Shown one piece after another: positions 1 through 64,000 of a DNA stretch of 64,000 nt. The stretch covers positions 389,586-453,585 of the forward strand of contig JAFATB010000022.1 of the NCBI GenBank assembly GCA_019244185.1, read 5' to 3'. The stretch comes from Acidobacteriota bacterium. GTDB taxonomy: Bacteria; Acidobacteriota; Thermoanaerobaculia; Gp7-AA8. Numbering within the stretch: the first letter of the stretch is position 1; each line of letters opens with the position of its first letter. The notes below the pieces were generated by a model. It saw nothing but the letters and a program-made list of their open reading frames with translations. It searched no databases and had not been told where the DNA came from. The translations under genes were made by a program, and so were the position numbers.

Positions 1-6
1 ACACTG

Positions 7-2442
7 ATGCAACGCCGCTTCGCGTTGAACAACGCTGTCCCCGATACGCCTGCGGTCGAGAGCAGCGTTTCTGAAAATCAGTGGCAGCGGATTTTCGGAT
101 CGCTTGGGTTGGGACTCGGGGACCCGGGCACATTCGACCGCTTTCTTGTGCAGCTGGACGAGGAAACCAATCCGAGCCTACGCATCAATCATCGTTACCT
201 TGGCGAGCTTTTGCCGCACGACAACATGATCAGTTACCTGTCGTCGATGCTCGCGACGTTTCTCAATGAGAATGCGATCATCGGCAAGGCGTCGCCTTGC
301 GTGACGCATATGGAGATGGCGGCCGTGCGCTGGCTGCTCAATCTCGTCGGCTGGGATGGCCAGTTCCGCATCAACGGGCAGGCAACGCAGATTCCGCTGC
401 AGCGTCTGCCGATTGCTCCGTCGCCGAATCAACATTTCCAACGCTGGGATGCGGAAGAGCCGACCGGCGCCATTGTGGCCGGCGGCACCATCGCGAACAT
501 CAGCGCGCTACTCGTCGCGCGGAACGCTGTCTTCGACTATCTCCTCGGCTTGCAGGGCGCCGTCCAGACGCTCGGTCCGGGCGTGGCCTGGGAGGCGATT
601 CAAAAGGCGTGGGGCTACCGTCGGATGGTCGTCCTCACCTCGCTGGGAACGCATTACTCGGTCAAGAAAGCAGCATTGCAAGCTGGCATTCCGCCTGCCA
701 ATGTTATCGAAATCGCAGGCTCGCAAAACCCCTGGGTGCTGGATGTCGGCGCGTTCCGCGCCAAGATCGAAACCCTGCAGCCCAGCGATCTCGTGGTGGC
801 CGTGGTGCTCATCGCCGGCAAGACCGAGACCGGCTATGTCGACGAGATTGGTGCGATTGCGAACGCGCTCGATGCCTATGCGGAACAGGACGAAAGCAGC
901 CGAACCTTGCCGGCGTATCACACGATCGCGCCGCGTCTGCAGGAGCATTGGGACGCGATTTGCGGCCTGATTCAGGCCAATCTTTTGGACTCGGAAAAAG
1001 CCCTTCAGCAGATCACAACGCTGCGGCAGGCGAATGCTGCCGCAAAATCGACCGCGACGCTCTATGCTGATCTGGCACTCGGCGGTCAGAACGAAGTGGT
1101 AGGGTCCCGGCACAATCGCCTGTTTCTGCACGTTGATGCCGCTCATGGTGGTGGCTATCTGACCGTGCCGGAATTGCGCCATTCGGTGTTTTCCGGCATC
1201 GAGCATGCGGACACGATTACGATCGACGGTCACAAGTCGTTTTATTGCTATTACCCGTGCGGCGGAGTATTGATCCGAACGACGCGATGGGCGCAGACGC
1301 TTACGACCGGTCACAGCGACTATATCAGCGAGGAAACGAATTACGAGGCGTATCCGGAAACAGCCGCGGTGTTCGAGCGGCTGCGCGGCGAGCAAAAGCA
1401 ATTCGAGCAGGGAAAATTGCGTCCGCTCAACCTTCAGATCCGGCAACGTCATCTCGACGAAATCGCCGCATGGCATTCGCTGGCGCGGCGTTCGCTCGGC
1501 GAAAGCCGATCGGAACTGACGCATCAGCCCTTCAATCAGTACCTGGAGGGTTCCCGCGGCGCGCAGGGGATCATGCAGTTGTATTTCAATCTCGCGACGC
1601 TCGGATTGCGCGGCTATCAGTCCATTCTCGAATGGACCTGTTTATTGCGCAGTCGATGCGAAGAAGCGATCTCTCTGGGAATGTCCGATCTCCGCCCAGT
1701 GACAGATCTTCCACTCCCGGCGAGCTTGTATGCGACGGACAAGAGTTGGGCGATTGCGACGGCGACGCTGCAGCCGGAAGACATCGGGCGGGACGTGCCG
1801 GAGGCGGTCGTGCCGATCGCCGGTGGACGGTTTTTGCGACTGAGCGCGGGAAATTGTAACCAGGTGTTGCTCACGTACATCCCTGCGCATGAGGCCAAGC
1901 TGATCGTCTCCGCTGACACGCAGTATTGGAGCGAGGAGATCGGTGGCCAGTCACGAATCCGAACCACAATGGAGTACCTGTGGCGGGTGAACGAACAGCT
2001 CTGGAATGAGCACGTCTATGCGAATCCGAATTTCACGTATTACGTGGGGCACACCGCACTCGAAATGAAGCTTCCGTATGCGTTGGTCAAAGATGACGAT
2101 GAGCCGCGCAAGAAGGAGTTCGTGAAGATGCTGGCGGCGTGGAATGCATGGAGTCGTTGGCCGGAAGCACGTGAAACAGGTTTCTTCCGCGCGCTTGCGG
2201 AGGCGGTGAAGGCGGATGAACCGGTGCAAAAGCGAAAGAATGAACCGGAGAACTCGCACAGTCGAAAGCGCGTCCAGAGCGTCTTGAAGTTCTTCTGCCA
2301 CAAGATCATCCTCATGCATCCGTTCACCGACGAATCACTGGTTGGCGACATGCTGCGGCGAATGGCCTTCTGGGGAGAAATCAGCGTCCGCGATGTCCGC
2401 ACAGCGGACGCGGCGGCGAAGGTGCTCCGCGGACTTCAGTGA
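7..2442 (+). CDS. Group II pyridoxal-dependent decarboxylase with unusually long N- and C-terminal extensions (811 aa); may continue upstream of window start
   Basis: PLP-lysine motif ...HVDAAHGGGY...IDGHKSFYCYYPCGG..., typical small-domain motif QGIMQLYFNLATLGLRGY; ATG at 7 but upstream unknown. Confidence 0.7.
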   Translation: MQRRFALNNAVPDTPAVESSVSENQWQRIFGSLGLGLGDPGTFDRFLVQLDEETNPSLRINHRYLGELLPHDNMISYLSSMLATFLNENAIIGKASPCVTHMEMAAVRWLLNLVGWDGQFRINGQATQIPLQRLPIAPSPNQHFQRWDAEEPTGAIVAGGTIANISALLVARNAVFDYLLGLQGAVQTLGPGVAWEAIQKAWGYRRMVVLTSLGTHYSVKKAALQAGIPPANVIEIAGSQNPWVLDVGAFRAKIETLQPSDLVVAVVLIAGKTETGYVDEIGAIANALDAYAEQDESSRTLPAYHTIAPRLQEHWDAICGLIQANLLDSEKALQQITTLRQANAAAKSTATLYADLALGGQNEVVGSRHNRLFLHVDAAHGGGYLTVPELRHSVFSGIEHADTITIDGHKSFYCYYPCGGVLIRTTRWAQTLTTGHSDYISEETNYEAYPETAAVFERLRGEQKQFEQGKLRPLNLQIRQRHLDEIAAWHSLARRSLGESRSELTHQPFNQYLEGSRGAQGIMQLYFNLATLGLRGYQSILEWTCLLRSRCEEAISLGMSDLRPVTDLPLPASLYATDKSWAIATATLQPEDIGRDVPEAVVPIAGGRFLRLSAGNCNQVLLTYIPAHEAKLIVSADTQYWSEEIGGQSRIRTTMEYLWRVNEQLWNEHVYANPNFTYYVGHTALEMKLPYALVKDDDEPRKKEFVKMLAAWNAWSRWPEARETGFFRALAEAVKADEPVQKRKNEPENSHSRKRVQSVLKFFCHKIILMHPFTDESLVGDMLRRMAFWGEISVRDVRTADAAAKVLRGLQ

Positions 2443-2469
2443 CTTCGGTCGCTGTGGCAACTCGTCCGC

Positions 2470-3969
2470 TCACTCACCGGCCGCTTGCTCCTCTTCCGGC
2501 GTGAGCGGTTTCATCAGCGGGAACCACACCACGTCGCGCAGGTTCGGCGCGTCGGTGAGGAGCGCGACAAAGCGGTCGATGCCCATGCCCCAGCCGGAGA
2601 TCGGCGGCATGCCGAATTCCATCGCGGTGAGGTAGTCCTCGTCGACCGGCATCGCTTCATCATCTCCTTTTTTCCGCAGTTCCGCCTGATCCTCGAAGCG
2701 GCGGCGCTGGTCGAGCGGGTCGACGAGCTCGGAGTAGGCGTTGATGACTTCCCACGTGTCGACGACGAGCTGGAAGCGGTCGACGGCGGCGGGGTTCGCG
2801 TCGTTGCGGCGCGCGAGCGGGGAGAGGTCGACGGGATGGCCGACGATGAACGTCGGCTGGATGAGTTTCGGACGCGCGGTGCGCTTGTAGAGCTGGTCGA
2901 TGAGACTGCCGCGGCCCGCGGTCGGATTGTCGAGGTCGACCTTCGCGGCGAAGATCGCGGCGCGGAGCGAGTCGGCGTCGGCGTGCGCGTCGATGTCGAT
3001 GCCGCTGTTCTCGAGGATGACGTCGGCGAGCCGTTTGCGCGGCCACGGCTGCGCGAAGTCGATCGTGTGGCCGCCGCGCTCGATCTGCAGCGTGCCGACG
3101 GCTTCCTGGATGGCGTGACGGAGGAGGTCCTCCGTGAACGTCATGTTGTCCTCGTAGTTCCAGTACGCGGCGTAGTACTCCAGCATCGTGAATTCCTGGA
3201 GGTGCGACGCGGCGAGTCCCTCGTTGCGGAAGCAGCGCGCGAACTCGTAGACGCGGTCGTAGCCGCCGACGACGAGGCGCTTGAGGTACGTCTCCGGCGC
3301 GATGCGGAGGACGACGTCCATGTCGAGGGCGTTGTGGTGCGAGAAGAACGGCCGCGCCAGCGCGCCCGACTGCTGCGTGTTGAGGATCGGCGTTTCGACC
3401 TCGACGAAGCCGCTGCGGTTGAGGAAGTCGCGGATCGCGTTGACGCTCTTCGTGCGGATGCGGAAGCGCTCGCGCGTCTCCTCGTTCGAGACGAGGTCGA
3501 GGTAGCGCTTGCGCCAGTTCGTCTCGACGTCCTTGACGCCCTGGTATTTGTTCGGCGGCGGCTGGAGCGTCTTGCCGAGCATGACCCAGTCGTGGACGCG
3601 GATGGTCAGCTCGCCTTTGTCGGTGTGGTACATCTCACCGTCGACGCCGAGGAAATCCCAGCGGTCGACGTACTTCGTGAAGAGCTCGTACTTGTGGCGG
3701 CTCTTTTCGGGATCGGCGTCGAGCTGATCGCGGATGAGCGCGAGCTGGATGTGCCCGTCGAAGTCTTCGAGCGTGGCGAAGGTGAGCTTGCCGAAGCGGC
3801 GGAGCTGACCGACGCGGCCGGCGGCGCGGACGTGCGTGCCGTCGGGGAGCGCCATGATCTCGCGGAGCGTATGCGTGCGCGCGAAGCGGTCGGGATGCAC
3901 TTGCAGGCCTTCGCGCTCGAGGGCCGCGCGCTTCTCGATCCTGACCTCGCGTAAGGACTGTTCGGCCAT
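2470..3969 (-). CDS. lysS: Lysine--tRNA ligase (class II)
   Basis: 499 aa starting MAEQSLREVRIEKRAALEREG; class II motifs (FRNEG..., GMGIDR), OB anticodon-binding N-term; ORF track 2470..5055 extended upstream by antisense read-through of neighbouring gene, true ATG at 3969. Confidence 0.9.
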   Translation of the reverse strand: MAEQSLREVRIEKRAALEREGLQVHPDRFARTHTLREIMALPDGTHVRAAGRVGQLRRFGKLTFATLEDFDGHIQLALIRDQLDADPEKSRHKYELFTKYVDRWDFLGVDGEMYHTDKGELTIRVHDWVMLGKTLQPPPNKYQGVKDVETNWRKRYLDLVSNEETRERFRIRTKSVNAIRDFLNRSGFVEVETPILNTQQSGALARPFFSHHNALDMDVVLRIAPETYLKRLVVGGYDRVYEFARCFRNEGLAASHLQEFTMLEYYAAYWNYEDNMTFTEDLLRHAIQEAVGTLQIERGGHTIDFAQPWPRKRLADVILENSGIDIDAHADADSLRAAIFAAKVDLDNPTAGRGSLIDQLYKRTARPKLIQPTFIVGHPVDLSPLARRNDANPAAVDRFQLVVDTWEVINAYSELVDPLDQRRRFEDQAELRKKGDDEAMPVDEDYLTAMEFGMPPISGWGMGIDRFVALLTDAPNLRDVVWFPLMKPLTPEEEQAAGE

Positions 3970-3993
3970 TGCGGTGCCGGAGGATAGCAGAGC

Positions 3994-5238
3994 GTGAATA
4001 ATGGCGCGCGCATGAACATCGAGGCCATTCGAGCTGCCTTTCCCGCGCTGCAGCGCGTCCACAACGGCCAGCCGGTCGCGTACTTCGACGCGCCCGGCGG
4101 AACGCAGGTGCCGCGCGCGGTCGCCGAGGCGATGACGGACTATCTCTTTCATCACAACGCGAACACGCACTGGTCGTATCCGACGAGCGCGGAGACCGAC
4201 GCGATCATCGCGAACGCGCGCGCGGCGATGGCGGACCTGCTGAACGCGCGGCCGGACGAGATCGCGTTCGGCGCGAACATGACCACGCTTACGTTTCACC
4301 TCGCGCGGGCGCTGGGGCGGACGTGGGACGACGGGGACGAGGTCATCGTCACCGAGCTCGATCATCACGCGAACGTCGCGCCGTGGCGCGCGCTGTCGAT
4401 CGACCGCGGGATCGTGGTGAAGATGGCGCGGCTGATTCCGGAGACGATGCAGCTCGACTACGAGCATCTCGCCTCGCTGGTGACGGAGCGGACGAAGCTC
4501 ATCGCGGCCGGCGGCGCGTCGAACGCGATCGGCACGATCAACGACCTGCAGCGCATCGCGAAGCTGGCGCGCGATGCGAACGCGCTCTTCTTCGTCGATG
4601 CCGTGCACTTGACGCCGCACGAGCTCGTCGATGTCGAGGCCATCGGCTGCGATTTTCTGGCGTGCTCGTCGTACAAGTTCTACGGTCCGCACGCGGGGAT
4701 TCTCTTCGGACGTTTCGGCTTGCTCGACGTGCTGCCGTTCCCGAAGCTCGCGCCCGCGCCGGACCGCGCGCCGGAGCGCGTCGAGACGGGGACGCAGAAT
4801 CACGAGGGGATCGCGGGGATCGCGGCGACGGTCGACTTTCTCGCGTCGCTTGGTGGTGACGGCGGGGACAATGCCTGTACAAGGCGCGAGCGGCTGACGC
4901 GCGCGTACGCGTCGCTGCACGAGAGCGGCCTGCGGCTGACGCGGATGTTGTGGGATGCGCTGACGTCGATGAAGCACGTGCGCGTGTTCGGTCCGCCGCC
5001 GACGCAGCCGCGCACGCCGACGCTGTCGTTCACGATCGAAGGCGCCGACTGCCACGACGTCGCGCGGGTGCTCGCAGAACGTGCGCTCTTCGCGAGCAGC
5101 GGCGACTTTTACGCGACGACGGTCTGCGAGCGGCTGGCGCTCGAGTCGCTCGTGCGCGTCGGCTGCGGCTGCTACACGACGGCGGACGAAGTGCAGCGGC
5201 TCATCGACGCGGTCGAACGGCTCCGGATCTTGCAGTAG
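3994..5238 (+). CDS. Class V aminotransferase-fold PLP enzyme, cysteine desulfurase / selenocysteine lyase-like
   Basis: SSYKFYGPHAGILFGR PLP-lysine region, HHNANTHW..., overall SufS/CsdA-like architecture; alternative start ATG 4012. Confidence 0.8.
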   Translation: MNNGARMNIEAIRAAFPALQRVHNGQPVAYFDAPGGTQVPRAVAEAMTDYLFHHNANTHWSYPTSAETDAIIANARAAMADLLNARPDEIAFGANMTTLTFHLARALGRTWDDGDEVIVTELDHHANVAPWRALSIDRGIVVKMARLIPETMQLDYEHLASLVTERTKLIAAGGASNAIGTINDLQRIAKLARDANALFFVDAVHLTPHELVDVEAIGCDFLACSSYKFYGPHAGILFGRFGLLDVLPFPKLAPAPDRAPERVETGTQNHEGIAGIAATVDFLASLGGDGGDNACTRRERLTRAYASLHESGLRLTRMLWDALTSMKHVRVFGPPPTQPRTPTLSFTIEGADCHDVARVLAERALFASSGDFYATTVCERLALESLVRVGCGCYTTADEVQRLIDAVERLRILQ

Positions 5239-5250
5239 GATGCGTCTCGT

Positions 5251-5883
5251 ATGGCGAAGCGACCCACGAACGAGCCCGAGCCGCAGTCATCCCGCACGAG
5301 TCTGATCATCCTCTCCGCCGGCGCGATCGTCGTCATGGCCATCGTCGGCTGGGCGCTGACGCGCAGCGTGACGCCGTCGGTGCCCGATGCGCCGACGCTG
5401 ACGGGCACGACGGTCGATTCGTCGACGTCCGTCGCGACGACGGCGCCCTCATCCACCGCGACGTCACCGACCGGCACGCTGCCGCCGCTCACCACGGCCG
5501 CGAACACGCCGACGGCGGACGAGCGGGTCATGGATACCGAGGAAGATAAGCGGAACGTGCCGCGCATCGCGGTCGAGGATCTGATTGGCAAAGTCAAACG
5601 CGGCGAGGTGACGGTGATCGACGTGCGCGATGAGGCGTCGTTCTTCCGCGGGCACATTCCGGGCGCGCTGCACATTCCGCTCGCCAGCGTCGAGAGCCAG
5701 CTCGCGGCCATTCCGCGCGGGAAGCCGATCGTCACGTACTGTACGTGACCCAACGAAGAATCGAGCGCCGGTGCGGCGCTCATCCTGCAGCACAACGGCG
5801 TCCAGAACGTTTCCGCGCTGGCCGGCGGCTTCCACGCCTGGCAGAACATGGGGCAGACGGTGGCCACCGGAACGGCGCAGTAA
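5251..5883 (+). CDS. Membrane-anchored single-domain rhodanese sulfurtransferase interrupted by in-frame TGA at 5746-5748 (candidate selenocysteine, or nonsense/pseudogene)
   Basis: N-terminal TM helix, Thr/Ser/Pro-rich linker, rhodanese fold (VIDVRDEASFFRGHIPGALHIP...PIVTYCT-TGA-PNEESSAGAALILQHNGVQNVSALAGGFHAWQNMGQ); the 44 codons after TGA are in frame and supply the conserved C-terminal GGxxAW helix of rhodanese; ORF track stops at 5748. Confidence 0.55.
5763..5781 (+). promoter_or_regulatory. GC-rich hairpin GAGCGCC-GGUGC-GGCGCUC 14 nt downstream of the in-frame UGA; candidate bacterial SECIS-like element
   Basis: perfect 7-8 bp stem, apical loop GGUGC with G at first positions, UGA-to-loop distance ~24 nt (within range reported for bacterial SECIS). 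Confidence 0.3.
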
Positions 5884-5901
5884 TCGCAGCGCAGTGGCGG
5901 C

Positions 5902-6309
5902 GTGTTTACGCTCGTTCCGCACATCGCTGACGTTCGCGTGCTCTTGCGCGCGGCGACGCTGGAAGCGCTCTTCGCCGACGCCGTCTTCGGCATGTACGCG
6001 GTGATGCGCGACGAGGAGACGACCAGCAACACGTCGCCGGTGACGCGCACGATCGCCGTCGACGACTCCGCCGATACGACCGCGCTCCTCGTCGATTTCC
6101 TCAATGAAGTCCTGCACCGCGCGCACGTCGCGCGCGAGCGCTTCACGCATGTCGCGTTCACGCGCTTCGAGGAGCGCTCGCTCACCGCGGAGCTCACCGG
6201 CATCGCACCCGCATCGTTCGAAGAGGACGTGAAGGCGGTGACGTATCACGAGGCCGACGTGCGCCGCGACGGCGACGACTGGACGACGATGCTCGTGTTC
6301 GACCTATGA
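5902..6309 (+). CDS. Archease (RtcB activator)
   Basis: GTG start; VFTLVPHIADVRVL...YHEADVRRDGDDWTTMLVFDL matches archease family; stop overlaps rtcB start (ATGA). Confidence 0.8.
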   Translation: MFTLVPHIADVRVLLRAATLEALFADAVFGMYAVMRDEETTSNTSPVTRTIAVDDSADTTALLVDFLNEVLHRAHVARERFTHVAFTRFEERSLTAELTGIAPASFEEDVKAVTYHEADVRRDGDDWTTMLVFDL

Positions 6310-7691
6310 AGAAATCGGATTTCGAAAAGCTCGACGAGTTCCTGTGGGAGATCCCGCAGACCCACCGCGGCGACATGCGCGTGCCGGCGCGCGTCTACGC
6401 GACCGAGGAGATGCTCGACTCGATCGTGCGCGACCGGTCGCTCGAGCAGCTGGTCAACGTGGCCACGCTGCCGGGCATTCAGAAGTACGCCATCGCGATG
6501 CCGGACGTGCACGAGGGCTACGGCTTTCCGATCGGCGGCGTGGCCGCGGTCGATGCGCGCGACGGCGTCGTGTCGCCCGGCGGCATCGGCTACGACATCA
6601 ACTGCGGCGTGCGCCTGCTGCGCGCGTCGACGTCGTTCTCCGAAGTCGAGCCGCGCCTCGGGAAGCTCGCGCATTCGATCGCGCGCGAGGTGCCGTCCGG
6701 CGTCGGCCGCGGCGGCGCGCTGAAACTCAACGCGACCGACTTCGAGCTCGTGCTGCGCGACGGCGCGTCGCGCGCGATCGAGATGGGCTACGGCACTGCC
6801 GATGACGTCGCGCACATCGAGTCGAACGGGAAACTCGACGGCGCGGAGCCGCATCTCGTCTCCGGCGCGGCGCGCGAGCGCGGACACGACCAGCTCGGCA
6901 CCATCGGCTCCGGCAACCATTTCGTCGAGATCGATCGCGTCGACACCGTCTACGACGCCGACGAAGCGTCGCGCCTCGGCATCGCTTTCAACTCCCTCGT
7001 CGTGCAGATCCACACCGGTTCCCGCGGGCTCGGCCACCAGGTCGCCACCGACTCGCTGCGCGTCATGACCAAGGTGATGGCGCAGTACGGCATCGAGGTC
7101 GCGGATCGCGAGCTCGCCTGCGCGCCGCTGTCGTCGAGGGAAGGGCAGAAGTACCTCGCCGCGATGGCCGCCGCCGCGAACTTCGCGTTCGCGAATCGGC
7201 AGGTGATCACCGCCGGCATCCGCCGCGCGTGGCAGCGCGAGTTTCCCGACGACCCGGTCGCAATCGTCTACGACGTCGCGCACAACGTCGCGAAGGTCGA
7301 GCGCTACGGCGACGCGGACGTCGTCGTGCACCGCAAGGGCGCCACGCGCGCGTTTCCGGGACAGCCGGTGCTGATCCCCGGCAGCATGGGCACGGCGTCG
7401 TACCTGCTCGTCGGGCAGGACGCGTCGATGACGCAGACGTTCGGCTCGAGCTGCCACGGGGCGGGACGGATGATGTCGCGCACGCGCGCGCGAAACGAGA
7501 TCAACGCCGAAGAGCTGCGCGGGCGGTTGCGCAAGCTCGGCATCGTCGCCGAGGCGGGATCGTCGAAGGGGCTCGTTGAAGAAGCACCGGAGGCGTACAA
7601 GGACATCGACGCGGTGGTCGATGTCGTCGCGCGCGCGGGCATCGCGAAGAAAGTCGCGCGCTTCGTGCCGATTGCGGTGATCAAGGGCTGA
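6306..7691 (+). CDS. rtcB: RNA 3'-phosphate/5'-OH ligase RtcB
   Basis: 461 aa, motifs PDVHEGYGFPIGGV, GSGNHFVEI, SCHGAGR typical of RtcB. Confidence 0.9.
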   Translation: MKKSDFEKLDEFLWEIPQTHRGDMRVPARVYATEEMLDSIVRDRSLEQLVNVATLPGIQKYAIAMPDVHEGYGFPIGGVAAVDARDGVVSPGGIGYDINCGVRLLRASTSFSEVEPRLGKLAHSIAREVPSGVGRGGALKLNATDFELVLRDGASRAIEMGYGTADDVAHIESNGKLDGAEPHLVSGAARERGHDQLGTIGSGNHFVEIDRVDTVYDADEASRLGIAFNSLVVQIHTGSRGLGHQVATDSLRVMTKVMAQYGIEVADRELACAPLSSREGQKYLAAMAAAANFAFANRQVITAGIRRAWQREFPDDPVAIVYDVAHNVAKVERYGDADVVVHRKGATRAFPGQPVLIPGSMGTASYLLVGQDASMTQTFGSSCHGAGRMMSRTRARNEINAEELRGRLRKLGIVAEAGSSKGLVEEAPEAYKDIDAVVDVVARAGIAKKVARFVPIAVIKG

Positions 7692-7816
7692 CGCCGACGC
7701 GTCGCGGCGCGTTTGCGCGCATCGCAAAAGTTGCTGTCACCCCTTGCGCATCGGGCTTTCCGGCCTTATGTCTGTACCACTCGCCTTAATTGGGTCCAGA
7801 CAAACGGGAGGCTTCG

Positions 7817-9679
7817 ATGCGCTCAAGGGGATTCCTGTTCACGTTGGGATTGGTGTCTTTGTGCGCGGCACTGTCCGCGCAGCCGGTGCGGCCGCGGATT
7901 CCGGTGCTCGACGGGCCGGCCAGCGGGCAACGCACGATCAACCTGCCCGGAGGCGTGCCGCTCGTGCTCGAACGCGCGACGACCGCGTGCGCGGGCGGCG
8001 GGACGTGCTGGGTCGCGCGCGATCCGCTGACTTATCGGCAATGGTTCGCGATCATGGGCACGTCGCGCTTTCCCGACGTGGCGCCGCAGGAGCTCGATCG
8101 TCCGATCGAGTCGCTGACGCCGGCCGACGTCTCGGGCGACAAAGGCTTTCTCGCCGCGCTGGCGGCGTATCAGGAGAAGTTCCCCGGCGACGCGCCGATG
8201 AAGTTCGGCGGACCGGTCACACCGCTGCCGCAGGCACAGGCAAATAGCACCGGCGTGCACATCACCGCGACGATGGCCTCGAACAAGTCGCTGCAGCCGA
8301 TCACCGACGCCGCGTGCACGTTCGGCGGCGCGAGCGGCATCTCGTGCGGCCAGACGCGCTCCGGCTCGCTGTCCGTCTCCGACTGCACGCTCGGCGACGG
8401 CTCGTACGCGGACGTCTACTCCTTCAGCGGCACGTCCGGTGAGCAGGTGACGATCAACCTCTCGTCGACGGCCTTCGATACCTATCTCCTGCTCTACGAC
8501 CCGTCGGGAAGTCTGGCCATGACCGACGACGACAGCGGACCGGGTCTGAACTCGCAGATCGCGTACACGCTGACGGCGACCGGCACGTGGTACATCGTCG
8601 CGAACTCGCTGCACGCCGGCGACACCGGCGCGTACGACGTGCTGCTGAGCTGCGACAACGGCAACACGAACTGCAACGTCGGCACGACCTCGTGCGGCGC
8701 CACCGTCTCCGGCGCGCTGTCGACGTCCGACTGCCAGCTCAGCGATGGTTCGTATGTTGACTTCTATCAGTTCTCCGGCACGGCCGGCACGACGGTGACG
8801 ATCGATCTCTCGTCGAGCGCGTTCGACACCTACCTCGTGCTGCTCGATCCCAACGCCAACCTGGCCGCGTTCGACGACGACAGCGGCGGCGCGCTCAACT
8901 CGCGAATCGTCTACACGTTGACCAGTTCGGGGAACTGGGTCATCGGCGCGAACTCGCTGCACGGCGGCGCGACCGGCGGCTATTCGCTGCACACGAGTTG
9001 CGGCAACCCGACCTCGTCGTGCACATACACGCTCGGCAGCTCGTCGGCGTCGTACGGCTCGGGCGGCGGCAGCGGCAGCGTGCAGGTGAGCGGCTCGCCG
9101 TCGAACTGCACCGGCAGCTGGAGCAGCATCAGCAACGCCTCGTGGCTGGGCATCACCAGCGGCTCCGGCGGCTCCGGCGCGGGACCGTTCACGCTGAACT
9201 ACTCGGTCGGCTCGAACAGCTCGTCGTCGTCGCGCAACGGCTCGATGACCGTCGCCGGCCACACGTTCACGGTCACGCAGTCGGGGCAGTCGACCGGCGT
9301 CTGCACGCCGAGCTCGACGCGCGCGTGCCTGCTCAACGGACGCTTCGCCGCGACGGTGCGCTTCCGCGGCGGCTTCGACAACGGCTCGGCCGACACGAAC
9401 GCGTTCGTCAAATCGGTGAGCGGCTTCGCCAGCCCCAACTTCGAGACCGCGTTCTTCTACTTCAACAGCGACAACAACATCGAGATGCTGCTCAAGATGC
9501 TCGATCAGGGGAACACCGATGGCGCCGGACATCCGACCATCGCGGTGCTGTTCGGCACGGCAACGCCGCTGCGCATCGAGCTGTCGATCACCGATACGCA
9601 GACCGGCATCACGCGCACGTATTCGAGCGACTTCAGCGCGATGCGCGGCGTGACCGACTTCACCGCTTTCCTCAAGTGA
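7817..9679 (+). CDS. Secreted protein with two tandem pre-peptidase C-terminal (PPC) domains, a BACON/Ig-like domain and a C-terminal beta domain
   Basis: GGGAGG RBS before ATG 7817, signal peptide MRSRGFLFTLGLVSLCAALSAQP; two ~100-aa Cys-bounded repeats (CGQTRSGSLSVSDCTLGDGSY... and CGATVSGALSTSDCQLSDGSY...). Confidence 0.7.
   Translation: MRSRGFLFTLGLVSLCAALSAQPVRPRIPVLDGPASGQRTINLPGGVPLVLERATTACAGGGTCWVARDPLTYRQWFAIMGTSRFPDVAPQELDRPIESLTPADVSGDKGFLAALAAYQEKFPGDAPMKFGGPVTPLPQAQANSTGVHITATMASNKSLQPITDAACTFGGASGISCGQTRSGSLSVSDCTLGDGSYADVYSFSGTSGEQVTINLSSTAFDTYLLLYDPSGSLAMTDDDSGPGLNSQIAYTLTATGTWYIVANSLHAGDTGAYDVLLSCDNGNTNCNVGTTSCGATVSGALSTSDCQLSDGSYVDFYQFSGTAGTTVTIDLSSSAFDTYLVLLDPNANLAAFDDDSGGALNSRIVYTLTSSGNWVIGANSLHGGATGGYSLHTSCGNPTSSCTYTLGSSSASYGSGGGSGSVQVSGSPSNCTGSWSSISNASWLGITSGSGGSGAGPFTLNYSVGSNSSSSSRNGSMTVAGHTFTVTQSGQSTGVCTPSSTRACLLNGRFAATVRFRGGFDNGSADTNAFVKSVSGFASPNFETAFFYFNSDNNIEMLLKMLDQGNTDGAGHPTIAVLFGTATPLRIELSITDTQTGITRTYSSDFSAMRGVTDFTAFLK
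8345..9001 (+). repeat. Intragenic tandem duplication (~310 bp units, 8345-8653 and 8692-9001) encoding two PPC domains
   Basis: protein-level repeat with ~60% identity read directly from translation. Confidence 0.6.
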
Positions 9680-9697
9680 CCGATTTCGCGCATGACG

Positions 9698-9735
9698 TGG
9701 TCCCTCCGTTGCACTTACGTGCAGCGGAGGGACCA
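9698..9735 (+). promoter_or_regulatory. 17-bp stem / 4-nt loop hairpin (TGGTCCCTCCGTTGCAC-TTAC-GTGCAGCGGAGGGACCA) 19 nt after stop of upstream gene; 3' arm contains the GGAGGG Shine-Dalgarno and abuts the ATG of the next gene
   Basis: hand-paired, one G-U wobble, no U-tract. Confidence 0.45.
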
Positions 9736-10229
9736 TGGAAAGCAGAGCGAAACTCCTTGGACATCCCATTCACCAGATGCTGGTCGTGTTTCCGCTGGGG
9801 CTGCTGGCAACGTCGATCGTGTTCGACGTCATCGCGCTGCTGACGCATCACGCGGGCCTCGCGCTCGCGGCGTTCTACATGATCGCGGCGGGCGTCATCG
9901 GCGCTCTCGCCGCGGCGGTCTTCGGCCTCATCGACTTTCTCGCGATCCCGCACGGCACGCGCGCGCGTCGCGTCGGCACGCTGCACGGCATCGGCAACGT
10001 GATCGTCGTCGTGTTCTTCGCGGCGAGCTGGTTCATCCGCCGTCCCGATCCGTCGCATCCCGCGATTCTCGCGATCGTGTTGTCGGCCCTCGGCGCGGCG
10101 CTCAGCGGCGCGACGGCGTGGCTCGGCGGCGAGTTGGTCGATCGTCTCGGTGTCGGCGTCGACGACGGCGCGCACCTCGACGCTCCGAGCTCGCTGCGGC
10201 ACGAGACGGTGCACGCCCGCGAACGGTAA
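9735..10229 (+). CDS. Small integral membrane protein (DUF2231-like, 4 TM)
   Basis: hydrophobic helices LVVFPLGLLATSIVFDVIALL..., AAFYMIAAGVIGALAAAVFGLIDF. Confidence 0.55.
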   Translation: MESRAKLLGHPIHQMLVVFPLGLLATSIVFDVIALLTHHAGLALAAFYMIAAGVIGALAAAVFGLIDFLAIPHGTRARRVGTLHGIGNVIVVVFFAASWFIRRPDPSHPAILAIVLSALGAALSGATAWLGGELVDRLGVGVDDGAHLDAPSSLRHETVHARER

Positions 10230-10247
10230 CGGCGTATAAAGAGCGGG

Positions 10248-10991
10248 ATGCGTCCGCGTCCCGCTCTGCTCGTCCTCCTTCTGCTGCTCGCATGGCCGCT
10301 GCACGCGCAGACGCCCGGTGACGATCTCCTCGCGATCCAGGACAACAGCTTTCTCGCCGAGGAGGCGTACAACCAGGATCCGGGGGTCGTGCAGCACATC
10401 AGCCTCTTCACGCGCGATCGCGACAGCGGCGACTGGGTCTACACGTTCACGCAGGAATGGCCGGCGCCGTCGCTGCGGCATCAGCTGAGCTACTCGATTC
10501 CGTACGCGCATCCCGCCGGCACGGGCAACATCGCCCTCAACTACCGCTACCAACTCCTCGGCGACAGCAAGTCGACGCTGGCCATCGCACCGCGTCTCAC
10601 GCTGCTGCTGCCGAACGGCGACAACGAGCGCGGCGTGCAGGTGATGCTGCCGATCAGCCGCGTGCTCACGTCGCGCGCGATCGCGCATACCGACGTCGGC
10701 GCGACGTGGATCGCGCACGGCGGCGGAATGCAGCTCAATCTCGCGCAGAGCTTCATCTACGCGATCCACCATCGCGCACAGCTGATGCTCGAAGCGGCGT
10801 ACTCGGGCGGCGGCAACGGCGGCGACTCGTTCGTCGTCAGTCCCGGTGTGCGTTGGTCGTATGACTTCACGAGCGGCCTGCAGATCGTGCCCGGTGTCGG
10901 CGTCCCGATCGGCGTCGGTCCGAGCCACGGCAGCGACGCTGTGCTGCTGTATCTCAGCTTCGAGCATCCGTTCCGGCACACGGGGTCGTGA
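10248..10991 (+). CDS. Signal-peptide protein, probable outer-membrane beta-barrel (MetA-pathway-like OMP)
   Basis: MRPRPALLVLLLLLAWPLHAQ signal peptide; alternating amphipathic strands, C-terminal aromatic residue region. Confidence 0.5.
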   Translation: MRPRPALLVLLLLLAWPLHAQTPGDDLLAIQDNSFLAEEAYNQDPGVVQHISLFTRDRDSGDWVYTFTQEWPAPSLRHQLSYSIPYAHPAGTGNIALNYRYQLLGDSKSTLAIAPRLTLLLPNGDNERGVQVMLPISRVLTSRAIAHTDVGATWIAHGGGMQLNLAQSFIYAIHHRAQLMLEAAYSGGGNGGDSFVVSPGVRWSYDFTSGLQIVPGVGVPIGVGPSHGSDAVLLYLSFEHPFRHTGS

Positions 10992-11018
10992 CGCGCTGGC
11001 GATGCTGCGCGAGCGGGC

Positions 11019-11618
11019 GTGCTAGATTCGCCGGCGGTGAGAATCGCCGTCTCGGGCAGCCATTGCTCAGGAAAGAGCACCCTGATCGAGGACTTTGTCG
11101 CCGTTCACCGCGAATACGTTCACGAGCCGGAACCGTGCGAGTGGCTGGAGGACTTGTACGGTGAGCCGCTCCCCGCGGAACCCACGGCCGCCGACTTCCG
11201 CCGGCAACTGGAGATCTCGGTCGAGCGTCTGCAGCAATATGCGTCGAACACAGAGGTCATCTTCGAGCGAAGCGCTGTCGATTTCGTCGCGTACCTGCTC
11301 GCGCTGAACGATCTGGGCCGCTCCGCTCGCGATTGCGAGCTAATCGAGTCGTCGGCCGATCTCGCCGCGGCAGGCATGGCCCACATCGATCTGCTCGTCG
11401 TCCTGCCGCTGGACGACAGAGACGGAATCGTGGTGCCGGAATCGGAAGACCCGGAGCTCCGCGAAGCGATGAATCAGCGGCTCCTGGAGCTCGTCACGGA
11501 AGACCAGCATGCACTGTTCGGGAGCGGCCGTACGCGCATCCTCGAGGTCCGCGGCACACGAAGCGAGCGTCTCCGCACGCTTGAAAAAGCGCTTCGCGCA
11601 CGCGCGGGCGCGGCCTAG
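11019..11618 (+). CDS. P-loop NTPase (AAA_28-like ATPase)
   Basis: GTG start; Walker A VSGSHCSGKSTL, Walker B-like IDLLVVLPLDD. Confidence 0.6.
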   Translation: MLDSPAVRIAVSGSHCSGKSTLIEDFVAVHREYVHEPEPCEWLEDLYGEPLPAEPTAADFRRQLEISVERLQQYASNTEVIFERSAVDFVAYLLALNDLGRSARDCELIESSADLAAAGMAHIDLLVVLPLDDRDGIVVPESEDPELREAMNQRLLELVTEDQHALFGSGRTRILEVRGTRSERLRTLEKALRARAGAA

Positions 11619-12271
11619 CCGCGGTGGCGCGTCTCGAACAACCGCCGCCCCGCCACGACCGAGTCGTTCGGGAGCGGCACCGGGTCGCCGACGCGTAGTG
11701 CCTCGATGTACACGCGGGCGCACGACTCCATCACGATGGCCAAGTGCAGCGCTTCGTCGAGCGTGCGGCCGACGCAGACGTTGCCGTGGTTCGCGAGCAG
11801 CACGGCCGTCCGGTCGCGCAGCGTCCGCACGACGTTCGTGCCGACGGCGTCCGTGCCGGTGAGGGCGTAGTCGGCCACTTCGACCGGGCCGCCGAAGTAC
11901 ACCATCATCTCGTCGATGATCGGCGGGAGCGGGCGGCGGAGCACGGAGAGCGTGGTGACGTACGGCGCGTGCGTGTGCACGATGGCGTGGATGTCGGGGC
12001 GCGAGCGGTAGACGGCGAGATGCATCGGCAGCTCGTACGACGGCGCGTGTGAGGCCTCGACGGTTTCGCCGGTGTGCAGGTCCACGATGCTCACCGCATC
12101 TTCGTGCAGGATGTTGTACGCGACGGAGGTCGGCGTGATGGCGAGGTGATCGGCGCCGATGCGGCGGCTGACGTTGCCGGCCGACCCGACGACGAGTCCG
12201 GCCTCGTGCATCTTCTTCGCGTGCAGGCAGACGTCGCGGCGCGCTTCGTTCCAGCTGTCGTTGCGGTCCAT
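11615..12271 (-). CDS. Class II aldolase/adducin-family protein (L-fuculose-phosphate aldolase-like)
   Basis: GLVVGSAGNVSRR, metal-binding His motifs HTHAPY..., LLANHGNVCVG; ORF track start extended, ATG at 12271. Confidence 0.8.
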   Translation of the reverse strand: MDRNDSWNEARRDVCLHAKKMHEAGLVVGSAGNVSRRIGADHLAITPTSVAYNILHEDAVSIVDLHTGETVEASHAPSYELPMHLAVYRSRPDIHAIVHTHAPYVTTLSVLRRPLPPIIDEMMVYFGGPVEVADYALTGTDAVGTNVVRTLRDRTAVLLANHGNVCVGRTLDEALHLAIVMESCARVYIEALRVGDPVPLPNDSVVAGRRLFETRHRG

Positions 12272-13691
12272 GCTCCGGAGTGTATCGCTCGGGCTAGACT
12301 GTCGCGTGCATCTGCTGCATCTCTTCGACCTCTCGCTCGTCGCGCGGGCGGACGAGCCGGCGCTGGAGTGGGCGGGGGCCACGTACACGTTCGGCGAGCT
12401 CGAGGCGCGCAGCAATCGCGTCGCGCACGCGCTTGCGGCGCGCGGCTTGGTCGCCGGTGACCGGCTCTGCGTCTACCTCGCGAACCGCATCGAGCTGATC
12501 GATCTCTACCTCGCGTGCGTCAAGCTCGGCGTGCTGTTCGTGCCGATCAACATCCTCTACCGCGAGCGTGAGATCGCGCACATCACCGGCGACGCGGAGC
12601 CGCGCGCGACGTTCACCGCGGACGAGCTACCCGCGCTGTACGCGGAAGCGGAGAGGCAGTCGACCACGCGACCGTCGACGCCGCTCGATCGCGACACGCC
12701 CGCGGCGATCGTTTACACGTCGGGCACGACCGGCGCTTCGAAGGGCGCGATCCTCACGCACGGCAACTTCGTGGTGAACGCCGTCAACCTCACGACGCTG
12801 TGGCAGATCACCGCGCGCGACCGCTTCCTTCTCGCGCTCCCGCTCTTCCACATCCACGCCCTCGGCAACGGCCTCCATACGTGGCTCGCCAGCGGCTGCC
12901 GCATGCGTCTCCTGGAACGCTTCGACCACCGCATCGCGATCGACGAATTTCTCGACTTCGCGCCGACGCTCTTCTTCGGCGTGCCCACGGTCTACGTCCG
13001 GCTGCTCGAGACGACACCGGAGGTCGCGCGGACCATCGGCGCGCGCATGCGTCTCTTCGTCTCCGGCTCCGCGCCGCTGCCGGCGCAAACGCTCGAAGAC
13101 TTTCGCGCGCGCTTCGGCCACACGATCCTCGAACGCTACGGCATGACCGAGACGTTCATGAACTGCAGCAATCCGTACGCGGGGGAGCGGCGCGCGGGCA
13201 CGGTCGGCGTACCGCTGCCCGGCGTCGCGACGCGCATCGAAGACGGCGAGCTCCTCGTGCGCGGCCCGAACGTCTTCGCCGGCTACTGGCGGCGTCCCGA
13301 AGCCACCGCCGCCGCGTTCACGAGTGACGGCTTTTTCCGCACCGGCGATCTCGCCACCGTTTCCTCCGACGGCTACGTCACGCTCCTCGGCCGCAGGTCC
13401 GATCTCATCATCTCCGGCGGCTTCAACATCTATCCGCGCGAGATCGAAGAGCTGCTGCTCGAACAGGCGGGCGTGCGCGAGGCCGCGGTCTGCGCGCGGC
13501 CGGACGCATTGCGCGGCGAGGTGCCGGCGGCGTATCTCGTCGGCGACTTCGATCCGGACGCGCTCGAACGCGTCTGCCGCGAACAGCTCGCGTCGTTCAA
13601 GGTGCCGCGGGCGTTCGTGCGAGTCGATGCGATTCCGCGGACGGCGCTCGGGAAGGTGCAGAAGCACTTGCTCGCCGCGGATGCCAAGTGA
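12270..13691 (+). CDS. AMP-dependent synthetase/ligase (acyl-CoA synthetase family)
   Basis: IVYTSGTTGASKGA AMP-binding motif, YGMTET, C-terminal IPRTALGKVQK; start uncertain (ATG 12270 or GTG 12306). Confidence 0.8.
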   Translation: MLRSVSLGLDCRVHLLHLFDLSLVARADEPALEWAGATYTFGELEARSNRVAHALAARGLVAGDRLCVYLANRIELIDLYLACVKLGVLFVPINILYREREIAHITGDAEPRATFTADELPALYAEAERQSTTRPSTPLDRDTPAAIVYTSGTTGASKGAILTHGNFVVNAVNLTTLWQITARDRFLLALPLFHIHALGNGLHTWLASGCRMRLLERFDHRIAIDEFLDFAPTLFFGVPTVYVRLLETTPEVARTIGARMRLFVSGSAPLPAQTLEDFRARFGHTILERYGMTETFMNCSNPYAGERRAGTVGVPLPGVATRIEDGELLVRGPNVFAGYWRRPEATAAAFTSDGFFRTGDLATVSSDGYVTLLGRRSDLIISGGFNIYPREIEELLLEQAGVREAAVCARPDALRGEVPAAYLVGDFDPDALERVCREQLASFKVPRAFVRVDAIPRTALGKVQKHLLAADAK

Positions 13692-14376
13692 CGAGAATCC
13701 CGCCGCCGCCGCGCACGACGACCGGCGACACCGCGAACGCGACGTTCGTCTTCGCGACCGTATGCCCGACGAACGTGCCGATCGCGGCGCCCGCGACGAC
13801 GTCCGACGTCCAGTGCGCGTCGTGGTAGACGCGCGCGAACGCGACTCCGCCGGCGATGCCGTACGCCGCGCGTTTCATCCACGGCCGCGACGCGTGCTCC
13901 GCGACGACCGACGCGAGCGTGAACGCTTCGGCCGCGTGATTCGACGGGAACGACTGGTCGCCGCCGTTTGGCCGCGTACGGTCGGTCAACTGCTTGACCA
14001 CCGGGACGATCGCGTGTGACGCGAGGAGACTGGCCACGAACGCGTCGAAGGCGATCGACTTCGCCGTCGCGTTTTTCGCCGCGAGGCCGTAGAGCAGAAC
14101 GCCGGCGATGACTTTGTCGGAGTCGCCGCCGCCGAGCGGTTCGACCGCGTCCGCAATGCGGTCGAGCGCCCGCGATTGGTTGTTGCGCGCGATCCGTGCG
14201 ACCTCGTCGTCGACGAGCAATGCCGCGCCGGTCGCGGCGACGGCGATCGCGGCGCTCTTCAGCCGCGGGCCGTGCGCGACGGCGACGACGTCGTGCGCCG
14301 CGCGTTTCGTGTAGAGCTTCGCGCTGGCGCAGCCGAAGGTGAGAGAGGCGAGGAGGACGACGGCGAGCGCGCGCAC
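13597..14376 (-). CDS. PAP2-family phosphatase, lipoprotein-type signal
   Basis: KQLTDRTRP, PSNHA, YHDAHWTSDV tripartite PAP2 motifs; 95-nt convergent overlap with upstream ligase gene. Confidence 0.7.
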   Translation of the reverse strand: MRALAVVLLASLTFGCASAKLYTKRAAHDVVAVAHGPRLKSAAIAVAATGAALLVDDEVARIARNNQSRALDRIADAVEPLGGGDSDKVIAGVLLYGLAAKNATAKSIAFDAFVASLLASHAIVPVVKQLTDRTRPNGGDQSFPSNHAAEAFTLASVVAEHASRPWMKRAAYGIAGGVAFARVYHDAHWTSDVVAGAAIGTFVGHTVAKTNVAFAVSPVVVRGGGGILVTWHPRRASASAPSRAPSAESHRLARTPAAP

Positions 14377-14385
14377 GTCCGTAGT

Positions 14386-14919
14386 CTACGGCTCCGCGAA
14401 CGCGGCGCGGATGCGCTCTTTCGGCGGCAGCGGTGGCCACATGCGGAAGACCCGCAGGAGGCGGTGGCCGGTGATCCGCTCGCGGAAGTAGCGCTCGTGC
14501 TCCCACTCGACCTCCGCCATCATCAGCAGCGGCTCGAGCATCGACTCGCGTCCGGCCGCGCGCGCGAGCCGGGCCGCGTCTTCGTACTCGTTCACGTTCC
14601 AGCGCTCGAGCCGTCCCGCGCCGTACATCGGGATGAACCAGCCTCCGATGTGGCAGAGCAGGCCGATCGTGCGGCCGATGCACCAGAACGCGATCTCGCG
14701 GCGCATGCTCGGCTTCGCGCCGAGCTCCGCGAGCAGCCCGCGCACGAGCGCGCGGTGATGCCATTCCTCCGCCTCGATCGTGCGGATGCGCTCGCGCTCA
14801 TCGGCGCGGCGGACGCTCTTCCAGTGGCCGCGATAGGCGAAGCCGGCGGCGAGCTCGCCGGAGCAGGCGCTGCGCAGCACGCGAACGAGCTCGGTCGCCG
14901 GATCGGGTGCGTTCGCCAT
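14386..14919 (-). CDS. Ferritin-like di-iron carboxylate domain protein
   Basis: two ExxH motifs (EAEEWHH, EVEWEHERYF). Confidence 0.55.
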   Translation of the reverse strand: MANAPDPATELVRVLRSACSGELAAGFAYRGHWKSVRRADERERIRTIEAEEWHHRALVRGLLAELGAKPSMRREIAFWCIGRTIGLLCHIGGWFIPMYGAGRLERWNVNEYEDAARLARAAGRESMLEPLLMMAEVEWEHERYFRERITGHRLLRVFRMWPPLPPKERIRAAFAEP

Positions 14920-14975
14920 GCGCCGGTAGTGTACGCGCGGTGAAACTCCTCCCGCGCCGCGACGTAGTGACGCGC

Positions 14976-16211
14976 ATGGTCACGCGCCTGCGTCGTCTGC
15001 TCGTGGTGTGCTCGCTCGTCGTGTCGCTCGCCGCTCCCGTCTTCGCGGACGAGCGCGCGGATCTCTGGAACGCCGATCTGCGCGCGTTGCAGACGCAGCT
15101 CGAGGACGTGCATCCGCGCTTCAGCGGCTGCGGCCTGCCGGCGGAACTACGGCAGGAGTTCGCGGCCGTCGCGGCGAAGGTCAACACGTTGACCGACGCG
15201 CAAATCGTGGTCGAGCTGCAGCGGCTCCTCGCGCGCGTGGGCGACGGGCACACGCTGGTGTGGCCGTTCGGCATGCAACGCGGCGCCTTGCAGCGGCTTC
15301 CGCTCGGGCTGTGGCAGTTCGAGGAAGGTCTCTACGTCGTCCGCGCGGACGACGCGGCGCTCGTCGGGCATCGCGTGACGCGCATCGGCGCGCTCTCCGC
15401 CGACGACGCGCTCGCGAAGCTCGAGCCGTTCATCAGCCACGACAACGAGCAGCAGTTCCGCTGGGCAGCGCCGCTCTATCTGACGTTCACCGACTTCCTC
15501 GTCGCCATCGGCGCGACCTCCGATCGCAACGCCGTCGCGCTGCAGCTCGACGACGGACGCGACGTGCAACTGGCGTCGGTGCCCGTCCGCGCGCAGGATC
15601 TCGAGACGAAGCTCACCGCTCCGCCCGCGCCGTTCGTCGCGGCGCCGTATCTCGCGCGTCGCGACGAGAAGTTCCGCAGCCAGACGCTCGCGTCGGGCGC
15701 GCTGTACGTGCAGGTCAACGCGATCGACGACGACGGCCCGCGCACGCTCGACGCCTTCGCGCGCGAGCTGCGGCCGCTGCTCGCGAAAACGGATCGCGCG
15801 ATCCTCGACCTGCGTCTCGACAACGGCGGAGAGGCGAGCAAGGCCAACGAGCTGCTCGAGTCGCTCATCGCGTTCGACGTTCGCGGCGGACATATCGCGG
15901 TGCTCACGAGCCGCATGACCTTCTCCGCCGCGCAGACGCTCGCCACGCGGCTCGACGAATGGACGAACGCGATCTTCATCGGCGAGGCCACCGGCTCGCG
16001 GCCGAATCACTACGGCAACGAGCGGCCGTTTCGTCTGCCGGGTTCCGGCGTGCGCGGCACGATCTCGTCAGGCTTCAACCAGCCCGTCACCGCGCGCGAC
16101 GAGCGGACCACGATCGCGCCCGACGTGGCGGTCCCGATGCGCGCGGCCGATTACTTCCGCGGCGCCGATCCGGTGCTCGCCGCGGCGTCGCACGCATTAA
16201 GCCGGCGCTAA
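14976..16211 (+). CDS. Secreted peptidase S41-family protein (tail-specific protease-like)
   Basis: signal peptide MVTRLRRLLVVCSLVVSLAAPVFA; LTSRMTFSAAQTL catalytic Ser region. Confidence 0.6.
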   Translation: MVTRLRRLLVVCSLVVSLAAPVFADERADLWNADLRALQTQLEDVHPRFSGCGLPAELRQEFAAVAAKVNTLTDAQIVVELQRLLARVGDGHTLVWPFGMQRGALQRLPLGLWQFEEGLYVVRADDAALVGHRVTRIGALSADDALAKLEPFISHDNEQQFRWAAPLYLTFTDFLVAIGATSDRNAVALQLDDGRDVQLASVPVRAQDLETKLTAPPAPFVAAPYLARRDEKFRSQTLASGALYVQVNAIDDDGPRTLDAFARELRPLLAKTDRAILDLRLDNGGEASKANELLESLIAFDVRGGHIAVLTSRMTFSAAQTLATRLDEWTNAIFIGEATGSRPNHYGNERPFRLPGSGVRGTISSGFNQPVTARDERTTIAPDVAVPMRAADYFRGADPVLAAASHALSRR

Positions 16212-16900
16212 GCCGCTTCCTCGTTCCGCTGATCGCTGGTGATGCGGCCGTCGCGGATCTCGACGATGCGGCTGGCGCGTTTCGCGAGCGCGGGATCGTG
16301 CGTGATGATCACGAGCGTGCGTCCCGCTTTCCAGAGGTCCGTGAAGATCGACATGATGTCCGTGCCGGAGCTCGTGTCGAGGTTTCCGGTCGGCTCGTCG
16401 GCGAGGATGATGTCGGGATTCATCGCCAGCGCGCGCGCGATGGCGACGCGCTGCATCTGGCCGCCGGAGAGCTCGGTCGGCTTGTGATCGAGGCGCTCGC
16501 CGAGGCCGACGCGCGTCAGCAGCTCGACGGCGCGGTCGCGGCGCTCGCGCACGGCGACGCCGCCGAAGAGCATCGGCAGCTCCACGTTCTCGACGATGGT
16601 GATGTGCGGCAGCAGGTTGAAGTTCTGGAAGACGAATCCGACGCGGCGGTTGCGGATCTCGGCGAGCTGGTCGCGCGTGACGCCGGCCACGTTATCGCCG
16701 CCGATCTCGTAGATCCCTTCGCTCGGCGTGTCGAGGCAGCCGATGAGGTTCATCAGCGTCGATTTGCCGGAGCCGGACGGGCCGACGATGGCCACGAGCT
16801 CGCCGGCATCGACGTCGAGGTCGATGCCTTTGAGTGCTTCCACCTTCACCTTGCCGGTGTCGTAGATCTTGCGGATGCCTTCCATGCGGATGATGGACAT
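16208..16900 (-). CDS. ABC transporter ATP-binding protein (MacB/LolD/DevA type)
   Basis: Walker A GPSGSGKST, signature LSGGQMQRVAIARAL, Walker B ILADEPTG; 230 aa from MSIIRMEG. Confidence 0.9.
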   Translation of the reverse strand: MSIIRMEGIRKIYDTGKVKVEALKGIDLDVDAGELVAIVGPSGSGKSTLMNLIGCLDTPSEGIYEIGGDNVAGVTRDQLAEIRNRRVGFVFQNFNLLPHITIVENVELPMLFGGVAVRERRDRAVELLTRVGLGERLDHKPTELSGGQMQRVAIARALAMNPDIILADEPTGNLDTSSGTDIMSIFTDLWKAGRTLVIITHDPALAKRASRIVEIRDGRITSDQRNEEAA

Positions 16901-16908
16901 CGGTTCTC

Positions 16909-18165
16909 CTATTCGTACCGCAGGGTCGCGGCGGGATCGATGCGCGCGGCGCGGCGGGCGGGGAAGTAGCCGGCCAGCAGGCCGATCACGCCGAGGATCG
17001 CCGACGTGGCGACGCCGATCTCCGGCGAGAGGGTCGGACGTCCGAGGAACGACATGACCTCGTTCTTCTCGATCGGCAGGAACGTCGCGGCGGCGACGAG
17101 CAGCGTGGCGATGCAGATGCCGAGCGCGCCGCCGATGAACGTGTAGACCACGCCTTCGAGCACGAACGGCCAGATGATCCAGCGCGCTTTCGCGCCAAGG
17201 GCCATCTTCACGCCGATCTCGCGCGTGCGTTCCTTCACCACGGCGTACATGATGTTCGCCACGCCGACGCCGCCGATGACGAGCGTGAGCGCGCCGACGA
17301 TGCCGAGGAACATCTGGATGCCGACGAGGATCATCATGGTCTGCTTCGAGCTCTTGACCATGTCCCACGTGCCGAAGGCGCGGTCGTCGGTCGGATCGTA
17401 GCCGTACTTCTTGCCGAGGATCTCGTTGAGGCGTTTCAGCGCGCCGGCCATCTCTTCCGGCTTGTACGTCTCGATGACGAGCACGTTGACCTTGTCGCGG
17501 CCGAACTGCGCCTTCCAGGTCGTGTACGGAATGAGGGCCGAGTTTTTATCCGGACCGCCGTAAACGCCCATCTGCGTCTTTTTCTGCATGACGCCGATGA
17601 CGACGTACGGCGCGTTGTTGACGAGAATGGTCTTGCCGACCGGATCTTCCTTGCCGAAGAGGTCCTGCGCCATCTCGTCGCCGAGGAAGATCACGCGGCG
17701 GCGCTGCTCCTCGTCCGCGGCGTTGATCCAGCGTCCGCCGCGCATCGGATAGTGCACGCGGCTCTCGCCGTACGAGCGCTGCGCGCCGATGACGCGGCCG
17801 TTGATGGTCTTGCGGCCGTACTGCAGCGCGGTGCGCCACGAGGTGAGCTCGCCGTGCGCGCTCTTGAGCTCCGGCATCTGCGCGCGGATGAGATCGACGT
17901 CGTCGATGCGCGGGCGGATCGGGCGTCCCGGCGGCATGCCCTGCCACGACTTCGACGTCTCGCCCGGCCACATCACGGCGAGATTCTCGCCGGTCGAGCG
18001 GCGGTTCTTGTCCATCTGCCGCTTCAGTCCTTCGCCGAACGCGAGGAGGAGCAGGATCGCGACCGTGCCCCACGCGATCGCGGCGATGGTGAGGAAGGCG
18101 CGCTTCTTCTGCAGCTGGCTGGCGCTGGCGAAGAGCGTGGCGATGACGTGCAGGTCGTTGTTCAT
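16909..18165 (-). CDS. ABC transporter permease, FtsX/MacB-like
   Basis: N-terminal TM then large periplasmic domain, C-terminal FtsX 4-TM (…ERTREIGVKMALGA…). Confidence 0.85.
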   Translation of the reverse strand: MNNDLHVIATLFASASQLQKKRAFLTIAAIAWGTVAILLLLAFGEGLKRQMDKNRRSTGENLAVMWPGETSKSWQGMPPGRPIRPRIDDVDLIRAQMPELKSAHGELTSWRTALQYGRKTINGRVIGAQRSYGESRVHYPMRGGRWINAADEEQRRRVIFLGDEMAQDLFGKEDPVGKTILVNNAPYVVIGVMQKKTQMGVYGGPDKNSALIPYTTWKAQFGRDKVNVLVIETYKPEEMAGALKRLNEILGKKYGYDPTDDRAFGTWDMVKSSKQTMMILVGIQMFLGIVGALTLVIGGVGVANIMYAVVKERTREIGVKMALGAKARWIIWPFVLEGVVYTFIGGALGICIATLLVAAATFLPIEKNEVMSFLGRPTLSPEIGVATSAILGVIGLLAGYFPARRAARIDPAATLRYE

Positions 18166-18177
18166 GGTGGCGGCGCC

Positions 18178-19407
18178 TCAGAGTTTCATGGCAACAACCG
18201 GATCGAGACGCGACGCTTCTTTCGCGGGGAAGTATCCCGCGACGAGGCCGACGATGCCGAGCGCGAGCGCGGTGAAGAGTGCGACGACCGGCGAGACTTC
18301 CGGCTTGCCGACGTATTCGTAGAGCTGCGCCGGGAACACCGCGCAGACGCCGAGCGAGATGGCGAAGCCGATCGCGCCGCCGAAGATCGTGACCAGCAGC
18401 GTCTCGATGAGGAACTGCGTGAGGATCCAGCGCGACTTCGCGCCGAGGGCCATCTTGATGCCGATCTCGCGCGTGCGCTCCTCGACCACGACGTTCATGA
18501 TGTTCGACACGCCGATGCCGCCGACGATCAGCGTGAGCACGCCGACCAATCCGAGGAAGCCGTTGAAGGCGAGCATGAAGATGTCGAAGAAGTGGAACTG
18601 CTCGGTCGTGTCCCACATCGACAGCGCTTCCTTGTCCTCGGGGTCGAAGCGCAGGCGCTTGCCGAACGCCGCGCTGATGTCCTTGATCACCTGCTTCGTC
18701 TCGCCCGAGCTCGCGGCCTGGAAGATCATGTTGTCGACGTACTTGTCGCCGTTGAGCGCGCGGAACGTCGATGACGGGATGAACGCCTTCTCCGCGTCGG
18801 GTCCGCTGTAGTTCGAGTCCTGCGGCTTCTTGATGAGAACGCCGATCACCTGGAACGGCGACTGGTTGAGGAGCACCGTTTTGCCGATCGGGTCGGCGTC
18901 GCCGAAGATGTTCGTCTTGAGGCGGTCGCCGAGGAACATGACGCGGCGCTGGTCGTGGTCGTCGAGCTCGTTGATGAAGCGGCCGCCCGACTGCGGGATC
19001 TCGTTGCGCATCGCGCCGAATTCGGCGGTGACGCCGGAGATGTCGACCGACATCGTCTTCGCGGCGTAGTCGAGCTTCATGTTCGTCTCGTACTCGCCGG
19101 AGATCGCCTTGAGGCCGCGCACCTGCGTGCGCACCGCGGCGATGTCGTCTTCGTTGATGCGCAGCCGCCGTCCCTTGCCGAGGCCCTCGTACGGAATCGA
19201 GGTGAGGCCCGGCCAGGCGATCACGATGCGGTCGCCGAGTCCCGCGGTCTGCTTGATGAGGTTCTTGTGCAGACCGGTGCCGAAGGCGAGCATCAGGCTG
19301 ATGGCGACGGTGCCCCACACGATCCCGAAGATGGTGAGGAACGTGCGCAACTTCTCGTTGCGCACGTCGCGGATCAGCTGGCGGAAGACGTCTTTGAAGG
19401 TGACCAT
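18178..19407 (-). CDS. ABC transporter permease, FtsX/MacB-like (second copy)
   Basis: paralogous to 16909-18165 (…ERTREIGIKMALGA…). Confidence 0.85.
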   Translation of the reverse strand: MVTFKDVFRQLIRDVRNEKLRTFLTIFGIVWGTVAISLMLAFGTGLHKNLIKQTAGLGDRIVIAWPGLTSIPYEGLGKGRRLRINEDDIAAVRTQVRGLKAISGEYETNMKLDYAAKTMSVDISGVTAEFGAMRNEIPQSGGRFINELDDHDQRRVMFLGDRLKTNIFGDADPIGKTVLLNQSPFQVIGVLIKKPQDSNYSGPDAEKAFIPSSTFRALNGDKYVDNMIFQAASSGETKQVIKDISAAFGKRLRFDPEDKEALSMWDTTEQFHFFDIFMLAFNGFLGLVGVLTLIVGGIGVSNIMNVVVEERTREIGIKMALGAKSRWILTQFLIETLLVTIFGGAIGFAISLGVCAVFPAQLYEYVGKPEVSPVVALFTALALGIVGLVAGYFPAKEASRLDPVVAMKL

Positions 19408-19411
19408 GGTC

Positions 19412-20515
19412 CTACGAGATTTCTTTCGGCGGACGCTCGACGACCTTGTCGCCTTTCTTGAGACCGGAGAGGATCTCGATGTTCAGACCGTCGGAGATAC
19501 CGGTCTTGATCTCGACCTTCTTCGGCTCGATCTTCGGATCGCCGCTCGGCAGCTCGACGAATGCCTTCTTGCCGCCGTCGTCGAACGAGACCAGGCGTTC
19601 CGGCAGCACGAGCACGTCTTTCTTCTCGCGGATGATGACGTCGGCGTTCGCGGAGTAGCCGGCGCGCAGCGTGATCTTCTGGCCCGCATCGAGCTCGATC
19701 TCGACGTCGAAGAGCGTGGCGCCTTCCTTCTGCTGCGCCTGCGGCGCGATGCGCGAGACCCTGCCGGTGACGACGTCGGTCGGCAGCGCGCCGACTTTGA
19801 TGCGCGTGGTCATGCCCACCGAGAGCTTGCCGACGTCGATCTCGTCGACGGTGCCTTTGAAGATGAGGTCGGACATATCGGCGATGGTGGCCATCTCGGT
19901 GCCCGGTTGGTACGAGGTGAGCGGGACGATCGGATCGCCTTCGTTGACCGAGCGGCTGAGCACCGTGCCGGCGGCCGGCGCGCGGATGATGGATTCCTGT
20001 CCGCCGGTGGAGGCGAGGCGTCCTTTGCGCGTGAGCTCGCGGTTCTGCTGCGCGCGCGTCAGCGCCACGCGCGCGAGCTCGTACGCTTCTTTCTTCTGAT
20101 CGACGTCCGACTTCGGCAGGACGCCGTTGCGCGAGAGCTCCGTCGCCCGCTGATAGTCGCTCTCCGCGCGCCGGAACGACGCCTCGGCCGAATCGACCGA
20201 GCGATCGACTTCCGTCACCTCGAGCGGCGTCGGATCGGCCGCGATCTCGAACAGCGCATCGCCGGCTTTCACCGTGTCGCCGACCTGGACGAGCGTGCGC
20301 CGCACGATCCCCGAGATCTTCGACTTCACCTGGAACTTCTGCCGCGGCTGGATCTGTCCGACGGCGACCGCCTTCTCGACGATCGTTCCCTGCGTGACCT
20401 CGACCTGCTTGAGGCCGCCGTCTTTCTTCTGGCTGCTGCGGACGTACGCGTACGCGCCGGCGCTGAGCGCCGCGAGGATGATCAGCAGCAGCAGGATCTT
20501 CCAAAGTCTCGACAT
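19412..20515 (-). CDS. HlyD-family periplasmic adaptor (membrane fusion protein)
   Basis: N-terminal TM, coiled-coil, beta-barrel/lipoyl-like motifs; first gene of efflux operon. Confidence 0.85.
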   Translation of the reverse strand: MSRLWKILLLLIILAALSAGAYAYVRSSQKKDGGLKQVEVTQGTIVEKAVAVGQIQPRQKFQVKSKISGIVRRTLVQVGDTVKAGDALFEIAADPTPLEVTEVDRSVDSAEASFRRAESDYQRATELSRNGVLPKSDVDQKKEAYELARVALTRAQQNRELTRKGRLASTGGQESIIRAPAAGTVLSRSVNEGDPIVPLTSYQPGTEMATIADMSDLIFKGTVDEIDVGKLSVGMTTRIKVGALPTDVVTGRVSRIAPQAQQKEGATLFDVEIELDAGQKITLRAGYSANADVIIREKKDVLVLPERLVSFDDGGKKAFVELPSGDPKIEPKKVEIKTGISDGLNIEILSGLKKGDKVVERPPKEIS

Positions 20516-20593
20516 GACGTAGCTCTCCTGATGATGTGGAGTTACGCCAGTTGAGACGAAAGGTTGCAGCAGAAGGTTAGGAGGCGCAGGCCG

Positions 20594-21328
20594 TCATGCG
20601 CCTTTCACCCCAAACCTCTCGAGGTTCGCGCGGCACCGGCGGCTCACCGGCAATTCCGCGCCGCCGCGCAGGATGACCTGCGCGCGTCCGAAGAAGTCGC
20701 GGATCTCGCGGATGGCGTCGATCTGCACGAGCGCGCGGCGGTGGATGCGCACGAAGCGGCGCGGATCGAGACGTTGCTCGAAGGACTGCAGCGTCCCGCG
20801 ATGGACGTACTTTGCGCCGCCGGCGTGCACGGCGACGTAATTGCCGATCGACTCGACCCAGTCGATGGCGGCGGTGCGGATGAAGAGCGCGCGCTCGTCG
20901 TGGCGGACGAGGAGGCGATCTGCAAACGGGGCAGGCCGGCTCGGCGCGGCGCCGGTTTCGTCCGCGCGCCGCAAGTTGCGGCGGATGCGCGCGAGCGTCT
21001 CGGCGAAGCGGCGGTCGTCGATCGGCTTGAGGACGTAGTCGAGCGCCGCGCGATCGAAGGCGTCGATCGCGTACGCGTCGTACGCGGTGACGAAGACGGT
21101 GAGCGGCATCTCGTCGATCCCGACGGCCTCCACGACTTCGAGGCCGCTCATCTCCGGCATCTGCACGTCGAGGAACACGACGTCGGGTTGCACGCGCTCG
21201 ATCGCCGTCACGGCCTCGCGTCCGTCGCTGCATTCGCCGGCGATCAAGACGTCGTTCTCGCGGGAGAGCAGCTGCACGAGGCGCAGGCGCGCGAGCGGCT
21301 CGTCGTCGACGATGAGGACGCGCATCAT
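20594..21328 (-). CDS. LytTR-family two-component response regulator
   Basis: REC domain VLIVDDEPLAR...DVVFLDVQMP plus C-terminal LytTR DNA-binding domain. Confidence 0.85.
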   Translation of the reverse strand: MMRVLIVDDEPLARLRLVQLLSRENDVLIAGECSDGREAVTAIERVQPDVVFLDVQMPEMSGLEVVEAVGIDEMPLTVFVTAYDAYAIDAFDRAALDYVLKPIDDRRFAETLARIRRNLRRADETGAAPSRPAPFADRLLVRHDERALFIRTAAIDWVESIGNYVAVHAGGAKYVHRGTLQSFEQRLDPRRFVRIHRRALVQIDAIREIRDFFGRAQVILRGGAELPVSRRCRANLERFGVKGA

Positions 21329-22401
21329 CCGCGCTCCTTCGCGAAGTGCAGCGGCACTTCAATCCGCGCCACGACGCCGCTCGGCTCGCGGTTGCGCAGC
21401 TCGAACGCGTACGCGTCGCCGTAGAGATGCTCGAGACGCGCGACGGTGTTGCGGATGCCGATGCCGCCGCGCCGCGGCTCGTCGCGCAGGCCGCGCCCGT
21501 CGTCTTCGACGCGGATCGCGAGCCGCTCGCCGTGCGGCGCGACGGAAACGTGCACCGAGCCGCCGCCGCGCGCCGCGGCGATGCCGTGGCGGATCGCGTT
21601 CTCGACGAGCGGCTGCAGGATGAAGCGCGGCACGAGCGCGCGGCGGACGACGGCGTCGATGTCGATGTCGACGCGCAGGCGCTCGCCGAGGCGCGCCTGT
21701 TCGACGGCGAGGTAATCGCGCAGCAGCTCCTCCTCGCGCGCGACCGTCGTCTCCGCGGCGCCGCTGTCGTCGAGAAACGCGCGCAGGAGATTGGCGAGGC
21801 CGAGGAGCATGCGATGCGCGGCGTCGACGTCCTGATGCATCAGCGCGGAGATCCCGTTGAGCGCGTTGAAGAGGAAATGCGGCTGCATCTGGTTCTGCAA
21901 CGCGAGCAGCCGCGCCTCGCCGAGCTGGCGTTCGCGCTCGGCCGCGGCCTCGCGCTGCGCGCGCTCGCGTACGGTGACCTCGTGGACGATGACCAGCGCG
22001 AAGTAGGTGATGACGTTCGCGAAGAACGTGCGGCCGATCAGCGAGGAGATCCCCTCGGCGACCGCCGCGAGCGTCCACTGGCCGTGAATGAGCGGCTGAT
22101 CGAGCGTCGCGCGCACGACGATCTGGATGAGCGCGACGGCGACCGCCGCCGGCACGTGCACGGCGTACGACGACGCGCGACCGAGGCGGAAGCGCTGCGC
22201 GAGCGCGAAAACCGGCGCGAGCAGGAGCAGCCACGGTGCCCAGTGCGCGGTCGACTCCGCGAGCTCGGTGAGCCACGGCGCGCGGTCGCCGCGACTGTGG
22301 AGGAAGACGACGAGGTGGACGGCATACAGAACGGTTGCCGCCGCGAAGATCGTCGCGATCAGCGTGGCGGACGGGCCGCCGCGTCGCCGAGGTAGCGGCA
22401 T
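21325..22401 (-). CDS. Sensor histidine kinase, LytS/His_kinase (PF06580) type
   Basis: multi-TM N-term, QMQPHFLFNALNGISAL motif, HATPase_c; start 22401 (MPLPRRRGG) or 22437. Confidence 0.8.
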   Translation of the reverse strand: MPLPRRRGGPSATLIATIFAAATVLYAVHLVVFLHSRGDRAPWLTELAESTAHWAPWLLLLAPVFALAQRFRLGRASSYAVHVPAAVAVALIQIVVRATLDQPLIHGQWTLAAVAEGISSLIGRTFFANVITYFALVIVHEVTVRERAQREAAAERERQLGEARLLALQNQMQPHFLFNALNGISALMHQDVDAAHRMLLGLANLLRAFLDDSGAAETTVAREEELLRDYLAVEQARLGERLRVDIDIDAVVRRALVPRFILQPLVENAIRHGIAAARGGGSVHVSVAPHGERLAIRVEDDGRGLRDEPRRGGIGIRNTVARLEHLYGDAYAFELRNREPSGVVARIEVPLHFAKERG

Positions 22402-22464
22402 GCGCTCACTATGCCGCGCGGCGGGGGAGACGTCCATGTGGCGGTGATGAGCGGTCGTGACGCA

Positions 22465-22490
22465 TGACGAACGGCGCGCGCCGTTCGTCA
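22465..22490. promoter_or_regulatory. 26-nt perfect palindrome TGACGAACGGCGCG|CGCCGTTCGTCA in divergent promoter region, with two further direct copies of CCGTTCG(T/C) at 22521-22540
   Basis: read directly; lies between divergent LytS-like HK gene and DUF5916 gene. Confidence 0.45.
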
Positions 22491-22574
22491 CGCGCTTTCG
22501 CCGCTCGTTGCGCGATCGGACCGTTCGTCACCGTTCGCGCGACGCGTGCGCGGCTGCCGCGTACGTTGGTGCCG

Positions 22575-24728
22575 ATGCGTCGTCCGGTCCTCGCCGCGCT
22601 GTTCTCGCTCTTCATCTGCACGCGCGCGTTCGCGCTCGACATCGCGCGGCTGACGGCGGCGCCGGTCATCGACGGCGCGTTGGACGATGCGGCGTGGAGC
22701 AACGTGCCGGTCGCCGCGTCGTGGTACGACTTCGATCCCGGCGACAACGTCGCGCCGCCGGTGCGCACCGAAGCGCGCGTCGCCATCGACGGCGCGAACC
22801 TCTACGTCGCGTTCCGCTGCTTCGATCCGCATCCGGGCGAGATCCGCGCCCCGTTCTCCGCGCGCGATGCGATCGCGAGCGACGTCGACTACGCCGGCAT
22901 CTTCGTCGACTCGCACGGCGACGGACGCAGCGCGCAGTTCTTCCTCGGAAACGCGCGCGGCGTGCAGCGCGACGGCATCCGCAACGACGCCACCGGCGAC
23001 GAGACCATCGATCCCGATTTTCTTTGGGACGCCGCCGCGCGCATCGACGCGGAAGGATGGACGCTCGAGCTGCGCATCCCGCTGGCGTCGCTGCGCTATT
23101 CGTCCGATGCGCCGCGCTGGCGCGTGCTGCTCGTGCGCAACTGGACGCGCGGGCAGCGGCATCGCATCGCGTCGACGCCCATCCCGCGCGGGTCGAGCTG
23201 CATCGTCTGCCACGCGGACGTCGTCGGGGGACTCGAGCTGCCGCGCGCCGCGCACGTGACGGCGGTGCCGTACGTCGCCGCGAGCAGGGAAGGCGGGCGG
23301 ATGAAGTCGGAGGCCGGCGGCGATCTGCAGTACGCGCCGACGCCGAACGTCATCGTCGATGCGACGCTCAATCCCGATTTCTCGCAGGTCGAGTCGGACA
23401 CGCCGGAGGTGTCGGCGAATCAGCGCTTCGCGATTTTCTATCCCGAGAAGCGGCCGTTATTTCTCGAAGGATTGCAACTCTTCGACACGCCGCTGCCGGT
23501 CGTCTCCACGCGCACGATCACGTCGCCGCGCTGGGGCGCGCGCGTCACGCGCACGTCCGACCGCGGCGGTTTCACGTTGCTCGTCGCGCAGGACCGCGGC
23601 GGCGGAACGGTGATCATCCCCGGACGTCTCTCGTCGTCGTTCGCGCCGCAGGCGTTCCGCTCGCTCGACTGGATCGCGCGCGGCTCGTCGAACTTCGGCT
23701 CCGTGAAGCTCGGCGCGGTGGCCACGGATCGCGAAGTCTCCGGCGGCGGCAACAATCGCGTCGTCGGCGCGGACGTGCAGTGGACGCGCCGCGACGTCGA
23801 CGTCGTCACCGCCGAGCTCCTCGGCAGCCGCAGCAAGACGCCCGTGCGTCCCGACCTCGCCGCGGAGTGGGACGGACGCACCCCGAGCGGCACCGCCGCG
23901 AACGTGATCTGGAAACACGCCACGGCGCGCTGGGATTGGTACGACCAGTACATCGGCTTCAGCGACGGCTTCCGCGCCGATCACGGCTTCGTCCCGCAGG
24001 TCGGCTTCCACGAGCTGTACACGAATACGGGCTACACCGTTCGTCCGCGCGGATTTCTGAACAACATTCGCTTCTACGTCACGACCGACTATGAGGCCGA
24101 TCCCGAGGGCGACGTCATCTACCACGTCGACACGACCGGCGCGGACATGCTCGGCGCGCACAACTCGATGTTCCGCGCGCGCTTCGCCGCCGGCGAGCTG
24201 CGCGCGGGCTCGAAGACGATCCGCCGCAATCAATTGCTCTTCATCGCGCAGGCGAGTCCGTCGAAACGCTGGACGCTCGTCGGCGCCGAGGGCTCGATCG
24301 GACAGCAGATCGACTTCGACGCGGAGCGTCGCGGCACCGGCGCGGCGATCCACTACTACGCCGCGATTCAGCCGCTCGACCGGCTCGAGGTCGCGCTCGA
24401 CGGAAATCTCAATTGGGCCGGCCGCAACGGCGAAGGGCGCTTCTTCACCGCGCAGACCGAGCGGCTGCGCACGACGTGGGCGTTCGACGTGCGCTCGTCG
24501 TTGCGCGCAATCGTGCAGAACGAGCGGACCGTCCGCGCGGCAACGCCGGACGCCGCCGGCCGCGACGGCTCGCTCACCGCGTCGCTGCTCTTCCAGTACC
24601 GCCTCACGTACGCGACCGGACTCTTCATCGGCGCGGGCGACAGCCGCGTGCTCGATCCGGCGAACGCCGCGTGGCGTGCGCGGGACCGCTCGCTGTTCGT
24701 GAAAGTGTCGTACGGGGTGGGGCGATGA
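22575..24728 (+). CDS. DUF5916 / carbohydrate-binding family 9-like secreted protein (paralog 1)
   Basis: signal peptide MRRPVLAALFSLFICTRAFA; CBM9-like N-domain (WYDFDPGDN..., GWTLELRIPLASLRY) followed by long beta-rich region. Confidence 0.75.
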   Translation: MRRPVLAALFSLFICTRAFALDIARLTAAPVIDGALDDAAWSNVPVAASWYDFDPGDNVAPPVRTEARVAIDGANLYVAFRCFDPHPGEIRAPFSARDAIASDVDYAGIFVDSHGDGRSAQFFLGNARGVQRDGIRNDATGDETIDPDFLWDAAARIDAEGWTLELRIPLASLRYSSDAPRWRVLLVRNWTRGQRHRIASTPIPRGSSCIVCHADVVGGLELPRAAHVTAVPYVAASREGGRMKSEAGGDLQYAPTPNVIVDATLNPDFSQVESDTPEVSANQRFAIFYPEKRPLFLEGLQLFDTPLPVVSTRTITSPRWGARVTRTSDRGGFTLLVAQDRGGGTVIIPGRLSSSFAPQAFRSLDWIARGSSNFGSVKLGAVATDREVSGGGNNRVVGADVQWTRRDVDVVTAELLGSRSKTPVRPDLAAEWDGRTPSGTAANVIWKHATARWDWYDQYIGFSDGFRADHGFVPQVGFHELYTNTGYTVRPRGFLNNIRFYVTTDYEADPEGDVIYHVDTTGADMLGAHNSMFRARFAAGELRAGSKTIRRNQLLFIAQASPSKRWTLVGAEGSIGQQIDFDAERRGTGAAIHYYAAIQPLDRLEVALDGNLNWAGRNGEGRFFTAQTERLRTTWAFDVRSSLRAIVQNERTVRAATPDAAGRDGSLTASLLFQYRLTYATGLFIGAGDSRVLDPANAAWRARDRSLFVKVSYGVGR

Positions 24729-24744
24729 CGTGTTCCAGCCCGAG

Positions 24745-25305
24745 TCACGTGCCCGATTCATGCGTCTGATGGATCGACGCGTGATCGAGATGCCATACGC
24801 GATCTTGCGGCGATGCGCCGTCGACGACGGATCGTCTCAGCGTGTAGCTTCCGACGAAGCGTTGCACCGTACCGGACTTCGCCGTCGATGTAATCGCGAT
24901 CGGCACCTCGATGTAGCGCGATCCCGCGGCGCCCTCGATGCGCGACGGCGTGCCGGTCGTCGCGTTTACGGACGCGGTATCGGCGAATCCCTGGATGAAT
25001 TTTGCTCGCGTTTGGCCCGGCGGTCCTGACGAGCCCCACGATGCATAGGCTCGGTCATAGTCATGCGATGCAATCGCTCGATAGTAGTCACGAACGACGG
25101 CGACGGCCTTCTGCGCATCGGTTTCGACCGCGGCACCTTCCACGACGCCCTCGGGTGCAAGCTCGCTCGCTGCACTATGCGAAACGCGATTCGTGGGAGC
25201 GGCGCCGACGCTCGTTCCGCTTGCGCCAGGATCGCCTGCGCGCCTGCAGGACGACACGAAGCACATGACGACGAAAGCGGAGCCGAGGATGCGCGCACGA
25301 CGCAT
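24745..25305 (-). CDS. Lipoprotein, hypothetical
   Basis: signal peptide + Cys (VVMCFVSSC), no recognisable domain. Confidence 0.5.
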   Translation of the reverse strand: MRRARILGSAFVVMCFVSSCRRAGDPGASGTSVGAAPTNRVSHSAASELAPEGVVEGAAVETDAQKAVAVVRDYYRAIASHDYDRAYASWGSSGPPGQTRAKFIQGFADTASVNATTGTPSRIEGAAGSRYIEVPIAITSTAKSGTVQRFVGSYTLRRSVVDGASPQDRVWHLDHASIHQTHESGT

Positions 25306-25352
25306 ACCCGACTCGATGCAGAAGTCGCACCGTGGCGGACGTCACGCCCGCC

Positions 25353-25580
25353 CTAGTCCGGCAGGGCGATCTCCGACCACGGCAGCTTCCGAACCGCGAG
25401 GACGCGCGCGTCCAACTCGTCCTGAGTGGCCGTGTTGCCGAGGACGCGCTGAACGTACGAAACCTCGGTCGAAACCAGCTTCGCGTTCAAGAGGCGTGTG
25501 GCAGCCTTCCTGACGTTCAACTCGGAGACTGCAACTTTCGGGACTCTCAGAGACGGTTGAACTTTCGTAATCTTCTTCAT
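25353..25580 (-). CDS. Small hypothetical protein (75 aa)
   Basis: AAGGA RBS 7 nt before ATG (MKKITKVQPS...), lower-GC region. Confidence 0.45.
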   Translation of the reverse strand: MKKITKVQPSLRVPKVAVSELNVRKAATRLLNAKLVSTEVSYVQRVLGNTATQDELDARVLAVRKLPWSEIALPD

Positions 25581-25636
25581 TGCGATCCTTTTCGACGAAG
25601 TGCGTGAAGCGTCGGATTGACCTGTGACGATCACTC

Positions 25637-25915
25637 TCAGTTGCCGGCGACCGGGGGAGTCGGGGTCGGGCCGTTTTTGCGCGCGCGTGCTTCGCTGACT
25701 TTCAGCGGCTGTCCGTTGAACTCTTTGCCGTCGAGTCCCGTGACGGCCGCGCGAGCGTGGTCGTCATTGGCGTATTCGGCGAATCCAAACCCCTTCGATG
25801 CGCCATCGCGATCCTGCGCCAGCTCGACCGACGTGGTTTCGCCGAAGGGCTTGACGAGGTCCGCGAGCTGGCTTTGGGTGATTTCCTTCGAGAGATTTCC
25901 GATGTGCAGTTTCAT
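25637..25915 (-). CDS. RRM-type RNA-binding protein (RNP-1/RNP-2)
   Basis: MKLHIGNLS (RNP-2) and KGFGFAEY (RNP-1) motifs, 92 aa. Confidence 0.85.
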   Translation of the reverse strand: MKLHIGNLSKEITQSQLADLVKPFGETTSVELAQDRDGASKGFGFAEYANDDHARAAVTGLDGKEFNGQPLKVSEARARKNGPTPTPPVAGN

Positions 25916-26193
25916 GGATGCTCCTGGCCGGTTTGGCCGTTCCGCTACCTCTCCGGGCGCACGTCGGGTGCTGGCGCAGAAGCCGGTATCGAATGTGGGG
26001 GGATCTAAGAGGCTGGGTTCAGAATCGCTGACTTAGTTCAACTGATCTGAGGGCGAGGAAGTTTCCTCGACTCGTTCACTCTACACGGTTTCTCCCGGTA
26101 AGTCGACGCGCGACTGCGCGCGCGGGCTGCGCCGCCCATGCTCCATTCTTCAATCGCGCTGCAAGCGCGCGCGTCTTCACGCGCCGCCGTTTC

Positions 26194-28623
26194 TCAGATC
26201 GGCGGTCCCGGCGGCACCGTCGGAATCGCGCTCGGCTTCCACGCCTCCGCGGGTCGCGCGAGGAAGCGCGCGATGTCGTCGCGCGTGAGACGTCGATGCG
26301 CGGCTTCCGCCGGATCGCTCGACGTCGCCGCGAGACGATCGGAGAGTCGGCGCAGCGCGTCGGTTGCATCGGCGCGGACCTGCGCGTCGTTGTCGGCGCC
26401 CGCCGCGAGCCCGGCGAGGCGCACCATCAGCAGCGTGCGCGTGGCGCGCGGAATCGGACCGGATTTCACCGCGGCGTCGATGAGCGCGTTCGTGATCTCG
26501 CGCATCGTCACGTTGTCGGTCTGCTGCGTGACGCGCGCGCAGCGCGCGGGGTCGAGCAGCGCGGAGATCGTGACGTCGGCGCTGGTCATCGCCGCGCTGA
26601 TCGGATCGAACGCGGGATCGGTCCTGCGCGGGAAGAGCTCCGTGTTCGCGTCGCCGTGACCGTACGCCGGCGGCGGCAGCAGATCGAGCACGCGCTGCGG
26701 CAGCGCGAGGAACGCGGGATCGAGCGTGGTCATGATCGCGCGCAGCGCGTCGCGCTGCTGCGCCGCCGGCACCACTTTGCGCACGACGTCCGGCCACACG
26801 CCCTCGGCATCCTTGACCGCGTACGTGTAATAGATGCCGCCGATCGACTTCGCCGCCGCTTCGAGCTGATAGCGGTGATGGAGGTACAGCGGGACGAGCT
26901 TCTCTTCGAGCGCGGAGACCGGCTCGCCGACGCTGAGGTTGTTCAGGCCGAACTGATCGAGCGCGATACGCCGCACGTCGATCTCGTGACGCAGCATCGC
27001 GATCGGATCGGCGCCGTTGTCCCACACCGCGCCGAGGGGATGCGCGCTGCTCACGGGACGCGAGTGCGGATCGGAGACGAACAGCGGCGTCGCGCGCGCG
27101 AGCTTCGTCAGCTCCGCGTCTTCATTCGCGCCCGGCGCGAACTGCGCGTACGCGTACTTGATCGCCGCGATGTCGTATGCCGCCACGCCCGTCGCATACG
27201 CCTCGGAGAAATCGAGCTTGCCGTTCGTGATCTTGATGTACGGCGCCGGATAGTCCATCACCGACGCGCGGCCGTATGTCGACGCGGCGAAGTTGTGATC
27301 GAGGCCGAGCGTGTGCCCGGTCTCGTGCGCGGAGAGTTGGCGGATGCGCGCGAGCGCCATCATCGACGGGCTGGTCGTCGGATCCATGTCGTCGAACGTG
27401 GCCGCCATTCCGCGCGCGATCATCGCGTCCTGCCGGATGCGCAGCGACCCGAGGAGCACGTTGCCTTTGATGATCTCGCCGGTGCGCGGATCGACCACGC
27501 TCGCGCCGTACGACCAGCCGCGCGTGGAGCGATGCACCCAGTTGATGATGTTGTAGCGGATGTCGAGCGGGTCGGCGTCGGGCGGGAGCACCTTCACCTG
27601 AAAGGCGTTGTGGAAGCCGGCCGCTTCGAACGCGGCATTCCACCACGACGCGCCTTCCAGCAGCGCGCTGCGGATCGGCTCGGGCACGCCGTTGTCGACG
27701 TAGTAGACGATCGGCTGCACGGGATCGGAGACCGCGGCGTTCGGGTCTTTCTTGATGAGGCGGTGGCGCGCGATCCAGTGCTTCGAGATCGACGTCGTGA
27801 ACGGCGACGCGTAGTCGTAGAAGTCGATGCCGAAGATGCCGACGCGCGGGTCGGCGCGCCGCGGCGTGAAGCCCGGCTCCGGCAGCGCGACCAGCGAGTG
27901 ATGTTCGCGCACCGTCAGCGCCTCGGCCGTCGGTGTCACGCCGCGCACGAGCTCTCCCGGATCGCTCGACGCAAACGTGAGCGTCGCCTCGACTTCCGTG
28001 TTGCGCGGGAACGCCTTCGTGCGCGGCAAATAGATCGCGCTGCGGTTTTTGTCGAGCGAGAACGAGCCCTGCTGCGCGCGCCTCAGCCGCGCCGCGACGC
28101 CGTGCGCGTCGCTGAGGAAAAAGTCGGTGGCGTCGACGAGCACGTGGCCGTTCGGCAGCGTCGACTCGACGGTGAAGCCGGCGAGCACCGACTGCGCGAA
28201 TGACTGCTCGACGCTGCGCTGCTCCGCCGCGTCGTTGCTGAGCGCGCGGAAGCCGTAGTTCGGCTCCGTCATCAGCACGCGCGGACCGACGCGGTCGAAG
28301 CGGACGATGTGCGTCGCGCCGAGCTGGCTGCGATCGAGTCCGATCGGATTCGAGCCGACGCCGCTCGCGAGCGAGACCTGGTAGAGCAGCTCCTCGCCGA
28401 GGCGCGGGATCTCCATCAGCAGGCGGCCTTTCGGCGCGTCCCAGTACAGCGGGATGAAGCCGTCGAACTTCTCGAAGCCGGCGACGGGATCCGCCGGCGT
28501 TTGCGATGGCTGCGGCTGTTGTTGTTGCGACGACGTCGTGGTGGCAGCCGGCGTCGCTTGCGGTGCCGGCTTCGCGACGGTGCAGGCGGTGAGGGCGAGG
28601 GCGACGATCAGTGCGCGGCGCAT
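26194..28623 (-). CDS. Secreted zinc-dependent metalloprotease (DUF5117/DUF4953-type), lipoprotein signal
   Basis: HETGHTLGLDHNF zinc-binding motif, signal MRRALIVALALTAC. Confidence 0.8.
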   Translation of the reverse strand: MRRALIVALALTACTVAKPAPQATPAATTTSSQQQQPQPSQTPADPVAGFEKFDGFIPLYWDAPKGRLLMEIPRLGEELLYQVSLASGVGSNPIGLDRSQLGATHIVRFDRVGPRVLMTEPNYGFRALSNDAAEQRSVEQSFAQSVLAGFTVESTLPNGHVLVDATDFFLSDAHGVAARLRRAQQGSFSLDKNRSAIYLPRTKAFPRNTEVEATLTFASSDPGELVRGVTPTAEALTVREHHSLVALPEPGFTPRRADPRVGIFGIDFYDYASPFTTSISKHWIARHRLIKKDPNAAVSDPVQPIVYYVDNGVPEPIRSALLEGASWWNAAFEAAGFHNAFQVKVLPPDADPLDIRYNIINWVHRSTRGWSYGASVVDPRTGEIIKGNVLLGSLRIRQDAMIARGMAATFDDMDPTTSPSMMALARIRQLSAHETGHTLGLDHNFAASTYGRASVMDYPAPYIKITNGKLDFSEAYATGVAAYDIAAIKYAYAQFAPGANEDAELTKLARATPLFVSDPHSRPVSSAHPLGAVWDNGADPIAMLRHEIDVRRIALDQFGLNNLSVGEPVSALEEKLVPLYLHHRYQLEAAAKSIGGIYYTYAVKDAEGVWPDVVRKVVPAAQQRDALRAIMTTLDPAFLALPQRVLDLLPPPAYGHGDANTELFPRRTDPAFDPISAAMTSADVTISALLDPARCARVTQQTDNVTMREITNALIDAAVKSGPIPRATRTLLMVRLAGLAAGADNDAQVRADATDALRRLSDRLAATSSDPAEAAHRRLTRDDIARFLARPAEAWKPSAIPTVPPGPPI

Positions 28624-28660
28624 GGCGCCGCGCAGTCTATCGCTCGATCGAAACGATGCG

Positions 28661-30430
28661 CTACTCGCCCAACGCCGCGTACTTCACGATCCGGAACCGC
28701 GCGCCCTGCGCGTCGCGCACGCGCGCGGCGAGCTTCTCGTGCAGCTCGGGCGTCCACTGCGTCCAGCGCGCGTAGAACGCGGCCGCGGCGGCCTTGTCGC
28801 CGTTCGCCTGCAGCGCGAGCACCTCGTGCAGCAGCGAGGTCACGGCGTCCGCGTAACGGTCGTAGTGAATCGTGAGCCGCGCGGTTTTCGGATCGGCGGT
28901 GAGCAGCCCTTTGTCGAGGAACCAGTTGAACTGCACGAGCTCCATGAACTGGTAAGGCTGATCGGCGCGCGGCCGAATGTTGAGCAGCACGCGGCGGATG
29001 CCGGCCGCCTGGATCGCGCGCAGGTCGGGGACGTTCATCCGCTGCAGCGCATACAGCGACACGAGATCCGCTTTCATCTCCTCGGTCGCGTCGGAGAACT
29101 CCTCGAGCGCGGCGTCGATCGTGCGGCCGGACTTGTCTCGATCCGGCCCGAGGTAGTGACCGATCTCGTGCCAGAGCGTGCGCTGCGCGTCGCCGTTGGG
29201 GCCGAGGTCGTTCGCGTTCGCGTCGACGACGGCGGCGCGGAAGATGCGCTGGCTCGCGGCGACGATCGACGGATTCGTGAGGATGTTCCGGCGCAAGAGG
29301 ATGATGCGGCCGTAGCGGCGCGACATCAGCGGATCGTTCGGCAGGTTCGTGGCGCTGTTCGTGCCGCGCGCCTGGCCGAAGTCGGCGATGACGTCGTAGA
29401 CGCCGACCGGGATGTCCTCGCGCACGCGCTTGTGCTGCTCGTACGGCAGCGCGTCTTCGATGGCCTGGATGCCGCCGAGCTGGCGCCGCACTTCGCCGGT
29501 CGCTTTCTCGTCTTCGAGGAGAAGGCTGAACGAGTGGAACGCCTTCACGCCGTACAGCGCGTCGTCGTACGTCTCGTAGCTGCCGATCTGCGCGTTGAGA
29601 TGCTTGAAGCGGCCGGTGATCCACGACGCGTCGCCCGATTCGTAGTCGTTCGTGATGAGGTCGCGGGCGCGGTTGCGGAGGTAGCGCGCGAACTCCGCGT
29701 CGCTCGGCTCGAGCGTGCTCGCCGCGCGCGTGAGCAGGCGAAACGCGCTGACGAGATCGTCCGCGTACGCGATCGCATACGGCACCGCGTAGAACGTCGT
29801 GCCGTCGGCCGTGTACTGCATCGGCTTCCACTTCGCGAGCAGCATCGGATGCAGCTCGCGCAGCACGGCGAACGTGTTGAGCACCTGGATGTCGCGGTCG
29901 AGATTCGACTTCGTCGCGCGGCGGACGAGCGTGCGCGGGTCGAGCAGCTCGTCGCGCTGATCCGGATGCGCCGCGAGGTACTTGTCGAGCTCCTCGCGCG
30001 TGACGTCGGTAGGGTAGACGTTGCGTCCCGGCGCCTGCGCCGCGACGGGGAGGAACGGCTCGCGTTTGTTGTCGAGCGTCTGCGCGATGGGACCCTGATT
30101 GAGGCGATAGAGCTGCAGCAGATTGTCCGCCTGCTTCGAGCCGCCGGTCTCGGAGTAGAGCTTGCGCAGCTCCTGATACGCGGGCAGCGCGTCGGGATGG
30201 CGCGAGACCTCGTAGAGCTTCTGCATGATCGCGCCGGCGGCGAGGAGATCCTTCAGCGCGGCGCGTTCGGGATCGGTGAGGCGGGAGAGGTCGGCGTCGA
30301 GACGGATGGTCTCCGTCTTCGCCAGCACGGCGTTCGACTGCGCCTCCGTCCAGTAGCCGTCGGGAAGCGATTTCTGCTGCGCGGATGCGGTGACCGACAC
30401 GGCGAGCGTGATCGCAAAAAGCGTTCTCAT
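28661..30430 (-). CDS. Secreted Zn-dependent peptidase (HExxGH; dipeptidyl-peptidase III/M49-like)
   Basis: signal peptide; WHEIGHYLG and downstream EEMKAD second zinc ligand region. Confidence 0.6.
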   Translation of the reverse strand: MRTLFAITLAVSVTASAQQKSLPDGYWTEAQSNAVLAKTETIRLDADLSRLTDPERAALKDLLAAGAIMQKLYEVSRHPDALPAYQELRKLYSETGGSKQADNLLQLYRLNQGPIAQTLDNKREPFLPVAAQAPGRNVYPTDVTREELDKYLAAHPDQRDELLDPRTLVRRATKSNLDRDIQVLNTFAVLRELHPMLLAKWKPMQYTADGTTFYAVPYAIAYADDLVSAFRLLTRAASTLEPSDAEFARYLRNRARDLITNDYESGDASWITGRFKHLNAQIGSYETYDDALYGVKAFHSFSLLLEDEKATGEVRRQLGGIQAIEDALPYEQHKRVREDIPVGVYDVIADFGQARGTNSATNLPNDPLMSRRYGRIILLRRNILTNPSIVAASQRIFRAAVVDANANDLGPNGDAQRTLWHEIGHYLGPDRDKSGRTIDAALEEFSDATEEMKADLVSLYALQRMNVPDLRAIQAAGIRRVLLNIRPRADQPYQFMELVQFNWFLDKGLLTADPKTARLTIHYDRYADAVTSLLHEVLALQANGDKAAAAAFYARWTQWTPELHEKLAARVRDAQGARFRIVKYAALGE

Positions 30431-30475
30431 GGCGCGGCGGACGTTATCAGATGCGTCGGTGTTCGCGCGCGCGGC

Positions 30476-30997
30476 TCAACGGCTGCCGTAGAGCGCGACG
30501 ACGGTCGGTCCGCGATAGCCGGACGTCCGCAGCGGCGAGCCGTCGGCGACCGCGATGCCGACTTCCGTGTAGTCGGCGCCGAGGACGTTGCGGCGGTGTC
30601 CCGGGGAATGCATCCAGCCGTCGACGACGGACGTGCCGCTGTAGCCGGTGGCGAGATTCTCACCGGCGAAGAGATAGCGGTAGCCGTGCTGGATGACCCA
30701 CGAGAACGGATCGATGCCGTCGGGCGACTGATGCGCGAAGTAGCGCTTGGCGAACATGTCGTCGATACGGTCGCGCGCGGCGGCGCAGAGGCGCTCGTTG
30801 AGGCGGAGCGGCGCGAGTCCGCGCGCCGCGCGCTCGCGGTTCATCGCCGCGAGGATGGCCGCGACGGCGGCGGAGGTGGGCGTCGCGACAGGGCCGTCGG
30901 TGTCGAAGGCGACGAGCGAGAGCGGGACACAGCATGCGACGAGGACGGCGACCGCGAGGACGCGCTGCAACGGTTTCGATATGCGTAGCTCGGACAT
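30476..30997 (-). CDS. CAP (SCP/PR-1-like) domain protein
   Basis: GHYTQ-like motif region YFAHQSP..., HSPGHRRNVL..., C-terminal GENLA motifs. Confidence 0.7.
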   Translation of the reverse strand: MSELRISKPLQRVLAVAVLVACCVPLSLVAFDTDGPVATPTSAAVAAILAAMNRERAARGLAPLRLNERLCAAARDRIDDMFAKRYFAHQSPDGIDPFSWVIQHGYRYLFAGENLATGYSGTSVVDGWMHSPGHRRNVLGADYTEVGIAVADGSPLRTSGYRGPTVVALYGSR

Positions 30998-31031
30998 GCC
31001 TGGCTCCGGGACGACCTATACTGCGCGCGCG

Positions 31032-31742
31032 ATGTGTCTCATCGCGATCGCGCACCGCGTTTCGGACAGGTTCCCGCTGATTCTCGCCGCGAATCGTGAC
31101 GAGGATCACGCCCGCGCGACGATCGCCGCCGATTTCTGGCCCGACGCGCCCCACGTCCTCGGCGGCCGCGACGCGCTCCTCCGCGGCTCCTGGCTGGCCG
31201 TGACGCCGTCACGATTCGCCGCGGTCACGAATCTGCGCGGGGCGCGCACGCGTTCCCGCTCGCGCGGCGCGCTCGTGCGCGCGTTCGTCATCGGTGAAGA
31301 CGAGCCGCGTGCGTACGGCGAGCAAATCGCGTGCGACGCCGCCGACTACGCGGGCTTTCATCTGCTCGCCGGCATCATCGGCGGCGACGTGCTCTACGCG
31401 ACGCCGGAGCAGCAGACGCTCCTCGCGCCCGGCATCTACGGCATCAGCAACGCGCCGGCAGGGGAGGCGTGGCCGAAGACCCAGCTCGCCGTCGACGCGA
31501 TGCGCGCGGCGATGACGCACGACGACGCGGCGACGATCGCCGACGAGCTGCTCGCGTTTCTCGCCGCGCCGCGACACAGCGGCCGCGTCGAGAGCGAGGT
31601 GTTCATCGCCGGCGATCGCTACGGCACGCGCGCGTCGACGGTGGTCGTCGCGTCGCCGGACGCGGTGTCGTTCGTCGAACAGAACTTCGCGGCCGGCGGC
31701 GCGACGCTGGGCGGGCGGCGCGAGTTCGTGATTCAGCGCTGA
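31032..31742 (+). CDS. NRDE-family (TANGO2/DUF833) protein
   Basis: MCLIAIAHRVSDRFPLILAANRDE... canonical N-terminal Cys and NRDE motif. Confidence 0.65.
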   Translation: MCLIAIAHRVSDRFPLILAANRDEDHARATIAADFWPDAPHVLGGRDALLRGSWLAVTPSRFAAVTNLRGARTRSRSRGALVRAFVIGEDEPRAYGEQIACDAADYAGFHLLAGIIGGDVLYATPEQQTLLAPGIYGISNAPAGEAWPKTQLAVDAMRAAMTHDDAATIADELLAFLAAPRHSGRVESEVFIAGDRYGTRASTVVVASPDAVSFVEQNFAAGGATLGGRREFVIQR

Positions 31743-31803
31743 CGCGCGGCCGCAATCGTTTCCCTTGCATCCTGCGAGGCTTCCGCGTTTAATACTGAAC
31801 CGG

Positions 31804-32169
31804 ATGGTTCAGCTTTCACGAGCCCGCCTGGATGCGTCATTCGCCGCGCTTGCGGATGCGACGCGGCGCGGCGTGCTGGAGCAGCTCGGACGTTCCGACG
31901 CGTCGATCACGACGCTCGCCGAGAAGTTCCACATGACGCTCACGGGCATGAAGAAACACGTGGCCATCCTCGAGCAGGCGGGACTCGTCCGTACGGAGAA
32001 GGTCGGGCGCGTGCGGACCTGCAAGTTGGGCGCGCGGCGTCTGGAACAAGAGACAGCATGGCTCGACAGCTATCACCAGCTCTGGGCGGCACGGTTCGAC
32101 GAGTTGGACAAGGTGGTCGAGCAACTGAAACGCGAGGAGAAGGTCAATGGACGGAAAAACAGAGAGTGA
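31804..32169 (+). CDS. ArsR/SmtB-family transcriptional regulator
   Basis: HTH LADATRRGVLEQL...ITTLAEKFHMTLTGMKKHVAILEQAGLV; palindrome CTGAACC-N4-GGTTCAG spans the ATG. Confidence 0.75.
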   Translation: MVQLSRARLDASFAALADATRRGVLEQLGRSDASITTLAEKFHMTLTGMKKHVAILEQAGLVRTEKVGRVRTCKLGARRLEQETAWLDSYHQLWAARFDELDKVVEQLKREEKVNGRKNRE

Positions 32170-32659
32170 GACCGCGGCGCAGAGCCGGACGAAGGTGGAA
32201 CGGAAGTCCGATCGCGAGCTGGTGGTCACGCGAGTCGTCGACGCGCCGGCGCGCATCGTGTACGACGCGTGGACGAAAGCCGAGATCTTCAGGCAATGGT
32301 GGGTACCGAAGTCGTTCGGCCTGACGCTGCTCTCGTGCGAGCTCGATGTCCGCGTCGGCGGCGGTTACCGCTTGGTCTTCCGCCACGGCGACTCGGAGAT
32401 GGCGTTCTTCGGCAGGTACCTCGAAGTGGTGCCGCCTTCGCGCATCGTCTGGACGAACGAAGAAGGCGAAGACGAGGGACCGGTCACGACCGTGACCTTC
32501 GAAGAACAAGGAGGCAAGACGCTGATCGTCCTGCACGAGCTCTATCCCTCGAAGGAGTCCCTCGAGGCCGCCTCGGGTGACAAGAGCGGCATGGACGAGA
32601 CCTTCGCGCAGCTGGACGAGCTCCTCGCCGGCAGCGCGAACTCGGGGGACAGGAGTTGA
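32147..32659 (+). CDS. SRPBCC / AHSA1-like (activator of Hsp90 ATPase homolog) domain protein
   Basis: typical pairing with ArsR regulator; RVVDAPARIVYDAWT...WWVPKSF. Confidence 0.75.
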   Translation: MDGKTESETAAQSRTKVERKSDRELVVTRVVDAPARIVYDAWTKAEIFRQWWVPKSFGLTLLSCELDVRVGGGYRLVFRHGDSEMAFFGRYLEVVPPSRIVWTNEEGEDEGPVTTVTFEEQGGKTLIVLHELYPSKESLEAASGDKSGMDETFAQLDELLAGSANSGDRS

Positions 32660-32711
32660 ACCTGCGAACGTGAGTTCGCGTGAATCAGCGGAGCTCCCGT
32701 TGGCGTCGTTT

Positions 32712-34419
32712 CTACCCGTGCGCGCGCCCGGACTCTTCCTGGGAGCGCGCCGGCGGTCGTACGAGACTTCGGACCGCCGCGACGAGCTCCGCTGGTTCGA
32801 CCGGTTTGCTCATGTGGGTCTGAAAGCCAGCGGCCACTGCTCGCACGCGATCCACACTGCGCGTGTACGCCGTAAGGGCGATCGCCGGGATGTGAACGGA
32901 CGGCGGCTCCTGGAGCCGGATCTTCCGAATGAACGAGTAGCCGTCTTCGCCCGCCATCTCGATGTCGCTGATGATGATGTCCGGCCAGCTTCCGGCCACG
33001 ATGTTCATCGCCGTCGCGACATTTTCCGCGGCGTCGACGCGTGCGCCCGCACGGGAGAGGATCGTCGCAGCAGCCTCCGCGAATCGTCGTTGTCCTCGAC
33101 CACGAGCACGGAGACGCCGGTGAGATCGGCGAACTCCTGCGCGGCATCACGCGCGGCGGACAGCTCGATGTGCTGCACCTCACGCTCACCGGGACGATCG
33201 TGCGCGATGAGCAGCGGCAGCCGCACCACGAACGTTGCGCCGCACCCGATGCCGGGACTGAAGGCCTGCACGGTCCCGCCATGCAATTCCACGAGGTGCC
33301 GCACAATGCCCAACCCGAGTCCAAGCCGGCATGAGAACGCGTCGAACTGCTGTCCGCCTGGCTGAAACGGTCGAAGACGAACGGGAGAAAGCTCGGCGCG
33401 ATTCCTTCACCGGTATCGCTCACCGCCAGCTCACAGTGCGAGTTGACGCGTTCGAGCCGCACCTGCACTTTCCCTCCGCGAGGCGTGAACTTGACCGCAT
33501 TAGAGAGCAGGTTCCAGATGACCTGCTGGAGCCGGTCGTGATCGCCGGAGACTTGTCCGGCTTCCGAGTCGAGCATTCGCTCGATGCGAATCTCCTTCGC
33601 ATCCGCGGCAGGTCGAACGACATCGATGGCGGCTTCGATGACGTCCGCGAGCTCGATCGACTGGACGTTGATGCGCAGCTTCCCGGCATTGATGCGCGAG
33701 AAGTCGAGGATGTCCTCGATGAGCCGGCTCTGTGCACGCGCGTTGCGGTCGATCGTCTCCAGCCCTTCGGCGAGTGATGCCGGATCCTGTTCGAGGTGAA
33801 GCAACTGAACCCAGCCGATGATGCTCGTCAACGGCGTTCGCAGCTCGTGTGACACGGTGGCGAGGAACTCGTCACGCGCGCGCGACGCGGTTTCGGCGAC
33901 GCCGAGCGCGCGCTGCAGTTCGGCGCGCGTGGCGTCGAGTTTCGCGGCCAGCGAGTTGGCTTGCGCGGCGGCGTGGCGGGCCATCTCCGCTTCGACGGCT
34001 GCGCGAGCTGCCACAGACTCGCTGCGAAACAGCGCTCCGAACAGCGGCAGGATCTCTCGCAGCAACGGCCACGGCAGCGCAGCGACCGTTTCGCCGACCA
34101 GCACGGCCGCGGTGCCGTCAGGCAGTCCCACGGCATAGGCGTGTCGCGGCTGGCCTTGCGCGTCCACGACCGCTCCCTCCGACGAGCCGCTTTCAATCGC
34201 CGCATCGACGAGCCGCCGCCATGCACGCGTGCCGGGGAGCGTCTGGGGAAACCCAGGCGCCGGGAGCGAACAGCCGACCGCCTCATCACGAATGAAAATG
34301 ACGAGATCATCGGCGCCCCAACAATGGGCGAACGCTCTCGCCGCGCGGGTACGGCCGGAACGCTCCGCGAGCGCAACCGCTGCCCTCACCGCCTCGATGG
34401 TTTCATCGAGCACGTCCAC
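32712..34419 (-). pseudogene. Hybrid sensor histidine kinase (sensor-HisKA-HATPase_c-REC) disrupted by two single-nucleotide frameshifts (~33325 and ~33065)
   Basis: VSHELRTPLTSI H-box and N/G boxes in ORF 32542..34419, G2 box/[12 protein letters not shown] in ORF 33005..33313, receiver C-terminus in ORF 32712..33008; each junction restored by adding one nucleotide. Confidence 0.6.
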
Positions 34420-34421
34420 GG

Positions 34422-35475
34422 TTAGTCCGGCAGCAGCGCCACCGTCGCCGTGCAGTTATGAAATCCGCTGAACTGCCCTCCGACCGTGCGATCTGCCCGT
34501 ACGTGTTGCATCCGGCGTAGGGCACTTTGCCGAGAGCATGCTGGAGCGCGTCCATCTCGATGCCGAACTCGCCGCCCATGCGCAGCCGCATGGCGACGCA
34601 GTCGAAAAAGAGCGCCACCTCGGGCTCCGTGCCCTGCATGTCGCCGAGGGCGGAACGAACAGCACGAGCCGGCGCCTCCGCTGCGGACTTTGCGGTCGTC
34701 TTCATGATGTGCACGGTCGCCCCGGCGGGAACGTCCGAGGCGCAGGAGATGGCGCCGTTCTCGAGCCGCGAGCGGAACGCGAAGTTTGAAACCCGAGCCG
34801 GTGTCGATGCCGAGCACGTTGTGCAGGAAGAACGGAATCGGGTCGTTCCGGTCGAAGCGCTGCCCGGTCTTCTCCGCATGCTCTTCGAACGCTTCAGCGG
34901 CCGGTGCTGCGTTGAGGCTGACGACCGTCGAGCCGTCTGCTTCGGTGACCCGCAGCGGCTCGCTGGCCGACTCCCAGCCATGGCTCACCCCGACGCCAAT
35001 CGGTTTCGTGGAGAGAATCTCGAGTGCGACGGCAGCGTCCGTGAAGACCGACGTCCCGCAGAAGACGTGCGTCTTCGCGAACTGCGCGTCATCGCGTGCA
35101 CCGCCGCCGAAGAAGCGGTAGTTGCCGAGCGTCGCGACGCTGAGCTGCTCGATGAAGTCGTCCGTGTATCCGGCCAGAGCGTCGGCCAGCACCAGGGCGG
35201 CGCGATACGGATACTGATGCGTGGTCAGGCCGGGAAACGATCCAGCGATCTCCGCCGCTGCCGCCCGCCGATCCTGTCGCAGATTGCGGCCGACTCCTGC
35301 CGCGAAGCGCATGACGTCCGAGCGAATCGCAACGGCCGATGCGGAGCCTTCGCCGCGGTCGCCGCTGACGAACTCTCCGGCAGAGGAAGCCGATGAGCAC
35401 GCCAGGCGTGCTCGTCGCATCGATCGCCTGCAGCATCGCCTCATAGTCGTGCCTGGAGGACGCAAAGACGATCAC
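34422..35475 (-). pseudogene. FIST-domain sensor protein (FIST_N+FIST_C) disrupted by three frameshifts (~35385, ~34755, ~34478)
   Basis: MIVFASSRHDYEAMLQAIDATSTPGVLIG | SSAGEFVSGD...FKLRVPLAARE | DGAISCASDVPAGATVHIM...CNTYGQIARSEG | QFSGFHNCTATVALLPD spread over three reading frames. Confidence 0.5.
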
Positions 35476-35584
35476 GAGATCGGTGCTTCGCGCGTGCGCA
35501 GGATGCGGTGGATTTCCGCAGCGTCGACTTCGACGTAGGCGTCGCGTCTGCTGGCCGCCGGGCGAATCCCGTTGCGCCTACCCG

Positions 35585-35968
35585 TCAGGCAGCATCCGGC
35601 TGCGCGCACTCTTTCGCGATCAGCACGAGTTGATCGATGTCGAAGGGCTTCGCGAGCAGACGGCAGATGCGCTGCAGAAACTCGCAGCTCATCCGTCCCG
35701 GTGACGCCGTGGTCACGACGACGCGGCGCAAATACTTCGGCTGTGTCTGTTCCAGATACCCCAGCAACTGCTCACCGCCGACGTCCGGTAGCATCAGATC
35801 GAGGATCAGCAGGTCGTACGCGATCGCATCCAGCAGTTCGATCGCGGCGGCCCCGCTCTTTACGCCTTCGACCGTGAAGTTCTCGCGCTCCAGGACCACC
35901 TTGACGAGATTGAGGATGGCTCCGTCGTCTTCCACGACCAAGGCACGGTAGGATGATCGGCGCTCCAT
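35585..35968 (-). CDS. Single-domain response regulator (CheY-like receiver)
   Basis: ALVVEDDGAILNLV...LLILDLMLPDVGG...KP. Confidence 0.8.
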   Translation of the reverse strand: MERRSSYRALVVEDDGAILNLVKVVLERENFTVEGVKSGAAAIELLDAIAYDLLILDLMLPDVGGEQLLGYLEQTQPKYLRRVVVTTASPGRMSCEFLQRICRLLAKPFDIDQLVLIAKECAQPDAA

Positions 35969-36060
35969 GCGTGTGGATGCAGCAAGACCGTTGCCGCCGT
36001 GCGTCGGAGAGGGTGACCAACATCCAATGAAACGCCGCCCGCCTCGGCGCGTGCAGAGCG

Positions 36061-36417
36061 TCAGCCGCCGGCGGCCGTGCGCAGGACTTCTTCGATGCGG
36101 TCGAGATCGAACGGCTTCTGCAGCACGACGGTGTCGCCGGGAAATCGATCCGTGAAGTAGCGCGCGATCGCGGAAAAGACGATGACCTTCGGCAATCGGT
36201 CGAGGCTCCGGATGGCCTCCGCAACAGCGAAGCCGTTGGCCTTCGGAAGCATCAGGTCCAGCAGCACGACGTCATACGAGCCAGCACGAACCATCTCGAT
36301 CGCAGCTTCACCGTCTCCGGCGACATCGACCGAGCTGCAGTGTTTGCGCAGAACCGCCTGTAGCAATCGCTGAACGCTGTCATCGTCCTCGACGATCAGC
36401 GCCGCACATTTCGTCAT
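36061..36417 (-). CDS. Single-domain response regulator (CheY-like receiver)
   Basis: ALIVEDDDSVQRLL...VVLLDLMLPKANG...KPFDL. Confidence 0.8.
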   Translation of the reverse strand: MTKCAALIVEDDDSVQRLLQAVLRKHCSSVDVAGDGEAAIEMVRAGSYDVVLLDLMLPKANGFAVAEAIRSLDRLPKVIVFSAIARYFTDRFPGDTVVLQKPFDLDRIEEVLRTAAGG

Positions 36418-36565
36418 CCACCCCTCCGCCCGGCGGGGACCCGGACCCGCTGAAGCTGGCGTTCACCATTGCAGGATGCGTGTCACCACGCTTCGATCTG
36501 AGCGGCTCGGTCCTCAGCTACGACTGGCGGCGCGACAAAGTCGCGCCGCCAGTGCGCCGATTGCT

Positions 36566-37402
36566 CTACTCGCTCGCTTTGCCGACTTGCGTTTCGCGGT
36601 CGCTCACCTTGAGGCGGTTGTGCACGTCGTGCACGCCGCCGCACGAATGGGCGATGTCGTCGGCGAGGCGCTTCTCCCAGCGGCTGCCGACGTGACCGGT
36701 GAGCGTGACCTCGCCGTTCTCCACGCTGACTTCGATGTCGGTGGCGTCGATGCCGTCGTGCTCGGTGAGGAGCTCGTTCACGATCTCGCGGATGCGCTCG
36801 TCGGAGCGGCGCCAGTTCTTCGGTCCGCGTCCGCGATAGCTCTCTCTCGCGGCGCCGCGGTCGCCGCGGTCACCGCCGTAGGCTGCCGCGCTGCCGCCGA
36901 GGCTGTCGTCGCCGTAGGTGCTGCGGGTCTGAGCGGGACCGTAGCCGACGCTGGCGACGCCGCGTCCACGCGAGCCGCTGCCCGCCCAGTCGCCGGACGC
37001 GCCGGTGCCGCCCCAGCGATCGTTCGCGTTGCCGCGGCCGGAATCGCCGCCGCGGTTGTAGTCGTCGCGGTTGGTGTCGTTGCGTGACGTTCCGCCGCGC
37101 GAGAAGAACGCGTCGCGATCGTAGTCGTTGCGTCCGAAATCCTCGCGGCCGGAATCGCCGCGCGTGTCGTAGTTGCCGCGGCCGCCGCCATCGCCGCGCG
37201 TGAACTCGTCGCGCGCGTAGTCATCGCGCGAACCGCCGCCGCTCCAGCCGCCCTCGCGGCCGTAGTCGTCGCGTGAGCCGCCGCCGCTCCAGCCGCCGTC
37301 GCGGGCGTAATCACCGCCGAAGTTGCTGCGCGTGCCGAACGGGCCGCCTGAAAATTCTCCGCGATCGCGCTCGTCACGGTCGCGGTCGTATCGATTGGGC
37401 AT
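36566..37402 (-). CDS. BON-domain protein with long disordered Arg/Asp/Gly/Tyr-rich N-terminal region
   Basis: C-terminal BON domain ([45 protein letters not shown]); N-term RDDY/RGG low complexity. Confidence 0.7.
37217..37306. repeat. Two tandem 45-nt repeats inside BON-protein gene encoding ([15 protein letters not shown]) x2
   Basis: gtagtc(a/g)tcgcg(c/t)ga(a/g)ccgccgccgctccagccgcc(c/g)tcgcgg(c/g)c read twice in tandem. Confidence 0.6.
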
Positions 37403-37432
37403 AACTCCTCCTTCTGCACGATCTGCTGTGCA

Positions 37433-37720
37433 ATGAGCGTGCATCGATCGCGGTTGCGAAACGGCGTGACCGAATGCCGCGCCGGCTGCGGAGCCTGCTG
37501 CACCGCGCCCTCGATCTCGTCGCCGATTCCGGGCATGCCGCACGGCAAACCGGCGGGCGTGCGCTGCATCCACTTGACGGCGGAGCTCCGCTGCGCGATC
37601 TTCGCGCATCCCGAGCGTCCTGCCGTCTGCGCGAGCCTGCAGCCGTCGCGCGAGATGTGCGGGTCGGACGCGCGGGAGGCGTACGCGTATCTCGCGCGTC
37701 TCGAACGCAGCACGCGATGA
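37433..37720 (+). CDS. YkgJ/UPF0153-family putative Fe-S or zinc-chelating protein (CxxCGxCC)
   Basis: [17 protein letters not shown]...[16 protein letters not shown]...PAVCASLQP cysteine pattern; 4-nt overlap with GNAT gene. Confidence 0.55.
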
Positions 37721-38253
37721 ACATCCGCCGCGCGACGACCGACGATGCCGCGACGCTCGCCGAGCTCGGGCGGCGGACGTTCATCGACGCCTTCGGCGCG
37801 GACAATCATCCCGACGATCTCGCGCTCTACCTCGCGCGCACGTACGGCGAGCCGCAGCAGCAACGCGAGCTCGCCGATCCCGACATCCTCACGCTCGTCG
37901 CCGAGCAAGACGGACGCGCGATCGCGTTCGTACAAATGCGCCGCGGAGGCGAGCCGCCGCCGTGCGTCGACGGGCCCGCGCCCGTCGAGATCGCGCGCTT
38001 CTACGTCGACCGCGCGTTTCATGGACGCGGCGTCGCGCAGGCGCTGATGCGCGCCGCCTGCGACGCCGCAATCACGCACCTCGGCGGCGCGACGATCTGG
38101 CTCGGCGTCTGGGAGCGCAACCCGCGCGCGATCGCGTTCTACGGCAAGTGCGGCTTCGTCGACGTAGGCTCGCACCTGTTTCTCCTCGGCAACGACCTGC
38201 AGACGGACCGGCTCATGGTGCGCTCCGCGTCGCAGCCGTGGAGTACGATCTGA
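37717..38253 (+). CDS. GNAT-family N-acetyltransferase
   Basis: [23 protein letters not shown] acetyl-CoA binding motif (R/QxxGxG/A). Confidence 0.8.
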
Positions 38254-38263
38254 CGCGACACCG

Positions 38264-38575
38264 ATGACCCTCTACCTCGAAGCGACGCTGCTCCTGCTTC
38301 CGACCGACACGGGCGGCCGCGCGGCCGCGGTGGAGCCGCGCGCCGGTTCGTACCTGCCGTATCTGCGCGCCGGCGGCCGCACGACGCGCGCGCGGCTGAT
38401 CGAAGGTCCGCCGCGACTCGCGCCGGGCGACGCCGCGCAGGTCGTCTTCGAGATCGAAGAGCACGCCGCCGCGGACGTGCATCCCGGCGCGGAGCTCGCG
38501 CTCCTCGAGCGCGACGCACGCGTCGTCGGCAGCGTCACCGTTTTGCGCGTCTGGGGGCGCGCTCTCGCCGTATGA
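38264..38575 (+). CDS. Small stand-alone protein resembling elongation factor Tu domain III beta-barrel
   Basis: LLPTDTGGRAAAVEPRAGSYLPYLRAGGRTTRARLIEG...PGDAAQVVFEIEEHAAADVHPGAELALLERDARVVGSVTV pattern parallels EF-Tu domain 3 (…EGGRHTPFF.GYRPQFYFRTTDVTG…REGGRTVGAG). Confidence 0.4.
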   Translation: MTLYLEATLLLLPTDTGGRAAAVEPRAGSYLPYLRAGGRTTRARLIEGPPRLAPGDAAQVVFEIEEHAAADVHPGAELALLERDARVVGSVTVLRVWGRALAV

Positions 38576-39051
38576 AAACGCTCGCGTTCTGTTCGCTTCT
38601 CCTCCTCGCCATCGGCTGCTCCTCATCGTCGAACACCGATCTCCTCGACCATCGCACGCTGCAGTGCGAAGCTGGCGACGACCTCGCCATCCAGGCCGGT
38701 CTTGAAGCGCCGACGCAGTCGACGAACGAGGCGTTCACCGGCTCGCTGACGATGCTCGTCAACGTCACGAACAACTCCCATCAGGACTACACGATCACCG
38801 CGATCCGCATCGATCCGGCGCAGAGCAGCAACGACAGCACCTACGACCTCATCAGCGCGTACCAGAAGGTGAATCAGGTGATCCCCGAAAACGAGGAGCA
38901 CCTGTTCCGCCTGCCGGTGAGCGGCCGTTCGCGCGGGTCTGCGTTCAGTCGGGAGCATGGCCGCCAGGGCGTGCCGTTCGTGCTGACCGTGCTCGCGTCG
39001 AACGGGGACCAGTACCGCTGCCAGTTCTCCGTGCCGGATCCTTCGTTCTAG
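38572..39051 (+). CDS. Lipoprotein, hypothetical
   Basis: MKTLAFCSLLLLAIGCSSS lipobox. Confidence 0.55.
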   Translation: MKTLAFCSLLLLAIGCSSSSNTDLLDHRTLQCEAGDDLAIQAGLEAPTQSTNEAFTGSLTMLVNVTNNSHQDYTITAIRIDPAQSSNDSTYDLISAYQKVNQVIPENEEHLFRLPVSGRSRGSAFSREHGRQGVPFVLTVLASNGDQYRCQFSVPDPSF

Positions 39052-39451
39052 GGTCCGCGCGGCGGGCGGTGGGGATCAGGTCGCCGAGGTAGGTGACGGC
39101 GAGCGTGTGATCGGGCTCGATGCCGGCGAGCGTCGCGCGCGCGTAGCCGCGCAGCACGAGCTCGCGGTTGATGAACAGCGCGTCGGGCGAGCGGTAGACG
39201 AGGAACGTGCCGTCGCCGGCGGGCTCGACGAGCACCCAAGACGACGGCTGCAGCGTCCAGCGCAACAGCTCGTGCGCGCGCAGCTCGTCGGAGATCGCGA
39301 CGCCGCCGATGTGGATCGACTCGCGCGCGCCGTTGCGCTCGATCGTGATCGTCCGCGCATCATCGACGGACACGACGCGCACCATGGCAGCCTCGGCGGA
39401 AACGGAAGCGAAGAGAAACAGGATGAAATACGTGCTCAGAAGTTTGTGCAT
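38945..39451 (-). CDS. Secreted SNase-like (thermonuclease-fold) domain protein, possibly degenerate
   Basis: signal peptide MHKLLSTYFILFLFASVSAEA; VRVVSVDDARTITIE...IHIGGVAISDE...VLVEPAGDGTFLVYRSPDALFINRELVLRGYARA follows SNase spacing; C-terminal 35 aa overlap convergent gene. Confidence 0.4.
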   Translation of the reverse strand: MHKLLSTYFILFLFASVSAEAAMVRVVSVDDARTITIERNGARESIHIGGVAISDELRAHELLRWTLQPSSWVLVEPAGDGTFLVYRSPDALFINRELVLRGYARATLAGIEPDHTLAVTYLGDLIPTARRADPRTKDPARRTGSGTGPRSTRARSARTARPGGHAPD

Positions 39452-39618
39452 GGACTCGTTGCGGGTCGCGGAGACGAGCATCGAGTGCGCGCGGAAAGGC
39501 GCGGATCGGAGGGAACGCGCGAGAGGATAGCACGACTTTACACGTTTCTCGCTAATTCGTTGATACGGCAGAGTTTCAGTGGCACTTTCCTCGCAAAATA
39601 GAAGCGTGGGAGGACACA

Positions 39619-39986
39619 TGGAAACCATCACAATGCCCAGCGGCAGCGAAGTCGAATCGGCGGCGTTTCATCCCGCGGTTCACGGCGTTGCAGCTTGTCC
39701 GACCGCGCATGCTCCCGGCATCCGCGGCCGTGTCGAACACCTCGAAGAACAAGGAATGGCGCGCGTGCGCGGCTGGAAACGTTCGCTCGCGACGCGCGGC
39801 AGCATGCTGAAGATCGATGCGAACGAGCGCGTGGCCACCATGCAGCGTTCGATGGGAACCAAACCGATGTTCTGGGCCGGCATCGCCGCCGGCGCGGGCT
39901 TCGGCGTCGGACTCGTCGGCCGCATCCTGCATGTGCGGCGGACCCGCCCCATGCCGGAGCTGATCGTCATCGACGCCACCTGCTGA
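39619..39986 (+). CDS. Small hypothetical membrane protein
   Basis: GGGAGGA RBS before ATG; C-terminal TM helix FWAGIAAGAGFGVGLVGRIL. Confidence 0.5.
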
Positions 39987-40219
39987 TTGCGCGCGTGCTG
40001 CGCGGCCTTGACGCCGCGCAGCGCGCTTCCTGCCACCGCGCGTCCTCGCCGCGCCTAACCTTTCCCACTTCATCGCGTCTGCGAAGCCGATGCGCGTGAC
40101 GGTTCCGCCACAGCTTTCCGTTGACGAAGAGGAGTTCGCTCGGCACGATGTGCGTGCACGCCGCGACGACGAACCGCCGCGCGGCGACGCGGGGTCGGTT
40201 GACGCCGTAAACAGCACGC

Positions 40220-40765
40220 ATGCGAAACACGAGCGAACGCATTCTCGACATCGCCGAGGAGATCTATCGGGCGGAGGGAGCGGAGACGCTCTCGATGCGC
40301 GGCGTGGCGGACCAGCTGGGGCTCTCCGCGACGGCGCTCTATCGCCACTACGACTCGAAGGAAGCGCTGCTCGACGCGGTGGCCGAGCGCGGCTTCCTCG
40401 AGCTCGCGGGCGCGTTCCAGCGCAGCAGCAGCCGCGAGCCGCGCGAGCGGCTGCGCGCGATCTTCGACGCCTTCCGCAACTTCGCCGTGAAGAAGCCGGC
40501 GCTTTTCGATCTCATGTTCTTCAGCCGCCGCAGCGGCGCGCGGCTGTTTCCGTCCGCGCTTCGCGCCGGTGCCTCGCCGAGCGGCTCGGTGCTGACGGAC
40601 GTGCTCACGGAGATGGGCGTCGACGACCCGGTCGAAATCGGCCTGCTCTTCTGGTCGACCGCGCAGGGACTGATCTCGCTCTATCGCGCCGGACGCTTCG
40701 AGAGCGAGCGGGCGTTCCGCCGCTCGTGGGACGGCTGCTTCCAGCGATTGCTGGCCACTGTCTGA
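40220..40765 (+). CDS. TetR/AcrR-family transcriptional regulator
   Basis: ILDIAEEIYRAEGAETLSMRGVADQLGLSATALYRHYDSKEALL HTH. Confidence 0.85.
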   Translation: MRNTSERILDIAEEIYRAEGAETLSMRGVADQLGLSATALYRHYDSKEALLDAVAERGFLELAGAFQRSSSREPRERLRAIFDAFRNFAVKKPALFDLMFFSRRSGARLFPSALRAGASPSGSVLTDVLTEMGVDDPVEIGLLFWSTAQGLISLYRAGRFESERAFRRSWDGCFQRLLATV

Positions 40766-40812
40766 AAGCGGGCGATCTGAAACCTTTTTTCGCCATTTAC
40801 GAACTGCTTCGT

Positions 40813-43038
40813 ATGCGACGAATGGGGTTGATGTTGTGGGCTCTTCTTCTGCTCGTGCGAACCGCCGCGGCGGCCGATGCGCCGGTGGCGCTCGTGAAGA
40901 CGACCGGCGCGATCACGATCGACGGCGATCTCTCCGATCCCGCGTGGAAGAACGCCACGAAGTTCGAGACGTGGTACGAGACGAACGTCGGCGACAACGT
41001 CACGCCCGACGTGCGCACCGTCGGCTACGTCACCTACGACAGCCACTTCCTCTACATCGCCATCGACATGGAAGATCCGCGTCCGGCGGACATCCGCGCG
41101 CCGTTCGGCGATCACGATCAGATCAGCGGCAACAGCGACGACTTCGCCGGCGTCATCATCGACACGCGCAACGACGGCAAGACCGGCTACGAGTTCTTCG
41201 TCACCGCGCGCGGCGTGCAATACGACGCGGTGCAGGACGACTCGAGCGGCAACGAGGATTCGTCGCCCGACTTCTTCTGGGACGCGGTGAGCCGCATCGA
41301 CGCGCGCGGCTGGACCACCGAGATCCGCATCCCGTTCTCGTCGCTGCGCTACGACAGCGCGAACCCGACGCAGTGGGGTTTCGATCTCTATCGCAACCGG
41401 CCGCGCGATCGCCGCTATCAGATCTTCACGAGCCGCAATCCGCGCAACGCGAACTGCTTCGTCTGCAACTTCAACAAGGTCACGGGACTCACCGATCTCC
41501 CGACCGGCAATCATCTCGTCGCCGCGCCGTACGTCACCGCGCAGCAGATCGGTGACCGCCCCAACGGTCTCATCACCGATCGCTTCGTGAACCACGACGT
41601 CGGCGGTGAGGCGGGCCTCGATCTGAAGTGGAGCCCCACGGCGGACATGGCCGTCGACGCGACCATCAATCCCGATTTCTCGCAGATCGAATCGGACGTC
41701 GCGGTGATCTCGACGAACGAGCGCTTCGCGATCTTCGTCCCCGAAAAGCGGCCATTTTTCCTCGAGGGCGTGGAGCTCTTTACGACGCCGATCCAGGCCG
41801 TCTACACGCGCACGATCACGTCGCCGCGCTGGGGCGCGCGCACGACCGGACGCAAGGGCGATTACGCGTACACCGTGCTCGTGACGGAAGACCGCGGCGG
41901 CGGCGACGTCATCGTGCCGTCGGCCTTCGGCTCCGATTTCGGGCAGCAGGATTTCTCGTCGCTCGTCGGCATCGCCCGCGTGCGCCGCGATTTCGGCAAG
42001 TCCTTCATCTCGTTCCTCGGCACGACGCGCAATGAAGAAGGGGGCGCGTACAACCGCGTCTTCGGCCCCGACTTCCAATGGCGTGTCAGCGAAGGCGACG
42101 TCGTCACCGGCCAGCTGCTCTTCAGCCAGAGCCAGACGCCCGATCGTCCGGACCTCAACGCGGAATGGGACGGCCGCAGTCTCGGCGGACACGCCGCGTA
42201 CGCCGTCTTCAATCACACGCGCGCGAAGTGGGATTACTACATCAACTATCACGACTACAGCGACGACTTCCGCGCCGATAACGGCTTCGTGCCGCAGGTC
42301 GGCTGGCGCGGCAGCTATACCGAAGGCGGACGCACGTTCCGTCCGACCGGCTTCTTCAACCGCATCCGCACGTATGCATTCGGCGAGTATCAGGAGACGC
42401 AGGACGGCCATCTGCTGTACCGCCAGGCGTCGACCGGCTTCGGCGCCGACGGCCGCTGGCGCTCGTTCACGCGCCTGCGCTACGCGCGCGAGTCCGTCGC
42501 CGTCGAGCGCGGCAAGGTGCTGGACATGGACCGCCTCTACTACACGCTGCAGTTCGGCCTGAGCAACATCCTCAGCCAGCTGACGCTCGACGGCTGGCTC
42601 GGCGACGACATCGACTTCACGAACCAGCGTCTCGGCCGCGGCGCGAACGTGACTCTCGAAGCGTCCGTGCGTCCGTCGCTGCATCTGCAGCTCGCGTTCA
42701 CGAACCAGGTGCGCTGGCTCAACGTCGCCGGCGACCGCCTCTTCACCGCGCAGGTCGAGCGCGTGCGCGCGACGTACACGTTCAATCCGCGCATGTTTCT
42801 CCGCACGATCGTCCAGAACGACCGCACGCACCGCGACGTCGCGCTCTACGGCTTCACCGACGACGACCGCTTCACCGGTTCGCTCGCCGCACAAATGCTC
42901 TTCGCCTACAAACTGAACTGGCAGACCGTCGCCTACATCGGCTTCGGCAACCTGCAGGACGCCGTCGGCTCGAGCGGAGACCTCATTCGCGGCAGCCGCC
43001 AGGTCTTCGCGAAGCTGAGCTACGCGTTTCAGCGGTAG
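40813..43038 (+). CDS. DUF5916 / carbohydrate-binding family 9-like secreted protein (paralog 2)
   Basis: signal peptide MRRMGLMLWALLLLVRTAAA; same domain order and many shared motifs with 22575-24728 (e.g. GWT.E.RIPFSSLRYDS, NPDFSQ.ESD, ERFAIF.PEKRPFFLEG). Confidence 0.75.
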   Translation: MRRMGLMLWALLLLVRTAAAADAPVALVKTTGAITIDGDLSDPAWKNATKFETWYETNVGDNVTPDVRTVGYVTYDSHFLYIAIDMEDPRPADIRAPFGDHDQISGNSDDFAGVIIDTRNDGKTGYEFFVTARGVQYDAVQDDSSGNEDSSPDFFWDAVSRIDARGWTTEIRIPFSSLRYDSANPTQWGFDLYRNRPRDRRYQIFTSRNPRNANCFVCNFNKVTGLTDLPTGNHLVAAPYVTAQQIGDRPNGLITDRFVNHDVGGEAGLDLKWSPTADMAVDATINPDFSQIESDVAVISTNERFAIFVPEKRPFFLEGVELFTTPIQAVYTRTITSPRWGARTTGRKGDYAYTVLVTEDRGGGDVIVPSAFGSDFGQQDFSSLVGIARVRRDFGKSFISFLGTTRNEEGGAYNRVFGPDFQWRVSEGDVVTGQLLFSQSQTPDRPDLNAEWDGRSLGGHAAYAVFNHTRAKWDYYINYHDYSDDFRADNGFVPQVGWRGSYTEGGRTFRPTGFFNRIRTYAFGEYQETQDGHLLYRQASTGFGADGRWRSFTRLRYARESVAVERGKVLDMDRLYYTLQFGLSNILSQLTLDGWLGDDIDFTNQRLGRGANVTLEASVRPSLHLQLAFTNQVRWLNVAGDRLFTAQVERVRATYTFNPRMFLRTIVQNDRTHRDVALYGFTDDDRFTGSLAAQMLFAYKLNWQTVAYIGFGNLQDAVGSSGDLIRGSRQVFAKLSYAFQR

Positions 43039-43094
43039 GGAAAGTCGCGCCGCGTCGCGGTATCCTTCGCCGAAAATTCGGTTCAGGAGCTCGC

Positions 43095-43619
43095 ATGAGA
43101 AAGTCAGTGGTCTCGATGGTGGTCGTGTTCACGCTCGGCATTGCGATCGGCGCGTTCGCGGCGAAGAAGGGCATCGACTCGTCGCTGTATCGTTCGAAGT
43201 CGAAGAAGGAAGCGGCGCAGGCGCTGCTCGAAGTGGCGAAGAAGCAGGCGGGGAAGGGCAGCTGGGAGCGCATCGGCGTCGGCCGCGTGTACTACCTCGG
43301 CGGCATGAAGGCCGAGGGGCAGGCGATCTTCGATGATGTGACCTCGCACAAGCCCGAGCCGACGGACTGGTGGCGCATCGGCCGCGTGTACTGGGAAGCG
43401 GGGGAGTGGGACAAGGCGCGCGATGCGTTCGAGCGTTCGCTCAAGGCCAACCCGAAAGACGACAAGGGACTCGCGGAGCTCGGCTCGTATTACCTGCTCA
43501 AGGGCGATCGCGCGAAAGCGGAGGAGCTGTTCGACAAGTCGTTCGACCTCGAGTCGGGCGAAGTGTGGAACACCGGCATGATCGCCGGCGCGTACCTCGG
43601 CGTGCATCCGCAGGAATGA
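43095..43619 (+). CDS. Secreted TPR-repeat protein
   Basis: signal/TM MRKSVVSMVVVFTLGIAIGAFA; TPR-like WWRIGRVYWEAGEWDKARDAFERSLKANP. Confidence 0.7.
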   Translation: MRKSVVSMVVVFTLGIAIGAFAAKKGIDSSLYRSKSKKEAAQALLEVAKKQAGKGSWERIGVGRVYYLGGMKAEGQAIFDDVTSHKPEPTDWWRIGRVYWEAGEWDKARDAFERSLKANPKDDKGLAELGSYYLLKGDRAKAEELFDKSFDLESGEVWNTGMIAGAYLGVHPQE

Positions 43620-43623
43620 CGCA

Positions 43624-45339
43624 CTAGGGCGCGCCGATGGCGCGCCGCACCGCACGAATGTCGCCGTCCAGCGGCCGGTCGTAAAAGACCGGCCGCGCGG
43701 CGCTGCGGATCGTGAGGTACAACGCGCGCGTTCCTTCGCCGAGCTGCGCGGCGATCTCATTCGCGCGATCGCGCACCGCGGCTTCGAACTGCTGCGCCTG
43801 CGCGTTCGCCTCGGCTTCGTTCGCGAGCTTCGTCGGCTTGTTCGGATCGATGTCGAACGCCGCGCGCCATTCGACGGCTTGCGCCGCCGCGAGCAGCTCG
43901 ATCGCGAGCACCGACTGCACGTTCGACAGCACCGTGCGCAGTTTGCGCGCGGCGTGCGTCGACATCGACACGTGGTCTTCCGTGTTCGCGCCGGTCGGGA
44001 TCGAGTCGACCGACGCGGGATGCGCGAGGACTTTATTCTCGGAGACGATCGACGCCGCGGTGTACTGCAGGATCATCAGCCCCGAATTCACGCCCGGTCG
44101 CGTGGTGAGGTTCTGCGGCAACCCGCGATTGTGATGGCCGTCGAGCATCAACTGCGTGCGGCGCTCGCTGATGTTCCCGAGTTCGTGAATGGCGATGGTG
44201 AGGAAGTCCGCCGCGAGCGCGAGCGGCTGACCGTGGAAGTTGCCGGCGGAGTACGCGAGCCGGCGATCGCCGTGATACCACTCCGGCCAGTTCGCGCGGA
44301 ACTGCAGGTCGAAGGGGTCGCCTTCGTCGGGGAAGAACAGCGGATTGTCGGTCGCCGCGTTGAGCTCGCGCTCCGCGGTCGCGCGCACGAAGCGCAACGT
44401 GTCGCGCGTCGCGCCGTGCACCTGCGGCGCGCAGCGCAGCGAATACGGATCCTGCACCGCGCCCGCGCGCTCGACGAGCCGGCTGCCGGCGAGCAGCGCG
44501 CCGATGCGTTGCGCGCTCTCGATCTGTCCCGGATGTCCGCGCTCCGCGTGCACTTTCGGATCGAGCGCGCGCGTGCAGCCGGCGAGCGCTTCGAGCGACA
44601 GCGCGGCCGCGGCGTCGGCATGATCGGCGAGCCGCTCCGCGTCGTACACCGCGAGCGCGAGCATCGCCGCGGAGAAGTTTGCACCGTTGACGAGGCCGAG
44701 TCCTTCCTTGAAGGTCGGCTTCAGTTCATCCGCGGAGAACCCGAGCACCTCGGGCAGCTCGCGCGCGGAACGGAGCGTGCGGTCGGAGGTCGTGTAGAAG
44801 CGGCCTTCTCCAAGCAGCGTGGCGAAGAGATGCGATAGCGGACAGAGATCGCCGCTCGCCCCGACCGAACCGCGCAGCGGGACGAGCGGAATCACGCCGC
44901 GGTTGAGCATCGCCCGCACGATCTCGACGAGCCGCATGCGCACGCCGCTGCGACCTTTGAGAAACGCGTTGAGCCGCGTGGCGAGCGCGCCGCGGACGAC
45001 TTCGGCGGGGTAGTAGTTTGCGAGATCGTCGGGATCGGAGTTGTCGCCGACGCCGACGGAATGCGAGAGCAGCAGGTTGCGCTGCAGCTGTTCGAGATCG
45101 TCCGGCGCGATCGGCTTGTCTTTGAATTCGCCGAAGCCGGTCGTGACGCCGTATTCGGAGATCTTGCCGCCCTGCGCGTATGCCTCGCGATGCTGCGCGA
45201 CGACGCGCGCGATCGCGGCTTCGCTGCGGCGCACGGCGGGCTCGGTCTTCGGATCGATGTCGACCGTGACCGACGGATCGCGGGCGATCGATGCGAGCTG
45301 CTCGATCGTCAGCGACGCGCCGTCGAGCACGACGTTCAT
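43624..45339 (-). CDS. hutH: Histidine ammonia-lyase (aromatic amino-acid lyase family, MIO cofactor)
   Basis: GSVGASGDLCPLSH (Ala-Ser-Gly MIO triad), 571 aa; start ATG overlaps hisS stop (ATGA). Confidence 0.85.
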   Translation of the reverse strand: MNVVLDGASLTIEQLASIARDPSVTVDIDPKTEPAVRRSEAAIARVVAQHREAYAQGGKISEYGVTTGFGEFKDKPIAPDDLEQLQRNLLLSHSVGVGDNSDPDDLANYYPAEVVRGALATRLNAFLKGRSGVRMRLVEIVRAMLNRGVIPLVPLRGSVGASGDLCPLSHLFATLLGEGRFYTTSDRTLRSARELPEVLGFSADELKPTFKEGLGLVNGANFSAAMLALAVYDAERLADHADAAAALSLEALAGCTRALDPKVHAERGHPGQIESAQRIGALLAGSRLVERAGAVQDPYSLRCAPQVHGATRDTLRFVRATAERELNAATDNPLFFPDEGDPFDLQFRANWPEWYHGDRRLAYSAGNFHGQPLALAADFLTIAIHELGNISERRTQLMLDGHHNRGLPQNLTTRPGVNSGLMILQYTAASIVSENKVLAHPASVDSIPTGANTEDHVSMSTHAARKLRTVLSNVQSVLAIELLAAAQAVEWRAAFDIDPNKPTKLANEAEANAQAQQFEAAVRDRANEIAAQLGEGTRALYLTIRSAARPVFYDRPLDGDIRAVRRAIGAP

Positions 45340-46760
45340 TCGAGCTCCGCGAGCATCCGGCGGATGCCGTCGACGAGCTCCGCGCGCGGCATCGTGACCT
45401 GCCCGGCGCGTTGCGCGAGGTACTCCTTGCGATCGGCGACCGGCTTCGCGCGCTCGCGTCCCGCGACCATGTCCTTCACGGTGACGATGCCTTCCGCGTG
45501 CTCGTTGCCGCCGTACAGCAGCGCGAGCGGGATGTCGTACTGGTCGGCGTACTTGAGCTGCTTGCCGACGCCTTTCGCGGTGCCGAGGTAGAGCTCCGTC
45601 GGAATGCCGGCGCGGCGCAGCTCCCACGTCATGGCGAGATACTCCTGTTCGAGCGACTCGTCCATGCGCGCGACGAGCACGCGCGCGGTCGCTTTGCGCT
45701 TGCCGATTTTTCCGAGCTGCGTGAGCGCGGCGAGGAGACGATCGACGCCGATCGACGCACCGACGGCAGGGATCGATTGCCCGAGGAAGCGCATCACGAG
45801 ATCGTCGTAACGGCCGCCGCCGAAGACGGAGCCGAACTGCGGCGCTTCCGTGAGAATCGCTTCGAACACCGGACCGGTGTAGTACGCGAGTCCGCGAGCG
45901 ATCGAGAGATCGAGCGAGACGCGATCGTCGCCGTAGCCCAAAACGTAGAGGTTCGAGGAGATGCGCTCGATGACGTCGATCTGCGCGGGCGCGTTCTCGA
46001 CGTGCGCGAACAACTCGCGCAGGCTGGTGAGCACTTCGCGGCGCGATTCGGATTTGATGGCGAGGAACTGTTCGATGCGATCGACCTGCTCGGACGTGAG
46101 GCCGACGCCGCGGATGGTGTCTCCCGATTCGTCGACGTAGCCGTTCATCAGCTCGCGCCGCACTTTTTCGACTCCGACTTTGTCGAGCTTGTCGAGCACG
46201 CGGAAGACGTCGACGCCCTGCTCGGCGGAGATGCCCGCGAACGCGAGCAGGAGATTCAGCACCGCGCGGCTGGAGAAGCGGACGAGATAGCCGCCGACGT
46301 CGAGCGCGCCGAGGGTGTCGCACATGCCCGCGATGATCTCGGTGTCCGCGATCTCGCTCACGACGCCGACGGAGTCGAGATCGAACTGGATGAACTCGCG
46401 GTAACGCCCTTTGTCCGGCTTGTCCGCGCGCCACACCGGCGCAACCTGATAGCGGCGGAACGGCCGTGGCAACTCGCGCTCGCTGTACTGCGCGATGACG
46501 CGCGCGAGCGGCACGGTCAGATCGAAGCGCAATCCCAATTCCTCGTGCTCCGGATTCGTGACGCGAAAGATCGACTGCTGCGCCTCGGCGCCCGCGCTGC
46601 CCGACAGGACGTCCAGAAACTCGACCGCCGGCGTCGACAACGGCACGAAGCCGTAGTTCTCGTACACCCCGCGAATGGTGTCGATCATCTGCTGCCGCGC
46701 CAGCATCTGGTCGGGAAGCAGATCGCGAAGGCCGCGGGAAAGGCGGGGAGAGGTGGTCAT
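45336..46760 (-). CDS. hisS: Histidine--tRNA ligase
   Basis: class II motifs (RYQVAPVWRADKPDKGRYREFIQFD, GGGRYD), C-terminal anticodon-binding domain; 474 aa. Confidence 0.9.
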   Translation of the reverse strand: MTTSPRLSRGLRDLLPDQMLARQQMIDTIRGVYENYGFVPLSTPAVEFLDVLSGSAGAEAQQSIFRVTNPEHEELGLRFDLTVPLARVIAQYSERELPRPFRRYQVAPVWRADKPDKGRYREFIQFDLDSVGVVSEIADTEIIAGMCDTLGALDVGGYLVRFSSRAVLNLLLAFAGISAEQGVDVFRVLDKLDKVGVEKVRRELMNGYVDESGDTIRGVGLTSEQVDRIEQFLAIKSESRREVLTSLRELFAHVENAPAQIDVIERISSNLYVLGYGDDRVSLDLSIARGLAYYTGPVFEAILTEAPQFGSVFGGGRYDDLVMRFLGQSIPAVGASIGVDRLLAALTQLGKIGKRKATARVLVARMDESLEQEYLAMTWELRRAGIPTELYLGTAKGVGKQLKYADQYDIPLALLYGGNEHAEGIVTVKDMVAGRERAKPVADRKEYLAQRAGQVTMPRAELVDGIRRMLAELE

Positions 46761-46772
46761 GAGAAGCGGAAT

Positions 46773-46898
46773 GTAGAACGCAGAACGCAGAACGCAGAAT
46801 GAAGAAAGGGGAACGATGCGCAGTCGCGGGGCGACGGCATTTCTACGTTCTTACTTCTGCGTTCTGCGTTCTTCATTCCGCCGCCGCCAGGCGGCGGC
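46773..46898. repeat. Composite element between tRNA-His and hisS: (GAACGCA)x3 + GAATGAAGAA on one side, inverted copies TTCTTCATTC + (TGCGTTC)x2 on the other, plus an 8-bp GC hairpin (46880-46898) abutting the tRNA 3' end; lower GC than surroundings
   Basis: read directly; elements A/B/A'/B' arranged so that A:A' and B:B' pairings are mutually exclusive. Confidence 0.5.
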
Positions 46899-46899
46899 T

Positions 46900-46976
46900 T
46901 GGTACCGGGGGCCGGTCTCGAACCGGCGACCCCCAGATCCACAATCTGGTGCTCTGACCAACTGAGCTACCCCGGC
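46900..46976 (-). tRNA. tRNA-His (anticodon GTG) with encoded CCA, G1-U72, A73 and no encoded G-1
   Basis: hand-folded cloverleaf: acceptor GCCGGGG/CCCCGGU, D-arm GCUC-AGUUGGUCA-GAGC, anticodon arm CCAGA-UUGUGGA-UCUGG, variable GGGUC, T-arm GCCGG-UUCGAGA-CCGGC, A73, CCA; nucleotide at -1 is U. Confidence 0.85.
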
Positions 46977-47071
46977 ACTCGGGCGGGCATGATACTCGGG
47001 CACGCAGACGAGGGGAAGAGGCGCGCTCCGTGCCGTCCGCGCGTGAGAACGCCGCATCCCGCGAACGCATT

Positions 47072-47332
47072 TCAGACGAAGACGTATTCGTCCGCGGCCG
47101 CGCCACGCCCCGCGAACGTGACCATCGCGTACTGGCGCCGCCGCCCGATGCCGTCGATCGCGGCGATGGTGTACGTGCTGCGCGCGCCCTCCAACAGGCC
47201 GGGGGGCGGATCGCCGGAGCCCACGACGACGATCCGTCCCGAAGAAATGCGCGCCCGCCGCGTACGCCATTGCACCGCGCTCTGGTCGTTGACGACCAGC
47301 ACATCGCACAACCGGACGGCGGGCTCGCTCAT
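47072..47332 (-). CDS. Small hypothetical protein
   Basis: ORF only (MSEPAVRLCDVLVVNDQSAVQW...), no recognisable motif. Confidence 0.3.
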   Translation of the reverse strand: MSEPAVRLCDVLVVNDQSAVQWRTRRARISSGRIVVVGSGDPPPGLLEGARSTYTIAAIDGIGRRRQYAMVTFAGRGAAADEYVFV

Positions 47333-47419
47333 GGTGAAGGCGACAATCTCCGAAGCGTGAGTCCTGCGCCCGCGATGATAGATCAACTTCTATCCGTCAA
47401 AATGTCCAAAATTGCACAA

Positions 47420-48091
47420 TCAGTCACTATCCAGCAGCTGCAGCGCTTTCCGCCGATGCACGGCGATCGAGCGTCCCGCCGTCACGACGATGCCGCGTTT
47501 GCGGAAGCGCTGCATGAATACGGTGATGCGCGGCCGCGTGGTGCCGACGATCTGCGAGAGCTCTTCCTGCGAGATGCGCAGGTCGACGCGCGCGTAGTCG
47601 CCGTCGATGCTGCCGAGTTTCTCCGCGATGCCGAGCAACACTTTCGCGAGCCGCTTCTCGGCGTCCATCGTGACGAGGTCGAACACCGCCACCTGCCGCT
47701 CGGCGAGCCGCAGCGCGAGGTGCCGCAACAGCATCTCCATCGCGGAGGCTTTCTCGACTTCCACGAGATAATCGCGCCGCAACACTTTGCGCACGAAGGT
47801 GCGCTGCATCGCGGACGCGGTCTCGTTCCTGCGGCCGCTGTCGAGAAAACACGATTCGCCGAAGACATCGCCGGCGGCGTAAATCGCGAGCACGCAATCC
47901 TTGCCGCTGGCGGAAGACATGGACAGCTTCACCTGTCCCGACTCGATCAGGTACATGGCGTCGTCTTCGTCCCCCGTGGCATAGATCGCTTGCTGGGCAT
48001 CAGCGCGCAAGCGCGCCACCGGCAACGACTCGCGATCGAAAATGTCGCGAAGGGACGGTAGCGAATGGGCGCGGCCGTCTTTGGAAGGCAT
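47420..48091 (-). CDS. Crp/FNR-family transcriptional regulator
   Basis: cNMP-binding beta-roll (YLIESGQVKL...GDVFGE) + C-terminal HTH (SQEELSQIVGTTRPRITVFMQRFRKRG). Confidence 0.85.
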   Translation of the reverse strand: MPSKDGRAHSLPSLRDIFDRESLPVARLRADAQQAIYATGDEDDAMYLIESGQVKLSMSSASGKDCVLAIYAAGDVFGESCFLDSGRRNETASAMQRTFVRKVLRRDYLVEVEKASAMEMLLRHLALRLAERQVAVFDLVTMDAEKRLAKVLLGIAEKLGSIDGDYARVDLRISQEELSQIVGTTRPRITVFMQRFRKRGIVVTAGRSIAVHRRKALQLLDSD

Positions 48092-48386
48092 CTGGAAAAA
48101 TGCGTCGCGATCGTAGGCACCACCGAACGCTTCGTCTGTTCAGTATTGGACATGCCTTTCATGCCGTTGCGCATCACGGCTACGCCGCGGAGAAACTCGC
48201 GCAAGTTCGTGCGCAGTACGCATGCGCACTGAATCGACCGCGCCACGCGGCCGACGCGCACACCCGGAGCGGCATCGTGCACCATCACCAGACGGAGTGC
48301 CGCAACCCGCGCCGATGCGGCTCACGATCCTGCGCACGCTCTGGCGTCGTGGCGCGCTTCGTGTGGTCTACGCGAGGGAGATACGA

Positions 48387-48544
48387 CCGGGAGCGCCTCC
48401 GGCGGGCCGGCGCGGCCGGCAGCGCTGAGGGCTTAGCCAGTACGCACGTGCGGCTGCTGTCACCACGCTCGCCGCGACCGCACGTGCGGATAGGCTAGGC
48501 CCTCAGCGCTGTCGGCCGTGCCGGCCCGCCGGAGGCGCTCTGGG
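48387..48544. repeat. 158-bp imperfect inverted repeat (two 67-nt arms, ~88% complementary, 24-nt spacer) in intergenic region
   Basis: arms 48387-48453 and 48478-48544 aligned by hand; 5 of 8 mismatches are G-U/U-G pairs when folded as plus-strand RNA. Confidence 0.5.
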
Positions 48545-48555
48545 TCGTCCTCTCC

Positions 48556-49563
48556 CTATGAAGCCACGAAGAGCGCGTCGGCGAACCACGCGCGGGCGTC
48601 GGTCCAGAGGTGCGCGATCGTGAAGCCGGAGGATTGGGCGAGGGCGGCGAGGGTGGACTCGTCGTGTTTGTAGGAGCTCTCGGTGTGGATCGTTTCGGCT
48701 TCGGCGAAATCGACGCTCAGATCGAGGGCGGCGAGGTGGACGCGTTGCGGTTGCGTGCTCACGAGGTGCATCTCGATGCGGCCGAGGGGCTCGTTGTAGA
48801 AGGCGCGGTGGGTGAAGCGGTCGAGCGCGAAGTCGGCGTTGAGTTCGCGGTTCATGCGCACGAGGAGATTCTTGTTGAAGGCGGCGGTGACGCCGAGGGG
48901 GTCGTCGTAGGCGGGTTCGAGAACGTTGCGCGGCTTGCGGAGATCGGCGCCGAGGAGCAGCGCGTCGCCGCGGGAGAGTGCGGAGCGGAGATCGCGGAGC
49001 ATCGCGATCGCGGCGTCGGGATCGAGATTGCCGATGGTCGAGCCGAGGAAAAGGACCACGTTGCGGCCGCGATGGGGGCCAAGCATCGCGAGCGACGACG
49101 ACGGCGACGCGAAGTCGGCGCGGACGGCGGTGATGCGGAGGTGCGGATAGTCGGCGAGCAGCTCGCGCGCGGAGCGTTCGAGCATCGACGCGTCGACGTC
49201 GACGGGAACGTATTCGAGCTCACGCTGGCGTTCCGTCAGGACGTCGAGGAGGATGCGCGTCTTGCGCGCGGCGCCGCTGCCGAGCTCCACGAGGCGCACC
49301 TGGGCGCCGAACGCATCGCAGATTTCGCTCGCGTGCGCGTGCAGCACCTCGGCTTCCGCGCGCATCACGTAGTACTCGGGCAGAAAACAGATCGCGTCGA
49401 AGAGCGAGGATCCGAGCTCGTCGTAGAACCAGCGCGGCGGGAGCGACTTGCGGGACGCGGTGAGACCGCGGCGGACGTCGTCCGCGAAATCGCCGGCCGC
49501 GACGGCGCCGTGGCGCAGCGTGAACCGTGACGTGGGCGAGACCGGGACGGCGGCTGCGCACAT
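48556..49563 (-). CDS. egtD: L-histidine N(alpha)-methyltransferase (EgtD-like, ergothioneine pathway first step)
   Basis: KSLPPRWFYDELGSSLFDAICFLPEYY, LVELGSGAARKTRILLD SAM motif, LFLGSTIGNL, strong collinearity with mycobacterial EgtD. Confidence 0.85.
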   Translation of the reverse strand: MCAAAVPVSPTSRFTLRHGAVAAGDFADDVRRGLTASRKSLPPRWFYDELGSSLFDAICFLPEYYVMRAEAEVLHAHASEICDAFGAQVRLVELGSGAARKTRILLDVLTERQRELEYVPVDVDASMLERSARELLADYPHLRITAVRADFASPSSSLAMLGPHRGRNVVLFLGSTIGNLDPDAAIAMLRDLRSALSRGDALLLGADLRKPRNVLEPAYDDPLGVTAAFNKNLLVRMNRELNADFALDRFTHRAFYNEPLGRIEMHLVSTQPQRVHLAALDLSVDFAEAETIHTESSYKHDESTLAALAQSSGFTIAHLWTDARAWFADALFVAS

Positions 49564-49631
49564 GGGCGACGTGAATTGTAGCCGGAAGTCCGGCTGGCTA
49601 ACTTTTCGGCCGCGGCGGCGTAGAACGCAGC

Positions 49632-50210
49632 ATGAGACGACTCGCCGCCGTTGTGCTCTTCGCGCTCGCCGCCGTCACGCTCGCTGCCGCCGATGATTTC
49701 ACGCGGATCATCATCCGCGACGGCGACAGCACCTACATGATGGGCGACTTCTCCAGCAACTCGTCCGCGCGGTACGACACGGCCGCGGGCACGCGGCACT
49801 ACGCGTGGTTCGAGCGCGACGGAGAGGCGTGGCTCATCACCGATCCGGCGGTGCTCGCGCGGTTGGACGAGGCGACGCGCGCGCAACGCAGCGTCGGAGG
49901 CGAGCAGGGTGCGCTCGGTACGCGCCAGGCGGAGCTCGGGCGCAAACAGGCCAAACTGGGACGCAAGCAGGCGGAGCTCGGGCGGCGTCAGGCCGCGTAT
50001 GCAACCGACTCCGCGCGGCAGCGCGAGCTCGGCGAACAGCAGCGCGAGCTGAGCGAACAGCAGCGGGCGCTCTCCGGCAAACAGCGCGAGCTGTCGGAAA
50101 AGCAGCGGCAGCTTTCGGAGAAGCAGCGCCAGGTCTCGATCGATGTGCATCGCAACGTCGCCAGGATTTTCGAAGACGCCATACGCAGCGGCGCGGCGAA
50201 GCGGCGATAA
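49632..50210 (+). CDS. Secreted coiled-coil protein with heptad-like repeats (QxELGxKQ / QRELSEKQ)
   Basis: signal peptide MRRLAAVVLFALAAVTLAAA; repeat block RQAELGRKQAKLGRKQAELGRRQA...QQRELSEQQRALSGKQRELSEKQRQLSEKQRQ. Confidence 0.55.
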   Translation: MRRLAAVVLFALAAVTLAAADDFTRIIIRDGDSTYMMGDFSSNSSARYDTAAGTRHYAWFERDGEAWLITDPAVLARLDEATRAQRSVGGEQGALGTRQAELGRKQAKLGRKQAELGRRQAAYATDSARQRELGEQQRELSEQQRALSGKQRELSEKQRQLSEKQRQVSIDVHRNVARIFEDAIRSGAAKRR

Positions 50211-50219
50211 TCCGCCGCG

Positions 50220-51584
50220 ATGCGCAGACGACTCTCGCTTCCGCTCCTTCTCCATCTCTCTTTTGTCGTATCGCTCGCGCTCTCGGCATCGGCCGCGACC
50301 ACCATCGCGCCGATCCCGTACAAGCAGCGCGTCCTGCCGAACGGCCTCACGGTCTACAGCGTGCAGGATCGCTCGACGCCGACCGTGGCCGTCCACGTCT
50401 GGTACCACGTCGGCTCGAAAGACGATCCGCCCGGACGCAGCGGCTTCGCGCACCTCTTCGAGCACATGATGTTCAAGAGCACGAAGCACATGAAGTCGGA
50501 GATGCTCGACCGGCTCACGGAAGACGTGGGCGGATCCAACAACGCGACCACGATGGACGACGTGACGGTGTACTTCGAAGTCGTGCCGTCGAACTATCTC
50601 GAGTCGCTGCTGTGGGCGGAAGCGGATCGTCTGGGCACGCTCAACGTCGACGACGCGAACTTCAAGTCCGAGCGCGACGTCGTGAAAGAGGAGTACCGCC
50701 GCGGCGTGCTCGCCTCGCCATACGGGCGGCTCTTCAACGCCATCCCGAAAGACTCGTACGCGCGGCATCCGTACAAGCGTCCCGGCATCGGCAGCATCGA
50801 GGAGCTCGACGCCGCGACCATCGACGACGTCCGCGCCTTTCACACGACGTTCTATCGTCCCGACAACGCGTACCTCTTCGTCATCGGCGACTTCGATCAG
50901 CAGCAGCTCGACGGCTGGATCGATCGGTACTTCATGACCGTCGCGAAGCCGGCCGCGGACATCCCGCGCGTGCACGTCGACGAGCCGGAGCGCGACGTCG
51001 AACGCCGTTACGACGAATACGCGCCGAACGTGCCGCTGCCCGCGACGGTCCTGACGTGGCTCACGCCGAACGCGGGCTCGCCCGACGCGGCGGCGCTCAA
51101 CGTGGCCATGGCGCTGCTGACGCAGGGCGAGTCGTCACGGCTCGAAGAGAAGCTCGTGCGCGCGCAGATCGCGCAGGAGCTCCTCAGCGAAACCGAGCTT
51201 CTCGAAGACCGCGGCATCTTCGTCCTCGGCGCGATCCTCAGCAGCGAGCACGCTCCCGCCGATGCGGAACACGTCATCAAGACGGAAGTCCGCGCGCTGG
51301 CGGAGACGCCGGTCGGCGCGGCGGAGCTCGAGAAGGCGAAGAACCTCCTCGTCACCGATCTCCTCCGGCAGCGCGAGACCAACGACGGTAAGGCCTTCGT
51401 GCTCGCGGAGGCGGTGCTCATCGACCACGATGCGGCGGACGCGAACAACGGCATCGCGCGCGTGCAGGCGGTGACGCCGGCCGACATCCAGCGCGTGGCG
51501 AAGCAGTATCTCGTCGACGCGAAGGCGGTGGTCATCAACTATCTCGACGAGTCGACCAAGAAGCCGGTCGGAGGTGTGCGATGA
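50220..51584 (+). CDS. M16-family zinc peptidase (insulinase/pitrilysin-like), active subunit
   Basis: inverted zinc motif HLFEHMMFKST (HxxEH), signal peptide. Confidence 0.85.
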   Translation: MRRRLSLPLLLHLSFVVSLALSASAATTIAPIPYKQRVLPNGLTVYSVQDRSTPTVAVHVWYHVGSKDDPPGRSGFAHLFEHMMFKSTKHMKSEMLDRLTEDVGGSNNATTMDDVTVYFEVVPSNYLESLLWAEADRLGTLNVDDANFKSERDVVKEEYRRGVLASPYGRLFNAIPKDSYARHPYKRPGIGSIEELDAATIDDVRAFHTTFYRPDNAYLFVIGDFDQQQLDGWIDRYFMTVAKPAADIPRVHVDEPERDVERRYDEYAPNVPLPATVLTWLTPNAGSPDAAALNVAMALLTQGESSRLEEKLVRAQIAQELLSETELLEDRGIFVLGAILSSEHAPADAEHVIKTEVRALAETPVGAAELEKAKNLLVTDLLRQRETNDGKAFVLAEAVLIDHDAADANNGIARVQAVTPADIQRVAKQYLVDAKAVVINYLDESTKKPVGGVR

Positions 51585-53047
51585 AGCGCGCGCTGCTCGC
51601 ATTACTGTTCGCGCTGCCTTTGGTCGCGCAGGAACCGACCGCGACGACGGCGGACACGTATCCCGCGACGCCGCCCGCGCCGCTCGCGCCGCGTGAGGCG
51701 ACGATCCCGCAGCCGTCGGAGAAGACGCTCGCGAACGGCCTGCGCGTCATCGTCGTCGAGAAGCATAGCCTCCCGCTCGTCGCGGCGCGGCTGCTCGTGA
51801 AGACCGGCGGCGCGGCCGATCCGGCCTCGCGCGCGGGACTCGCGTCGCTCACCGCCGGCGTGCTGACGAAAGGTACGAAGACGCGCAGTGCCGAGGAGAT
51901 CGCGCGCGGCGTCGAATCCCTCGGCGCGACGCTGGAGAGCGACGCGACGTGGGACAGCTCGCTGATCGACGTCTCGATGATGGCGCCGAATCTTGCGAAG
52001 ACGATGGAGTACGTCGCCGACGTCGCGCGCAACGCCACGTTCGCGAAGGACGAGCTCGAGCGCGAGCGCGCGCAAGCCATCGACTCGCTGCAGGTCGAGC
52101 TGAGCGAGCCGCGCACAGTCGCGAACATCGTCGCGTCGCGGCTCGTCTTCGGCACGTCGGCGTACGGACACAACCTCTCCGGCACGCCCGCGTCGCTCGG
52201 CCGCATCACGCGCGACGATCTCGTGCAGTTCCACAAGCACTACTACCGCCCCGACAACGCGGTGCTGCTCTTCGCCGGCGACGTGCGTCCCAGCGACGCG
52301 TTCGCGCTCGCGGAGAAGCTCTTCGGGTCTTGGTCGCGCGGCAGCGGCGCGCCTCCGTCCGCGGCGACGAAGTTTGCGCCGCAGGCGCCGCGCGCGGTCG
52401 TCATCGACATGCCGGCTGCCGGCCAGGCGGCGGTCGTGCTCGCGCGTCCCGGCATTCGCCGCGTCGATCCGCAGTACATGCCCGCCGCGGTGCTGAACTC
52501 GATCCTCGGCGGCGGCTTCTCTTCACGGCTGAATCAGGAGATCCGCATCAAGCGCGGTCTCAGCTACGGCGCGGGCAGCTCGTTCGAAGCGCGCGCCGAC
52601 GTGGGACCGTTCACCGCGCGCGCGGAGACGAAGAACGAATCCGCGGCGGAAGTGGCGGGACTCATCGGCGGCGAGCTGTCTCGGCTCGCGACGACGGACG
52701 TCGAGGCGGGCGAGCTCACGCCGCGCAAGGCCGCGCTCATCGGCGACTTCGCGGAATCGCTGGAGACGACGCGCGGCCTCGTGAACCGGCTCGGCGCGCT
52801 TGCGCGCTACGGCCTGCCGCTCGCGGATATCAACCGATACATCGGCGGCGTGCAGGCGGTGACGGCGCAGGACGTGCGCAAGTTCGCGAATGCGAGTCTG
52901 GCCGGATCGTCGACGCTGGTGATCGTCGGCGACGCGAAACAGTTCATCGAGCCGCTGCGCGCGCAGACGAAGGACGTCGAGGTGATTCCGCTCGCCGAGC
53001 TCGATCTCGACTCGCCGACGTTGCGGGTGCGCAAGAAGAAGGATTGA
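51581..53047 (+). CDS. M16-family peptidase, non-catalytic partner subunit
   Basis: M16 fold without HxxEH; 4-nt overlap (ATGA) with upstream M16 gene. Confidence 0.8.
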   Translation: MKRALLALLFALPLVAQEPTATTADTYPATPPAPLAPREATIPQPSEKTLANGLRVIVVEKHSLPLVAARLLVKTGGAADPASRAGLASLTAGVLTKGTKTRSAEEIARGVESLGATLESDATWDSSLIDVSMMAPNLAKTMEYVADVARNATFAKDELERERAQAIDSLQVELSEPRTVANIVASRLVFGTSAYGHNLSGTPASLGRITRDDLVQFHKHYYRPDNAVLLFAGDVRPSDAFALAEKLFGSWSRGSGAPPSAATKFAPQAPRAVVIDMPAAGQAAVVLARPGIRRVDPQYMPAAVLNSILGGGFSSRLNQEIRIKRGLSYGAGSSFEARADVGPFTARAETKNESAAEVAGLIGGELSRLATTDVEAGELTPRKAALIGDFAESLETTRGLVNRLGALARYGLPLADINRYIGGVQAVTAQDVRKFANASLAGSSTLVIVGDAKQFIEPLRAQTKDVEVIPLAELDLDSPTLRVRKKKD

Positions 53048-53055
53048 TATGCAAG

Positions 53056-53092
53056 CAAAAAGGGCGGGCCTCGCGCCCGCCCTTTTCGTTTT
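53056..53092. terminator. Bidirectional Rho-independent terminator between convergent genes (AAAAA GGGCGGGC-CUCGC-GCCCGCCC UUUUCGUUUU)
   Basis: 8-bp GC stem, 5-nt loop, U-tract downstream and A-tract upstream. Confidence 0.65.
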
Positions 53093-53107
53093 GCATCGCG
53101 TTTTGCG

Positions 53108-56100
53108 TCAGGGCTGAATGGGCTCGTAGTCCGGCAGCAGCACGACGTTCTGCTTGCGCACCGCGTCGCGGAACTGCGCGACGTCGGACGCGTACAGCTG
53201 GTTCAGATCGGCGAGCACGCTGCGCAGCAGCAGCTCCGCGTTCGCGAGATACGTCAGCTGCGCGGGCGTCGGCGCGTCCCACGACGACTGCATGGCGTTG
53301 ATCGGATAGCCGATGCGGGACAGCACGTCGTTCTCGGCGACGAGGCCTTTCGTCTTCGGCGGCGTCCAGAGGCGGCGTTCGATGGCGTCGAGCTTCGCCT
53401 TCAGTTCCGTGGCCTGCTTCGTCAGCGGATCGGGCGGCGCGTTCGTCGCGGCGGCGTCGCGGTCGTCGTCCTTCTTCAGCTTCGCCGTGATCGCATCGAG
53501 ATCGGCGCGCGTCTTCTGGATGCGCTCGACCGCGGCGGTCGCGGTTTCCTGCAGCGCGCCAGCGCGCACGATCGCGTCGTACTTTGCCTGCCGCACCGAC
53601 TGCGCGATCGTCTCGCGCGGATCGGCGACGACGGTCACCTGCTGCTTCGCCTCGTTGCCGCGGAAGCGGATCGTGACGGTGTAGACGCCCGGCACGACTT
53701 CCGGACCTCCGCGCCGGCGGAACGATTCTTCTTCGCCCTCGCCGCGCTTCGGCTGCTTGAAGGCGTCGCGCGTGAGATCCCACGACGCGCGGTTCACGCC
53801 GAGGATCGCGGGACCTTTGAACTTGCGAATGACCTTGCCGGCGGCGTCGGCGACTTCGATGTCGACTTGCGGCGGCTTGTCGTCGCCGGCGCGTGTCGCC
53901 TGCGTTTGGCCTTGCGGCTTCTGCGCTTCCTTCTGTTCCTGCTTCGCCTTCTGCGCCTCCGGCTCCTTCGGCACGTCGCTCACGACCTGCGGCACGCCTT
54001 CGTCGGTCACGATCGCCTGCCGCGCGGCGTCGCGTTCCTTCTCCTTGCGCTCGCGTTCGCGTTCTTCCGTCGGATGCGGGATGCCGGCGACGTTGAGCGA
54101 GTAGGTGAGGAGCGCGCCGTACGGCTCGTTCTCGCCGCGGAATTCGGAGTCGCCGACGAAGCGCGAGCCTTCCTTCTGCCGCACGGTGTACTGCTGCGCG
54201 TCGGGCACGCTGAAGAAGTGCAGCGGCTCGGCGAGCACGGCTTTCGACATCGTGCGCAGCGGGCGGATGTCGTCGAGGATGTACGCGGCGCGCCCGTGCG
54301 TGGCGATGGCGAGATCGTGATCGCGCGGATGGATCTTCAGTCCCTGCACGGACACCGTCGGGAAGCCGTGCTTCCACTTCGACCACGACTTGCCGCCGTC
54401 GAGGCTCGTCCAGAGACCGAACTCCGTGCCGAGGAAGAGGAGATCGGCGTCGACCGGATCCTGTTCGATCGAGAGCGCGTAGCCCCAGAGGTCTTTCGTC
54501 GCCAGCGACGTCCACGTCTTGCCGTAGTCGTTCGTGCGGAAGACGTACGGCGTCCAGTTCGAGCGGCGGTGATCGTCGAGGACGATGAACGCGGTGCCGG
54601 CGTCGTACGTCGAGGCCTTGATCTCCGGCACCCACGTGTTCGCGGGAACGCCTTTGAGATTCGCCTCGACGCTCGTCCAGTGCGCGCCGCCGTCGCGCGT
54701 CACCTGCACGCGGCCGTCGTCGGTGCCGGCCCAGACGACGTTGCGGTCGACGGGACTCGGCGCGAGCGCGATGATCGTCGTGAAGTTCTCCGCGCCGCTC
54801 GCGTCGAGCGTGAGGCCGCCGCTCTTGTCCTGCTGCTGCCACTCCTTGCGATTCGTCGTGAGATCGGGGCTGATCGTCTTCCACGTCTCGCCGCGATCGC
54901 TCGAGTGATGCACGTACTGGCTGCCGAAGTAGACGCCGTTCGGATCGAACGGATCGACGGCGATGGCGGCGTTCCAGTTGAAGCGGATGGGCGTGTTCGG
55001 ATCGAGTGGCGCGGGGCGGATGTCCTTCCGCTCGCCGGTGCGCAGGTTCCAGCGGACGATGTGCCCTTCCTGGCTCATCGCGTAGCCGACCATCGGATCG
55101 GTGGGAATCGGCGCGGTGCCGAAGCCGTCGCCGAACCCGATCTCCTGCCAGTCCCAGTTGCGCACGCCGGCGGTCTCCCACGTCGTGTTCGGCCCTTTCC
55201 ACGAGCCGTTGTCCTGCATGCCGCCGTAGATGTTGTACGGCATCTCGTTGTCGACGGCGATGTGGTAGTACTGGCCGAGCGGCAGCGACGCGACGAAGCG
55301 CCAGCTCGTGCCACGGTCGCGCGATTCCGAGACGCCGCCGTCGTTGCCTTCGAGGATGTGGCCGCCGTCGTTCGGATCGATCCACATCGCGTGATGGTCG
55401 GGATGCACTTTCGAGTACGGCACGAGCGTCTTGAACGTGCGCCCGCCGTCGTTCGACACGCTGATCACCGAGTAGATGTTGTAGACGCGATTCGCGTCCT
55501 GCGGATCGACGCGGAGAAACGTGTAGTAGAACGGGCGATTGGCGATGTCGGTCTCCGTGTTGACCGCGGTCCATTTGCGACCGCCATCGTCGGAGCGCAG
55601 CAGCGCGCTCTTGTCGGCTTCGACGAGCGCGTAGACGATGCTCGGGTTCGAGCGCGCGATGGCGACGCCGATGCGCCCCAGCACACCTTTCGGCATGCCG
55701 TCGTCTTCGGTATAGCGCTTCCACGTTTCGCCGCCGTCGTACGAGACGTAGAGTCCCGAGCCGGGGCCGCCGGAGTTGAAGTACCACGGCCAGCGCCGGT
55801 ACTCCCACATCGACGCGAAGAGCTTGTTCGGATTCGACGGATCGATGACCAGATCGGCGGCGCCGGTGCGGTCGTTCACGAAGAGCACTTTGCGCCAGCT
55901 CTTGCCGCCGTCGACGGTCTTGAAGACGCCGCGGTCGGCGTTCGGCGACCACTCCTGGCCGAGCGCGGCGACCCAGGCGACGTTTGGATCGCGCGGATGC
56001 ACGACGATGCGCGGAATGCGCTCGGTCTTGTCGAGGCCGAGGTGCTGCCAGGTCTTGCCGCCGTCGAGCGTCCGGTAGACGCCGTTGCCGACGGAGACGG

Positions 56101-56452
56101 AGTTGCGCACGTTGCCTTCGCCGGTACCGACCCACACGATGTCGGGACTCGGCTGGAAGATGGCGATGGCGCCGATGGCGGCGACCGGCTGGTCGTCGAA
56201 GATGGGCGTGAAGCTCAGCGCGGCGTTCGTCGACTTCCAGAGGCCGCCGGTGGCGGCGCCGACGTAGACGATGTTCGGATTCGACTCGACCGCTTCGATC
56301 GCGGCGACGCGTCCGCTCATCGCGGCCGGACCGATCGAGCGCGCCTTCATGCCGGCGAGCAGCTCGGGATCGACCTGCGCGTGAAGAACGACGGGGAGAA
56401 GGAGAAGATGAAGGAGGGAGAGGAGGAGAACGGCAGTTCGACTCTTCTGCAT
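53108..56452 (-). CDS. Secreted Vps10/sortilin-like BNR (Asp-box) repeat protein, 1114 aa
   Basis: signal peptide; many S/T-x-D-x-G-x-T-W Asp-box repeats (DGGKTW, DGGETW, DDGGRKW, SNDGGRTF, SDRGETW, TRDGGAHW, NDYGKTW, SLDGGKSW); charged low-complexity linker KEKERDAARQ...QEQKEAQKPQGQ. Confidence 0.8.
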   Translation of the reverse strand: MQKSRTAVLLLSLLHLLLLPVVLHAQVDPELLAGMKARSIGPAAMSGRVAAIEAVESNPNIVYVGAATGGLWKSTNAALSFTPIFDDQPVAAIGAIAIFQPSPDIVWVGTGEGNVRNSVSVGNGVYRTLDGGKTWQHLGLDKTERIPRIVVHPRDPNVAWVAALGQEWSPNADRGVFKTVDGGKSWRKVLFVNDRTGAADLVIDPSNPNKLFASMWEYRRWPWYFNSGGPGSGLYVSYDGGETWKRYTEDDGMPKGVLGRIGVAIARSNPSIVYALVEADKSALLRSDDGGRKWTAVNTETDIANRPFYYTFLRVDPQDANRVYNIYSVISVSNDGGRTFKTLVPYSKVHPDHHAMWIDPNDGGHILEGNDGGVSESRDRGTSWRFVASLPLGQYYHIAVDNEMPYNIYGGMQDNGSWKGPNTTWETAGVRNWDWQEIGFGDGFGTAPIPTDPMVGYAMSQEGHIVRWNLRTGERKDIRPAPLDPNTPIRFNWNAAIAVDPFDPNGVYFGSQYVHHSSDRGETWKTISPDLTTNRKEWQQQDKSGGLTLDASGAENFTTIIALAPSPVDRNVVWAGTDDGRVQVTRDGGAHWTSVEANLKGVPANTWVPEIKASTYDAGTAFIVLDDHRRSNWTPYVFRTNDYGKTWTSLATKDLWGYALSIEQDPVDADLLFLGTEFGLWTSLDGGKSWSKWKHGFPTVSVQGLKIHPRDHDLAIATHGRAAYILDDIRPLRTMSKAVLAEPLHFFSVPDAQQYTVRQKEGSRFVGDSEFRGENEPYGALLTYSLNVAGIPHPTEERERERKEKERDAARQAIVTDEGVPQVVSDVPKEPEAQKAKQEQKEAQKPQGQTQATRAGDDKPPQVDIEVADAAGKVIRKFKGPAILGVNRASWDLTRDAFKQPKRGEGEEESFRRRGGPEVVPGVYTVTIRFRGNEAKQQVTVVADPRETIAQSVRQAKYDAIVRAGALQETATAAVERIQKTRADLDAITAKLKKDDDRDAAATNAPPDPLTKQATELKAKLDAIERRLWTPPKTKGLVAENDVLSRIGYPINAMQSSWDAPTPAQLTYLANAELLLRSVLADLNQLYASDVAQFRDAVRKQNVVLLPDYEPIQP

Positions 56453-56495
56453 GGAGGCGGATTCTACTCGCGCGCCTCCTCCGCTCCCGGGTGTT

Positions 56496-56747
56496 CTACA
56501 GCAGCGGCTGAGGCTGCGTGCGACCGTGAAGGTGACGCTGCACTTTCTTCACTTCCCACGTGACGACGCCCGTGCCGATGCCGAGGAGAATCGTGCCGAC
56601 GGCGAGCTTCACGAGGCCGCTGGCCGCCTTCGCCGCGAGTCCGAAGACCCACGCGCCGATGACGAGCGCGGCAACCGAGAGAATGCCCGCGCGCACGGCA
56701 ACGCCTTTTGCCGTATCGCGAAGAGAGAGTTCATGAGGTTCGTTCAT
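56496..56747 (-). CDS. Small membrane protein, hypothetical
   Basis: two predicted TM helices. Confidence 0.4.
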   Translation of the reverse strand: MNEPHELSLRDTAKGVAVRAGILSVAALVIGAWVFGLAAKAASGLVKLAVGTILLGIGTGVVTWEVKKVQRHLHGRTQPQPLL

Positions 56748-56783
56748 GCGAACGAGTAGGGCAAACAGCGCGCCGGTTTGATG

Positions 56784-57545
56784 TCAACCGCCGAGCTTCG
56801 TCAGCACGAATGCCACCAGAAAGCCAACCACGCTGATGATCCCCGTGAAGTCGTGCGCGACCTCGAACGCCTCGGGGATCATCGTATCGGACAGCATCGT
56901 CAGGATCGCGCCGGCCGCGGTCGCCGTCGTCGCCGCGATGACGTTCGCGCTCGCGTGGGCGAAGACGAGGTAGCCGAGGAGCGCGGCGAAGCCGCTGATG
57001 AGCGCGATGCCGCCCCAGACCGAGAAGACGTAGCGCGCGCTGCGATGCGCCGTGCGCATGCCGGCCGAGCTCGAGAGTCCTTCCGGAACGTTGGAGAGAA
57101 AAACCGCGACCACGGCGACGAGACTGACCTTTCCGCCGCCGAGGAGCGAGACGCCGATGACGATCGACTCGGGGATGCCGTCGAGGAGCGCGCCGACCGC
57201 GATGGCGAGCCCGCTGCCCGGATGGTCGCTCTCGGTCGGCTGCCGGTCGCCGGAACGCTTGCGGTGCTTCGCGCCGCGATGCACGCGCGTGAGCAGCAGG
57301 TTCGCCGCCGTGTAGACGATCGAGCCGCCGATGAACCCCGCGGCCGCGGAGACGAAGCCGCCGCGGTGATACGCCTCGTCCATCAGATCGAACGCGAGCG
57401 CGGAGATCAGCACGCCCGCGCCGAAGGCCATGATCGCCGCGACGAGCCGCTGCGGCACCCGCGTGAAGTAGCCGACGCCGGCGCCGAGCAGCAACGCCGA
57501 GCCTGCGAGGAGACCCCAGAATCCGGCGACGAGGGATTGCGGCAT
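56784..57545 (-). CDS. ZIP-family divalent metal transporter (ZupT-like)
   Basis: 8 TM pattern, HxxxE-type motifs (LLDGIPESIVIG, NVPEGLSSS). Confidence 0.8.
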   Translation of the reverse strand: MPQSLVAGFWGLLAGSALLLGAGVGYFTRVPQRLVAAIMAFGAGVLISALAFDLMDEAYHRGGFVSAAAGFIGGSIVYTAANLLLTRVHRGAKHRKRSGDRQPTESDHPGSGLAIAVGALLDGIPESIVIGVSLLGGGKVSLVAVVAVFLSNVPEGLSSSAGMRTAHRSARYVFSVWGGIALISGFAALLGYLVFAHASANVIAATTATAAGAILTMLSDTMIPEAFEVAHDFTGIISVVGFLVAFVLTKLGG

Positions 57546-57592
57546 CGTCGCGAGAGCATACCGCCTGCTACTCTCTCCCTCGGAGGGATTGA

Positions 57593-58357
57593 ATGACCGT
57601 TGCCGTCGTGGTGATCATCGTCGTTGCCGTCATCGCCGTCGTTGCGATCGCGTATGCCGCGAGCCGTGGCGGCGGAATCTCGCATGACGCGGGGATCCGC
57701 TTCACGTCGGTGGCGTCGTCGACGCCCGTGCTCGCGCTGACCGTGCCGAAGCCGGCCGATGTGGGGCAGTGGGGGAGCTACGTCGTCGTCATCGCGGCGA
57801 GCGCGCCGGGAACGAACATCGCGCCGCCGATGGCACCGACCGGCTGGACGCTCGTGCGCTCGACCGTCGCCGCCGGCAACGGCTTCCGCGTCGACACCTT
57901 CACCGCACTCGGCAACGACGTCAGCAACGCCAGTCCGTTCCGCTTCTCGCTCAACGGCAGCGGGCCGGCCACGACCGGCGGCATCGCGCCGGTGATGGCG
58001 AGCGCGTCGATCGTCTGGATAAAAAACGGCGGCGACGTGCGCGGCAGCGCGGACAGTCCGTCGAGCCTCGCCGCGCCGGCGCTCCCGAGCGCGGAGACGA
58101 GCTATCTGCTGCGCGTCTTCGGCGGACAGACGTTCGCGGCGATCTCGATTCCGACCGTTCCGGCGCCGGGGCCGCAGCATTGGGTGCTGACGAATCCGAA
58201 AGCGGGAGACGAACAGGACGGCCACACGCACGTCGTCGTGCTCGACACCGTGTCCGCGTCGCCGTCGAATCCGCCGCTCACCGCGACGCGGCCCGCGAGC
58301 GCGTCCGGCTCGACGGTCGCGCAATCGGTGCTCGTGCAGATCTTCGAGTACCTGTAG
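57593..58357 (+). CDS. Membrane-anchored hypothetical protein
   Basis: GGAGGGA RBS, N-terminal TM MTVAVVVIIVVAVIAVVAIAYAA, no known domain. Confidence 0.5.
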   Translation: MTVAVVVIIVVAVIAVVAIAYAASRGGGISHDAGIRFTSVASSTPVLALTVPKPADVGQWGSYVVVIAASAPGTNIAPPMAPTGWTLVRSTVAAGNGFRVDTFTALGNDVSNASPFRFSLNGSGPATTGGIAPVMASASIVWIKNGGDVRGSADSPSSLAAPALPSAETSYLLRVFGGQTFAAISIPTVPAPGPQHWVLTNPKAGDEQDGHTHVVVLDTVSASPSNPPLTATRPASASGSTVAQSVLVQIFEYL

Positions 58358-58372
58358 CGCGCGCGACGCGCG

Positions 58373-61300
58373 TCACGCCGTCTGCCGCTGCATCGTCTGG
58401 TGCATCACGCTGCCGATCGTCTCGAGGAGCGTCGAGACCTCGTACGGCTTGAGCAGGTAGGCGAGATGCGGCTTGTTCAGCAGCTCGTCGAGCTTCGAGC
58501 GATCGCCGTGGCCGGTCGAGAAGATGACGGGCAGCGTCGGATGCGTGACCGCGATGCGGTCGTAGACGGCCACGCCGTCCATGTCCGGCAGTCCGACGTC
58601 GAGCACGACGACGTCAGGCGTGCGCCGTGCGAGCGCCGCGATCGCGGCGGCGCCGCTCTCCGCGAGATCGACGATCATTCCCTCGCATTCGAGCAGCGCC
58701 GCGAGCCCGGTCGAGACGGCGCGGTCGTCTTCGACGAGCAGCACGCGCCGCGCGCCGGTCGCCGTCGGCGCGGCGTCGTTCTGGTCGTCGACCAGCTCGA
58801 GCGCGGGACGCTCGGCCATCGGAATGAAGATGTGGAACGTCGTGCCGATGCCGACGGTGCTCTCCGCGAAGATGTCGCCGCCGTGCCGCTGCACGACCTG
58901 GTGCGTCACCGAGAGGCCGAGTCCCGTGCCCGATTTCTTCGTGGTGAAGAGCGGCTCGAAGATGTGGCGCAGCGTCTCCGGCGGCATGCCGCTGCCGTTG
59001 TCGCTGACGATGAAGTGCACGAAGCGCTCGGGCTGATCGACAGCGAACGGCAGTCTCGCGCCCGGTTGCTCGCGGCACGCGGCGATGTTGATCGCGCCGG
59101 AGCCGACCATCGCGTCGCGCGCGTTGAGAATGAGGTTCGTGAACATCTGCTGCAGCTGATTCGGATCGCCGTCGATGCGCAGCCCCGGCTCCGTGATCGC
59201 CACTTCGATCGAGCATGACGGCGGCAGCAGCGTGCGCGCCTCGACGCAGATGTTCTGCAGCCAGCCGTCGACTTCGAACGTGGTGCGCGCCGGCTCGGCG
59301 GGCTGTGAGAAGCGGAGGATGTCTTCGGTGATGCGGCGTCCGCGTTTGACGGCGCGGGCGATGTGCTCGAGCGAGACCTCGACGTTCTTGCCGCGGCGCA
59401 CGAGCTCGACGAACGGCGCGATGCCCATGAGCACGTTGTTGAACTCGTGCGCGACGGTGGCGGCGAGGCGGCCGAGGCTCGAGACGCGGTTCGCCTGTTC
59501 GAGCTTCGCCTCGAGCTTCTGCCGCTCGCTGATGTCGGTGAAGCTGACGACGATGCCGACCGGCACGCCTTCATCGACGATCGGCGCGGCCGAGTATTCG
59601 ACCGGCACCGCGGTGCCGTCGGGACGCCAGAAGACGTCGAGCGCGAGCTCGCAGATCTCGCCGGTGCGGCCGACGGCGAACATCGGGCTCTCCGCCGAAC
59701 GCACGCCGGGCTTCTCGTACAGCAGCCCGTGCATGTCGGCGCCGAGGAGCTCGTCCTGCGAGCGTCCGACGAGGCGCGCCGCCGCGGCGTTGCACATCGT
59801 GCAGATGCCGTCGAGATCCGTCGTGATGATGCCTTCGACGGTCGATTCGAGCAGCAACTGCAGGTTGCGCGTGAGGTTCTGCCGCTCTTTCTCCGCGCGC
59901 AGCGTGTCGGTGACGTCGCGCGCGAAGCCGTAGATCGCGGTGGTGCGGCCGTTCTCGACTTTCGGGAACGACGTCAGCTCGACGGTCACCGGCCCGTTCT
60001 TGCCGAGGATCGGCAGCACGTCCGACACCGACTCGTGATCCTCGACGACTTTCCGGAACACGCCGCCGGAGTGGCCGCGGTGGTCGGGATGCACGAGCTC
60101 GATGTAGCGGCGTCCGATCCATTCGCTGGCGGGAAAGCCGGTCACTTTCTCGAACGCCGCGTTGATCGACGTGAACGTGCCCTGCATCGAGATCGTGAAG
60201 ATGACTTCCGACGCGCCTTCGACGACGTCGCGGTAGCGTTCCTCGGAAGCCACGAGCGCGCGGCTGGCGCGCTCCCGCTCCATCGCTTCGGACATGAGGT
60301 TCGCCAGAGACTCGATGAAGTGAACGTCCGACTCGCTGAAGCGCTTGTCGTGCCGCGACTGCGCGACGAGCACGCCGAAGATCGACGTGGGGCTCGACAC
60401 CGGAACGGTGACGCCGCTGCGGATGCCCGCTTCGATGAAGAGCGGCGCGGTGCCGAAGTGCGCGGCGGTGTAGTCGTCGACGACGACTGGATGGTTGTTC
60501 AGCAGCGAGACGCCCGACTGCGACCGCTCGTCGACCGGCACGACCGGATACGGCTCCGCCGCCCAGTGCGTGCCGGCGCGGTAGCGCAGCACGCCCGACT
60601 CGACGTCGAGCTCGTAGTACATCGCATGCTCGACGCCGAGGCGCTCCTGGATGAGCGTGCACGCGCGGTCGAGCGTGGCCGTGCCAACGGACTTCACGGC
60701 GAGCCGGCTGAGCTCCGCGATCGCGCTCTGCTGCAGCGCGCGTACGCGCAGCTCGCTTTCGACCGACTGCCGTTCGATCGCCTGCGCGAGCACGGCCGCG
60801 ATCGAGCGGAGGAAGTCGACGTCGGCGGTGGAGAAGACCCGCCGCGTACGCGAGTACGCGTTGAGCAGGCCCCACGTCTCCTGCTTGCCGGTGACGATCG
60901 GGATGCCGAGGCCGCTGACGACGCCGGTGCGCACGAAGCGCGGCGGAATCTCGAAGCGCGTCTCCGTCTGCAGGTCGTCGACGACGACGGGCGCGTCCTG
61001 CGAGATGACGAAGCTCGAGTACGCGGTGTTGTCGAGCATCTCGCCGGGTGTGAGCTCACCGTCCCATCCGTGGCCCGCGGCGTAGCGGAAGCCGCCGGCG
61101 GTTTTCTCGATGATGCTGGAGAACTCGACGCCGAGGACGCGCGTGGCCGTCTCCGCGGCCTCGGCGAGCAGCGCATCGATCGAGTCGCCGCGCAGTCCGA
61201 TCGCGCCGAGGTCCGCAACGGCCGCGTGCTGCATCGCGCGGCGCTGCAGCTCTTCCTGATGCATGCGCAGCTCGGTGACGTCCTGCAGCACGCCGATGAC

Positions 61301-62728
61301 TTTCACCGGCTTGCCGGCGTCGTTGTTGATGACGCGGCCGCGGCCCTGCACCCAGCGCACTTCGCCGTCGGGCATGAGCAGGCGCGCCGTGTCGTCGAAC
61401 GGACCGCCCTTCTCCGCCATCTCGAACCGGCGCGCCTGCACGGCCGGCAGATCGTCGGGGTGATAGCGCGACTCGATCAGCGCGACGTCGGGCTGTTTCC
61501 GCGGCTCGAAGCCGAAGATGCGATAGAACTCGTCCGACCACGCGCGGCGGCCGGTCTCGAGGTCGAGCTCCCAGCTGCCCATGCGCGCGATGCGTTGCGC
61601 GTCGGCGAGCAGCTCGCGGCTCGAGCGCAGCTCTTCCTCGGCGCGCCGGCGTTCGGTGATGTCGTGCGACACAGCGACGACGCCGGCGAGGTTGCCCGCG
61701 GCATCGTGCAGCGCGCCGCCGAGCACCCACGCGGGGAAGAGCGTGCCGTTGCGCCGCTGCAGCGTGAGCTCGCCCGACCAGTGCCCGCCGGCGATGAGAC
61801 GGCGCAGGATGTTCGTGCCGTCCTCGCGCGTCTGCGGAGGAATCATCTCCAGCAGCAGCCGGCCCATCACGCGCTCGGCGCGCCAGCCGTACAGCTCTTC
61901 GGCGAATCGGTTCCAGTAGATGATGCGGCCGGTCTTGTCGGCGGCGACGACCGCTTCCTGCACGGAGTCGAGCAGGCGCGCCTGCATCGACAGCTGTTCC
62001 TGCGTCTGTTTGCGCGCGGTGATGTCTTCGATGAGCCAGACGATCTGTTCGATGTCGCCGTTGTCGCTGGCGATCGCGGAGACGGTGACGCTGCCCCAGA
62101 CGATCGCGCCGTCGCGGCGGAGGAAGCGCGCCTCGTACGTGGTGGCGTCGCCGGGGCGGCGGTCGAGCGCGAAGTCGGCGAGGTGGCGGCCGACGATGGC
62201 CTCGCGCGGATAGCCGAGCGTCGTCACCACGCGGTCGTTGATCTTGAGGAAGCGGCCGTCGGGCGTGCTGACGGCGACGCCGATCGGCGCGTGCTCGAAG
62301 ATGCGACGGTAGCGTTCCTCGGAACGGCGGAACGCGTCGAACAGACTGCTGCGCTCCGCGCGCAGCTGCTGGTCGCGCAGCTCGCGCTCGATCGCCGGAC
62401 CGAGCCGGCCGAGGCGATCCTTCATCACGTAGTCGTTCGCGCCGGCGCGGATGATGTCCACCGCGCGCTCCTCGCCGACCATGCCGGAGACGATGATGAA
62501 CGGCACGCGCGCGTCGACGGCGCGCACCATCGCCAGCGCCTCGCCGCCGCCGAAGCCCGGGAGGTTGTAGTCGCACAGAATCAGCGACCACGGTCCTTCA
62601 TCGAGCGCCTCGGCGAGTGCCGCGCGCGTATCGACGCGCCGCGGCTCGAAGTCGAGGCCGAAACGCCGCAGTTCCGCGGTGACCAGCTCCGCGTCGTACG
62701 GGTTGTCCTCGATCATCAACAGCTTCAT
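58373..62728 (-). CDS. Large hybrid sensor histidine kinase: N-terminal receiver, multiple PAS and GAF domains, HisKA, HATPase_c, C-terminal receiver (1451 aa)
   Basis: REC MKLLMIEDNPYDAELV...DYNLPGFGG; H-box AHEFNNVLMGI; G-boxes GTGLGLSV; C-terminal RVLLVEDDRAV...VVLDVGLPDMDG. Confidence 0.85.
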   Translation of the reverse strand: MKLLMIEDNPYDAELVTAELRRFGLDFEPRRVDTRAALAEALDEGPWSLILCDYNLPGFGGGEALAMVRAVDARVPFIIVSGMVGEERAVDIIRAGANDYVMKDRLGRLGPAIERELRDQQLRAERSSLFDAFRRSEERYRRIFEHAPIGVAVSTPDGRFLKINDRVVTTLGYPREAIVGRHLADFALDRRPGDATTYEARFLRRDGAIVWGSVTVSAIASDNGDIEQIVWLIEDITARKQTQEQLSMQARLLDSVQEAVVAADKTGRIIYWNRFAEELYGWRAERVMGRLLLEMIPPQTREDGTNILRRLIAGGHWSGELTLQRRNGTLFPAWVLGGALHDAAGNLAGVVAVSHDITERRRAEEELRSSRELLADAQRIARMGSWELDLETGRRAWSDEFYRIFGFEPRKQPDVALIESRYHPDDLPAVQARRFEMAEKGGPFDDTARLLMPDGEVRWVQGRGRVINNDAGKPVKVIGVLQDVTELRMHQEELQRRAMQHAAVADLGAIGLRGDSIDALLAEAAETATRVLGVEFSSIIEKTAGGFRYAAGHGWDGELTPGEMLDNTAYSSFVISQDAPVVVDDLQTETRFEIPPRFVRTGVVSGLGIPIVTGKQETWGLLNAYSRTRRVFSTADVDFLRSIAAVLAQAIERQSVESELRVRALQQSAIAELSRLAVKSVGTATLDRACTLIQERLGVEHAMYYELDVESGVLRYRAGTHWAAEPYPVVPVDERSQSGVSLLNNHPVVVDDYTAAHFGTAPLFIEAGIRSGVTVPVSSPTSIFGVLVAQSRHDKRFSESDVHFIESLANLMSEAMERERASRALVASEERYRDVVEGASEVIFTISMQGTFTSINAAFEKVTGFPASEWIGRRYIELVHPDHRGHSGGVFRKVVEDHESVSDVLPILGKNGPVTVELTSFPKVENGRTTAIYGFARDVTDTLRAEKERQNLTRNLQLLLESTVEGIITTDLDGICTMCNAAAARLVGRSQDELLGADMHGLLYEKPGVRSAESPMFAVGRTGEICELALDVFWRPDGTAVPVEYSAAPIVDEGVPVGIVVSFTDISERQKLEAKLEQANRVSSLGRLAATVAHEFNNVLMGIAPFVELVRRGKNVEVSLEHIARAVKRGRRITEDILRFSQPAEPARTTFEVDGWLQNICVEARTLLPPSCSIEVAITEPGLRIDGDPNQLQQMFTNLILNARDAMVGSGAINIAACREQPGARLPFAVDQPERFVHFIVSDNGSGMPPETLRHIFEPLFTTKKSGTGLGLSVTHQVVQRHGGDIFAESTVGIGTTFHIFIPMAERPALELVDDQNDAAPTATGARRVLLVEDDRAVSTGLAALLECEGMIVDLAESGAAAIAALARRTPDVVVLDVGLPDMDGVAVYDRIAVTHPTLPVIFSTGHGDRSKLDELLNKPHLAYLLKPYEVSTLLETIGSVMHQTMQRQTA

Positions 62729-63861
62729 GAGGTCTCGCTTCCGAGCGTGAAGAAGAACGTCGTGCCGCGGCCCGGCTCCGTCTCCACGCGCACCGTGCCG
62801 CCGTGGCGGCGGACGATGCGCTGCACGATGGCGAGCCCGAGGCCGTGACCGTCGTACTGCGAAACGGGATTGAGGCGCTGGAACGGCGCGAAGACGGCCG
62901 TCGCGTACGCCGGGTCGAAGCCGATGCCGTTGTCGCGGACGAAGAGCTCCGCGCCGTCGCGGCCGACGATCACGTGCGCGTCTTCGCGCTTCGTGCTGAA
63001 CTTCACGGCGTTGCCGATCAGGTTCTCGAGCGTGATGCGCAGGAGCTGCGGATCGGCGGAAACGCGCAGGTCCTTTTCAATGTCGATGCGGATGGCGTGA
63101 TCGCCGGAACGCGCGCGCACGTCGCCGACGACCGCGCGGGCGAGCACCGTGAAATCGAGGTCCTGCCTGCGCAGCGGACTGCGCGAGAGGCGCACCATGC
63201 CGAGGATGTCGTCGAGAAGGAGCGCCATGCGTCCGACGGCGGTGCGGATGCGCTGGATACTGCCGCGCGCGGGCTCGTCGAGCGTCGCCGCGTGATCGAG
63301 CTCGAGCTGCGTGCTGAAGCCGTCGATGGCGCGGAGCGGCGCGCGCAGATCGTGCGCGACCGAGTACGAGAAGGTCTCCGTCTCCTCGCGGAGCTCCGCC
63401 AGCTCGCGCGTGAGCCGTGCCACCTCGGAGTTCTGCCGCTCCAGCTCGTGCCACGCCGAGACGTCGCAGACGAACGAGACGTACTGCTGCGTGTCCGCGT
63501 CGGCGAGGACGGTCGTGACGTGCGTGACGACGAGCGTGCCGTCGGGACGCGTCCAGCGCTTCTCGTACGTCGCGCAGCGTCCCTCCTCGCGCAATTCGTC
63601 GTGCGCGCGCGCCTCGGCCACTCGCGACTCGCGCGCGGTCAGCGTTTCCCACTGCAGCGACGCGAGCAGCGTTTCGTCGATGCCGGCCAGCTCGAGGAAC
63701 TTCGCGTTCGCGGAGGTGAGGGAGCCGCCGGCGGTCCACTGGACGACGCCGATGAGGTTCGATTCGGAGAGCGCGTGTAAGAGGCCGGCAGGTTCGCCGG
63801 GACCGGCAGAAAAGAGGGCGTGAGCCCCGAAGCCCTTCAGGGCAAGAGGAAGTGTGGTCAT
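62725..63861 (-). CDS. PAS-domain sensor histidine kinase
   Basis: H-box SYSVAHDLRAPLRAI, HATPase_c LIGNAVKFS...DNGIGFD...GHGLGLAIV; start ATG 63861 (MTTLPLALKG), 4-nt overlap with downstream HK. Confidence 0.8.
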   Translation of the reverse strand: MTTLPLALKGFGAHALFSAGPGEPAGLLHALSESNLIGVVQWTAGGSLTSANAKFLELAGIDETLLASLQWETLTARESRVAEARAHDELREEGRCATYEKRWTRPDGTLVVTHVTTVLADADTQQYVSFVCDVSAWHELERQNSEVARLTRELAELREETETFSYSVAHDLRAPLRAIDGFSTQLELDHAATLDEPARGSIQRIRTAVGRMALLLDDILGMVRLSRSPLRRQDLDFTVLARAVVGDVRARSGDHAIRIDIEKDLRVSADPQLLRITLENLIGNAVKFSTKREDAHVIVGRDGAELFVRDNGIGFDPAYATAVFAPFQRLNPVSQYDGHGLGLAIVQRIVRRHGGTVRVETEPGRGTTFFFTLGSETS

Positions 63862-64000
63862 CGGCTTTCGAGGGACGCGGACGAGGGAAGTGGCTACCGT
63901 CCCACAAAATAAATACGTAGTGACGGCAATACCATCAGACGACAAGAAATTCGCACGTAGGAGGGCTCCTACACCATCGAGTTACGAACCGCGTACGCCA

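Follow-up and report, generated by a model that had tools for sequence, protein, structure and literature searches.

A gene string of a cysteine desulfurase-like PLP enzyme, a membrane rhodanese, archease and RtcB in uncultured soil Thermoanaerobaculia

Related systems and the window locus

Reviews list a rhodanese-like selenoprotein "form 3" (NCBIfam NF041203, rhodanese_LYCAU, CxU motif) (PMC13188914, PMC9312934). The rhodanese studied here lies in a 64-kb stretch of DNA, analyzed as a whole and called the window, from an uncultured soil acidobacterium (Thermoanaerobaculia, Acidobacteriota). Like form 3, it has a single rhodanese domain with Sec two residues past a Cys at the active-site loop, and function is uncharacterized in both. 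Unlike form 3 (LYCAU), it has the motif TYCTUPxEESS, an N-terminal TM anchor and a Thr/Ser/Pro linker of ~60 aa. NF041203, "rhodanese-related (seleno)protein," was its best NCBIfam match (72 bits vs. a cutoff of 115, model positions 12-120 of 126). Proteins of the window type occur in soil Acidobacteriota and Chloroflexota, where they are annotated as truncated. The selenoprotein rhodanese is a variant of the already known CxU type, unannotated here until now. It also resembles PspE and YgaP of E. coli, both among its solved-structure matches, in being a small, envelope-associated single rhodanese domain. However, PspE is soluble, its signal peptide being cleaved off, and YgaP is anchored at its C terminus with the domain in the cytoplasm, whereas the window protein has an N-terminal anchor; both E. 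coli proteins carry Cys in a basic loop and the window protein Sec in an acidic one.

The PLP enzyme encoded beside the rhodanese shares its fold and PLP lysine with the type II cysteine desulfurases SufS and CsdA, whose acceptors include SufE, CsdE, TusA and the rhodanese domains of ThiI/MnmH. Unlike those enzymes, it has an invariant Tyr in place of the persulfide-forming Cys; the adjoining rhodanese has a membrane anchor and a domain predicted to lie on the outside, and no thiolation enzyme follows downstream.

The archease-RtcB pair resembles that of Pyrococcus horikoshii and human RTCB/ARCH, with an RtcB of archaeal/eukaryal type and an archease gene directly upstream of rtcB, the stop and start codons overlapping. 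The window RtcB matched P. horikoshii RtcB over its full length (E 9e-151), with identical metal-ligand and guanylylated-His motifs (D97, C100, N204, H205, H236, H326, H384), and fell under the cutoffs of the bacterial RtcB models of NCBIfam (NF007153: 214 bits vs. 407). The two genes encode a canonical RNA ligase pair in which no catalytic residue is lost. Unlike the P. horikoshii and human pair, archease-rtcB appears promoter-less here and lies downstream of a selenoprotein gene, and we know of no tRNA-splicing context for these bacteria. The E. coli rtcBA operon (RtcR, sigma54) also places an RtcB-family repair ligase in a bacterial operon, but the window RtcB pairs with archease, and neither RtcA cyclase nor RtcR regulator was found within +/-10 kb.

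Pfam confirmed the four gene identities, positions and shared plus strand given in an earlier note on this DNA, as well as the tight co-directional packing (Table 1). The spacing is 12 nt between the PLP enzyme and rhodanese genes, 18 nt between rhodanese and archease, and -4 nt (an ATGA overlap) between archease and rtcB. The arrangement had been thought undescribed, and indeed no paper in the searched literature ties RtcB or archease to a rhodanese or cysteine desulfurase. The neighborhood is tRNA-themed (pheST, lysS, rtcB).

Table 1. Positions of genes, codons and putative signals in the window.
Feature	Position	Strand	Basis or remark
lysS (lysyl-tRNA synthetase)	2470..3969	-	Translation begins MAEQSLREV; Pfam tRNA-synt_2 in source contig
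lysS -10-like box TATCCT	3981..3986	-	11 nt before lysS ATG; leaderless-type promoter signature
PLP enzyme, TIGR01976, SufS-like fold	3994..5238	+	Pfam Aminotran_5 (E 4e-68); NCBIfam TIGR01976
PLP-enzyme -10-like box AATAAT (putative)	3997..4002	+	9 nt before ATG 4012
PLP-binding Lys228 codon	4675-4677	+	In PLP-enzyme gene
Tyr373 codon	5110-5112	+	Column of SufS persulfide-forming catalytic Cys
Rhodanese -10-like box TAGGAT	5236..5241	+	9 nt before rhodanese ATG; overlaps PLP-enzyme stop codon
Membrane-anchored selenoprotein rhodanese, 210 aa	5251..5883	+	Pfam Rhodanese (E 8.5e-19); homologue survey; NCBIfam
UGA codon decoded as selenocysteine (U166)	5746..5748	+	Homologue split; TGA codons in loci
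SECIS hairpin GAGCGCCG-GUG-CGGCGCUC	5763..5781	+	Folding energy; conservation; covariation
Archease (RtcB activator), GTG start	5902..6309	+	Pfam Archease (E 1e-23)
RtcB RNA 3'-phosphate/5'-OH ligase, 461 aa	6306..7691	+	Pfam RtcB (E 1.6e-156); P. horikoshii RtcB match

Selenocysteine codon and topology of the rhodanese

The rhodanese ORF extends to 5883 only with read-through of an in-frame TGA, and the gene callers and NCBI end it at that TGA. Among the best 120 homologues, 86 were called as ending exactly at ...YCT, 32 had Cys and two had "W" at this position, and the one "W" homologue checked was TGA in the DNA. Thus, 88 of these homologues stop or have TGA exactly at the Sec codon. The fetched loci had TGA in 28 cases and TGT or TGC in four. 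The hairpin starts 14 nt past the UGA, with its apical G at 23 nt, and folds at -15.5 kcal/mol (z = -2.4). Its nucleotides are nearly invariant in the TGA forms only and differ in the diverged Cys forms. Across 20 sequences the 7-bp helix shows 97.9% pairing, two compensatory pairs occur in a Chloroflexia homologue, and the core GCGCC-NGUNN-GGCGC is retained in Terriglobales and Chloroflexota forms. TGA is also the ordinary stop codon of archease, rtcB and the following gene in the window.

The TGA could instead be a genuine stop codon or a lesion marking a pseudogene, with the rhodanese being the truncated protein of 165 aa found in the gene calls and the NCBI annotation; in addition, no selA, selB, selC, selD or tRNA-Sec was found within the 64-kb window. 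However, such a protein would have neither the active-site loop nor the final third of its domain, the 44 codons past the TGA show in-frame conservation and can be aligned with Cys-form homologues, and the same TGA and hairpin recur in dozens of lineages of two phyla. This alternative is scarcely credible. On the evidence of the homologue split and the hairpin frozen in the TGA forms, the rhodanese is a genuine selenoprotein whose UGA is recoded to Sec by the hairpin, and the "(seleno)rhodanese" reading of the earlier note is upheld.

The protein is laid out as a cytoplasmic tail (residues 1-17), a TM helix (18-36), a Thr/Ser/Pro-rich linker to ~100 and the domain (105-205), with a Pfam match at residues 109-199 that spans the TGA. 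The active-site motif C164-T-U166-P-N-E-E-S-S has Cys two residues before Sec (C-x-U), Sec falls in the alignment column of the 6mxv catalytic Cys, and the loop is acidic, with basic loop residues absent. In 119 homologues, the K/R count was 2.66 before the TM helix vs. 1.06 after it, and the N-terminal side had more in 90. The rhodanese is predicted, from the positive-inside rule and linker composition only, to be a type-II single-pass protein with its catalytic domain outside the cytoplasm, and thus away from tRNA, RtcB and the PLP enzyme. The placement of Sec in a C-x-U motif within an acidic loop suggests a role at the cell envelope, either in redox chemistry or in handling sulfur/selenium. 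Paralogues of the rhodanese adjoin cytochrome c and BON proteins, in keeping with the predicted topology; other neighbors are ArsR regulators and OsmC, which suggests stress regulons.

Gene order and expression of the string

A gene order conserved in no relative had been set beforehand as the refuting result, but the order lysS(-)/PLP enzyme/rhodanese/archease/rtcB was found in 9 of 16 distinct Thermoanaerobaculia lineages, the PLP enzymes of the nine being at most 89% identical pairwise. The block has a conserved left border in the divergent lysS, whose identity is 83-89% across all related loci. The arrangement exceeds chance, since both order and tight spacing recur in nine distinct lineages. 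It spans the deepest splits of the PLP enzyme-rhodanese clade, persisted in L177 although a second rhodanese and a flavodoxin were inserted, and holds six of the eight sampled RtcB orthologues at 75-82% identity.

The other seven lineages have the PLP enzyme and rhodanese without archease-rtcB, and the first two genes are adjacent in all 16. In these seven the rhodanese is followed by an AMP-binding ligase, DUF2231 and aldolase II, which lie further downstream in the window. In more distant relatives archease-rtcB is found after tdk or beside clpS (RtcB identity 72-76%). Neither a rhodanese partner nor RtcB was present at ~25 more distant TIGR01976 loci flanked by 5 kb of sequence or more, and neither a PLP-enzyme partner nor RtcB at ~10 Sec-rhodanese paralogue loci. 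By this distribution, archease-rtcB has disappeared from here on several occasions, and the PLP enzyme and rhodanese were left in place. There may be some selection for keeping the genes together; because the compared relatives are rather closely related (LysRS 83-89% identical), much the same pattern is expected from neutral synteny as from selected linkage.

The genome-wide signature TAnnnT 5-11 nt before ATG occurred at 9 of 33 genes vs. a 1.2% background, and the promoter assignments made from such boxes are consensus-level inferences. The lysS element GGAGGATAGCA is conserved in L098, L171 and L005. Most homologous loci have TACAAT, TAGAAT, TACGAT or a near variant 7-11 nt before the ATG equivalent to that of the PLP enzyme. 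Nearly all PLP-linked orthologues examined have gTGcAGTAGGAT (or TAGCAT, TACGAT or TATCAT) about 9 nt before the rhodanese ATG, and the box is kept even where it is non-coding (L098, L008, L087). It is predicted to be the promoter of rhodanese-archease-rtcB, so the tightest unit would be these three genes and not the desulfurase-rhodanese pair. A consensus scan of 3500-8200 found no sigma70-type promoter and three terminator-like matches (shuffle mean 2.4), located inside the PLP-enzyme CDS, at the SECIS hairpin on the opposite strand and downstream of rtcB, none at a gene junction. The archease gene has neither a promoter box nor a clear Shine-Dalgarno sequence of its own. In related clusters archease starts with GTG or TTG in five of six, and five of the six measured start 3-18 nt past the upstream stop (3-4 nt in four lineages). 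Such small gaps imply real co-expression. The string is real and probably co-transcribed, and it belongs to uncultured soil Thermoanaerobaculia that form a family-level clade.

It is fairly probable that the string is a lineage-specific composite operon of two separable modules and not one pathway. The first module would comprise the cytoplasmic PLP enzyme and the outward-facing membrane selenoprotein rhodanese, and the second the archease-RtcB pair. The lysS, PLP enzyme and rhodanese genes would each have their own leaderless-type -10 box, and archease-rtcB, without one, would be expressed by read-through and termination-reinitiation from the upstream gene (rhodanese here, flavodoxin in L177, tdk in L172). 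The modules would have joined in the clade ancestor and then been kept (nine lineages) or parted by loss of archease-rtcB (seven), which would have left the first module unaffected. Adjacency would thus reflect operon accretion and shared transcription rather than repair plus rethiolation.

Regulatory or physiological coupling without shared chemistry would go further, making rhodanese, archease and RtcB one transcription and translation unit. Given the start codon, spacing and missing Shine-Dalgarno sequence of archease, its translation would require ribosomes to finish the selenoprotein ORF with UGA 5746 read as Sec; RNA-ligase level would then track selenium/Sec-tRNA status or a common envelope or redox stress signal. 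The conserved box directly before rhodanese with none before archease, the non-ATG starts, the gaps of 3-4 nt and the ArsR and OsmC neighbors of the paralogues are consistent with this. In addition, every sampled archease-rtcB cluster has a TGA-form rhodanese upstream (directly in eight, across the flavodoxin gene in L177), and L011, the only locus whose sole rhodanese is a Cys form, is without archease-rtcB. However, seven lineages have the same Sec-rhodanese without archease-rtcB, the flavodoxin gene intervenes in L177, and L170 has a gap of 69 nt and an ATG start. Archease is equally close to tdk in L172, which makes the coupling look opportunistic. We consider it unlikely.

The PLP enzyme and possible sulfur or selenium transfer

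The PLP enzyme matched TIGR01976, a "cysteine desulfurase-like" family of uncharacterized function, at 435.6 bits (cutoff 352), and scored far under the cutoffs of the SufS, CsdA, IscS and NifS models. It aligned end to end with SufS (E about 1e-48), and its catalytic column was fixed by alignment to B. subtilis SufS wild type and the C361A mutant. The GDFYA motif with Tyr373 in this column was invariant in all 23 homologues examined. With Tyr at the persulfide-Cys position of a SufS fold, it cannot be a canonical cysteine desulfurase. Five residues past Tyr373, Cys378 is shared by 12 of 13 rhodanese-linked enzymes, whereas all 10 unlinked enzymes have Ile or Val.

The PLP enzyme and rhodanese may form a sulfur- or selenium-trafficking pair of a new kind, with archease-rtcB merely adjacent. 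In one version the Cys-less lyase frees selenide or persulfide from Sec, cystine or cysteine sulfinate, and in another it recycles selenium for making the adjacent selenoprotein. E. coli NifS homologues without the catalytic Cys lose cysteine desulfurase activity and keep selenocysteine-lyase and cysteine-sulfinate desulfinase activities, and this precedent, the adjacency in 16 of 16 lineages and the Cys378 pattern all favor such a pair. However, as the rhodanese-linked enzymes are monophyletic, Cys378 may only reflect shared ancestry. The two proteins are predicted to lie in different compartments (cytoplasm vs. outside), L011 has the pair with a Cys-form rhodanese, the rhodanese is preceded by a separate predicted promoter, and unlinked TIGR01976 genes and Sec-rhodanese paralogues are common. 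Such a pair is quite doubtful.

The earlier note had proposed that the PLP enzyme mobilizes sulfur or selenium from Cys or Sec, that the rhodanese relays persulfide or perselenide, and that tRNAs religated by RtcB/archease are re-modified. The SufS-like fold with its PLP Lys, the Sec/Cys nucleophile at the rhodanese catalytic position, the tRNA-related surroundings and the order kept in nine lineages agree with this. However, the relay is weakened by the Tyr found in every homologue examined and by a rhodanese domain predicted to be extracytoplasmic and without basic loop residues. The feed into tRNA thiolation or selenation found no counterpart, as each of the four products matched one family type only in Pfam (class V/PLP-enzyme folds, rhodanese, archease, RtcB), with no PP-loop, THUMP or SelU-type module among them, and no adenylating or tRNA-binding modification enzyme lies within or adjoining the string. 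Religation by RtcB leaves base modifications in place. The association is dispensable in seven lineages and absent outside the clade, where archease-rtcB follows tdk or lies beside clpS. A coupled repair and re-thiolation pathway is therefore highly improbable.

The PLP enzyme more likely starts at ATG 4012 than at GTG 3994. Its homologues begin at a Met equivalent to ATG 4012, 7-11 nt past a conserved TAnAAT box, and the GGAGGA preceding 3994 represents the lysS -10 box on the complementary strand.

Layout and predicted transcription of the gene string

The string analyzed in this study comprises genes for a PLP enzyme, a rhodanese, archease and RtcB, with lysS divergent on the left. The earlier note had identified the four genes and described them as tightly packed, which was borne out by their Pfam matches and by gaps of 12, 18 and -4 nt, respectively, the last being an ATGA overlap common to the archease stop and the rtcB start. 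A single strand, short gaps, junctions without a terminator and an order kept in relatives together point to a predicted operon.

Positions of the genes of the string, the divergent lysS gene and the predicted SECIS hairpin
Feature	Position	Strand	Basis
lysS	2470-3969	-	divergent, upstream of string
PLP enzyme	3994-5238	+	Pfam Aminotran_5, E 4e-68
rhodanese	5251-5883	+	Pfam Rhodanese, E 8.5e-19
SECIS hairpin, GAGCGCCG-GUG-CGGCGCUC	5763-5781	+	-15.5 kcal/mol; z = -2.4 for a 36-nt hairpin window (first 60 nt after UGA folded whole: z = -0.6, uninformative)
archease	5902-6309	+	Pfam Archease, E 1e-23
rtcB	6306-7691	+	Pfam RtcB, E 1.6e-156

A consensus scan of positions 3500-8200 detected no sigma70-type promoter. 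The same region held three terminator-like matches, compared with a mean of 2.4 after shuffling, and none of the three was located at a gene junction: the first lies within the PLP-enzyme coding sequence, the second corresponds to the SECIS hairpin scored on the other strand, and the third is downstream of rtcB. A leaderless-type signature consisting of a -10 box only was obtained solely from aligned orthologous upstream regions, not from the sigma70 consensus scan. The lysS gene has a TATCCT box 11 nt ahead of its ATG, and the PLP-enzyme gene has an AATAAT box 9 nt ahead of the ATG at 4012. Most homologues of the PLP-enzyme gene have TACAAT or TAGAAT 7-11 nt ahead of their ATG, and for this reason ATG 4012 is the likely start. 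Of 33 putative genes across the window, 9 have a TAnnnT hexamer 5-11 nt ahead of their ATG, compared with 1.2% of all ATGs, which points to leaderless mRNAs, with no 5' UTR, for many genes of this acidobacterium. Examples of the TAnnnT type on the minus strand precede the ATGs at 14919, 28623, 46760, 49563, 56452 and 57545.

The rhodanese gene also has such a box, TAGGAT, 9 nt ahead of the ATG at 5251. In orthologous loci this box is conserved as gTGcAGTAGGAT, TAGCAT or TACGAT, also where the position is non-coding, which suggests an additional internal promoter. In the aligned orthologous loci, the region upstream of archease has no -10-like box and no clear Shine-Dalgarno sequence, and the archease start codon is GTG or TTG. 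Archease would thus probably be translated by reinitiation past the upstream stop. Since a box precedes the rhodanese gene and none precedes archease, the tightest unit is predicted to be rhodanese-archease-rtcB.

A selenocysteine-containing membrane rhodanese

The rhodanese reading frame extends to 5883 only with readthrough of an in-frame TGA at 5746-5748. The public annotation ends at this TGA (P0001, an identical entry of 165 aa named 'rhodanese-like domain-containing protein, MAG Acidobacteria bacterium'). The Pfam rhodanese domain straddles the TGA, and the 44 codons past it align with full-length homologues. Among the best 120 homologues, 86 end exactly at ...IVTYCT, 32 go on with Cys (CTCPxEESS) and two were called with Trp. 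For one Trp entry, P0008, the DNA has TGA (locus L174, 323-832), and the call probably results from an alternative genetic code applied in gene calling of a JGI metagenome. In the fetched loci, the codon at the selenocysteine (Sec) position was TGA in 28 cases and TGT or TGC in four. The Trp translation of the Sec-TGA in P0008 also means that public databases contain a 'TWPAEESS' protein that is spurious. The second Trp call, P0007, is at the same residue; the DNA check covered P0008 alone.

The nucleotides after the TGA are near-invariant among the TGA forms, synonymous sites included (GAAGAATCGAGCGCCGGTGCGGCGCTCATC), whereas in the four Cys forms they have diverged and the hairpin cannot form. 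The 7-bp helix of the hairpin is 97.9% paired over 20 distinct sequences, compared with 28-56% when the partner strand is slid, and a Chloroflexia homologue has two compensatory pairs. The core GCGCC-NGUNN-GGCGC is kept in the remoter Sec forms of Terriglobales, Anaerolineales and Chloroflexota. No curated Rfam family matched the hairpin, either over the whole window at gathering thresholds or around the UGA at E<=10; therefore, the SECIS call rests on comparative evidence. Reassignment of TGA in the genetic code was considered and rejected, because TGA is the ordinary stop of archease, rtcB and the next gene. The 64-kb window contains no selA, selB, selC or selD gene, no tRNA-Sec and no second gene with an in-frame TGA. 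The rhodanese gene has a UGA within a conserved domain, Cys homologues and a downstream stem-loop specific to the UGA forms, and on this comparative evidence the window rhodanese is a selenoprotein. The Sec reading of the earlier note was correct in this respect, given the split of the homologues between TGA and Cys and the restriction of the hairpin to TGA forms.

The protein consists of a basic N-terminal tail, a transmembrane (TM) helix at residues 18-36, a linker of about 60 residues rich in Thr, Ser, Pro and Ala, and the rhodanese domain (Pfam, 68 bits with a cutoff of 22). Over 119 homologues, the mean number of Lys and Arg is 2.66 in the 15 residues before the TM helix and 1.06 in the 15 residues after it, and 90 of the 119 have more on the N-terminal side. 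By the positive-inside rule, the rhodanese domain is therefore predicted to lie outside the cytoplasm. Sec166 falls on the catalytic Cys of the solved rhodanese 6mxv in an ungapped alignment and would supply the nucleophile that opens the active-site loop. Cys164 is two residues before it, so that the motif C164-T165-U166 is of the C-x-U type. The loop U-P-[NA]-E-E-S-S (U-P-N-E-E-S-S in the window) is acidic, and the Glu at +3 is conserved family-wide. Catalytic rhodaneses of PF00581 have the loop C-X4-[RK]-[ST] with basic anion-binding residues, whereas the window loop contains no Arg or Lys.

The top NCBIfam match was NF041203 (rhodanese_LYCAU, 'rhodanese-related (seleno)protein') at 72.1 bits. 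The window protein has the C-x-U motif in common with this model but is below its equivalog cutoff of 115 bits. The CxU type is one of five rhodanese selenoprotein forms, for all of which the function is unknown (PMC13188914, PMC9312934). Among the known CxU rhodanese selenoproteins, the window protein represents a variant: it is membrane-anchored, carries TYCTUPxEESS and is below the curated cutoff. Its family is below the cutoff of the sole related curated model, and recognising this family extends the rhodanese selenoproteins by one variant. Membrane-anchored Sec-rhodaneses occur in dozens of lineages (soil Thermoanaerobaculia, Terriglobales, Chloroflexota), where they are systematically annotated as truncated proteins of 140-180 aa; they place Sec use in abundant, uncultured soil Acidobacteriota.

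Sec-rhodanese paralogues unlinked to the PLP enzyme adjoin ArsR-family regulators in four loci (L007, L009, L012, L024), and others are beside OsmC (L007, L012), cytochrome c (L015, L016) or a BON-domain protein (L014). The neighbours of these paralogues hint at an envelope redox or stress role, which fits better than tRNA chemistry. In some relatives, the PLP-enzyme gene is followed by tandem membrane rhodaneses, first the Cys form (TGT) and then the Sec form (TGA), with a flavodoxin gene behind them (L005, 6383-6919; L177, 2693-3193); these represent natural Cys/Sec duplicates in one operon.

The PLP enzyme, RtcB and archease in relation to tRNA modification

The PLP enzyme passes TIGR01976 at 435.6 bits (cutoff 352.35) over profile positions 2-401 of 401. 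This model is am_tr_V_VC1184, a hypothetical equivalog named 'cysteine desulfurase-like protein'. The enzyme fails the cutoffs for SufS (243 vs 475), CsdA (150 vs 494), SclA (83 vs 525) and IscS (79 vs 643), and also fails the NCBIfam NifS model. It has the class V fold, and Lys228 (SSYKFYGP) aligns with the PLP lysine of SufS (SSHK). The PLP lysine is thus common to SufS, CsdA, IscS and the window enzyme, but the persulfide-forming Cys of the HHCA loop is absent in the latter. Tyr373 (GDFYA) occupies the column of C361 in B. subtilis SufS, which is replaced in the C361A mutant (7e6a), and Tyr was found at this column in all 23 homologues compared. Therefore, the PLP enzyme cannot form the enzyme-bound persulfide of a desulfurase relay. 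TIGR01976 is named 'cysteine desulfurase-like' yet has an invariant Tyr, and desulfurase annotations and pathway inferences drawn from it are unsafe.

Five residues after Tyr373 is Cys378 (codon 5125-5127). This position is Cys in 12 of 13 TIGR01976 enzymes whose genes adjoin a rhodanese gene and Ile or Val in 10 of 10 unlinked enzymes. Cys378 may be a relocated nucleophile or a mere clade signal, and it is a lead only, because the rhodanese-linked group is monophyletic. Outside this clade, no conserved partner of TIGR01976 was found; the neighbours vary, with gyrB/parE-like genes upstream in three loci.

For RtcB (Pfam, 522 bits), the alignment with P. horikoshii RtcB is full-length (E 9e-151). 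The two proteins have identical motifs GYDINCG, GSGNHF, HTGSRGLGHQ, AHN and CHGAGR, in which the metal ligands and the guanylylated His are found. Archease scored 84.6 bits with a Pfam cutoff of 25, and its gene adjoins rtcB; it gave no sequence match to solved structures. RtcA and RtcR genes were not found within 10 kb. A PP-loop ATPase, THUMP or SelU P-loop module was found neither in the four products by Pfam nor in a gene within +/-10 kb, and MnmH models gave sub-threshold partial matches of about 20 bits to the string products. The systems for tRNA thiolation or selenation (ThiI, MnmA, TtcA, MnmH/SelU) have a tRNA-binding or activating module, whereas the string products each match single-type Pfam families.

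The earlier note had proposed that a desulfurase and rhodanese relay persulfide or perselenide to tRNA repaired by RtcB and archease. This proposal is unsupported for several reasons. First, the 'desulfurase' has no catalytic Cys. Second, the predicted location of the rhodanese is extracytoplasmic, and its acidic loop is atypical. Third, there is no tRNA-modifying module. Fourth, members of the clade can dispense with the linkage, and it is not seen beyond the clade.

Conservation of the gene order and its interpretation

Loci were sampled from three sides: rhodanese relatives (one genome per species), PLP-enzyme relatives (metagenomes) and RtcB orthologues. The divergent lysS, the PLP enzyme and the rhodanese occur together in 16 distinct lineages, with pairwise PLP-enzyme identity of <=89% and with LysRS 83-89% identical to that of the window. 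Archease-rtcB is also directly downstream in 9 of the 16 (window/L167, L001, L090, L098, L170, L171, L175, L176, L177), so the gene order is indeed conserved in relatives, the check for which the earlier note had called. Archease-rtcB is absent in the other seven (L005/6, L008, L010, L011, L087, L089, L093), where the rhodanese is followed by an AMP-binding ligase, DUF2231 and aldolase II, genes found further downstream in the window. These shared genes therefore represent a syntenic backbone, in which archease-rtcB is a presence/absence block by a highly variable segment. The four-gene loci are spread across the whole linked clade when the PLP enzyme is placed in a neighbour-joining tree, indicating an ancestral arrangement with several losses.

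About 25 remoter TIGR01976 loci with long flanks had no rhodanese or RtcB nearby, and about 10 loci of Sec-rhodanese paralogues had no PLP enzyme or RtcB nearby. A functional pairing of PLP enzyme and rhodanese that is independent of RtcB is possible but improbable.

Our favoured reading, with moderate confidence, is a lineage-specific composite operon in which archease and rtcB form a promoter-less cassette carried along by the transcript of a selenoprotein gene to which they are unrelated. The cassette, with no predicted promoter of its own, would be transcribed with the upstream rhodanese gene. The rhodanese-archease gap is 3-18 nt in five of six measured loci. The insertions in L177 are a flavodoxin gene, whose stop codon overlaps the archease start, and a second rhodanese of the Cys form. 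Elsewhere, archease-rtcB follows tdk with a 2-nt gap or is beside clpS, at 76% and 72% RtcB identity. In related genomes, the gene ahead of archease-rtcB may thus encode a selenoprotein or flavodoxin or be tdk, which is a caution against assigning function from tight packing.

The main alternative, though an unlikely one, is regulatory coupling, in which the output of archease and RtcB is tied to upstream Sec decoding or to a shared stress signal. Very improbable is that archease and RtcB are made only after the Sec-UGA is decoded. In that case, termination and reinitiation would take place over the 3-18 nt gap onto a GTG or TTG start with no ribosome-binding site. A related variant would make the C-x-U rhodanese a redox partner that keeps the oxidation-sensitive active site of RtcB reduced. 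If such gating were true, selenium supply or the integrity of Sec-tRNA would determine the amount of the RNA-repair ligase in this clade, and recoding would act as a gate on a downstream repair enzyme, a new tie between RNA repair and selenium. With regard to the composite operon, a literature search that paired RtcB or archease with either rhodanese or cysteine desulfurase, or that addressed TIGR01976, found nothing relevant, in agreement with the earlier note, which did not recognise the arrangement as a described one. The gene string is undescribed, yet a new mechanism is without support from the findings here.

Several other features of these loci were recorded. The segment just past rtcB (7692-9679) encodes a PPC/BACON protein in the window, and its content differs in almost every lineage; the equivalent segment in L001, L090, L170, L171, L175 and L176 encodes a beta-lactamase, PAS-HisKA kinases, a Big_3_5 protein or a cation-efflux protein. 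The flanks of this segment are syntenic, and gene turnover is therefore concentrated locally, in a hot spot. In L010, about 1 kb of repeat-rich, apparently non-coding sequence (6950-8000) separates the PLP-enzyme and rhodanese genes, with translated repeats ...PDRVLSLPDRVPREAQPC.... An ARAGORN call of tRNA-Glu(ctc) at 53300-53386 (+, 87 nt) lies within a minus-strand ORF of 1114 aa, has no Rfam tRNA match at E<=10 and is probably a false positive. Lastly, a Pyridoxal_deC-family protein of unusual length is encoded at positions 7-2442 (+); 811 aa fall within the window out of 890 aa on the full contig, and the decarboxylase profile matches the protein in two separate places. Its gene is between pheS and lysS in this lineage only; in relatives, pheST directly adjoins lysS.

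Follow-up and report, generated by a model that had tools for sequence, protein, structure and literature searches.

A predicted membrane-tethered rhodanese selenoprotein with a Cys-x-Sec motif, conserved in Acidobacteriota and Chloroflexota

Introduction

Rhodanese-type selenoproteins have been catalogued since 2005. In that year, Zhang and Gladyshev reportedly predicted a CxU rhodanese selenoprotein of putative function using bSECISearch. Five forms are distinguished in a 2026 review (PMC13188914). Form 3 carries the CxU motif and is represented by the model NF041203, forms 1, 2, and 4 carry UxxS or UxxG (PF00581, COG0607, COG2897), and form 5, TsoB, carries UxxxxU (NF045694). Form 3 is also catalogued as "COG0607 form 2, CxU", with TKB26178.1 as an example member. 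In forms 1, 2, and 4, selenocysteine (Sec) presumably replaces the catalytic Cys.

Here we describe a rhodanese gene at positions 5251–5883 (forward strand) of a 64-kb stretch of acidobacterial DNA, hereafter the window. The gene contains an in-frame TGA within its active-site loop. The original prediction read it as a selenoprotein with a C-x-U motif, and a conserved TGA, Sec/Cys pairing among homologues, and a conserved hairpin now support that reading. The motif itself was thought unusual, which no longer holds, as a CxU rhodanese is already catalogued with NF041203. We read the gene product as a divergent, membrane-tethered, and unannotated relative of that catalogued Cys-x-Sec family. Taken as a whole, the data are very probably best explained by a single 210-residue selenoprotein, in which a tethered rhodanese would use UGA-encoded Sec as part of a Cys/Sec redox or relay pair.

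Results

The gene begins with ATG at position 5251. Its start codon is backed by an N-terminus (MAK..(E)PxxSS) kept in three orthologues (L002, L005, and L084), and an AGGA lies 10 nt upstream. The first open reading frame (5251–5748) halts at TGA 5746–5748, codon 166, one residue past the segment GKPIVTYCT. The Cys of this segment is Cys164 (TGT, 5740–5742). Public annotation is cut at the same point, leaving a 165-residue protein (P0002). Past the TGA, the frame continues for 44 codons, PNEESSAGAALILQHNGVQNVSALAGGFHAWQNMGQTVATGTAQ, to a TAA at 5881–5883, giving 210 codons including Sec166 and then the stop. The continuation finishes a single rhodanese homology domain. PF00581 matched residues 109–199 of the read-through protein (5575–5847) with 68.3 bits against a cutoff of 22.2, and the match crosses the TGA. 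A product truncated at this codon would therefore be without the end of the active-site loop, the last helix, and the last strand. Coordinates, frame, and Pfam match together confirm the proposal from which we started, that the frame ends at TGA and that its 44-codon continuation completes the domain.

A GC3 scan of the whole window covered 345 candidate in-frame TGAs. Only the one at 5746 had a strong coding signal on both sides without being a gene–gene boundary. Four other candidates for a second selenoprotein gene, taken from the same read-through scan, were ordinary boundaries between adjacent genes. Elsewhere in the window TGA serves as an ordinary stop (e.g. at the end of the lysyl-tRNA synthetase gene), so recoding at 5746 must be site-specific.

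The TGA is not confined to one assembly. P0002, deposited under "MAG: Acidobacteria bacterium", is recorded from nine contigs. The four that were fetched derive from separate assemblies and sequencing runs, and all are identical to the window over 633 of 633 nt, TGA included. We searched GTDB genomes and JGI metagenomes for orthologues at the DNA level and found TGA at the same codon in 36 further sequences (13 GTDB species-representative genomes and 23 metagenome contigs), or 37 with the window. Their hosts belong to two phyla, comprising Thermoanaerobaculia, Terriglobales, and other Acidobacteriota as well as Chloroflexia/Chloroflexota. Beyond the TGA, all but one early-ending contig retain 39–46 conserved in-frame codons of the pattern P-x-E-x-S-S-A...GG[FL]xAW followed by a real stop, and codon 3-periodicity continues downstream of the TGA in the orthologue alignment. 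Orthologues that end at this codon and carry a separate downstream gene had been named as a finding that would speak against Sec. None were found; what follows the TGA in frame is conserved and finishes the domain.

Protein databases mirrored this pattern. Searching with the domain (U replaced by C) gave, among the best 120 clusters, 63 diverse proteins that stop exactly at ...YC[TA] and are 59–100% identical to the window domain. About 55 others in this set are full-length and read VTYC[TS]-C-P[AN]EESSG.... With a short Terriglobales-form query, approximately 65 of the best 120 matches end in ...YCT and 37 read CTCP. More than 120 database protein clusters end at ...YCT. In full-length homologues the TGA column holds Cys, encoded by TGC or TGT, within YC[TS]-C-P. 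For example, a thermoanaerobaculial orthologue (L003) has TGC at this codon and the same gene order as the window (lysyl-tRNA synthetase, desulfurase, rhodanese). Judged by sequence and synteny, the two genes are a textbook Sec/Cys orthologue pair. The orthologue comparison called for at the outset thus returned TGA in 36 further sequences and otherwise Cys. Some JGI proteins have Trp at this position and were considered as sense-codon orthologues. Two were checked, and both have TGA in their DNA; they are therefore read-through mistranslations.

Immediately downstream of the TGA lies a hairpin resembling a bacterial SECIS (bSECIS) element. It occupies positions 5763–5781 (forward strand), beginning 14 nt past the TGA, and can be written GAGCGCCG-GUG-CGGCGCUC. 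An 8-bp stem, with a core of 5765–5769 paired to 5775–5779, closes the apical loop GUG (5771–5773). The UGA-to-loop spacing is 22 nt and the folding energy is −15.5 kcal/mol. Published bSECIS criteria describe an apical loop of 3–9 nt on an upper stem of 4–16 bp, a G within the first two loop positions followed by G or U, a UGA-to-loop distance of 16–37 nt, and a minimum free energy of −7.5 kcal/mol or lower (PMC13188914, Fig. 2A). The window hairpin agrees with all four, and 34 of 35 orthologues fall within the energy limit. However, in this sequence of 67% G+C the hairpin is not thermodynamically unusual, with z = −0.12 against shuffles of a 71-nt stretch. Its significance consequently comes from comparative data only. 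Of what was first claimed for the hairpin, its presence, spacing, and bSECIS fit stand, while the use of shape and spacing as proof in themselves does not. Rfam returned no match around the TGA even at E up to 10, and it holds no family for this hairpin.

Comparative evidence was drawn from a gapless alignment of 35 distinct 60-nt contexts (A2). The hairpin folds in all 35. Its five core pairs are paired in approximately 99% of cells, and the full 8-pair helix in 83%, compared with at most 48% when the 3′ partners were slid by 1–3 columns. Compensatory changes were observed at 26:40 (G-C to C-G, in L010) and at 27:39 (C-G to U-A, in L136). The loop-closing pair 31:35 is A-U (n = 14), G-C (n = 9), or a C-C mismatch (n = 12). 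Within the loop, all sequences have G32 and 33 of 35 have U33.

Selection on the RNA was also visible in codon usage. Mean entropy at third codon positions is 0.14 bit within the core hairpin versus 1.53 bit outside it. The hairpin codons (Ser AGC, Ala GCC, xGU, xxG, and Ala GCG) are degenerate, and the U runs against the G+C bias of the genome. As these third positions are nearly frozen despite the degeneracy, the constraint acts on the RNA beyond the protein alone. Following Ser-Ser, every Sec form has Ala, whereas most of the Cys forms closest to the window have Gly. Gly-Ala (GGU GCG) covaries with Ser-Leu (AGU UUG), preserving the closing pair. This covariation of Ala-Gly-Ala with Ala-Ser-Leu clearly illustrates how a SECIS element can constrain the residues that it encodes. 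At the hairpin position, G+C-rich self-complementary sequence is also present in two close Cys forms (L003 and L091).

To place the Sec residue within the rhodanese fold, we relied on profile alignment and on a structural stand-in. Aligned by hhalign to E. coli GlpE, the family profile sets Cys164 on the catalytic Cys65, and Sec/Cys-Pro becomes a 2-residue loop insertion. Cys164 is invariant in A1, A3, and A4. By contrast, phmmer, aligning without gaps to PDB 6mxv, places the Sec column rather than Cys164 on the canonical catalytic Cys. Weighing the two alignments, Cys164 is likely the catalytic position and Sec166-Pro167 the insertion. The hhalign result bears out the early placement of Sec two residues past the conserved Cys. 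The resulting loop, C164-T-U166-P-N-E-E-S, is enlarged and acidic (Glu-Glu). It departs from the 6-residue type of GlpE and PspE by the 2-residue insertion and two Glu. In the AlphaFold2 model of the Cys homologue P0010 (pLDDT 89.9), which stands in for the window protein, the strand ends at Tyr, the loop reads C-T-C-P-N-E, and the helix starts from the second Glu. Classical sulfurtransferase active-site loops are neutral or basic. The acidic loop thus argues against thiosulfate as the substrate.

The remainder of the protein has the features of a membrane tether. Residues 18–36 (LIILSAGAIVVMAIVGWAL, 5302–5358) form a predicted N-terminal transmembrane or signal-anchor helix with a mean Kyte-Doolittle value of 2.56 over 19 residues. 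Three Lys/Arg residues precede the helix and one follows it, which suggests an N-in orientation with the rhodanese domain outside. Under the positive-inside rule, a periplasmic location of the domain is probable. Residues 38–98 (5362–5544) are a low-complexity linker composed of 66% Ser, Thr, Pro, and Ala. The product thus has a membrane anchor (residues 18–36), a Thr/Pro-rich tether of about 60 residues, and one rhodanese domain. The P0010 model has the same layout, with a helix at 4–32, a linker of low pLDDT, and a confident rhodanese domain. Its top PDB matches by Foldseek are the single-domain rhodaneses 3nhv, 3tp9, 3gk5, and YgaP (probability 1.00, rmsd 1.5–1.8 Å).

Targeting differs among relatives. 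Orthologues from Thermoanaerobaculia and Chloroflexota keep the N-terminal helix, three Sec forms (L105, L108, and L117) replace it with cleavable-looking signal peptides, and the Terriglobales forms have no targeting sequence. The clade therefore has both exported and cytosolic versions. For the version in the window, tethering to the outer side of the membrane is the most likely arrangement.

Gene context was less informative. A cysteine desulfurase-like PLP enzyme (TIGR01976, am_tr_V_VC1184; 435.6 bits against an NCBIfam cutoff of 352) is encoded at 3994–5238 on the same strand and ends 12 nt upstream of the rhodanese start codon. Archease and RtcB genes lie downstream, also on the same strand. 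The desulfurase adjoins the rhodanese gene only in the closest relatives (L002, L003, and L005), and a search across the clade loci for a conserved operon partner found no widely shared neighbour family. The desulfurase is a possible operon partner, with shallow synteny. As adjacency is limited to three relatives and no neighbour is widespread, context gives no firm clue to function or substrate. A sulfur relay from desulfurase to rhodanese was considered as the main functional argument and set aside, given the shallow synteny and the pairing of a cytoplasmic desulfurase with a domain predicted to face outward.

We also looked for Sec-decoding components. No tRNA-Sec was found in the 64-kb window by ARAGORN or Rfam, or in 14 orthologue loci by ARAGORN. 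Similarly, tblastn with E. coli SelA, SelB, and SelD found no selA, selB, or selD in the window or the fetched loci. One SelB match, in L075, belongs to a genome without the TGA and was taken as another translational GTPase. An 87-nt "tRNA-Glu(CUC)" called by ARAGORN was considered as an unusual or suppressor tRNA and was rejected, having no Rfam support. Acidobacteria and Chloroflexi are both recorded as phyla with selenoproteins (PMC1794560), and from these phylum-level records a selenoprotein trait in this genome is plausible.

Finally, the protein was compared with curated families. Of the NCBIfam models, NF041203 (rhodanese_LYCAU, "rhodanese-related (seleno)protein") scores best for the window protein and for every subgroup tested. 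With U replaced by C, the window protein scores 72.1 bits, and subgroups of the clade score 71.3–96.5 bits. As all lie below the cutoff of 115, the clade is not recognised as a member of NF041203. The TsoB model scores 22.6 bits against a cutoff of 805, and GlpE, PspE, and related NCBIfam models all fall below their own cutoffs on the window protein. None of the database entries of the clade that we examined carries a selenoprotein annotation.

Discussion

Comparative sequence data indicate that the in-frame TGA is almost certainly a real Sec codon served by its own conserved RNA hairpin, in a gene that is not broken. In the mechanism that we propose, UGA 5746–5748 would be recoded as Sec. The hairpin at 5763–5781, with its apical G-U 22–23 nt past the UGA, would be the binding site of a SelB-type elongation factor loaded with Sec-tRNA(Sec). 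After Sec insertion, decoding would run on to the TAA at 5881.

Three other accounts of the TGA can be set against this mechanism. One is that the gene is a pseudogene, or that an otherwise intact Cys- or Trp-encoding gene has recently acquired a nonsense mutation or been misread in sequencing or assembly. TGA is one base from TGC, TGT, and TGG, and Trp does appear here in some JGI proteins. However, the checked Trp proteins have TGA in their DNA, four independent assemblies are identical, 36 diverged sequences share the TGA with intact downstream frames, and synonymous sites of the hairpin are constrained. This explanation, which the original prediction had kept as its alternative, is effectively refuted. 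Another account grants that the codon is genuine and holds that termination dominates, so that the cell would usually make a membrane-anchored fragment of 165 residues, with read-through at a low level or only under certain conditions (e.g. selenium-dependent). All gene callers stop at this UGA. Bacterial Sec insertion competes with release factor 2, and this competition, together with a decoding machinery that is presumed, lends the account some weight. Yet the fragment would stop within the active-site loop. Lacking both the GGFxAW strand and the helix at the C-terminus, it cannot fold as a rhodanese. In 34 of 35 sequences a C follows the UGA, and UGA-C is a weak termination context. Protein conservation and 3-periodicity of the 44 downstream codons across phyla further indicate that selection sees the full-length product. 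We therefore regard dominant termination as quite improbable.

It is also conceivable that the UGA is recoded at this site to a residue other than Sec. A selC*-type tRNA-Cys(UCA) acting with a SelB paralogue could insert Cys, or an acidobacterial allo-tRNA could insert Ser or Ala. The tRNA-Cys(UCA) of selC*, together with selB*, has been described as a possible opal suppressor, and allo-tRNAs in Acidobacteria may serve as nonsense suppressors (PMC5389517). A SelB-like factor would explain the conserved SECIS-like hairpin equally well, and Sec machinery was not found in the window or the fetched loci. On the other hand, selC* is known from Firmicutes, Thermodesulfobacteria, Nitrospirae, and Proteobacteria, but not from Acidobacteria or Chloroflexi (PMC5389517). 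A universal Sec system accounts better than a lineage-specific suppressor for a TGA and hairpin shared by two phyla. Moreover, relatives in which Cys suffices simply have TGC or TGT. Recoding to a residue other than Sec consequently appears very improbable, and Sec remains the residue that we assign to codon 166.

With Sec at this position, the Cys/Sec pair would serve as a centre for redox or chalcogen-relay chemistry, in which the selenolate, as the more nucleophilic partner, may take up sulfane sulfur or another electrophile. The adjacent thiol would then resolve the adduct to give an intramolecular selenenylsulfide, followed by re-reduction. A Cys/Sec selenenylsulfide pair of this kind is suggested by the chemistry of other CxU, CxxU, and UxxC selenoproteins. 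The net reaction might be sulfur or selenium transfer, or one of a thiol-oxidoreductase type, rather than classical thiosulfate:cyanide sulfurtransfer.

More tentatively, and with slightly less than even confidence, we suggest that the TYC[TA]-U-P-x-E clade may constitute a distinct, unrecognised family. Its members would be abundant in soil Acidobacteriota and Chloroflexota, where public annotation cuts them short as a rule, would be mostly exported or tethered, and would use the enlarged, acidic Cys-x-Sec loop for non-classical chemistry, such as periplasmic handling of selenium, metalloids, or persulfides via a selenenylsulfide. If this is true, the clade deserves its own curated model apart from NF041203.

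The gene matters mostly for what annotation has missed. This gene and well over 100 relatives from soil MAGs are deposited as truncated "rhodanese-like" proteins of 69–165 residues, and some JGI entries place Trp at the UGA. The clade also escapes the existing curated (seleno)protein model. As a consequence of truncated annotation, selenium use is undercounted in two dominant soil phyla, Acidobacteriota and Chloroflexota. The clade also offers a natural Sec/Cys series within one fold, with Sec and Cys orthologues in synteny and with forms that are cytosolic, carry a signal peptide, or are anchored in the membrane. No new class of mechanism is opened by this gene.

Comparison with known systems places the locus close to described elements without matching any of them. 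At the RNA level, the window hairpin resembles the E. coli fdhF-type SECIS in lying inside the coding sequence shortly after the UGA and in exposing G-U in a small apical loop approximately 20–25 nt from that codon (consensus in PMC13188914). It shares no sequence similarity with that element. No bulged U is seen, and the stem is short (5–8 bp) and almost purely G-C.

At the protein level, GlpE, PspE, and YgaP share the fold, and their catalytic Cys aligns with Cys164. YgaP is membrane-associated and PspE is periplasmic, although the membrane helices of YgaP are C-terminal. Unlike the window protein, all three have a loop of 6 residues that contains a single Cys and neither Sec nor the C/U-P insertion. 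Rhodanese selenoproteins of forms 1, 2, 4, and 5 likewise combine the rhodanese fold with a Sec at or near the active site. However, their motifs start with U, have no preceding Cys, and in no case read C-x-U. In the window protein, U is followed by P-N-E instead of the xxS or xxG of forms 1, 2, and 4, and by hhalign, though not by the phmmer alignment to 6mxv, the Sec is an added loop residue.

The closest counterpart is form 3. Judging from the model name and the HMM match, NF041203 and the window protein both have a single rhodanese domain with Y-C-x-U at the end of the catalytic strand. The two differ in sequence around the motif, which is TYC[TA]UP[AN]E in the window clade (T-Y-C-T-U in the window itself) compared with LYCAU. 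The window form also has a membrane anchor followed by a long linker, and the hosts are Acidobacteriota and Chloroflexota.

Non-cysteine residues at the selenocysteine column

Among the matches listed, eight JGI protein records carry Trp at the position of Sec166 in the rhodanese family, giving CTWP in place of the C-T-U-P of the gene in the window. At the DNA level, both of the records that were checked have TGA at this codon (L163, 323-832; L164, 6001-6420), and the W is thus the pipeline's read-through of a stop codon. Because the DNA reads TGA in both, these apparent sense-codon homologues are translation artefacts. Other protein records among the matches listed, recovered with the short Terriglobales form as query, show Ser (n = 3), Arg (n = 1) or Gly (n = 1) at the Sec/Cys column; the codons TCA, CGA and GGA each lie one base from TGA. 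These residues may reflect genuine substitutions, errors or additional mistranslated stops.

Coding constraint at the SECIS-like hairpin

The closing pair of the bSECIS-like hairpin imposes amino acid covariation, seen in columns 31-36 of the ungapped alignment of 35 contexts around the TGA (window 5770-5775). In this region the Thermoanaerobaculia encode Ala-Gly-Ala (GCC GGU GCG) and the Terriglobales Ala-Ser-Leu (GCC AGU UUG). The residue following Ser-Ser is Ala in all Sec forms and Gly in most Thermoanaerobaculia-type Cys forms.

Two close Cys-form orthologues (L003, 3330-3390; L091, 5193-5250) retain G+C-rich self-complementary sequence at the position of the SECIS of the Sec forms, GCGGC-CAC-GCCGC in L003, and the G-U loop is not present in either. 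This sequence may be a fossil SECIS left by a Sec-to-Cys change, or it may have arisen by chance within Ser-Ser-Gly-x-Ala-Ala codons.

Genomic context

In the window, the Sec-rhodanese gene belongs to a tight set of four plus-strand genes (3994-7691) encoding, in order, a cysteine desulfurase-like protein (TIGR01976), the Sec-rhodanese, archease and the RNA ligase RtcB. The desulfurase-like and rhodanese genes are 12 nt apart, 18 nt separate the rhodanese gene from that for archease, and the archease and RtcB genes overlap by 4 nt. Upstream, a lysyl-tRNA synthetase gene diverges on the minus strand. Elsewhere in the window, ARAGORN predicted an 87-nt tRNA-Glu(CUC) at 53300-53386 (+). The call is probably a false positive rather than an unusual long-arm tRNA: the segment resembles G+C-rich coding sequence, and Rfam gave no tRNA match there even with the E-value limit raised to 10.

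Orthologue loci were inspected at L001 (4431-4850), at the equivalent positions of L004 and L012, and in the flanks of L006, L007, L087 and L164. An ArsR/SmtB-type regulator lies immediately upstream in some and an OsmC-like gene in L001. In others, molybdopterin oxidoreductase, Rieske and cytochrome c genes are found a few kb away. None of these genes is a clade-wide neighbour across the orthologue loci.

Relation to haloarchaeal rhodaneses

A related loop, VVC-A-C-P-x-G-[QE]-SS, encoded with TGT, occurs in haloarchaeal rhodaneses from Halorubrum, Haloquadratum and marine contigs (L033, L062, L134, L138 and L162, around 5187-6187). Its presence there indicates that the Cys-x-Cys-Pro insertion long predates the Sec forms and is far more widespread.

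What the first reader, a model, noticed from the sequence alone, without database searches (positions are those of the whole stretch)
46900..46976. tRNA-His without an encoded G-1, with G1-U72 and A73, immediately upstream of its own synthetase gene
Most bacterial tRNA-His genes encode an extra 5' G (G-1) pairing with C73, which is the major HisRS identity element. Here the nucleotide at -1 is U, position 73 is A and the first acceptor pair is G1-U72. This is the identity set described for the alpha-proteobacterial-type tRNA-His, which co-evolved with a modified HisRS. The gene sits on the same strand, 140 nt upstream of hisS. The gene content of this window does not look alpha-proteobacterial, so this would be a case of the non-canonical His identity system outside that clade, with the tRNA and its cognate synthetase co-localised.
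Basis: partly seen in the sequence, partly recalled or inferred. Interest (0 to 1): 0.55.

Follow-up and report, generated by a model that had tools for sequence, protein, structure and literature searches.

The report
G-1-less tRNA-His with its synthetase
An acidobacterial (Thermoanaerobaculia) genome encodes, in one operon, a histidine tRNA that lacks the near-universal extra 5' G and the matching altered histidyl-tRNA synthetase, a system reported so far only in one alphaproteobacterial clade but found here in several other bacterial phyla.

Summary
ARAGORN and Rfam both call a tRNA-His(GTG) at 46976..46900 (- strand). It has U at -1, a G1-U72 pair, A73 and an encoded CCA, and lies 139 nt upstream of hisS (46760..45336).

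The window comes from a Thermoanaerobaculia (Acidobacteriota) genome. The same tRNA type sits upstream of hisS in all 43 related loci that include upstream DNA.

The HisRS has lost the features that read G-1:C73. E. coli Q118 is Asp, R116 is Lys, and the Gly-Gly G-1 pocket reads Pro-Glu-His. It shares two insertions with the alphaproteobacterial G-1-independent enzyme. One of them lies in the anticodon-contact loop.

Among 156 HisRS sequences, all 39 with both insertions lack the Gln, against 24 of 117 others. Seven further deep lineages, including Planctomycetota and Zixibacteria MAGs, have a complete U72/A73 tRNA-His without a paired G-1 upstream of hisS, and an eighth (L079) a 5'-truncated one showing only U72/A73.

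Best reading: a G-1-independent HisRS/tRNA-His pair, working as in Caulobacter, encoded as a promoter–tRNA–hisS–hutH operon.

It is a new member of a known kind, and it contradicts the view that this system is unique to Alphaproteobacteria.

Not tested: the mature 5' end, charging, and the rest of the genome.

The parts
46989..47017 (-). Promoter-like site for the tRNA-His/hisS transcript: -35-like TTCCCC (47017-47012), 17-nt spacer, -10 TATCAT (46994-46989). The -10 box ends 12 nt before tRNA position +1.
   Evidence: The (g)TATCAT box, 12-14 nt upstream of +1, is conserved in nearly all Thermoanaerobaculia loci. The strict sigma-70 consensus scan found nothing, so this rests on conservation only.
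46900..46976 (-). tRNA-His(GUG) gene without G-1. G1 = 46976, U72 = 46904, A73 = 46903, encoded CCA = 46902-46900. Position -1 (46977) is T.
   Evidence: ARAGORN; Rfam tRNA 68.9 bits; sequence; conserved in 44 genes of 43 related loci; alignment with E. coli hisR.
46883..46898 (-). Small GC hairpin (GCCGCC-GCCU-GGCGGC) that starts 1 nt after the encoded CCA.
   Evidence: Fold. Analogous small tetraloop hairpins follow the tRNA in many related spacers.
46765..46882 (-). Long hairpin in the tRNA-hisS spacer. Its arms are tandem heptads, (GAACGCA)n and (TGCGTTC)n. It is an optional insert, probably a processing or attenuation element.
   Evidence: MFE -77.3 kcal/mol, z = -9.96; heptad repeats. 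About 26 of 44 related spacers carry a hairpin with different heptads whose two arms co-vary; the others have 14-60-nt spacers without it. The same kind of element occurs at intergenic sites without a tRNA in metagenome contig L161.
45336..46760 (-). hisS, encoding a 474-aa HisRS of the G-1-independent (delta-G-1) type.
   Evidence: TIGR00442 350 bits; Pfam tRNA-synt_His + HGTP_anticodon. Its closest solved structures are the eukaryote/archaeal-like class (6nhi, 3net, human HARS), not the E. coli or Thermus enzymes.
46392..46430 (-). Motif-2 loop, residues R111-F123 (RADKPDKGRYREF). K114 replaces E. coli R116 (Thermus R115). D116 replaces E. coli Q118 (Thermus Q117).
   Evidence: Alignments. 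Contact residues are from Tian 2015 (PMC4357726). Family-wide covariation.
46545..46556 (-). Residues N69-P70-E71-H72, at the site of Thermus D70-R71-G72-G73, the Gly-Gly pocket that holds G-1.
   Evidence: Mapped onto the Thermus sequence, which was checked against PDB 4rdx. Tian 2015 report that Caulobacter HisRS has two Asp here, which block the G-1 site.
46098..46148 (-). Insertion 1 (M205-L221, 'GYVDESGDTIRGVGL') in the insertion domain.
   Evidence: Present only in HisRS that lack the Gln, including Alphaproteobacteria and Pelagibacter. Absent from E. coli, Thermus, human, Nostoc, 6nhi and the Terriglobia HisRS.
45387..45461 (-). Insertion 2 (about 19 aa within G434-P458, 'RERAKPVADRKEYLAQRAG') in the anticodon-binding domain. 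It lies directly after the strand that carries the Thermus K397 equivalent, at the loop that carries Q404.
   Evidence: Alignments. Thermus K397 and Q404 contact G36 and U35. Heinemann 2012 proposed an inserted anticodon-recognition loop in the alphaproteobacterial enzyme.
43624..45339 (-). hutH-like histidine ammonia-lyase gene (571 aa). Its ATG overlaps the hisS stop codon (gaATGa), so it is the third gene of the operon.
   Evidence: Pfam Lyase_aromatic 559 bits; NCBIfam NF006871 545 bits (cutoff 524). The hisS-HAL order is conserved in more than 40 loci, including Planctomycetota L082.

Best explanation
This is a self-contained, G-1-independent histidine charging system of the Caulobacter type, in a Thermoanaerobaculia (Acidobacteriota) genome. 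It is encoded as one operon: promoter, tRNA-His, optional hairpin, hisS, hutH-like gene.

Shown from sequence:
- The tRNA gene has no G at -1. It has a G1-U72 wobble pair, A73, C3-G70, G37, a 9-nt D-loop and an encoded CCA.
- The HisRS next to it lacks the residues that canonical enzymes use for G-1:C73. It has Asp in place of the motif-2 Gln, Lys in place of the Arg that reads G1, and Pro-Glu-His in place of the Gly-Gly pocket.
- The HisRS carries two insertions shared with the alphaproteobacterial enzyme. One sits in the loop that contacts anticodon bases U35 and G36.

Inferred:
- RNase P cuts at the normal +1 site, giving a 7-bp acceptor stem.
- HisRS selects the tRNA through the GUG anticodon (enlarged anticodon loop) and through U72/A73, not through the 5' phosphate of an extra G.
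- tRNA and mRNA are made from one transcript, which keeps the mutually dependent pair linked.
For: - The tRNA call and its features are confirmed.
- The features are identical in 44 tRNA-His genes of 43 Thermoanaerobaculia loci, each upstream of hisS on the same strand. L010 has two tandem copies, both of this type.
- The tRNA matches the published delta-G-1 set, in which U72 and the anticodon are the major determinants for Caulobacter HisRS (U72C reduces kcat/Km 91-fold; adding G-1 gives no gain).
- HisRS residues were mapped onto the Thermus-tRNA complex: R115 to K, Q117 to D, G72'G73' to E-H; R120, R122 and K397 are kept.
- Covariation across 156 HisRS: 39 of 39 with both insertions lack the Gln, and 37 of 39 have Lys at the R116 site. 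Of the other 117, 93 keep the Gln.
- Seven more deep lineages of this HisRS family have a tRNA-His with G1-U72 and A73 upstream of hisS: L055, L074, L075, L076, L082 (Planctomycetota MAG), L083 (Zixibacteria MAG) and L207. An eighth, L079, holds only the 3' half of such a tRNA and shows U72, A73 and CCA. Their -1 bases are T, T, T, A, G, T and C.
- Spacers of only 14-40 nt in many relatives, and a conserved -10 box before the tRNA, argue for co-transcription.
- The catalytic motifs (RGLAYYTG, GGGRYD) and the anticodon-binding domain are intact.
Against: - There are no biochemical or RNA-end data for this organism.
- Only 64 kb of a multi-Mb genome was seen, so a second tRNA-His, a second HisRS or a Thg1-like enzyme cannot be excluded.
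- The residue at the Gln site is Asp here, not the Gly of Alphaproteobacteria, so recognition of A73 may differ in detail.
- The Arg equivalent to Thermus R7, which contacts G-1, is retained.
- In a quick NJ bootstrap with the insertion columns excluded, the whole insertion-bearing family formed a near-exclusive clade in only about a quarter of replicates. Common descent with the alphaproteobacterial enzyme therefore rests mainly on the shared insertions.
Confidence: 0.8

Rival explanations
1. Eukaryote-like route: the gene lacks G-1, but a Thg1-like 3'-5' nucleotidyltransferase adds G-1 opposite A73 after RNase P cleavage, and the HisRS still depends on G-1.
For: A73 without an encoded G-1 is the eukaryotic arrangement, and Thg1-like proteins do occur in some bacteria. 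The HisRS belongs to the eukaryote/archaeal-like sequence class. The genome outside the window could not be searched.
Against: - The HisRS lacks the Gly-Gly G-1 pocket that human HARS keeps (DQGG). It has an acidic residue there, as in the G-1-independent Caulobacter enzyme.
- The conserved G1-U72 pair is the Caulobacter-type determinant.
- The enzyme shares both insertions with the alphaproteobacterial enzymes. By my recollection of Wang et al. 2007 (paper not held), mature tRNA-His in those bacteria lacks any extra nucleotide.
- Bacterial Thg1-like proteins are described as 5'-end repair enzymes.
Confidence: 0.07
2. Auxiliary copy: the tRNA upstream of hisS is a second, specialised or regulatory tRNA-His (for example a cis-acting tRNA-like leader that HisRS binds), while translation uses a canonical G-1/C73 tRNA-His and another HisRS encoded elsewhere.
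For: Only 64 kb was seen. aaRS genes are often autoregulated through tRNA-like leaders. The position directly before hisS would suit such a role.
Against: - It is a full, high-scoring tRNA with encoded CCA and its own conserved promoter.
- The HisRS passes the hisS equivalog cutoff and has intact catalytic motifs.
- This enzyme has lost the G-1:C73-reading features, so it could not serve a canonical tRNA.
- The same tRNA type is found 47-317 nt from hisS in other phyla, and 1.5-2.5 kb away in Pelagibacter, where it is the known sole tRNA-His type.
- L010 carries two tandem copies of this type.
Confidence: 0.06
3. Retained N-1: U-1 pairs with A73 in the precursor, RNase P cuts one position upstream as it does for G-1:C73, and the mature tRNA carries U-1 on an 8-bp stem.
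For: T at -1 is invariant in the window and in all 44 genes of the related loci, in genomes of about 67% GC, and it could pair with A73.
Against: - Across the deeper lineages that show it, -1 is T, T, T, A, G, T and C, so no particular base is kept.
- The whole short leader after the -10 box is conserved in the Thermoanaerobaculia loci, which alone explains the invariant T.
- By my recollection of the RNase P literature, U-1 is the generally preferred leader base for bacterial RNase P, and U-1 with A73 is common in ordinary pre-tRNAs.
- The HisRS pocket for an extra base is filled.
Confidence: 0.04

Closest known systems
Alphaproteobacterial delta-G-1 HisRS/tRNA-His pair (Caulobacter crescentus, Sinorhizobium meliloti, Rhizobiales/Rhodobacterales/Caulobacterales, most SAR11; Ardell & Andersson 2006, Wang et al. 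2007, Yuan et al. 2011)
   Same: The tRNA has no encoded G-1 and has G1-U72, A73, C3-G70, G37 and a 9-nt D-loop. The HisRS has Lys at the R116 site, has lost Gln118, has acidic residues in place of the Gly-Gly G-1 pocket, and carries the same two insertions, one of them in the anticodon-contact loop.
   Different: The host is Thermoanaerobaculia (Acidobacteriota), not Alphaproteobacteria, and HisRS identity to the alphaproteobacterial enzymes is only 33-42%. The Gln118 site is Asp and the next residue Lys (KPDK), against Gly-Pro (KPGP) in Alphaproteobacteria. The alpha-specific insertion before motif 3 is absent. tRNA and hisS form an operon with hutH, whereas the two Alphaproteobacteria/Hyphomicrobiales loci fetched here have no tRNA within 3 kb.
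Canonical bacterial system (E. coli, Thermus thermophilus): encoded G-1 paired with C73, shifted RNase P cleavage, HisRS with RPQKGR motif-2 loop and Gly-Gly pocket
   Same: Same enzyme family and catalytic motifs, same GUG anticodon, and R120/R122/K397 equivalents conserved.
   Different: There is no G-1. The tRNA has A73 instead of C73 and U72 instead of C72. The Gln, the Arg and the Gly-Gly pocket are replaced, and two insertions are present. Within the same phylum, a Terriglobia HisRS (L071) is of the canonical type (27% identical).
Eukaryotic cytosolic system (A73, G-1 added by Thg1) and the Thg1-less protists (Acanthamoeba, Trypanosoma) with G-1-independent HisRS
   Same: A73 and no encoded G-1. 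The HisRS belongs to the same broad eukaryote/archaeal-like sequence class. Like the protist enzymes, it probably relies on the anticodon.
   Different: Human HARS keeps the Gly-Gly pocket and lacks both insertions. There is no evidence for a Thg1 here. Rao & Jackman (2015) single out the G1-U72 preference as a feature of the Caulobacter enzyme when contrasting it with the protist enzymes.
Co-located aaRS/tRNA pairs and tRNA-linked regulation of aaRS genes (pylS-pylT; T-box leaders of hisS in Firmicutes)
   Same: The synthetase gene and its cognate tRNA (or a tRNA-sensing element) are adjacent. This keeps an idiosyncratic pair together.
   Different: Here the upstream element is a real tRNA gene with its own promoter, not a riboswitch. 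Rfam finds no T-box or other family in the window.

Membership tests
[quoted passage not shown] | No G encoded at position -1 | tested here: met
   Position -1 is T (46977). It is T in all 44 related genes.
[quoted passage not shown] | Discriminator A73 instead of C73 | tested here: met
   A at 46903. Invariant in all relatives and in eight further lineages.
[quoted passage not shown] | G1-U72 wobble pair (major determinant for Caulobacter HisRS) | tested here: met
   G 46976 pairs with T 46904. U72 is invariant in all the tRNAs listed above. G1-U72 is seen wherever the 5' end is present, that is in all but the truncated L079.
[quoted passage not shown] | C3-G70, a 9-nt D-loop with an extra base at 20a, and G37 (Yuan 2011) | tested here: met
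   The window has C3-G70, the D-loop AGTTGGTCA (9 nt; 20a is C here and U in most relatives) and the anticodon loop TTGTGGA (G37). Some deeper lineages have shorter D-loops or A3-U70.
[quoted passage not shown] | Mature tRNA starts at G1 with no extra 5' nucleotide | not testable with these tools
   Needs 5'-end mapping of the RNA.
delta-G-1 type HisRS | Motif-2 loop has lost the Gln (E. coli Q118) that covaries with C73 | tested here: met
   The window has Asp116 (RADKPDKGRY); Alphaproteobacteria have Gly. In the insertion-bearing family, 0 of 39 keep the Gln.
delta-G-1 type HisRS | Gly-Gly G-1 pocket (Thermus G72'G73') replaced by bulky or acidic residues | tested here: met
   The window has N69-P70-E71-H72; Alphaproteobacteria have DSDD or DDDG. 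The statement about Caulobacter is in Tian 2015.
delta-G-1 type HisRS | Characteristic peptide insertions, including one in the anticodon-binding domain | tested here: met
   Both insertions are present and shared with L060, L061 and L063. The alpha-specific third insertion is absent.
delta-G-1 type HisRS | Aminoacylation independent of G-1 and dependent on the anticodon and U72 | not testable with these tools
   Needs in vitro charging assays.
delta-G-1 type HisRS | Restricted to the RRCH clade of Alphaproteobacteria, as stated in the literature | tested here: not met
   The host is Thermoanaerobaculia/Acidobacteriota. Other members are in Planctomycetota and Zixibacteria MAGs, and by HisRS sequence in Omnitrophota. 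This shows the taxonomic restriction is not a valid defining feature. It does not exclude the window from the functional family.
delta-G-1 system as the sole His system of the cell | A single tRNA-His type, a single HisRS, and no Thg1-like enzyme in the genome | not tested
T-box leader of hisS | Match to the Rfam T-box covariance model between promoter and hisS | tested here: not met
   The only Rfam match in the window at gathering score is the tRNA.

The most novel reading that the evidence does not exclude
The G-1-independent HisRS/tRNA-His pair did not arise within Alphaproteobacteria. It is an older system carried as a tRNA-His-hisS cassette, often with hutH, hisZ or hisG, in Acidobacteriota, Planctomycetota, Zixibacteria and Omnitrophota-like lineages. 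The RRCH/SAR11 Alphaproteobacteria would then have acquired it by horizontal transfer of the linked pair. In that case the character used as a unique alphaproteobacterial synapomorphy is an import, and the long-debated 'eukaryote-derived' origin of their HisRS is replaced by a bacterial donor.
Probability: 0.35. Interest if true: 0.75.

Novelty: new member of a known kind. Interest (0 to 1): 0.6.

Why it matters
G-1 on tRNA-His is one of the most universal tRNA identity marks. The papers I could read describe its loss in bacteria as confined to a single alphaproteobacterial clade:
- 'the only exceptions ... identified to date'
[quoted passage not shown] That loss has been used as a synapomorphy in the debate over SAR11 placement.

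Finding the same tRNA/enzyme covariation in Acidobacteriota, Planctomycetota, Zixibacteria and several unnamed lineages has three consequences:
1. The origin of the alphaproteobacterial system becomes testable by phylogeny: in-situ change, eukaryotic transfer, or a bacterial donor.
2. The tight tRNA-hisS linkage suggests how an otherwise incompatible identity change could spread, namely as a linked pair.
3. It provides many new natural HisRS/tRNA-His pairs likely to be orthogonal to the E. coli system, for genetic-code engineering.

Tried and rejected
- **Alternative fold:** an alternative register placing a G at -1 is rejected. U8/A9, the D-arm and the Rfam alignment fix the register.
- **T-box or other known leader:** the gathering-score Rfam scan of the window found only the tRNA.
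- **Consensus scans:** the sigma-70 promoter and intrinsic-terminator scans of 46600-47500 found nothing. The promoter proposal rests on conservation only.
- **Second tRNA call:** the ARAGORN 'tRNA-Glu(ctc)' at 53300-53386 (87 nt) has no Rfam support and lies inside a long ORF, so I treat it as a false positive.
- **Unavailable papers:** the two founding papers (PMC1363771, PMC1855720) are not held. Statements about them come from citing papers or are marked as recollection.
- **Phylogeny:** the first bootstrap script timed out. The fast NJ gave good support for the alpha-like subgroup (187/200) and for the Thermoanaerobaculia group (175/200). Support for monophyly of the whole insertion-bearing family was weak. 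I do not claim a resolved tree or a direction of transfer.
- **Recent transfer from Alphaproteobacteria:** rejected as unlikely. Identity is only 33-42%, the Thermoanaerobaculia clade is itself deep (64-84%), and local GC is unremarkable.
- **Heptad hairpin as a His-specific regulator:** weakened. About 40% of related loci lack it, and the same type occurs at two intergenic sites without a tRNA in contig L161. The metagenome pattern scan itself was mostly non-specific AT-rich matches.
- **Uninformative contigs:** L077, L078, L080, L081, L084 and L085 showed no tRNA in the available flank, mostly because the upstream sequence was short.
- **Not run:** structure prediction, because the tools cannot superpose a model on the tRNA complex. 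Mapping through the validated Thermus sequence was used instead.
Full report
**1. The observation**

ARAGORN reports one tRNA-His (anticodon GTG) at 46900-46976 on the - strand. Rfam's tRNA model matches 46976-46903 full-length with 68.9 bits.

Read on the - strand, the gene is t|GCCGGGG TA GCTC AGTTGGTCA GAGC A CCAGA TTGTGGA TCTGG GGGTC GCCGG TTCGAGA CCGGC CCCCGGT A CCA. U8/A9 and the D-arm fix the numbering:
- position -1 is T (46977)
- G1 (46976) pairs with U72 (46904)
- position 73 is A (46903)
- CCA is encoded

E. coli hisR, fetched as a comparator, shows the canonical extra G, G1-C72 and C73 in the same alignment.

hisS lies 139 nt downstream on the same strand (46760..45336). It is 474 aa and scores 350 bits on TIGR00442 against a cutoff of 287. 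Pfam finds the tRNA-synt_His and HGTP_anticodon domains.

**2. The organism**

The HisRS is 100% identical to a database protein named 'histidine--tRNA ligase [Acidobacteria bacterium]'. In a scan of one genome per species, about 50 MAG contigs, most of them labelled Thermoanaerobaculia, encode HisRS 64-85% identical to it. Next come these groups:

| Group | Identity | Loci |
|---|---|---|
| Omnitrophota, Zixibacteria, one Acidobacteriota MAG and one unclassified 'bacterium' MAG | about 50% | L052-L056 |
| Alphaproteobacteria / Hyphomicrobiales | 41-42% | L060, L061, L068 |
| Pelagibacteraceae | 33% | L063-L066 |
| Terriglobia (same phylum) | 27% | L071 |

Local GC is unremarkable. So the window is acidobacterial, not alphaproteobacterial.

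**3. Conservation of the tRNA and its position**

In all 43 loci of the group at 74% identity or higher that include upstream DNA, a tRNA-His lies upstream of hisS on the same strand, 14 to about 380 nt away. L010 has two tandem copies. All 44 genes have T at -1, G1-U72, A73, C3-G70, G37 and an encoded CCA. Nearly all have the 9-nt D-loop AGTTGGTTA; the window has C at position 20a.

These are the features Yuan et al. list for the alphaproteobacterial delta-G-1 tRNA-His. For that tRNA the anticodon and U72 are the main determinants, and adding G-1 does not help charging (PMC3064791). The Pelagibacter loci show the same tRNA type 1.5-2.5 kb upstream of hisS.

**4. The synthetase**

By sequence it belongs to the eukaryote/archaeal-like HisRS class. 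Its best solved relatives are 6nhi, 3net (Nostoc) and human HARS, with E-values of 1e-58 to 1e-62. The E. coli and Thermus enzymes match only at about 1e-24.

I mapped the residues that contact tRNA in the Thermus HisRS-tRNA complex (Tian 2015, PMC4357726). The Thermus sequence I used was shown to be identical to PDB 4rdx.

| Thermus residue | Role in the complex | Window HisRS | Alphaproteobacteria |
|---|---|---|---|
| R115 (E. coli R116) | bonds to G1 | K114 | K |
| Q117 (E. coli Q118) | covaries with C73 | D116 | G |
| D70-R71-G72-G73 | Gly-Gly pocket for G-1 | N69-P70-E71-H72 | DSDD / DDDG |
| R120, R122, K397 | — | kept | kept |

Tian et al. note that Caulobacter HisRS has two Asp at the Gly-Gly site, which block the G-1 site.

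Two insertions are present:
- 'GYVDESGDTIRGVGL' in the insertion domain.
- About 19 aa directly after the K397 strand, at the loop that carries Q404. K397 and Q404 contact G36 and U35.

Both insertions are shared with the alphaproteobacterial and Pelagibacter enzymes. Both are absent from E. coli, Thermus, human, Nostoc, 6nhi, the Terriglobia HisRS and a CPR HisRS. Heinemann et al. had proposed an inserted anticodon-recognition loop for the alphaproteobacterial enzyme.

**5. Covariation across the family**

A search of 1.84 billion cluster representatives returned the 150 nearest HisRS clusters at 50% identity. Those of at least 400 aa were aligned with a set of HisRS from the fetched loci, giving 156 sequences in all. 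Among them, 39 carry both insertions:
- none of the 39 has Gln at the Q118 site (20 Gly, 13 Asp, 6 other)
- 37 have Lys at the R116 site
- most have Asp or Glu at the first Gly of the pocket

Of the other 117, 93 keep the Gln and most keep a Gly in the pocket.

I built an NJ tree with the insertion columns excluded. In the point estimate the 39 fall in one clade together with seven aberrant sequences. The alpha-like subgroup (xEKPGPG motif) is monophyletic in 187 of 200 bootstraps, and the Thermoanaerobaculia group in 175 of 200. Family-wide monophyly is weakly supported: only about a quarter of replicates give a near-exclusive clade. Common descent with the alphaproteobacterial enzyme therefore rests mainly on the shared insertions and substitutions. 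I do not claim a direction of transfer.

**6. Other lineages of the family**

Contigs encoding diverse family members were fetched and scanned for tRNAs.

| Locus | Source | -1 | Features | Distance to hisS |
|---|---|---|---|---|
| L055 | Acidobacteriota MAG | T | G1-U72, A73 | 36 nt |
| L074 | metagenome | T | G1-U72, A73 | 25 nt |
| L075 | metagenome | T | G1-U72, A73 | 116 nt |
| L076 | low-GC contig | A | G1-U72, A73 | about 290 nt |
| L079 | metagenome (5'-truncated tRNA) | ? | U72, A73, CCA | 30 nt |
| L082 | Planctomycetota GCA_016719295.1 | G | G1-U72, A73 | 317 nt |
| L083 | Zixibacteria GCA_030634725.1 | T | G1-U72, A73 | 135 nt |
| L207 | metagenome | C | G1-U72, A73 | 47 nt |

So U72/A73 without a paired G-1, and tRNA-hisS linkage, recur across the family. 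The -1 base is not conserved between deep lineages. That argues against retention of any particular extra nucleotide.

**7. Operon anatomy in the window**

A (g)TATCAT box 12-14 nt before tRNA position +1 is conserved in nearly all Thermoanaerobaculia loci. In the window it is 46994-46989, with a -35-like TTCCCC at 47017-47012. The strict consensus scan did not flag it.

After the CCA come a small GC hairpin (46898-46883) and a long hairpin (46882-46765; -77 kcal/mol, z = -10) whose arms are tandem heptads. About 26 of 44 related spacers have an equivalent hairpin with other heptads (GAAAATT, GAGGATT, GAATGTT, GAATGCA), and the two arms change together. The remaining spacers are only 14-60 nt, for example CCA-TTCG-ATG in L019. 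In those loci hisS can hardly have its own promoter, so co-transcription with the tRNA is the simplest reading.

In the AT-rich heptad versions, the centre is a GC hairpin followed by a T-run, which looks like a terminator. The same kind of element lies between ordinary genes in contig L161. I therefore regard it as a generic intergenic hairpin (an attenuator or an RNase III site), not a histidine-specific device.

The hisS stop codon overlaps the ATG of a hutH-like histidine ammonia-lyase gene (45339..43624). That gene order is conserved in more than 40 loci and in Planctomycetota L082. Elsewhere hisS is followed by hisZ (Pelagibacter) or hisG (L076).

**8. Mechanism and rivals**

The best-supported reading (confidence about 0.8) is a Caulobacter-like, G-1-independent pair. 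RNase P cuts at +1. HisRS recognises the GUG anticodon through the enlarged loop, and U72/A73 through the altered motif-2 loop and insertion domain. The G-1 pocket is filled. The sequence features and their covariation are shown; the RNA end and the charging specificity are inferred.

The rivals are:
- post-transcriptional G-1 addition by a Thg1-like enzyme (0.07)
- an auxiliary or regulatory tRNA copy beside a canonical system elsewhere in the genome (0.06)
- retention of U-1 paired with A73 (0.04)

None is excluded outright, because only 64 kb of the genome was available. Each conflicts with the state of the HisRS pocket, or with the variable -1 base, or with the shared descent with enzymes known to be G-1-independent.

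**9. Comparison with what is known, and novelty**

Every paper I could read restricts the bacterial delta-G-1 system to an alphaproteobacterial clade and its phages:
- Yuan 2011
- Rao & Jackman 2015: 'the only exceptions ... identified to date'
- the Giegé & Eriani 2023 review
- Mukai 2016 and 2017

Full-text searches for the system in other phyla found nothing. The library is incomplete, so prior description elsewhere cannot be ruled out.

I file this as a new member of a known kind. It uses the same identity set and the same enzyme family, in new phyla, with a different residue (Asp) at the key motif-2 position and a tRNA-aaRS operon arrangement.

**10. Limits**

- No whole-genome view, no RNA data and no biochemistry.
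- Taxonomic labels are those of MAG depositors.
- The deep phylogeny is unresolved.
- Statements about Wang et al. 2007 (mature tRNA ends in Sinorhizobium and Caulobacter) and about RNase P's preference for U-1 are from memory, because those papers were not held.

Noticed in passing
window 46765-46882 (- strand); L001-L050 tRNA-hisS spacers; L161 8670-8755 and 10745-10840: A long hairpin whose two arms are tandem heptad repeats ((GAACGCA)n/(TGCGTTC)n here; GAAAATT, GAGGATT, GAATGTT or GAATGCA in other genomes). The arms co-vary between genomes. The element is present in about 60% of related tRNA-hisS spacers and absent from the rest. The AT-rich versions enclose a GC hairpin followed by a T-run, like a terminator. 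It also occurs between ordinary genes in a metagenome contig. It has no Rfam family.
   Followed up: partly
window 48375-48556: A very large GC-rich palindrome (71-nt arms, 89% complementary; -163 kcal/mol, z = -16.7 as RNA). It lies between egtD (48556-49563, -) and the Crp/Fnr-like gene (47420-48091, -) and overlaps a 132-aa ORF that has no family match.
   Followed up: partly
window 43624-45339 (-), 48556-49563 (-): A histidine-themed neighbourhood. A hutH-like histidine ammonia-lyase gene has a start codon that overlaps the hisS stop codon. egtD (histidine N-alpha-methyltransferase, ergothioneine pathway) lies 1.6 kb upstream of the tRNA. The tRNA-His-hisS-HAL order recurs in a Planctomycetota MAG (L082, followed there by hisZ). 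Elsewhere hisS is followed by hisG (L076) or hisZ (Pelagibacter).
   Followed up: partly
window 53300-53386 (+): ARAGORN calls an 87-nt 'tRNA-Glu(ctc)' here. Rfam gives no tRNA match and the site lies inside a long BNR/sortilin-like ORF on the other strand. It is probably a false positive.
   Followed up: yes
L005, L009, L020, L029 (20-30 nt between tRNA CCA and hisS ATG): In the short-spacer loci, the sequence just before the hisS start codon is CCCUCCUUC-AUG. That resembles the 16S anti-Shine-Dalgarno sequence rather than a Shine-Dalgarno site. The window also has no GGAGG before hisS. How translation starts on a message that begins right after a tRNA is unclear.
   Followed up: no
L076 9690-9940: The 3' part of the tRNA-His (from the T-arm) plus about 100 nt of downstream sequence is repeated directly about 140 nt further on. 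This is the pattern left by an element integrated into a tRNA gene, or by a tandem duplication.
   Followed up: no
L010 2645-2721 and 2869-2945: Two tandem tRNA-His genes, both of the G-1-less type, lie upstream of hisS in one Thermoanaerobaculia MAG. They differ at several stem positions.
   Followed up: no
L082 7827-7923 and 9609: In the Planctomycetota MAG, a tRNA-Sec with selA and a selD-like gene lies just upstream of the tRNA-His. This tRNA-His has a G at -1 opposite A73 (unpaired) and A3-U70 instead of C3-G70.
   Followed up: no
L059 2695-4677: The Komeilibacteria (CPR) HisRS match spans 1983 nt for about 425 query residues, and the ORF I extracted ends early. This suggests an insertion, an intein or a frameshift in that gene. 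Its motif-2 loop keeps the canonical Gln.
   Followed up: no
L040-L046, L051: A sister group of Thermoanaerobaculia/Acidobacteriota MAGs (HisRS 64-70% identical) has the same G-1-independent-type HisRS. In most of these loci neither a tRNA-His within 3 kb upstream nor the downstream HAL gene is present (L045 and L046 include less upstream DNA). So the operon is not universal in the class.
   Followed up: partly
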